From Hormiphora californensis (taxonomy: Eukaryota; Animalia; Ctenophora): a DNA stretch of 64,000 nt. The notes under the pieces are model-generated. The model was not told the origin of the DNA, searched no databases, and was given only the letters and a program-made list of their open reading frames with translations. Of this stretch, positions 1 through 64,000 are shown piece after piece. The stretch's first letter is position 1. Each line of letters starts with the position of its first letter. The stretch spans positions 1,488,001-1,552,000 of the forward strand of contig CM035356.1 of NCBI GenBank assembly GCA_020137815.1. Direction: 5' to 3'. The position numbers and the translations under genes were made by a program.

Positions 1-2107
1 CTTTCCTTTTTACCCACTCCACCATCCCCCTCCAGGAACCTGCCAGTGACTCTCCCTCAGGATCTTCTCAAAACTAATGCCACGGAGATAAGTGACCGGG
101 TGAACTAACAAGAGATTTTCTGTCAAGTATTTGCATGGACGCAGATAGTTTCTCGGTAAGGAACAAGCAGTCGCTCATTGGCAGTTTACTGCACTTTACT
201 AACTCCTATTTTGGGTAAACGAATGGACGAAATACGTAGACGACCCCCCCACCGTGACACAATTGGACCGCTTTGTCTGTAAGTGACATGCCCTAGACGC
301 AACGTAGTTTATACGGGGTCGTCATCCATATGGATAAGTCTTGTCGGAAACTTCAACAAAGCACCACGTATTGCAAAATATTCGTACGAGGACAGAGCTT
401 TGAGCTTACAGACTTTCTGAGATATCCTATTTTTGCTAAGGTTGCCAGGTGTTATGATAATAGCCCCTCGCTCATCACAGAAAACTATCGTTGGATCTTT
501 TGTTGGTATTGCAGCCAATCGAACGTTTATTAAGGGGTTCAGTATCAAATTGGATGAAAAGCTTGTCGAAGACTTCAACAACACACCAAACCAATGATGA
601 AAAAAACGAGAGACAGAGACTTTCGAGTTACATGATTTTTGAGTTTGATGTTAATTTTCTTCAAAGGTGCTGGGTTGTTGTTATTGTGGGAAGGATGATG
701 AGAGAGAATTGTATAAGAAGAAAGACTGTTTTTCGTGCGAGCATCTTTGATTTTGTGTATCTGTGTGAGAGTGTGTGTTTTTTGTACTGTGTATCAAGTG
801 TTATGTATACGGGAAATAATTGCGTTTTACCATGTTGAAAATCTCGCTGTTTTGAAATGTGTATGGGGCAAGTGGCAACACGGTGTCTGTCCCCAATTTG
901 TTTGTTCGTTTTCTACCTCTCCGGTGTCTGTGTTCTAAAACTGGCAAGTGTATTATAGCACACTCGCTTGTCCATGTCTAATTTTATCTCATTTGACTTC
1001 GTTAAAGTACTTCTTGATGTCAGTAGGCCTTTTAGATTGTCTAACTCTGTGAAGTGTTAGTATACTTTCCGTGATATCTGTATGTAGTGTATTTATATGT
1101 GTAGTCTATAGCTGCATCGTCGGGTCTGGTTTGTCTTATTACTGCTGGACGTGTAACGGCCCCTCCATAGTACATATTAGGAGGGGCACGACGTGCCCAA
1201 AGCACTGCACTGGTCTCCCGAACTATTTGAATTGCAGCTGCAGTTGCCAGCTAATAGCTATCTGCTAAAGGGTGCTGCATCTGTCAGCGCGATGTCTGAC
1301 CACTCTTCACGAGAAAGGGTTAGTGCAATGCCTGACAGGGCAGCAGTGATGCAATACCCTCTTATCCCTCTGAAATTTTGCAACAACCTCTTAGTTTCTT
1401 CTTTTTGGGGGGGGGGGGGGGAGAGCATTCCCGTAAACAATCTTTGATACTGAGATTCTTCTTGCAAGATTTTGTTGCAAGATTTGTACGTTTTGTAAGT
1501 GCAGAAGAGTAAAACCAGCTCTTCTCTTGCTACAGCTGCAATATATTAATTTATAAATGAATATGTAAAGATGCCCCTCCCTTTTATGTATCATATTAAT
1601 GTTCGGGCTGCACCAATTGTTGTTAGAAATATACTCTCAACTTGAAACCCGGGGTTCGCTCTTTTAAAAATCAAGACGACAGTGTTCCGATTGCACTTCC
1701 GATATCGCCATACGGTGAATTTTACCTGAAATTTAGCAGTATTAGATATTTTGACGCAACAATTAGGCCTATTATAGCTGTTTTGTTTGGCTGCTCCTTG
1801 GTGACGTGTTCTTTGTCTTTTATGCGCTAAATAATAAACAATAGCAACTTCAGAGAGAGGACTCATTGTCATTAACAATGTGTTAACACCCCACTCTAGT
1901 TATTGATCTTGTTAATACTGCACATACCATTCTGAAAAGCAAATACGAGTGGTCCGTGTTTATCCACCGCCACTTTTATTGTATCCCCGGTCTTGTTCCG
2001 TGAACCCGTCTGTGCTGATCCAGGTCGCCTTGTGTGGGGGTACGTCTGTCTGAGTTGGGCCCCCTGTTGCTGCAGCACCCCTCTACTGCAGGGTTGCCTG
2101 AAATTAA

Positions 2108-3411
2108 GGGTACACCTGGCGTTTTTCATCATCGAGTGCCCAACCAAATGACTTCACCAGGGTTTAGGTCATACAAAATGGACCTCAAATATGCAATTTT
2201 AGCCCTAAAGTCGAATTCATATTTTTGCTACAGCCTATTTTCAAAGTGGCGTTTTTTCAATTTTTGTTGGAATTTTTAACCTCAGGACCACTTTTTTTGA
2301 GATAGAAACATTAAATTCTTGGAATTTGAAGAGAATATAAAGGTGAATAAGCCCAAAGAAGGATTTTTGAAATGGAGCTTATTTCTGGCCATGAGAAGGG
2401 TTTACTTTTTTGCTTCTTTGACACGCTGGCTGAGAATTTTCCCATGCTTCATTAGAGATGAAAATCTGGAAATAGTTGCTCAAAACGATTATCTATGTGG
2501 CCCAAAAATTTTGGAACTTTCCCGCCAAAGATGTGGTGTACAGAGCTTGTTTTGTGAAACCCGTCTTTTTGAAAAAGAGAGGAATTCCCTGTATCTCCAA
2601 AACGGATGATCGTAGAGACCTGGGACCAAACTTAATCGATTCAGAAGGTCCAATTTTGGGGGGGTCTTCTGAGAGACATTTTGCTCCTACTCCAACCGTT
2701 TTTGCTGTAATTGCAAAAAAACAATTCTATGAAAAGGGGGAACAACTCTATTCCAGTAGCCTGCTTCGGGCTGATTTCCCCCTTACTTGCTGATACCTTT
2801 TTCGCAATTACAGCAAAAACGGTTGGAGTAGGAGCAAAATGTCTCTCAGAAGACCCCCCCAAAATCGGACCTTCTGAATCGATTAAGCTTGGTCCCAGGT
2901 CTCTACGATCATCCGTTTTGGAGATACAGGGAATTCCTCTCTTTTTCAAAAAGACGGGTTTCACAAAACAAGCTCTGTACACCACATCTTTGGCGGGAAA
3001 GTTCCAAAATTTTTGGGCCACATAGATAATCGTTTTGAGCAACTATTTCCAGATTTTCATCTCTAATGAAGCATGGGAACATTCTCAGCCAGCGTGTCAA
3101 AGAAGCAAAAAAGTAAACCCTTCTCATGGCCAGAAATAAGCTCCATTTCAAAAATCCTTCTTTGGGCTTATTCACCTTTATATTCTCTTCAAATTTCAAG
3201 AATTTAATGTTTCTATCTCAAAAAAAGTGGTCCTGAGGTTAAAAATTCCAACAAAAATTGAAAAAAACGCCACTTTGAAAATAGGCTGTAGCAAAAATAT
3301 GAATTCGACTTTAGGGCTAAAATTGCATATTTGAGGTCCATTTTGTATGACCTAAACCCTGGTGAAGTCATTTGGTTGGGCACTCGATGATGAAAAACGC
3401 CAGGTGTACCC
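2108..3411. mobile_element. Non-autonomous foldback DNA transposon with ~615-bp inverted arms and TTAA flanks (Kolobok-like termini)
   Basis: TTAA|GGGTACACCTGG at 2104-2119 and CCAGGTGTACCC|TTAA at 3400-3415. Arms ~2108-2721 and ~2798-3411 are near-identical reverse complements (the ORF track gives mirror-image ORFs) around a ~75-bp spacer. No transposase. TTAA plus purine termini fits Kolobok better than piggyBac (CC termini). Confidence 0.8.
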
Positions 3412-4986
3412 TTAAGGAGGGTCTCGTCATCCCCCAAACACATGCCTCACAATAGCACATGGTTTAGAGGTAATTTCATGATTTGAGCCTGTTTAGTGTT
3501 TTCTCCGAATCAATCAGGTCATGTATTTGGGGTATTTGACCGCATGATGTATGCTTTGGTCATAGGACCAGGCTAGGAACTATAGTTTCTAGTTAACTAG
3601 GAAGCTATTATAGCTGGATTATATAGCAAGCTTTATTAATATTTATTAATTGCTCACAGTTGCTGTTGTTACAAAACTGTATTTGACTAGTTCTATATTT
3701 CTGTAGAACTTAGAAACTTTGTGATTTTTCGTTTTATCATAGTGATTCATTTACCAACGGGGGGACCTTGTTGAGCAAGGGACACCCTTATGTAGTAGCA
3801 CATAACTTTATATGTTTAGTAATTAACTTTTGAGAACTTTTGAGTTTTGACGCAAAAGCTTTGATACTATCAAAGTTATCGTGTCAAATTTATAGGTCCC
3901 TCATGCAACTAACTCTCAACTTCGTTTGATTTTGACAGTCTAATTGATTTTATTACGATTATTGATCACAAAAACGCAAATTTTCGACCTTGTTAGGCTT
4001 TAAAATTAAAATTTGATTTTAACTTTGAGTTTAACTTATAAACTGACAATTTTATTTTTTTAGTCATGCATGACCTACTCTAATTTATCATTTAACTAGT
4101 CAAAAGTTGGTGAATTTTCTGTTCTACTGAATGCATAACCAGGCTGCCATTCTAACTAGCAGCTGTACCAGACTGACAGGTGGACAGCCCACGGGTTGAG
4201 ATTGGTATGAATAGTTATGTCTCCTTCCTCTCATATCTATTTTCTCTCAGTACTACTGAAAGTAGCTTTGCCTGCTGCAGGCTACCTCCGCACCTCCGCA
4301 CCCGGCAAGATAGTTCTAATAACATGTAGCAACATGGTGAACCGGCTTGTAATGGTGTGTTCTGAACCCCATTTCCCAAGATTAGGGGAACGAATTCTCT
4401 ACTACTCTGTTTTTCAACGTCGCCGGCCTCTCTTTTTTCACCAACCTTTTTGTTTTAGAGCATTGTATTTCACAACTTGAACGTCTTGTTCTTGTCGGTT
4501 GGTACAAACTGTCTGGACAGACCTGAAGAGAAGAGTGGAATATCCATGGAATATTTTAGGAAAGAAACTATGAATTTGGGTGTTGGCATCCGAATTTGTC
4601 TCTTTCCGATCATATTTGTCAGGAAAAGCAAGAAACTATTAATTGCATGAATAACCTTTTAGTTTAACTAAAAGGTTATTCATGTAAAATACTTTAATCG
4701 ATTTTGCGACAAATTACTTCTAGTTGTGTAGTTAAAGTTACAACATTTATGAAGACAACCCCTCCCTTCAATTTCGACACTATCTCTATTATAATTTGGA
4801 GATGTCGCGTCGAAGTGGCCGTTCGTTAGGCGGTATCTAAGCGACAGACTACTCCTTCATAAAACACTTCATGTACCCAAAGCTGTAAGTGTAAAGCTGC
4901 CATTTACACTTTTGGAACTTCCAATGGAAGTTTGTAAATATTTTCGAATGACTTTCAAAGTGCCAGTCCCCATATTTATCAATTCA

Positions 4987-5000
4987 GTTGCCATGGCAAC
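4987..5000. promoter_or_regulatory. Perfect RFX X-box palindrome GTTGCCATGGCAAC, carried in a short dispersed repeat
   Basis: Exact palindromic X-box. Upstream context TGGAAGTTTGT.AATATTTTC...CCCCATATTTA...CATGGCAAC recurs at ~6634-6732. Confidence 0.4.
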
Positions 5001-5276
5001 CGTGTTATTGACGTGGAAAGGGGCGAAAAGAACCAGCCCTTACTTGAGGCGCACCCAATGGGTGCGCTATTAAATATATTACAGGTACATACTTTGCAGA
5101 CATCAAAGTAAGCGATTTTGCTAAATACCATGCAGATCTTCAAATCTTTGAATCTTGAGCATGCAATGACACCAGGCCACTGCCCCAAAATCTCATTATG
5201 TCGTAATAAAACGCGTCAGCCTCTCCCTCACGGCCGTATATATAAAGAGGGCTCTTGCTACACTAATTTTACTCAA

Positions 5277-7934
5277 TTGGATCCTGATTCCATGGAAGTC
5301 TGCAGTCTCTATTTTGTCTCTATTTTGTTCCTGGTGTACTTACGTTGGGTATAACAAACTTCTTGCGTCGCAGCTTGTTCTGTTTTACTGTGTTGTACTT
5401 TTTAACCAGCTCTCTATTTTCTGCACTTTTCCTAGCAAGGCTACTCGGCGGTGCATATGCCTTTTCCACTAATGTCCGTGATTTTTCTTTTAGTCTCTCC
5501 ATACGTGACCTTGCATGTTCTGGAACAACATAATCGTGAGCTGGGAAGTCTCTTTACTATTCTAACTATATAACTAGCAATGCTAGTTATATAGTTAAAG
5601 CCTTGTAAGGCCTTGTTCACTCAAATGCTAGTAGCATATAATGAGTGAACAAGGCGGGGACTCACTGTAATAGCAGGAAGGTAACAGGCTCGGTTCAGAA
5701 CACGAACTTCGTAACTGTTCATTGCAAGTCATTTTAAGCGTCGCTTTCCTCTCCTTTTCCTCTGCAAGCATTGCCCTTCGTTGGCATGGTAACACGGGAG
5801 TCCTGACACTTCTCACCTGCAGGTAGACGAATCAGAACAGGCCCAAATTTGGCCAAATATCCTACCCAAGATTTATATTTCGTTTTCTAAGAAATCCCAT
5901 TTGTGAGAAGAACCAAGATTCAAGTGTTGCTTACCACTCACAGATGTTCTCCCACAGTGAGGGTTCACGCATTTTACTAGCGTTTTATTTTCTCCCCCAT
6001 TAACTTGCTCCTTCATAAAACTTCCAACTCGTGGCTCCTTCATAAAACAATCTCCCGTATCATTCATTATCTTTTCTCGGACTAATTCCTTTGCAAAGGT
6101 AACGTTTTTCTTTGGGACAGTCACATATCCAGGGGCCTTAGCTCGAGCTGGGGGATTGGCAAGGACCAACTCATTATTTTTAGTGTCAGTAGATCTTGTT
6201 TTTCCAGGATGTGTTATACAGTTGCTGTTGGTACAATCAACAGTTTTCGTGTACCTGCACATTATAATAGTGATTTAACAGTTCATGTTGATGTCATGAC
6301 ATTGACAGTGGTACTCCATCATATTGGCCGCCCGCACAATATGACCTGTCCGGCGACGCTGGACCCCGATTTGGTCCGACAGTGCGCTCAGATGGCGCGA
6401 GACAGAATATGACGGAGCACCACAGTGACAGAAAACACTGTCCCTCGGACGTTGGTAATTGTTGCTCCAATTGGAGCAACAATTACCAACTCTGCGAGGG
6501 AAAGTGCAACAGCCACACAATCAGTTTGTACTTACTTCTGTGTTGTGCCGTCCCGATTAATTTGTTGATTTGAGTTGATTACCCCACTCATTACTCCCTG
6601 CAGAGAAAATAATGAAGCTGATTCTCATTCTTATGGAAGTTTGTGAATATTTTCCAATAAATTTTAACAATTCAGTCCCCGGGGACCCCCATATTTACCC
6701 CCGATATTTACCGCCTCGATAGTCATGGCAACCTAAAAGTCAGCGTTAAACTTAAATGATATGCGTGAACAAAGAGGAGATCCCTTAGTTGAGCCGGGAC
6801 AGAGATCAATTTGCCCATCAGCCCATGCTTAAGTCGCACCCGGGAGTCGTGGTCCCGTTACTTTAGAGATTGTTTACCAACATATTACTTGACATTGAGT
6901 TGAATCAATGGATATGATCGATAGATATCATAATGAATTTTCGAGCCAACACTTCAAAAGTGTCATTGAAACTAGTCTTACTCTTAGCTTAGTACTTACT
7001 ATATTTGGTAATTTCATAGTTCCCAAAATACAAACAATGATTCTAAATATAACTTCAGGTCATTATTTACCTGTTCGTATAAATCGATTACACTTCTACA
7101 TTGATCCAACTTTGAAACTTCAAATGCAGAAGGCTTCTGTAAGCTGTGAACACTGAAACGAAACTCAAATCAGCAGCTTTAATTTAAACATTCCATTAAC
7201 TTTTGCTGGTATTGTTTTGAATTAAACATTTCATTTTGTGATCTTCAATAAGAAGATATTTTGTTGGTATATACCTGCACTTTCCCGGCATATTACAAGT
7301 AATATGGCCACTGTTGGCCGTAGCATGATGGCAAAGTAAGGTCCGGGTTGTGGGAGCCGTGGGCGCCTCTGGCATTAACGTCTTCACCTCCCTAGAACAA
7401 TCTAACATCGGTTAGTTCTAGCCTTATTTACTTTATCCCTGTCTCTGAAAGTCCCTTACGCTAATAGATCCATGGGCTCGGGTCCTCTTCTCATGATGGT
7501 TATTTTGGGTTTTGGCTGTTTGAAATCATCGTAGTTCCCCCTCCATACATCGACCGTGGTTGATCTTTTCGTCGGGGCCTCCTGAACATGACACGTGTTA
7601 CAGTCGGACCCCGATTTAGGGACACCCTGGGGGGATTAAGGCTCTTGTCCACTAAATCGGGGTGTCCACTAAATCGGGGTCAAATAAGGTTAATTTCCTA
7701 TATCAGGGGAAAAAAAATCTTGTCCCTAAATCGGGGTGCCACTAAATCGGGGGCCCCTAAATCGGGGTCCGACTGTACTACCATATCAATCGAAAACTAT
7801 CAAAAAGATCAACTTTTCATCTAGAATGGAGAACTACTGTGGATTTCTGTCAGGTCGATGCTCTGACAGGTGTATTTTATCATAAGGGTACCCGGTACCT
7901 TGTTGTAGCACCAACAACACCCCCGAGGTATACC
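5277..7934 (-). CDS. Uncharacterised multi-exon gene, partial model; 5' end not found
   Basis: Phase-compatible GT-AG exons ~7900-7934 (YTSGCCWCYNK), ~7459-7582 (EAPTKRST...MDLLA), ~7275-7392 (EVKTLMPE...KCR) and ~5870-6254 (YTKTVDC...). Further probable exons ~5665-5816, ~5344-5557 (...RMERLKEKS...VIPN) and ~5277-5300 (TSMESGSN*). The 3' joins are not all in phase. No recognisable domain. Confidence 0.4.
7601..7775. mobile_element. 175-bp MITE, Tc1/mariner superfamily (pogo/Tigger-type ends)
   Basis: TA|CAGTCGGACCCCGATTTAG ... CTAAATCGGGGTCCGACTG|TA, with internal CTAAATCGGGG repeats. Same family as the element at 48114. Confidence 0.85.
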
Positions 7935-8646
7935 TGTCCATTAGTTCCAAGATTACGAAGGAGCAAAGCAAGGTTATCAGGGTTCGTGTGTCCCTTACTG
8001 AAGGGGTTATCAAACCACATATCTATAGCTCATGTGAACTAGTGGAGGTTAATAATTGTTATTTATAGATTACAGACCAAGCTCCTCTTGTTTTACTTTT
8101 GACAAGAAAGTCATAGATTAAACGAAAATAGATAGTATAACTAGACTCTGAGTAAAGACAACTCTCTGGAAATGAATGATGTGTTAAAAGACAGGAGGCG
8201 TGTCCTGAGTGAATTCAATATAATCGCATGTCAATGAGTCACAGTGTACCATGTATACTGCTGAAAGAGCTAGAGCTGAGGACAAAAGGCAATTCTCTCA
8301 TTGACGTGCACGTAGTGTAGTGGAAGTAAAGAGATAGATTGAAGAGTGAGAGAAGGATTAGAAGAGAGATTATTCGAAAAAAAAGACACGGGAAAATTTC
8401 AGCGATGGAATAACGCTGCCTGCACATGAAAAGTGCAGCCACCAATGAGGGAGGAAAAGTGAGAGATGAGAAAAAGTTGATGGGTTTTAATTGTTTTGCA
8501 CATGAACTGCTGCCGCTGGTGGAGAAAAACAAAACAAAATCAAGTTCTCTATAGCTTCATGCACTCATGTGTACATGGTGGGAGAAGGCAAACAGCCAAA
8601 TGATACTACAATGATACTACAATTGATATGGTACTGGCTATCATGG

Positions 8647-8747
8647 TTGGCCACATTGATGCCTGAGTGAGATCGAGGTCGCGCAGCGACCGAGATCGAT
8701 CTCACATCTATTCTACACGGAGCGAGAATAGGTTGCAATGGAGCCAA
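8647..8747. mobile_element. ~100-bp MITE with short imperfect TIRs (copy 1)
   Basis: TTGGCCACATTG...CAATGGAGCCAA. A closely similar copy lies in opposite orientation at 15639-15746. Confidence 0.65.
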
Positions 8748-9012
8748 CTATCATGGTAATCAGACTTCAGACACCGATTTATAACGGAGATGATCCAGGT
8801 AAAAGATTTTGCCTGATAAATAGGGGTCAGATTGTACCAGATTGGATGTTCTCTTTTGCGTGGCCTACCTACACATTACTCACAACCTCCAGTTTCCTTC
8901 TTCCCGTACCCGGCCTCCTCAACTGGATAAACCATGCAATAAGCAATATTTTACTTTTGAAAAACTTTCGATTTGATGGTTTACTTTGCGGGAAGTGCGG
9001 GTAGTTATTCGA

Positions 9013-9367
9013 GAGACAGAGACAGAGACAGAGACAGAGACAGAGACAGAGACAGAGACAGAGACAGAGACAGAGACAGAGACAGAGACAGAGACAGAGA
9101 CAGAGACAGAGACAGAGACAGAGACAGAGACAGAGACAGAGACAGAGACAGAGACAGAGACAGAGACAGAGACAGAGACAGAGACAGAGACAGAGACAGA
9201 GACAGAGACAGAGACAGAGACAGAGACAGAGACAGAGACAGAGACAGAGACAGAGACAGAGACAGAGACAGAGACAGAGACAGAGACAGAGACAGAGACA
9301 GAGACAGAGACAGAGACAGAGACAGAGACAGAGACAGAGACAGAGACAGAGACAGAGACAGAGACAG
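9013..9367 (+). repeat. (GAGACA)n microsatellite, ~59 units
   Basis: Perfect hexamer array; explains the RD/ET/LC low-complexity ORFs. Confidence 0.98.
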
Positions 9368-10584
9368 CTATAGGAATCTACGATTATGTAATTCAACTCA
9401 CTGCTGCACTCTATCTATAATGATCCAATCTAATCCTTCACAAGGTGTTAGTTCTACACATTTATATGGGGGGGGGGGGGACTTGGTAGCTCTATCTGAG
9501 CTGTACCTATAATACTACTGCATGCCTTCAATGCAACATGATATTGGTACACATATAAGTCGCGGAGGTGGTGCAACAAATCATCACGTTTCATATAGCT
9601 CCCTGCACATCTAACTGCTGCAGTTGTCTGATGTCTTGCATCACTCCATTGTGATCAAAATTACTAGTTGCATATGTAGCAACCATTTTGAATTAATATA
9701 TTCATGTGTACTATGTCAAAATTGACCCTCTTACTACACTGTTGCAGCAGCACAATACTGCAAGTGTCTGCAGCTATTTTACTAAAAGATCCATTTCCTC
9801 TGGTCCCCTATTTAGTAAATAGGACCAGAGAAAAGGGGGCCCTATTTAGTAAATAGTATTTACCCAGCACCATCATGCAGCATGGTAGCTGCAAGCACTA
9901 TTGTACCGCATTGTAGCTAGTAAAATCACATACTGTTTTGTTCATAATACGCAAGGAATTGTCCAGAAGAATTTGAGAACATATGGCTTTAATAATATCT
10001 TGAATTCGTGAAGGCTGCCCTAGCATAGGGCAGCCTTCGAGGTTAGCCATACATTCTTTCGTATTTCCAAGGATTTACATTTACAAGTTGATTTTGCTCA
10101 ACAAAGTCGATATGTGCCTGTCAGAGCATTGGCCTGACTCTGAGAACTGTGGTCAGAGCATATGCCTGACAGATATGTGCCAAAGAGTATGTGACTTTAC
10201 CTAGCATGCAAGTATACTGCCAGTTTTAACTATTAGATCCACACTGATAACTAAGTACTGTATGACGTCTGATTCCATGCGTATGCTGTATCAGTTTATG
10301 CAGTATATGCAGTTTGCAAGTCATACATAATATTAATAACAGTATCAGTTTGTTTTATTTCCTCTAAAATCTAAATCGAATTTATTAACATATTTCCTAA
10401 CTCAACAAGTTATAGCGGGGCGCGGAGAGATCATGAGAGAGCCTAACAAGGCATTGATATATTTATAGTAACCATTTTTTTAATGAGACATGTTGTAAGA
10501 GCCATGACCGCTATAGTGCACCTATATTTTTCTAAATATAGCTCTTTAACTGATATATAATCTAAACAATAGAGAAGGTGATAA

Positions 10585-10677
10585 AAACGTTACTCAAGCG
10601 GGTTATAAAGGCACGACTCAGCCCCCTATATTATAGGGGGCTGAGTCGTGCCTTTATAACCCGCTTGAGTAACGTTT
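10585..10677. repeat. Perfect 93-bp palindrome (46-bp arms, 1-nt loop)
   Basis: AAACGTTACTCAAGCGGG...CCCCCTATA-T-TATAGGGGG...CCCGCTTGAGTAACGTTT. Confidence 0.9.
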
Positions 10678-13140
10678 ATTATCACGTTTACTATAATTAT
10701 TATAATATTGGATAAGACATATCTCAAATTTTTACAGCACAGCTGCTGCATCCAGTCTCCATGATATTGCTTAATTTCATATTACTAGGCCTTTGGATTT
10801 GTTACATTTGTCGAGATAATACTCTTTGAATAAGAACGATCAGATTTTAATATGTCGACTGTCAAGATTAAATTATAAAGGGGGAAGGGACAGAAAATTA
10901 TTCAATGCTCTGATGAATCAGCAGATCTGAAGAATATTCGTGAAGCTTCTAGACGCTTCTCAAAGAAGTTAATATTCTTTAGCCGAGTTATCAGAGCATA
11001 TATTTCACTTTCCAAGTAAAGATGTAGGTTCACCATCTCTAACCCTATTTCTAAACTCATTGTTAATAAACAGTCTTATCTGTTATGCATACCTATATTA
11101 TGTCAACTGTGGCAATATATGAATTCATAATTGCCTCAGTTCATACCATGAATCCTGTCGAGCTGCAATGTATGGTACTGCACTTTTCCTTTCATTCCAT
11201 TTAGGTATTCAGTATTTTATATGTTTTATGTAGTATGTCTGACGTCATTATATAGAGCAAGTATGCCATTGAAACCCGCCTCAGTTATAAAGCAAGATTT
11301 GCTTGGTATAGTTAAGGGAGTGAGGGACCCGTGCTTAGGGTACTTTATCAATTGGTCGCCTGGAGACCGATAAATTCTCTAGGCTATAAAGAGACACAAA
11401 GAGAGATGGGGGAAGCTAGGTAGGCCTAGGGAGAGTGAGTTAGAGAGAGCGGGAAGCAAGACTGATGAGTGTGTGTGTAACGTCTTGGTGGGTGAGAGCA
11501 CGAACCTGTATTATAATGCTTGTAGCGTGTACTAGCTGCGTCTGTTGGGTAGAGAGCCATATAAAACTCCAATTATTGAACCCTCAAGCTGTTTGAGTTT
11601 CTTCGTTTGATTTATAGCCCCCGCTACATACGAAGAACAGCTTGTGAGTCCCTTAGTTTAGTTGTAAAGAGAGTGCCCACGTTAATATAGTGCTGAACAG
11701 CTTGTAGCCCTTCAAAGATCAGTAATATAGCTTCAAAGGGAATTCTCGCTAGGGCTGCTGTTTTATAGAGGTATTAGACACACCACGCGTGCTCTAAAGA
11801 TCTCTTCCTTCGCTACTCTTCAAATTGACATTTTACTGCAGATAGTGATAGATGTTGAAAGAAATTGGTTTCCAAGAACTGCAACCATATAATTGATTCC
11901 TAGACAACATCTTTCTGAAGGCATGCTGGAGCACTCACTTCAAATTTTTCATTTCTAGAGAATCTTTGTGCTTGAGACTTGCCTTGCTACACATATACTG
12001 TCTGTGGCGTATGCCCGTTGTGAGAGCCAATAGGCTAGGAACATGCCAACTCGAGACTAGCTGTCTGGTGATGGCTGCTGACCCGTGCGCCTTCTCTCCA
12101 CCTAGCCGCGTAACTCCATGGAGATATGCATGGTAAATGATTCGAATAATGGTACGTTGATTCTTTTGACATGCTTTCCCTTTTGCACTATTTATCACTG
12201 ATTAGTTTACATATACCATATCACACACACAATGTAAGCTGTTGTAAGCAGAGTTGGTAACTATATTGTCCTATATATCCACCTGTTTAACTTGGTGACA
12301 TAGACACCTGTTTAACTCCTATTTATTCAATCCTGCCAGCTCTTGGAACTGTTTTAGTACTTCTTTTACCCTATAATGTGTGTAACATGTGTGTAACACG
12401 TTAAATAGCTGTAAGCCACGTGAAGAAGCGTGCACTATTCCAACTTGGTGACATATTGGCATCTCCTTTTGGTATCATTACCACCAGTTCACTGCGATCA
12501 TATCACCAAATCTCCCCCTTACTCTGTCAGGCCAATGCTCTGACTACAGTTCTCGCGCGCTCCGAGAGAAACGAGAATGGGTCAGGCCAATGCTCTGACA
12601 GCCCTTACTCAACCACTACATTTCGTGACCTGCTGTGGCATATTGTGAATCATTGCAGTAAACATCGCGTGCCGAAACGCATCATTCTATCAACCAAATA
12701 TTATGGGAACTAAAAAATACGACAAGGTTACATAGTTATTACGTGAGAGAGAACGACAGGGATCAGTTTAATATCAGACAAATCACCCCCACTCCATTAA
12801 ACTACTTTATAGAGCCCCCATCTGAAGCATTGGTAATTTAGTTTTGTCCTTGCCGGCTATAGCTATAATTACTAGCTAGTTAATTACGTCATATTTTGTT
12901 ACGTCATGTTTTGTTAAGTACCCGGCCTTACTCAACGAGTCATGTTAGTTACATGGCCAGATGTTGTTTTCTGTAGTGTGTTTCCAGTGGAAAGTTTCCA
13001 CCTGCCACCATGTGTTTCTCAGTTTCCTACTGCAGTTTTCAATGGAGTGTGTAAGGCTTCGTAAAACAAGCACGATGCAGTTGTTTCTTCTGACACTCTC
13101 CGTCAGACATGATACATGTTACACGTATTATTTTTTTGTT

Positions 13141-13144
<4 letters not shown>

Positions 13145-13230
<86 letters not shown>
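13145..13230 (+). repeat. (TC)n microsatellite just upstream of the actin-like gene
   Basis: Direct reading. Similar GA/TC tracts at ~20233-20330, ~24920-25084, ~26039-26186, ~30260-30418, ~44752-44793 and ~51858-51966. Confidence 0.95.
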
Positions 13231-13235
<5 letters not shown>

Positions 13236-13278
13236 CGCTTTGTAACAAATCTAATTTCCCTTAGCTCTATATTGTGAC

Positions 13279-14654
13279 ATGCCTAACGACACAGTGGCCG
13301 TTATAGATTGTGGCACCCATACTACAAAATGTGGGATCAGCGGGGAGAGTCTTCCCCGACTTATCTCCCCCAATGTCATCGCTATGGAGGAGGATGGGGA
13401 GGTATGGGTGGGTAGCGATGCCCTCAGAAAAAGGAGGAGCTGCAAACTTGTCAGGCCCATGAATAGAGGAAGGATCGTGGGGTGGAGCGATATTGAGAAG
13501 GTAATATTAATAGTTGAACTGTCACCGTCCACCGATATTCCGAGAGAGATTGAACTTTTAACGAGGCTTTCGTCTCCATAACTCCGAGAAATAAGTCTCA
13601 TATCAGAGGTTCCCTGATTGATTCCCAATATCTGATCCTCCATTCCCCCAGGTATGGACACACACCCTTGAGTGGGATCTAGGACTAAACCCAAAGGAGA
13701 CCACCGTCCTTCTAACAGAAGCCCCCGATGAACCTCCCCGGATACGAGAGTTAAAAGCGGAGATTATGTTTGAGAATCTTGGTATACCCAGGTTTTGTTT
13801 AGCTAACCAGGCGGTGCTGAGTTTGTATGCTGAGGGCCGGACATCCGGTGTTGTCGTAGATATTGGGGCTGGTTCTGCTTGTGGGATCGCTGTCTCATCT
13901 GGTGAGTAAAGACATTATTCCTACTGTTATCCAATTTTTGAAAGCTCGATCTATTATGCAGTTTGCATTACCATACCCCCCCCCCCAGATAACCACTAAC
14001 CCACGTCACTATAACCCATGTCACTACCCATCAGGTAATATGGTTGGTGGATACCACTCCCTCCCTTATACTGGCGATGCCATAACCACCTCCCTTCTTC
14101 ATGAGTTCAGCTCCCTCGGATTCAGCCCCTCCTCAACTACCCACAGAGACATTGTCAACCACATCAAGGACACTCATTCCTTCATATCCTCCTCCTCCTC
14201 CATGACACCCTATGTAGTGGACTATACCCTACCAGATAGAAGGAAAGTGTCCATTAAATCGGGTCTGGTTAACCTGGATAAGTGGATGTTTACCGGTGAA
14301 ACCTCCCTGACTCGTGTTGTAAAGGATTGTGTGGGCTTATTGGACCAGGATCATGGCCTCAGTAACGTAGTTCTCAGTGGCGGGGTGAGTGACTGTCTGG
14401 GACTGAGGGAGAGACTATCTAGCTCCCTCCTGCCCCACAACATCATAGTTGGAGAGGCCAGCCCTATTGGCAAGTGTAGATATTTGAGTTGGATTGGGGG
14501 TAGTGTTCTTGGCTCCCTCTCTACATTTGATAGGCTGTCAGTTAGTGCTGCCGAGTATGAGGAATACGGGCCGGGACTTATTAACCAGAGGGCCGCCATG
14601 GATCGAGATCTGAGTGATATCTATTATGCTATGTACAGCAGCTACGGTGCGTGA
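13279..14654 (+). CDS. Divergent actin-like / actin-related protein, 3 exons (13279-13500, 13652-13901, 14035-14654), ~363 aa
   Basis: Actin motifs AVIDCGTHTTKCG, PMNRGRIVGWSDIEKVW, VLLTEAP, QAVLSLYAEGRTSGVVVDIG, YTLPD, NVVLSGG, SWIGGSVLGSLSTF and EYEEYGP. GT-AG introns are in phase. Confidence 0.88.
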
Positions 14655-15469
14655 CCTTAGGATAACTATAAGAAAGGCTAAAAATAACTTTATGTCTTTT
14701 ATCAAAATAGAGTCTCTTGCATAAGTCATTGCATATTGGATCAATTGTCTTCGGTTTCTGCAGCCGCTCTGCAGCAATACCCCCAAAAGGGGTATAATTG
14801 GAAGACTAAGGAATTGGATTAGCAAGGAAAGTAATTCCGCTAATGTGCTTCACTGCGTTATAATATAAGATTGAGTAGGTATAATATTAGCGGGGGAATT
14901 TCAAAGAGGCAAAGAAAGAAAAGTTTTTTTTTGTGTAATGTGTACCAGTAAGTGTTTTTAATGTCAGAATTTTAACTTTTTTGGTTTTAAAATAAAAATA
15001 TATTTCAGTTTAATTTTTGTACACTATAAAATCAATACCGTATGATCAGACAAGCTGCAATGTCCTGTATGGCGGCGCCATACCCCATTTGATTCTCAGA
15101 TGGGTCGCGGCGCCAGACAGGCAATGTCTGAACAGCATGGCTTCTGGGAGGAAATGGTTTAACTACCCATCAAACCACCCTGGGAACTTCCTTTCAGATA
15201 GTTTAACAGTTCCATAATAAAATGCAGTAATAGTTCAGCACCGCGTCAAGTATGGGGTGTTGACGGCGATTTTTTACGCTAGGAAAGAGTGAATTTTGTG
15301 ACACACGTGATACCAGTAATGACCTTGGGCACGTCGCGAAGGGCGATCCCCTCAAGTAATGACCCATAGATGGACCCGCAATAACCAACCATGTTATGTG
15401 CAGCAGCCACCAATCCTGCTGTCTGGCGCCGCCAGACCTGTCAGGCCAATGTTCTGACCACAGTTCTCG

Positions 15470-15812
15470 CGTGCTCCGCCAAACCGCCCGTGCCGGTCTA
15501 AGACGGTTTGGAAAACCCAAACGGAGCTGGAGGTGTAAATCACATAATCTTTATACGTTCAGATCAGGTGGGCGTCGCCAAAAAGCCGTCCTGGGCATGG
15601 CTGATCAACTCAATTATTATGTGATTTACTCCTTGGCCTTGGCTCCATTGCAACCTATTCTCGCTCCGCGAAGAATATGTATGTGAGATCGATCTGATCT
15701 CGGTCGCTGCGCGACCTCGATCTCACTCAGGCATCAATGTGGCCAAATTTACTCCTGCGTTTGGATTTTCCGAACCGTCTTAGACCGGGGCACGGGCGGT
15801 TTGGCGGCGCCC
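15470..15812. mobile_element. Inverted-repeat element with the ~100-bp MITE (15639-15746) nested inside
   Basis: CCGCCAAACCGCCCGTGCCGGTCTAAGACGGTT (~15476-15508) is mirrored by AACCGTCTTAGACCGGGGCACGGGCGGTTTGGCGG (~15773-15807). ATTTACTCC occurs on both sides of the nested MITE. Confidence 0.55.
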
Positions 15813-16423
15813 GACCGATCTGAACGCACTGTCAATGTCAGCACGATGCCTGACCGCTCCCCTCGCCTGACAGTTTCAAAAATCGAAACGGGGTCTGGCA
15901 GTCTGGGACCGGCAGCTAGACCCCGTTATGATTCTCAGTGCACTCAGATCAGGTCGGCGCCACCAGACAGGGCACCCCGGCACCGCCCACCGGTTGCTTT
16001 ACAAAGCTTTGTACAATTCGTTAAACAATTCATTTTCGAAAACAAATAATGTAGTATCGCATTGTCTCAATTTTGATATGACTCGACTCTCGGATCAAGT
16101 CTCTCAAACTCAAGGGGGTATTTACAGTTTTTGAAAGTTCTCAATCTCATAAACTCTGTTCTGTACACAAGTAAAATCTCAAATCGAGATTCTCGATCAG
16201 TGCAAGCATTTTTCAGGTCAACATTTCAGTAAAATCGTATGATCTCCTTATCTTTTCTCTCAAGATCATATCAGTACATAGCAAAATAAAAATCTAGCTC
16301 AAAATTTCCAAAAAATATACACAAAAGTATTAAATCTTAATTTAAAACAGTCTCTTTTTCTCTTATTAACGGGATTGTCCCTCTCTCTCAATTAATGTGA
16401 CATCAGCCCTTCTATAGTTCTCC

Positions 16424-33180
<16,757 letters not shown>

Positions 33181-33327
33181 CGCAGATTTTCTTGTTACAT
33201 TGACTTAAACAGATGGTGAGTTAGTGATAAGCTGATATGAACACTATTGGTTTTGGGAAGGGTAACATTTCGACTCGAGGAGAGGTCTGCAGTACAAGCC
33301 AAATGCCAAAAATGGTTGGCCTATGCT

Positions 33328-34055
33328 ACAGGCCCTAGAAGCCGTGGAAAACGCGCGCACTTGGGGTCTGCAGCGCATGCCAACAAAAATGGCTGTGATT
33401 TGTCAAAAACGTGAAAAAGACATGATTTAAAAAATTCCATTTTCAAAATAAAAAGAGAGCCGCGCAGCAAAAGCAGCGGATTAATTAGTTTTTTGGCGCG
33501 TTTCACGAGATAGCAGAAGCGCCGCACCGCTCGAGCCAGGCCGGAAAAAATTCTTCCAACTCAAATTTTCAGATTTGTGTCACATTTTCCAAAATTCTTG
33601 AAAAGTTGGAATGCGCTGCAGCCCCCTCATGCGCGCACCCCCGCAATATTATATTATATTATAAAGTCCATTTTTTTTCAACTGTTCACCCAAAAACTGA
33701 AATTTAATAAAAATTAGAATTTTGGTGGCGCGCGCTATACGTTAACATGTGATAAACGCGCAAAAGAATTCCGCGCACGACTTTGGGGGGTGAACAGTTG
33801 AAAAAAAATGGAGTATAAGGGGCCTGCAACGTATGCCAACTTGAAAAGCGCTGCCTTATCCCGCGCTGCGCGTGGCGCAGAACAGGGCCAGCAACGTTTG
33901 CCAACCAAAATTCGTTTTCCTGCCCTTTTGGAGGCTTGAAATCACCTAAAACCGCTCAAAAGGTCCCAATATTTAAAAAAATATTCAGGGGGACTTCGCC
34001 CAATTTAGGCCAGCAGTTTATTGTCCCCCTTTTATTTTGCGATCTGTTAGCCCTG
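33328..34055. mobile_element. Probable non-autonomous repeat(s) in the divergent intergenic region
   Basis: Internal inverted pairs: TCCATTTTTTTTCAACTGTTCACCC (~33667) with GGGTGAACAGTTGAAAAAAAATGGA (~33788), and GCGCGCAC..CTGCAGCGCAT (~33353) with ATGCGCTGCAG..GCGCGC (~33611). Termini and TSD not resolved. Confidence 0.35.
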
Positions 34056-34182
34056 GCCCAAGTTAGGGTTCCACGCTCGCGGGGCCATTGACTTGATCAT
34101 CCAGGGTTCCCAGTTTCAATCCCGTTTCTTACACCAATAATACGATACAACTGTTTAGGTAGCGTTAATAAATGAACGGGGA

Positions 34183-36026
34183 ATGGAATCAGGGAGCTAT
34201 GCACAAGAGGGACGTCCTCGGATAGCTGAAATCGATAAAAACTCCATCCACTTCTTACAAGTTCTCGACCGTGGTAGTTTTGGGACGGTGTCCCTGGCTG
34301 TTTGGAATGGTGAAAATGTTGCTGTGAAGGTATTCGACACTCACGAGGAGAAAGATGCCTTTAAAACAGAGGTGGATGTCCTGGCGAATGTGTCCCATCC
34401 CAACATTATTGAACTGTATGGTATGGTGGTGGGTGAGACGTGTATGATAGTGATGGAGCTCGCTACCCAGAACTCTCTCTACAATCTCCTGCACCGGAGA
34501 CTGGATATACCCTACAAAAAGGAGCACATGGTGTCTTGGTGGTATGAGATTGCGGATGCGATAGGGTACCTTCACTCTCACAAACCTAAACCTATAACAC
34601 ACAGAGACCTTAAAAGTAGTAACATCTTGCTCAAGGATGATCATATTAAAGTGTGTGATTTTGGGACAGCTTGTGATGTTAGATCTCTCATGTCCAATGC
34701 CAAGGGAACCGTTTCTTGGATGGCTCCGGAGGTGAGTAATAAGGGTGGGGATTGAATGACATGTGGGGGATGGTTACTTACTGGCGCTAGAATGAGCTGT
34801 CATCCATTTGTTGGGAGCAACATTTATACTATCCTCCATTAAAGATAATCTTTGAGCCGTCAATTAGATAATTCCTTTTTGCTCTGTGGTGGGGTTTTTT
34901 AATTGCTTTAGCTTCTCGAGACTCGAACTGTCAAGTTTGACTCTTTTTGTCTTATCTATCAAGTAAATAGCACTGAGCACTACCAAGTTTGGGTGGCATT
35001 ACTATCCTTCCTCGCTCTTCTAAAATTCTTTTTCTTCTGGTGATGGCGTCACATCCTCGAGTTTCTTTAAACCCGCCCCCTCATCTCCTTCTATTAAGTC
35101 TCCACTCCCTGTGACCTCCCTCTATCACTCTACCACATTTAATTGTTACTCCTCCCCTCTAGTGACCAGTCCCCTAGCTCTCCTCTCACTCTACCACATT
35201 TAATTGTTACCCCTCCCCCTCCTTCCCCCAGGTGATTGTCGGTGAGACCTACAACGAGAGGTGTGACGTGTACAGTTTCGGTCTGGTGATGTGGGAGATC
35301 TTGATGAGACGTGTTCCCTTCAAGGGTCTCAACCCCTTCCAGGTCATGCAGGCAGTTAGCCAGAAGAAGCAAAGACCACCCCTGCCAGAGACAATACCAC
35401 GGTGTATTAGGACTATTATCGTGTTGTGCTGGAATCACGAACCTCATGTTAGACCCGATTTTGAGGCGTTGTTGGATATTCTCAGTCATCTGATGGGAAG
35501 TGTTGCAGAGTTGGATATTCAGGATCCACCGACCGGGGAGGCTGTTGTTGAGGAGGTGGTGGAGGAGGACCCTGTTGTACTTCCCCAACCTCACACCCCA
35601 GAGGTGATAGCACCTGGTCCCTCCTCCGCTGTAGCAGCGGTACCTTCACCCCCTCGATTCCCAATCACACCCGGGTCGTGCAGCCCCTCCCCCACAACAC
35701 CTCTCTCCTCATCAACTCCTTCCGGTCCTCCCCGGGTAAAGACTGATGATATCGCACCCTACCCCCATTGTATTGCAAATAACCCGGAAAGCACTCAACT
35801 CTACTCAGTTCACTGTAGTGCGCACGAAGAATTACAGATCCTGAACTCGCATCTCCGAAGAAAAGAGAGTGTTTATAAGAGTTTGTCAGAGAAGTTAAAG
35901 GAATCAAAACAGATTGAGGTGTCTTTGAATGCCCAGAAGGAGGAGAGACAGTTGAGATTGACAATATTGAAGAGTGAAAATGAAACTATGCACGAACAGC
36001 TCAACTACGCTCTTGATAATCCATGA
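34183..36026 (+). CDS. MAP3K7: TAK1-like MAP kinase kinase kinase, 2 exons (34183-34731, 35232-36026)
   Basis: Kinase motifs RGSFGTV, VAVK, HRDLKSSN, KVCDFGTACD, GTVSWMAPE|V and DVYSFG..WE. C-terminal PHC...ESTQLYSVHC plus a coiled coil resembles the TAK1 TAB2/3-binding tail. Confidence 0.85.
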
Positions 36027-36807
36027 TATCATTGAATACGGTGTACCCCCTCTGATCTTGCGTGCTAAAATGGGACGCACACAAGATTGAAAAAGTATTC
36101 TGGCTAGAGCGTAAGATAAAATATAGAATTTGAAGAGAGGTAAAGGGGGACACCGTACCCAACCCTGATCACAGGTTCGAGATTTGATCACCGAGAGGGA
36201 TACAGAGATAGAGAAAATGTAAGGTTGTAAACATAAAAGAGCGGTGTTCGTCTGCAAAAGTCAGAAACTGAATAATATAATATATTATGACAAATATTGT
36301 CCGTGTTTGGGTGACAAGGAATACTGATGAACATATAGAGAGATTTTGGAGAAAGGGAGTGTAACGTTTGTTTTCTTTCTCTCCAAAGCATGATATGATA
36401 TATTCATGGTTTCTTTTCGCCATGTTGTTTGATTATTGATTTGAAATGAATCTTGATTTATGGGTGTTTGTCTGTCTGTTTGTGTGTGTGTGTGTGTCCA
36501 CTAGATTTGAAATCACATATATAAACTGTACAACTACTAACTTTTTTATCCTCCCGCAAAACATCTTTTCCTGTTGTAAGTATTATTGTGTGAGATAAGC
36601 ATTAAGCTGTACTTTCCCTCTCTCCTGGTCCCTCTCTCCTGGTCCCTCTCTCCTGCAGTCCCTCTCTCCTGCAGTCCCTAACGACTCGTTCTATAATGCT
36701 CACGCCCCTAACTACCAGCACTACACACATTTCCCCCATCCCGTCCCCATATTGTTCTATTCTCCATCTTCCCCCTTTATTTAGTTTGGTGTCCAGATAT
36801 GTAAGTG

Positions 36808-46840
<10,033 letters not shown>

Positions 46841-47909
46841 TTGGGCGAAAAAACAGGGACTGTTTTTTGAGAGTTTTTTTTTCTCGGTAAAAGAGAATAA
46901 CGTCATGTTAATACCAGTATTATTATTATTATTTTCCCTGTGACTCGATGTGTAAACGCGTACCCCGATTGATATAATTGTTTTTTAGGACTTTATGTCT
47001 AGTAAATAAAGGAGTATTAGGACGATGTCATTATAATTAGTACAACATGTGCACCAGTGTTTCATATACATATCTTGTATATGGGTTTCGTTTCATTATT
47101 TCTCTACCTCTGTGTATATTAACCTTTACGGTTGGGACGAAAAAATCCGGATGTCTACCCCATATTATTATAGACCTATATAATAGCGTTAATTCCTAGC
47201 GTAAATCCCTATATTTAATTGAATAGGGTCTAAACCTAGATTCTATGTCCTTATATTATGGGTATTATAGAGTTTATTAAAGGAATCTATACAACTTTCT
47301 TGCCATATAATATGACCCGTATCTTCGTTTATTTTGCTGGTTATACAAAGGTCACGTCCCTAGCTGGGAGGTTGAGACCTTGTGACCTGGCTGGTGGCGC
47401 CAGACCCCCGATTTGACAGTGGGCTCAGATGGGGTCCTCATGGGCGCCAGACAGCTTGTGATCTATTAGTTCGACAAGGTGGTACATGATGTCACGTGTG
47501 TGACGTCACTAATACCATCTCATATTACGAGTTTACACACCATGTGTCTGTGAAGTGTGCGTGTTCCCCCGTATTGTACAGAGAAACACGCAGTATAATG
47601 TATCTGTCATTTTGTGGAAAAGTGTTCCAATTTTTGTTCCTGTTTTCGGGAAACAGCGTGTTTCATTTCGTAACAAATAGAAGGAGAGACTTGGATCGAT
47701 ACAAGAACTACGCTATCGTTCTTGTGTGTATCGACCAAGTCTTACCTTCTAAAAAGGGACGATATCAAGTTTTACGGGTTAATTTAAAAACAGGGAAATA
47801 CATAAATCAAACACACAAATCAGTTTATTAGGGTAAACAGAGGGGGATCCCCCTCTATCGTAATATTATATGTGCCCCAATTATCTCTCTCCACCAGGTC
47901 GGTAGAACT

Positions 47910-49486
47910 GGGGGGGTCGTCATGTTAATGTTAATGTTTCATGAAAATTTTTAAAATGTTAACATTAACATTATTAACATTATTAACATTATTAACAAAA
48001 AAAAAGAAGCTTTTTTAAGTCTTTTTGAAGCTTTTAATGCCGCTTTAATAGATCATATTTGCGTTATTTTTGACAATATTATACGTACTACCCATCCAAT
48101 CAACAATGATATACAGTCGGACCCCGATGTAGTGGCCCCCGATTTAGTGGCACCCTGATTTAGTGGCAGGATTTTTTTGAAAATTTTTCAAAGGAATACC
48201 CGCCACGTCCGAATCGTGTTTCGAATCGGTGCATCTTATCGCATTTCCTGCTGCTAATTAGACAGTTCGGAACGAACCGATAAGTGATCCCCATGGGGCC
48301 ATTGAATCACATGTTTACCAAGCGTCAAAATTGGGGGGGGGGTGCAACCCAAAAAAGACCAACCATACCCTGGATTAGTAGGGACGAATCTTAATTTTTT
48401 GACTCACTATTTGGTGAAAAGCAAATTCCGGTTGTAACCCACTGATTTTGACCCGCTGAACACGATCCCGTCCATAGGTAAGCTCTAAGTAGTGGAGAAA
48501 ATGCCCAAAATGAACATTTTTGTTCATTTAGTCAGGTGATTTTAGTGAAAAATGGCCAAATCTTCAGAAAAATTGTTAACAAGCCAATTTCTTCACCAGT
48601 AGGTCCGGATAGGTGTCTAGTATGCCCAAAAAAAGTATACGGTAATCGGAAGTGTGCACGCGCGCTGAGTGCGCAAAACCCTTTACATGTATTTCTAGCT
48701 TCGAAAAAAATTAAAAGACCATCTTAGGAAACGAGTAGAGAAAAAACCAGGGGCACCAAAGTGATCAGCGCCCTCGCATTAGTGGGGGTAGGTGCCGGAA
48801 TTGAGTCTCTATCTCATTTGGTTAATTAGTTAATTGGATAATTAGATCTGCACATAGCCATTTTTGGCCATATGGCTATAGCCACTTAGGAATGGTTTAG
48901 AGACTTTTCACTGGTGTCATGTTGTAGGCAATGACCAAGTTATGGTGGGTCGACGTCGGACTTTTAAGCTCTATCTCCAACCGTCTAATTAGCAGCAGGA
49001 CATGCGATAAGATGCACCGATTCGAAACACGATTCGGACGTGGCTGGTATTCCTTTGAAAAATTTTCAAAAAAATTTCACAAAAAAAATTCAAAAAATTT
49101 TTGGGGGAAAATCCTGCCACTAAATCGGGGTGCCACTAAATCAGGGTGAGCCATATTTGGCCCATAAAAACCAGTTTATACATTAAACTGGTGTTCTTTA
49201 CTCGTATACCCCGCCTTTGTTATAATGACTCTTTTCTTACCTCAAAACCTTTGATAAAATCCAAACAATTATCCTAGCTATGAAATATCTGCCATGGGAG
49301 ATAGTGAGTTTATGATAGAAACACCTAAACACACCTAAAAACACAAAAAACAGCTATAGACCGACTGAAAACATCTAAAACGCGATTTTTGTTAATTTTG
49401 TTAATTTTGTTAATTTTGTTAATGTTTCACCAAGGGTCGTTTGTTAATTAACAAAACATTAACAAAATTAACATGACGACCCCCCC
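47910..49486. mobile_element. Merlin-like non-autonomous element (G7/C7 termini, 8-bp TSD GTAGAACT)
   Basis: GTAGAACT|GGGGGGGTCGTCATGTTAAT ... ATTAACATGACGACCCCCCC|GTAGAACT. GG termini with an 8-bp TSD are Merlin hallmarks; the superfamily call is inferred. Confidence 0.8.
48114..49148. mobile_element. Pogo-type non-autonomous element with ~150-bp TIRs, right tip missing, nested in the Merlin-like element
   Basis: Starts TA|CAGTCGGACCCCGAT. CACGTCCGAATCGTGTTTCGAATCGGTGCATCTTATCGCAT is mirrored at ~49001-49042. Ends in CCACTAAATCGGGG repeats. Confidence 0.75.
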
Positions 49487-50901
49487 GTAGAACTTCGACA
49501 GAATTTAGGGCAGGTCAATTTAGGGCAGGTCTGAATTTAGGGCAGGTCAATTTAGGGCAGGTCTGAATTTAGGGAAGGTCAATTTAGGGCAGGTCAATTT
49601 AGGGCAGGTCTGAATTTAGGGCAGGTCTGAGTACTAAGCATGTGAATGTAATTCGGGGAAGCTTATAAGCGGTGTGAGACGATACGAGATATAATGGAAC
49701 ATGATTCGGGGAAGCCAATCAGGAGTGTTCGACGATATGAGACACGATTCGGTGAAGGTTTCTATCACTTTCCATCCCTAGACCCTATCCCCCTCTCTGT
49801 TCGCTCTGTCTCTCTTTCAATTTCTCTTACTTTCTCTGAGGGAGAAAGAGAGATACCCTTAACTGTTTGACTGCTAGGAAAGCACGTAGGAATTGTAGAT
49901 GTAGGCGGCTCTTTTTACCGAGAGAGAAAAGACAATGTTTAGCCACCGACCGAGAGCTGCCTACATCTACCTGATGGGAAAGCGGCGAAACCAATTTCCT
50001 CGGAGCAGCTCAACAGTCTTTCTATCTCGACTATCGGTAAAAAGTTAAGGGTATCTATCTTTCTCCATGTCTCTCTTTCTCCTGTCATAGAAAAGGAAAG
50101 AGAAAGAAAGAGAAAGAAAGAGAGACATAGCGAACAAGGAGGGGGATAATAATAATAATAATACCGCCTGTACACCATGGGTACAGTCTACAAAGGTAGG
50201 GCTGTCCCATGTTGCTATCTAACCAATGGCTTATAGGGATGTAAAGCGATAGAAACCTTCCCCGAATCGTATCTCATATCTATCGTCTAACACTCCTGAT
50301 TGGCTTCCCCGAATCATGTTCCAGAGAGGGGTATAGGGTCTAGGGATGGAAAGCGATAGAAACCTTCACCGAATCGTGTCTCATATCGTCTAACACTCCT
50401 GATTGGCTTCCCCGAATCATGTTCCATATCTCGTATCGTCTCACACCGCTAATAAGCTTCCCCGAATCGCATTCACATGCTTAGTACTCAGACCTGCCCT
50501 AAATTCAGACCTGCCCTAAATTCAGACCTGCCCTAAATTCAGACCTGCCCTAAATTGACCTGCCCTAAATTGACCTGCCCTAAATTCTGTCGAAGTTCTA
50601 CCGACCTGCCAATAAATATACAACCGTACCCTGGCATAAAATACAAAATAACGGCACCTAGCCTTTTAATTCCGCCATTCATCAACACAATTCTCGCCCT
50701 AGATCTCTCTCGAACACAGTGCGGTGACAGTTTATTATATAGGGGGCGTCCAGCGCAATCATAACAACAATCTAACACTATTTACACTTAGTAGTATAAC
50801 ACAAAGGTATCTATTCACAATCTCTATTGAAAGTCTGTCTTGGTCCTTATGATGTAGACCCAGTATTTTGAGTTTTATCTCTGTCCATGTTATCACTATA
50901 G

Positions 50902-56064
<5,163 letters not shown>

Positions 56065-56355
56065 TAGACATTGGGGGCGCCCTACTACTACTACTGCAGC
56101 TACCCACCACCTTCTTACATGCCTATCATTAAGAGGTATGTAGAATTATATTGTATGTTGACTCAACATACCATTGGGGGTCGATGAGGTAATGAGGGGA
56201 GTGGGCAGGGTTATAATTGGGATTCAGAGTTGAGATTGTGGGTTTCAGTCAAATAAAACAACAGTTATTGTGTTACTGAATAAAATAATAAATTACCATC
56301 CTCCCCCACTAAAAGCATATAAAAAACTGTGTGTCAGATGCACTTAAAAAGATCG

Positions 56356-59252
56356 TTATAATTTCGCTTTCCTCTTCTTGACTTTCTCCCCTCCCTCACT
56401 CTTCCTCTTCTTCTTCTTCCCTGTCCCCTCTTCCTCTAACATCGCATCTCCATTAGCTTTCACAGTCCTCTTAACGGATATAATGGTATTTCCAGAGAGA
56501 GCAACATCCCCCACATCTCCATCATCCATCTTTATCGCAAACTCATCATCATGTCCAATCAGATCCTTCACCTCTCTCCCTGTTCTCTTTCTCCTTCGCT
56601 TTGAACTCCTCCTCAGCCTTGTTCAGCTCCTCAGCAAGGGTTGACAGTGGGGCACCGTTAGGAACCTTACTGGTAGGGAGTGATCATCTCAGAGCTAATT
56701 TCAGCTTTCCATGCCTCCTCCATGTGTGTCACGGTCTTCTTCATGATCTTTTTGAAGATCCCCATAATTTGGCTGGTTTCCAACTCTGGGTAGAGGGTGG
56801 ATGTTTGATCAACACTCCTGTATTGTAGACCCAGGGATATGAGAATTGATGATTGGAGCGGGGATAAGTTCAGGTTGATCTTTCCCCCAAAGTACAGTTT
56901 AGTAACAGTTGGTACCAGATCCAGGATTATGTGATAATCAGTTAGGTTGTCAGTATAACTTTTCAACCTTCTAAAGTCATACTTGCTTACTACCCCACTC
57001 CACGATTCACTACCAGCAGGTGCTGTATTGAGTACCCCACTACTGTTTACAAGATTAAGAACCATTTGAGGAGGGAGCTTTCTGAACTCATAACCTAGCA
57101 AGTTCAGCAGCCGGCAAGAGAAATCCGAGTGGTATTCGTTCAGCCAGGATTGTCCCCAGCTCTGGACCATGATGCAGGTGTGCTCTCCCGTTATATCGTT
57201 CGGTGTTTGCCGCAGATACACACTCTGGAACTTCTGTCGCTTCCAAAACCGAAGGAGTTGAGGGGTTATACCATAACTTACCCCGATATAATCAATCGAT
57301 TCTGGTGTCCGCTCATTCAGTGATACAAGTAGAGTTTGGTCGTCCTTAGACTCGCTAGTCGCTATCTTTCCCTGGTAGTACTGGCTCAGTAGGTTGATGG
57401 CATGTTTTCCATAGCCCATACTTTGGAAGTCAGGGTGTGTGGCGATCCGGACCACTCTCACCCCAGATAACTCTCCAAAGTTGGGATCCTGGAACTGCTG
57501 GCAAAGAGTCCAGGGGATCAAGTCACCGGCTGACCTGTGCCCCTTCTCCAACTCGGCCATAACGATAGCTTTGTTAATCTGACCTTCAAAACACACCTGC
57601 ACCACACAAAGAACCTCAGGGAGGGATGCTGATTCTGGGTCTATCGGACCTAACAACACCAGCAGCTGATGAGCAGGGGCATCCGATAACAGTTGCAGAT
57701 CATTGGGAGAGTTCTTGTAGTGACTGGAAACGTAGAGCGTCATGATCCGATGCAGGAATGCTTCCGATGCCTTGTGGTAGCTGAACAATACATCCTTGTT
57801 GACGAAATACAAGGAACAATCAGCGGGAATTGGACAGCCCGATATAATCCGGGGTGAAGCATCTAAACAAAGGAGTTTGTTGAGCCATGCCTCCACAGGA
57901 TCTCCATCTTTGTACCTTATCGGTTCCTCTAGTTTTAGTTCGCTCAGTGCCTTCCCGCCAAGTTTCTGGGATTGCGTTCTCAGTTCATCAAACAGTTTTA
58001 TAGACAGCGACCGACCAGTTCCCTCATATCCATGAACCGTGGAGGAGAGCAGCACCAAATAGGGCCCAAACATTTGCTTAACAAGGTGGAGAGGAATAGC
58101 CCCGGCTTCATCAATAACCAACAGCTCCGCTTGTAACAGTTTCCCAGCCTCGTCAGGCTTGATGTACTGAATGGTCTGTCTGTGATCTCTATACACATTC
58201 ACTCTCACCACTGACTTCACGTTGTTCTCCGTGCTCTGGATGATCTCATAATCAGTATGTTCCTGGAACCCCAGCACATCGAATCCCTTCATAACAAACT
58301 CGAACAATGTCTTCAGATTGTCCGGGGAGGGAGATGTCACGAAGATGTTTGAGTAGCCAAATGCTATACTGGTTGCCATTGCCAAACCAAGAGCAGCTGA
58401 TTTCCCCCGACCTCTAGAGGCAGTTAGGGTGATAGTTGAGCGGAGCGCCTTCTCAGATATCACATCCACAAATTTAACCAGAGCATTAGCTTGATCCAGA
58501 GTTTTACACAGCCCCACAACAGAGCCAACAGGTTGTGTATCAGCCAGGGTGTCCTTTAGTTTTCCAAGCTCCTCGTGTTGCGACTGGCGGAGGTTTGTAG
58601 GAGGGTTTACATTTTTAGCAGAAAAGGGCAGTACCTCCAGATTGTCAGTCAGCACGAGACAATTTGAACAGTCAGTCAGGGAGAGGAGGAACCTTTTGTT
58701 AAACCTCGGCACTACAGTGTGATATGCAGAAGTTTTAAACCGGTCATGACAGTCCATCTGTAGATCATAGAGCTGCTTCACATCGCTCACCGAGTTGAGG
58801 ACCATGACGACCAATCCTCCACCCTGGACAGTCTCAATGGTCCGAGCAAGGACATTAGGGGTGACAGCCTCGAAGTCCTGTAGTACACACATCCCATACG
58901 TGTTTCCCAGAATGTTATGGCTCTCCTTGTAGTACAGGTATCTGATTTCGGTGGCCGAGATAAACATCTCAAATGTATCGTCCTTGTTTGGATCGAGAGT
59001 ACCAGCTTTAATTTTCTTCTTGATCATTTTCATCCTTTTCTTCTTGTGTGTGGTGAACCCGAGATCATTCTTGTAGCACCACAACACATTGGGACGGGCT
59101 GCTATGGTAGCCTTACTGAGGAGATGATGGAGTATGACGACCTGATCTCGTGCCCGCTCCCCGACCACAGCAAAAAGTCCACGGTGGCCAGATTTCACTG
59201 ATTCTTGGATAATTTTGTGTATCCTACTGTCGAGCTTCTTTGACTGGACCAT
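56356..59252 (-). CDS. NAT10: RNA cytidine acetyltransferase NAT10/Kre33; intronless CDS with two apparent +1 frameshifts near the 3' end
   Basis: KKLDSRI, VLWCYK, ILGNTYGMCVLQDFEA, TASRGRGKSAALG (P-loop), LVIDEA, GYEGTGRSLS, SHYKNSPNDLQ and RIATHPDFQSMGYG (GNAT). The tail continues in other frames as PLSTLAEELNKAEEEF and EVKDLIGHDDEFAIK...KKRKAKL*. Confidence 0.95.
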
Positions 59253-59313
59253 CTAGAAGGGAATTCAAAGGTAAATAAAGGTTAAATATTTAGCAAAATT
59301 CAGCAGAAAGGTA

Positions 59314-59358
59314 GAGTTTCAAACTTTCATCAACTACAACGTAAAACTATTTATTGAG
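59314..59358 (+). other. Spliced-leader-like 45-mer at the LINE 5' end
   Basis: GAGTTTCAAACTTTCATCAACTACAACGTAAAACTATTTATTGAG resembles ctenophore SL exons as I recall them (GAGTTT(C)AAACTTT..CAAC..CTAC...TTGAG). It is followed by GCGG, not a GT donor. Confidence 0.7.
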
Positions 59359-59425
59359 GCGGCACCCCCCCTCAATTGTTTCAGTCGTATGACCCTACAA
59401 TAATCGGAGGAGGCTGATTACAAAT

Positions 59426-60772
59426 ATGACTGCAACAACTGTAGTGCAACCTGAAAAGTCGGCTGACAAGAAGTCGAAAAAAGAGCCTGTGAGGACTGTG
59501 ATACCTGAATTTCTGCTGGCCGAAGCACCTCCCCGCGCCAAAGCGGTACTTGAGTTCTACAACAAGCTGGAATGCAAGGTGGACGCCATGTTGAGCGAAG
59601 TTATCATCAAGATCAAGTCCAAGTTTAGTGCGCCGTACATCGAAGAACTTGCTAACTACCTATCTCTAGACATTCGGCAAACTGAAAATGACAAGGGCTA
59701 CAGAAATATTCCTGTCCTAATTCACCGCTGTATTTTGAAAGTCAGGTCATATACCCCGAGCACGTGCGGGGTCTGCTTGGAAAGTTACTGTGTCGAGAAA
59801 GACACTGTACCCGTTTTCACTTGTTGGATGTGTTTCCAGGGAAGCCACGACTGTGAAGGAGTTGCCAAAATCTTCTCCACCCTGTACACCATCACTCAGC
59901 CACTGACGGGATTTAACTGGACCTGCCACTCCTGCACCGAGAAGAGTAGTCTCGATCTAATGTCGAGGATACCTGTTATCCCGGGGAAAGACGAACCCGT
60001 GATAGTGCCAGACGAAATCGCCGATCCCCCTGGCATTGCTGCAGAAGTTGTAGCTGAAGAGGTACCAGCTGGGGAATCTTATACGGCCCCTTGTACATTC
60101 CTTGCAGAAGGCTACTGCAGGCACGGGATATCCGGGAAAAAGGAAGTGAATGGGAAAACCTGCCGTTTTACCCACCGTAAAGTCTGCAGAAAATTCAAGC
60201 TGTACGGATCTCACTCACGCCATGGGTGTAAGTTGGGTGCAAAGTGCTCAAAACTGCATCCAAAATTATGTGAGGGCTCACAGCGGAGAATGAAGGAGCG
60301 GCAGTGCCTAAACCCTGATTGCCCACATCTCCACCTCAAGGGTACACGAAGGAAAGTGGAAAACCCTGAAAGGAGAGAACGTCAGGAAGTTGTTAGGACA
60401 ACACAGCAACCTAACACTCACGCCACTGACCACAGAGAGAGAGTGCAGGATGAACAACTCCCTCTTAGCGGCTCACCATTGCGACCAGTTTCGCAGCAAA
60501 ACCCTGGACACTTACAATCGGGTTTTCTGAGCATTGTTTTGAAGGAGGTCAGGAATGCGAGAGAAGAATCACTGAGGCAAGCGGACAGAATGGAAGAAAT
60601 TCTCTCCCAGCTTGGTCCAACCCACAACGAGTCAATACTGCACAACCAGCTAGCCCACCACTTACAAGCACACCCGCCGGTGCAGTACACTCTACCAACA
60701 GGTACCCTCACTCAAGGAGTACATCGGCAACTACCGACCCAAATACTGCCCTCTCAAAGATTATCCTACTAA
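59426..60772 (+). CDS. LINE ORF1 protein, 448 aa (PHD-like finger plus three CCCH-type fingers)
   Basis: CGVC...CWMCFQGSHDC...WTCHSC; CTFLAEGYC...CRFTH; CRKF...GCKLGAKCSKLH; CEGS...CLNPDCPHLH. Confidence 0.85.
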   Translation: MTATTVVQPEKSADKKSKKEPVRTVIPEFLLAEAPPRAKAVLEFYNKLECKVDAMLSEVIIKIKSKFSAPYIEELANYLSLDIRQTENDKGYRNIPVLIHRCILKVRSYTPSTCGVCLESYCVEKDTVPVFTCWMCFQGSHDCEGVAKIFSTLYTITQPLTGFNWTCHSCTEKSSLDLMSRIPVIPGKDEPVIVPDEIADPPGIAAEVVAEEVPAGESYTAPCTFLAEGYCRHGISGKKEVNGKTCRFTHRKVCRKFKLYGSHSRHGCKLGAKCSKLHPKLCEGSQRRMKERQCLNPDCPHLHLKGTRRKVENPERRERQEVVRTTQQPNTHATDHRERVQDEQLPLSGSPLRPVSQQNPGHLQSGFLSIVLKEVRNAREESLRQADRMEEILSQLGPTHNESILHNQLAHHLQAHPPVQYTLPTGTLTQGVHRQLPTQILPSQRLSY

Positions 60773-63762
60773 ATGGGAGAAGTATTTCACCAGCCGCTGG
60801 GGGGAACACTCGGTGGAAACTCCCCTTCATCGAGGCTGTTTTGCTCAACAACCCAAACTCACCGCCGACAGTTGCCCTTGCAATAACTGAGTCATGGTTG
60901 AAAAACTACATTGCAGACGCCCAAATCAAAATGCAGGGATACAGCACCTTCCGTTCTGACCGTCCTGATCGGAAAGGAGGAGGTTGTGTGTTATACATTC
61001 GTGAAGACATCCCAATCAGCTATGCATACTCATTCAGTGACCGGGAATGCAGTCTGGTATTGGCTTTTAGTAAAGCTAAAAACATGTTGTTTTCATGTAT
61101 CTACCGTCCCCCCGAATCATCTGACCAGTCCTTCATCACAGTTATGAACGATCTCCAAGATAAAATTGATCTCCTGTCCAATGAAAGGAGCCCTGAAATG
61201 TTTATCATGGGCGATCTAAACTTGCCATTGTTCAACTGGAAAGAAGAATCCCTACCGTCAGCTGCTGCTAACATAGCAGCTTATCAACGAACTGTGAACT
61301 TCATCGAGGAAAACTTCCTGACTCAGGTCGTTGACAAACCAACCAGAGGCAATAATATTCTGGATGTTATAATGACCAACTCACCACAATACGTATCAAC
61401 TGTGACAACTGAAGAGACAAAGATCTCTGACCACAGAATAGTTGACTGTACCCTGGTGATAAACCCCCTTATGAAGACAGCAGATACCATCAAAAAGTGG
61501 GACCACATGAGTTTTCGAGGGTTGGACATTCCAAAAGCCAATTTTGAAGAAATGAATGTGGACATTGCTTCTGTTGACTGGGACAAACTGCAGACATTAT
61601 GTGAAGAGTCTGGAGACCCTGTTGGTGACAAATTCAAAGAACTTTTCATTCTAACTGTTTTGCAAATCACCATCAAACACACCCCTCAGAAGATTCAGCG
61701 GAGAAAATTCAGCCCCCTGGAACCACTGAGAAGGAGAAGGCGGAAGTTAAAAGCAAGACTTGGAGCAATTTCTTCTGTCAACGTTAACATCTCAAAAACT
61801 GAAGAACTCCAAGACGAACTCACAGCACTTGAGGACAAGATACAGAACGCTGTAGATGAATCGATCGAAAAGAAGGAACACAGTTCCATTAAGACGATCA
61901 AGGAGAATCCACGATATTTCTTCTCCTACGCTAAACGACTTTCAAAAGTTAAATCGAACATCGCCCCCCTCAAACGTGATGACGGAACACTCACCACGGA
62001 CAATACTGAAAAAGCGGAACTCCTGCAAAAACAGTACTGCAGTGCCTTCAGTGATCCAGACGGGGGAGACTTGCTGAAAAGTCTCTCTTGGGTAGAGGAT
62101 AGCAATACGATTTTAGAGGATTTCATTTTTACCTCAGAGGACATCAAAGGAGCTCTCTCTGAGCTTGATCCTGCTTCTGCCGGACCAGATGGTGACATCC
62201 CTGCTAAAATTCTCAGTGCTTGTAAAACCACTCTCGCTGTACCACTCTTTCTTCTTTGGGAGCGGTCCTTCGAAGAAGGAATAACACCCCCTAACCTGAA
62301 AAAACAATACATCACACCAATCTTCAAGCGTGGTGATAAAACTCTGGCTGTTAACTACCGCCCTGTTTCGCTGACTTCTAACTTGCTAAAAACGTTTGAG
62401 CGAGTTGTACGAAATAAGTTAGTGGAACACCTGGAAAGTAACAATCTCCTACCAGACAGCCAACATGGATTTAGGAAGCAACGGAGCTGTCTCACACAAC
62501 TACTCGATCACATGGATGGAATTTTTCGAGAGTTAAACAGTGGAAATGAAGTCGATGTTATCTATTTGGACTATTCCAAAGCCTTCGACCGTGTCAACCA
62601 CACCATTCTCATTGCCAAGCTGGAAAAGCTAGGTATTAGAGGGAAAGTACTAAAGTGGATAAAAGACTTCCTTACTGGCCGGTATCAAACAGTAACCGTC
62701 GACGGAGAAAAATCGAACTTTGAGCTTGTCAAAAGTGGGGTACCTCAAGGAACCGTACTTGGACCAATCCTCTTTATCATCTACGTAGCTGATCTCCAGA
62801 GCCAAGTGATCCACAGCAAAATCAGAACCTTTGCGGATGACACCAAGCTCCAGAAGAGCGTCGACTCGGAAGAATCAGGAGCAGAAATGCAAGAGGATCT
62901 TCAGCGTGTGGTGGAGTGGTCTGCAGCCAATTGTATGACACTCCATGAGGACAAGTTCGAGGTCATCCACTACACTCTGAACAGAACGTCCCTTCTCAGA
63001 GAACTCCCTTTCACTCATGAGTTAAGCTTATATGTGACTCCAGGTGATAACGAAATACAGCCAAAGGATACAGTGAAAGACCTTGGCATCACCCTCTCAA
63101 ACAATGGCTCCTGGACAGACCATGTAATGAGGATTTCATCAGAAGCACGACGGATGGCCGCCTGGGCACTGAGAGCTTTTAAAGATAGGTCAGTGACCAC
63201 TATGCTGACACTCTACAAGTCACTAATAAGGTGCAAAGTAGAATACTGCTCACCTCTGTGGTCGCCCTACAAGATTGGTGACATTCAGGCTCTGGAAAGC
63301 ATCCAGAGACAGTTTACACGACGGATCGAAGACATGGCACAACTTGACTATTGGGAGCGGCTGAAAAAGCTAAGACTTATGTCATTACAACGTCGGCGGG
63401 AGCGATATTCGATAATACAAATGTGGAAAATCTACAATGGTGCAGCACCTAATAGCACGAATACCCGGTTTTACCATCATCAACGGCTCGGCGTCCGAGC
63501 CGAAGTACCTACTCTTTACAGTGGAGCACAGAAGTCATTCTCAACAAAATACTTCCATTCATTTGCTGTAAGGGCCGCTCGGCTATGGAACACATTGCCG
63601 AAAGAGGTTAACACAGCAGCGACCTTAGATACGTTCAAGATCCTGCTGGGCCGTTGGCTGGACCACTTCCCTGACAATCCACCTGTGAAGGGTTATTCTA
63701 CCCGGAACAACAATTCTATCATGGACTGGGTTTTGGAGGTTCGAGCTAAAGGGGGATGCTGA
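60430..63762 (+). CDS. LINE ORF2, APE endonuclease plus reverse transcriptase; frame open from 60430 and overlapping ORF1
   Basis: KIILLNGRSI (upstream of the track's TTG start at 60841), ITESWL, GGGC, IYRPP, MGDLN, LDVI, SDH; NYRPVSLTS, QHGFR, YLDYSKAFD, GVPQGTVLGP, FADD, KDLGI. Confidence 0.93.
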
Positions 63763-64000
63763 AAAGACTGACACCGTTTACGATTCTGTAATGAAGTTTA
63801 TTTATCAAGTTTATCAAGTTTATCAAGAAAATATTCGAAAAGTCACTTTTCAAAATTCAAAAGTGAGTTCAACAAATAAAAAAACTAAAAAGTTTGTCAC
63901 AGGGATCCCTAATAAAGTTGTGACTTGTCACTGTAGTCTTGCGGAGGCGCGGTTGTGACTTGTCACCGCGTGTGCGCGTACCAAAACGCACGTGGTTCCC

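What the first reader, a model, noticed from the sequence alone, without database searches (positions are those of the whole stretch)
59314..63827. Full-length LINE capped by a spliced-leader exon: a candidate trans-splicing-dependent retrotransposon
Seen: an intact CR1/L2-group LINE whose ORF1 ATG is preceded by only 67 nt and then by the 45-mer GAGTTTCAAACTTTCATCAACTACAACGTAAAACTATTTATTGAG. Recalled, not verified: ctenophores use SL trans-splicing with leaders of this length and form. An SL RNA gene would continue with a GT donor and an Sm site; here the next bases are GCGG. Inference: this is an SL-trans-spliced LINE mRNA that was reverse-transcribed to its very 5' end. The genomic SL copy ends in an AT-rich ...TTATTGAG, so it could itself serve as the trans-splice acceptor. 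Each read-through transcript would then receive a fresh capped SL and regenerate the same 5' end without an internal promoter. This differs from NeSL/SLACS/CRE elements, which insert into SL RNA genes using restriction-like endonucleases; this element has an APE endonuclease and lies beside a housekeeping gene.
Basis: partly seen in the sequence, partly recalled or inferred. Interest (0 to 1): 0.92.

Follow-up and report, generated by a model that had tools for sequence, protein, structure and literature searches.

The report
Comb-jelly LINE headed by spliced leader
An intact jumping gene in a comb-jelly genome, missing from the same site in two other DNA samples, begins exactly with a variant of the short leader that comb jellies splice onto their mRNAs, so it was likely copied from a leader-capped RNA; whether its whole family depends on that leader is untested.

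Summary
Observation confirmed. The host is a Pleurobrachia-type ctenophore (NAT10 99% to P. bachei). An intact APE+RT LINE spans 59314-63827. Two DNA runs show the empty site (joint 59312 to 63826, 3-nt ambiguity), so the 45-mer belongs to the insertion and is its first part. The 45-mer is a ctenophore-type leader (first 14 and last 5 bases equal the published Hormiphora leader; 37 of 47 columns) and is very high-copy in genomic DNA. It is not the 44-nt leader seen on 2 of 2 Pleurobrachia-type mRNA contigs, and its use on mRNAs was not shown. Most likely the copy was reverse-transcribed from a trans-spliced RNA to its cap. Other copies' 5' ends could not be read. Precedent exists: SL-capped CR1 transcripts in Hydra, genome-encoded SLs on Schistosoma elements, dinoflagellate SL relics. 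This scan noted SL-headed LINEs before in other genomes (dinoflagellates, Perkinsus, tunicates, Euglena). Side finding: ORF2 lacks a start codon and is likely made by a conserved -1 frameshift. New variant of a known kind; interest 0.55.

The parts
59313..59315 (+). 5' junction: 3 bases that fit either side (3-bp target duplication, of which the last two equal the first two bases of the leader)
   Evidence: joint 59312 to 63826 with 'both'=3 in X2 and X6; junction print
59314..59358 (+). 45-nt ctenophore-type spliced-leader exon copy; first part of the insertion
   Evidence: first 14 and last 5 bases equal the Hormiphora/Pleurobrachia 44-nt leader, 37 of 47 columns; absent from the empty site; bin depth 128-538 times single-copy in 3 DNA runs
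59359..59425 (+). 67-nt 5' UTR: 7-bp stem with the leader end (59353-59359 with 59370-59376), pyrimidine tract and CAG at 59384, uORF from 59389
   Evidence: stem P about 0.03 in 20000 shuffles, post hoc; pyrimidine counts
59426..60772 (+). ORF1, 448 aa, PHD-like Cys cluster and CCCH-like fingers
   Evidence: 6 relatives at 44-90%; alignment; no Pfam hit; Atlas leads RING/CCCH at 0.78 only; the domain labels are read by eye from the Cys/His spacing
60520..60526 (+). candidate -1 frameshift heptamer (G GGT TTT, in the SGFL codons of ORF1)
   Evidence: only in-frame canonical heptamer in ORF1; SGFL in 6 of 6 relatives; -1 frame open from here into APE in the window and in P0189, P0217
60469..63762 (+). 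ORF2 reading frame (-1 to ORF1): APE endonuclease from about 60754, reverse transcriptase, no start codon before APE
   Evidence: relatives incl. Mnemiopsis and P. bachei models
63801..63827 (+). 3' tail of three 9-nt tandem units; last two bases overlap the target duplication
   Evidence: joint
63826..63828 (+). 3' copy of the 3-bp duplication
56667..59252 (-). host NAT10 coding exon; its ATG follows a pyrimidine tract and TAG acceptor, so the LINE sits antisense in its outron or first intron

Best explanation
This is an intact, polymorphic APE-type LINE of a Pleurobrachia-type comb jelly whose first 45 bases are a ctenophore-type leader exon, likely because the RNA that was copied had been trans-spliced. 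Steps: (1, inferred) a source copy was transcribed from an upstream or internal promoter and the leader was spliced on at an ordinary acceptor just in front of the 67-nt UTR, replacing an outron; (2, inferred) ORF1 was translated from the ATG at 59426 and ORF2 by a -1 frameshift at 60520; (3, shown by the junctions, mechanism from established TPRT knowledge) the endonuclease cut with a 3-nt stagger, the tail primed on a 2-nt match, reverse transcription ran to the first base of the leader and joined on a 2-nt match; (4, shown) the result is an insertion 61 bases upstream of NAT10 that other DNA samples lack. On this reading the leader is a tag of the RNA intermediate, as in dinoflagellate retrogenes, and the leader's own GAG is not the usual acceptor.
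For: Empty site puts the boundary within 2 bases of the leader's first base. The leader joins the UTR exactly at the exon end, with no GT intron part. The 45-mer is far more abundant than this LINE family's 5' part (X2 bin depth 23337 against 435 in the next bin and 63 single-copy) and is followed by many different sequences in DNA (9, 14 and 2 contigs at three places in X2; 14 in X6), so it is a host-wide sequence, not this family's private head (summed contig depth is no copy number). No position of the 45-mer is among the 40 best-supported differences shown of 850, while four body positions are (weak). At least 56% of Hormiphora Iso-Seq reads carry a leader (PMC8527503). About 30% of Hydra TE reads carry one, including a full-length CR1 transcript (PMC12220107). 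Six genome-encoded SL exons are merged to Schistosoma elements (PMC5832876).
Against: The 45-nt variant was seen on no mRNA: 0 of 121 scanned loci carry it, and both leader-capped contigs (L059, whose protein is identical to a P. bachei model, and L079) carry the 44-nt form. In X7, possibly RNA, the leader bin has depth 1.03 against 5.3 for NAT10 and none of 21 laid contigs looks like a 45-mer-capped 5' end (low depth, RNA only a guess). No copy with an outron in front of 59359 was seen, but only 24 of 459 loose ends were shown. A route that discards the promoter should be selected against in an autonomous family (inference). The UTR pairs with the leader end over 7 bp (P about 0.03, post hoc), which fits a lasting association.
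Confidence: 0.48

Rival explanations
1. Fixed leader head. The leader was captured once and is now the permanent 5' end of the family; an internal promoter starts RNA at its first base, so the RNA mimics a trans-spliced mRNA without being spliced. The hairpin would mask the acceptor-like CAG.
For: The head differs from the 44-nt leader found on Pleurobrachia-type mRNAs. 7-bp stem between leader end and UTR; one X8 contig has a one-base insertion after 59376 that would lengthen it to 8 bp. Depth 18 bases after the junction (741, 26625, 754) is not below the ORF1 bins in 3 of 3 DNA runs. Leader relics are proposed as basal promoters in dinoflagellates (PMC5585692).
Against: The 45-mer is hundreds of times deeper than this family's 5' part and precedes many unrelated sequences, as a live host leader would. 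No promoter test is possible with these tools.
Confidence: 0.24
2. Self-acceptor cycle. Copies have no promoter; read-through RNA is trans-spliced at the GAG that ends the genomic leader copy, which renews the same 5' end each round.
For: It explains a head that matches a current high-copy leader and ends exactly at the exon end. An AG inside dinoflagellate relics is proposed as an acceptor for a new leader (PMC5585692).
Against: GAG is a rare acceptor (recalled). Its upstream 18 bases are 50% pyrimidine against 83% for the CAG at 59384, which should win and delete 26 nt; no joint 59358 to 59385 is among the 9 joints listed, though 14 small-indel rows were hidden. The predicted stem covers the GAG. 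This copy is antisense to NAT10.
Confidence: 0.2
3. Chimera or artefact. The reverse transcriptase switched template from a 5'-truncated LINE RNA to a leader-bearing RNA, or the window is misassembled here.
For: The window has bases seen in no contig of X2, X6 or X8 (59438, 61885, 62041, 62799) and an extra base in NAT10, so it holds errors or comes from a third individual; no flank-to-leader contig was among the 32 pieces shown.
Against: A switch would not be expected to land exactly on the exon end; both junctions fit target-primed insertion with a 3-bp duplication; both ORFs are intact.
Confidence: 0.08

Closest known systems
SL-capped CR1 and other TE transcripts of Hydra vulgaris (PMC12220107; passages and the Fig. 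S5 legend seen)
   Same: CR1-type LINE RNA with a host leader at its 5' end in a non-bilaterian animal.
   Different: Shown on RNA there; the passages seen do not report genomic copies that begin with the leader. Here the leader is in the DNA and marks the insertion boundary.
Genome-encoded SL exons merged to transposable elements in Schistosoma mansoni (PMC5832876; passages seen)
   Same: Six such cases, read as possibly trans-spliced and retro-transcribed.
   Different: The authors could not exclude chimeric assembly and give no empty site; here an empty allele fixes the boundary and both ORFs are intact.
Dinoflagellate retrogenes with relict DinoSL (PMC5585692; passages seen)
   Same: Leader at the 5' end of a retroposed copy as a tag of the trans-spliced RNA; same two ideas for re-expression (relic as promoter, relic AG as acceptor).
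   Different: Host genes copied in trans, not an autonomous LINE; different leader and lineage.
CR1/L2-group LINEs (PMC4120745, PMC4316615; passages seen)
   Same: ORF1 with PHD-like motif, APE+RT ORF2, tandem-repeat tail, 5'-truncation gradient.
   Different: 5' end is a leader exon with only 67 nt of own UTR; ORF2 probably joined to ORF1 by a -1 frameshift; CCCH-like fingers.
SL-gene-targeting elements NeSL, SLACS, CRE, CZAR (recalled; PMC4640811 seen in a search listing only)
   Same: Leader sequence next to a non-LTR element.
   Different: Those insert into SL RNA genes with a restriction-like endonuclease; here the leader is absent from the target and the endonuclease is APE.

Membership tests
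APE-type non-LTR retrotransposon (LINE) | ORF2 with APE endonuclease and RT | tested here: met
   Pfam PF14529, PF03372, PF00078 above cut-off; motifs located
APE-type non-LTR retrotransposon (LINE) | Multi-copy with 5' truncation gradient, repeat tail, insertion with short duplication | tested here: met
   depth rises from 435 to 3073 along the element in X2 against 63; tail 63801-63827; empty site with 3-nt ambiguity
CR1 or L2 clade | Placement in an APE+RT tree with named reference elements | not testable with these tools
   no named clade references among the hits; the C-terminal motifs look CR1-like from recall only
CR1 or L2 clade | ORF1 with PHD domain (common in both lineages, PMC4120745) | tested here: inconclusive
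   Cys/His spacing conserved in 5 relatives but no Pfam hit; Atlas leads below 0.9
Ctenophore spliced-leader exon | Similarity to the known leader (conserved 5' block, ends in TGAG, 35-48 nt) | tested here: met
   14 of 14 first and 5 of 5 last bases, 37 of 47 columns
Ctenophore spliced-leader exon | Found at the 5' end of unrelated mRNAs of the species | tested here: inconclusive
   0 of 121 scanned loci carry this variant, 2 carry the 44-nt form; no enrichment in one low-depth possible RNA run; no RNA run of the organism was laid
Ctenophore spliced-leader exon | Encoded by multi-copy SL RNA genes with GT donor and Sm site | tested here: inconclusive
   very high genomic depth in 3 of 3 DNA runs, but the gene form was not read; no genome held
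SL RNA gene (this copy) | GT donor right after the exon | tested here: not met
   next bases are GCGG; no Rfam match
SL-gene-targeting RLE elements (NeSL/SLACS/CRE) | Leader present at the empty target | tested here: not met
   empty site lacks the 45-mer
SL-gene-targeting RLE elements (NeSL/SLACS/CRE) | C-terminal restriction-like endonuclease, no APE | tested here: not met
   N-terminal APE
Ribozyme-headed LINEs (HDV-like) | Self-cleaving ribozyme at the 5' end | tested here: not met
   no ribozyme family at E up to 5 in 59000-61000; head folds no better than shuffles, z -0.16
Trans-splicing-dependent (promoter-less) retrotransposon | All full-length copies begin at the leader and RNA is re-spliced each round | not tested

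The most novel reading that the evidence does not exclude
A ctenophore LINE lineage whose competent, full-length copies all begin with a host spliced leader of a second, undescribed class, and which renews that 5' end through the trans-splicing machinery or by mimicking a trans-spliced mRNA, while making its reverse transcriptase by a virus-like -1 frameshift. Many of the hundreds of dispersed leader copies in ctenophore genomes would then be heads of retro-insertions rather than leader genes.
Probability: 0.4. Interest if true: 0.8.

Novelty: new variant of a known kind. Interest (0 to 1): 0.55.

Why it matters
LINEs must rebuild their 5' end and promoter each round; known solutions are internal promoters and self-cleaving ribozymes. 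A family that is always leader-headed would be a third solution. This copy gives a clean case: intact ORFs, an empty allele and a boundary at the leader's first base, which the Schistosoma report lacked. It also offers a testable reading of the 718 and 491 genomic leader copies reported for Hormiphora and Mnemiopsis, points to a second Pleurobrachia leader class, and gives a candidate -1 frameshift for LINE ORF2 expression, which is poorly understood.

Tried and rejected
No whole genome is held, so copies could not be aligned. Viral contigs: 4 of 4 leader-pattern hits are chance matches inside phage genes; ORF2 found no locus there. Metagenome scan: 115 of 117 hits are chance, 2 are real 44-nt leaders, none is this variant. 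Rfam: nothing at gathering level in the window; two sub-threshold hits inside NAT10 are chance. No stimulatory RNA structure after the frameshift site (z +1.0 to +1.4; one search was folded from slightly wrong start points, z +0.4 and +1.6); no 3' UTR hairpin beyond chance (z +1.97). I first read X6 as heterozygous for the insertion (joint depth 212 against about 525-620); rejected as unproven, since four bases of the window's copy occur in no X6 contig. Derelle et al. 2010 is not held; its report of several leaders per ctenophore species is recalled only. Hormiphora supplements were not readable and may list leader variants. The exact 45-mer pieces were in no paper except the shared 14-mer. 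PMC3795323 had no ctenophore text; PMC7986045, PMC4824033 and PMC2566580 passages added only background. The representative search gave unnamed relatives only. No earlier scan note on this genome or this ORF1.
Full report
Observation. The sequence is as described. The 45-mer lies at 59314-59358, GCGG follows, and the ORF1 ATG is 67 nt later at 59426. ORF1 has 448 codons. A second frame is open from 60469 to 63762 and encodes APE and RT domains above Pfam's cut-offs. Three 9-nt units end the element at 63827. The leader pattern occurs once in the window and in 0 of 100 shuffles. The neighbour on the minus strand is NAT10. Its best hits are a P. bachei gene model at 99% and Bolinopsis microptera at 79%, other animals about 55%, so the host is a Pleurobrachia-type ctenophore.

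Boundary. I laid contigs of 4 of the 22 runs listed on 56000-64000. X6 and X2, from two studies of the same coded organism, join 59312 to 63826 with three letters that fit either side. X8 (another organism) and X7 show no such joint. So the site exists without the element, and the 45-mer is part of the insertion. The three letters read as a 3-bp duplication. The last two of the left copy are the first two of the leader, and the first two of the right copy are the last two of the tail unit. This fits target-primed reverse transcription that ran to the leader's first base. Whether any laid sample carries the insertion is not shown: four bases of the window's copy occur in no contig of X2, X6 or X8. 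Depth rises from 435 at the ORF1 start to 3073 near the 3' end in X2, the usual pattern of a family with many 5'-truncated copies.

Is the 45-mer a leader? The Hormiphora genome paper (PMC8527503, passages) gives a 44-nt leader on at least 56% of Iso-Seq reads, with 718 genomic copies, and 491 copies of the Mnemiopsis motif. The 45-mer shares its first 14 and last 5 bases, 37 of 47 aligned columns. In genomic DNA the bin holding the 45-mer is 370, 128 and 538 times deeper than the neighbouring NAT10 bin in X2, X6 and X8, and its 3' end is followed by many different sequences (summed contig depth is no copy number). Against: a scan of metagenome and viral contigs gave 121 loci, of which 2 are leader-capped mRNA contigs; both carry the 44-nt form, and one encodes a protein identical to a P. 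bachei model. None carries the 45-mer. In X7, RNA only by guess and shallow, the leader bin is not enriched and no contig looks like a 45-mer-capped 5' end. The simplest reading is a second leader class; several leaders per ctenophore species is what I recall from Derelle et al. 2010, which is not held. Its use on mRNAs remains unshown.

How the 5' end is renewed. Three models fit a leader-headed copy. (a) A source copy with an outron gives trans-spliced RNA, and the leader is a tag. (c) A fixed head with an internal promoter. The sequence speaks against (b): the GAG has 50% pyrimidines in the 18 bases before it, a CAG 26 nt downstream has 83%, and GAG acceptors are rare (recalled). That CAG segment is retained, and depth at 59376 is high in 3 of 3 DNA runs. 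The copy is antisense to NAT10, whose own ATG follows a pyrimidine tract and TAG. A 7-bp stem pairs the leader end with the UTR (P about 0.03 in 20000 shuffles, noticed after the fact; the longest leader-UTR complement anywhere else is unremarkable), and one X8 contig has a one-base insertion that would lengthen it. This weakly favours a lasting association, as in (c). For (a): the 45-mer is far more abundant than this family's 5' part, so it is a host-wide sequence, and in Hydra only about 30% of TE reads are leader-capped. I put (a) at 0.48, (c) at 0.24, (b) at 0.20, and chimera or artefact at 0.08. The deciding data, the 5' ends of other copies and of the RNA, could not be read: no genome is held and only 24 of 459 loose ends were shown. 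No ribozyme was found at the 5' end.

Side finding: ORF2 expression. ORF2 has no ATG before its APE start at about 60754 and overlaps ORF1 by 304 bases in the -1 frame. The only in-frame canonical slippery heptamer in ORF1 is at 60520-60526. The SGFL residues it encodes are present in 6 of 6 relatives, in the best-conserved block of ORF1 (0.93, 0.83, 0.67 identity to the three most distant). The -1 frame has 22 stops in the first 348 codons and none in the last 101. Of 120 ORF2 relatives, 24 had a recognisable APE start and 8 of these a long N-terminal extension; two gene models (P0189, 72% APE identity, and P0217, 62%) show GFS followed by an open frame into APE, P0189 at the same 78-residue spacing, and P0210 (44%) is open too. 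The other five do not show it or are fused models. Gene models may hide predicted splices. No stimulatory structure was found. The frameshifting review passages seen (PMC5009743) mention HeT-A, TART and L1 only; one search for CR1 frameshifting listed two papers.

Comparison and novelty. SL-capped CR1 transcripts are reported in Hydra (PMC12220107, passages and Fig. S5 legend). Six genome-encoded SL exons merged to elements are reported in Schistosoma, with misassembly not excluded (PMC5832876, passages). Leader relics tag dinoflagellate retrogenes (PMC5585692, passages). PHD-bearing ORF1s are common in CR1 and L2 (PMC4120745, passages), and CR1 3' ends carry short repeats (PMC4316615, passages); the exact clade could not be tested. 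The element is not an SL-gene-targeting element: the target lacks the leader and the endonuclease is APE. Searches listed no paper on leader-headed LINE copies in ctenophores; the library lacks most subscription papers and Repbase reports. Earlier notes of this scan describe leader-headed LINEs in dinoflagellates, Perkinsus, tunicates and Euglena; they are unchecked and not used as support. Verdict: a real, well-bounded case of a known kind of event in a new phylum, with an open and testable question about family-level dependence. Interest 0.55.

Noticed in passing
window 60469-60772 (+): Candidate -1 programmed frameshift joining ORF1 to ORF2 at 60520-60526, conserved in diverged relatives; no stimulatory structure found.
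   Followed up: partly
window 59314-59358: The 45-mer looks like a second Pleurobrachia leader class, distinct from the published 44-nt leader, with very high genomic depth; in X2 and X6 the majority letters of 14 contigs each begin with ATG one base after it, as retrocopies of trans-spliced mRNAs would.
   Followed up: partly
window 56676 (NAT10, - strand): One extra base relative to all X2 and X6 depth shifts the NAT10 frame and cuts about 100 C-terminal residues; probably an assembly error.
   Followed up: partly
window 59253-59313: The LINE sits 61 bases upstream of the NAT10 ATG, just beyond its pyrimidine tract, and may disturb expression of a housekeeping gene.
   Followed up: no
window 59320-59361, run X7: Loose ends on both sides suggest one contig with a 5'-shortened 45-mer inside unrelated sequence: another leader relic.
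   Followed up: no
window 59335-59339, run X6: A contig holds a fold-back rearrangement of the leader (table 5c).
   Followed up: no
window 63901-64000: Another repeat begins here (five X2 contigs with different upstream ends; 15-nt direct repeat), perhaps a DNA-transposon end.
   Followed up: no
window 2104-3415: 1.3-kb near-perfect palindrome (96%), fold-back or MITE-like.
   Followed up: no
window 27589-29823 (-): 745-codon open frame with only a sub-threshold ADP-ribosyltransferase-domain hint (PF22546, E 0.00086).
   Followed up: no
window 13860-14651 and 34159-36023 (+): Actin-family fragment and protein-kinase exons; tandem arrays at about 9012-9367 and 52490-53630.
   Followed up: no
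L059:3-46 and L079:2347-2390: Pleurobrachia-type mRNA contigs (Rpn9; a secreted 705-aa protein) with the 44-nt leader 2-3 bases before the ATG.
   Followed up: yes
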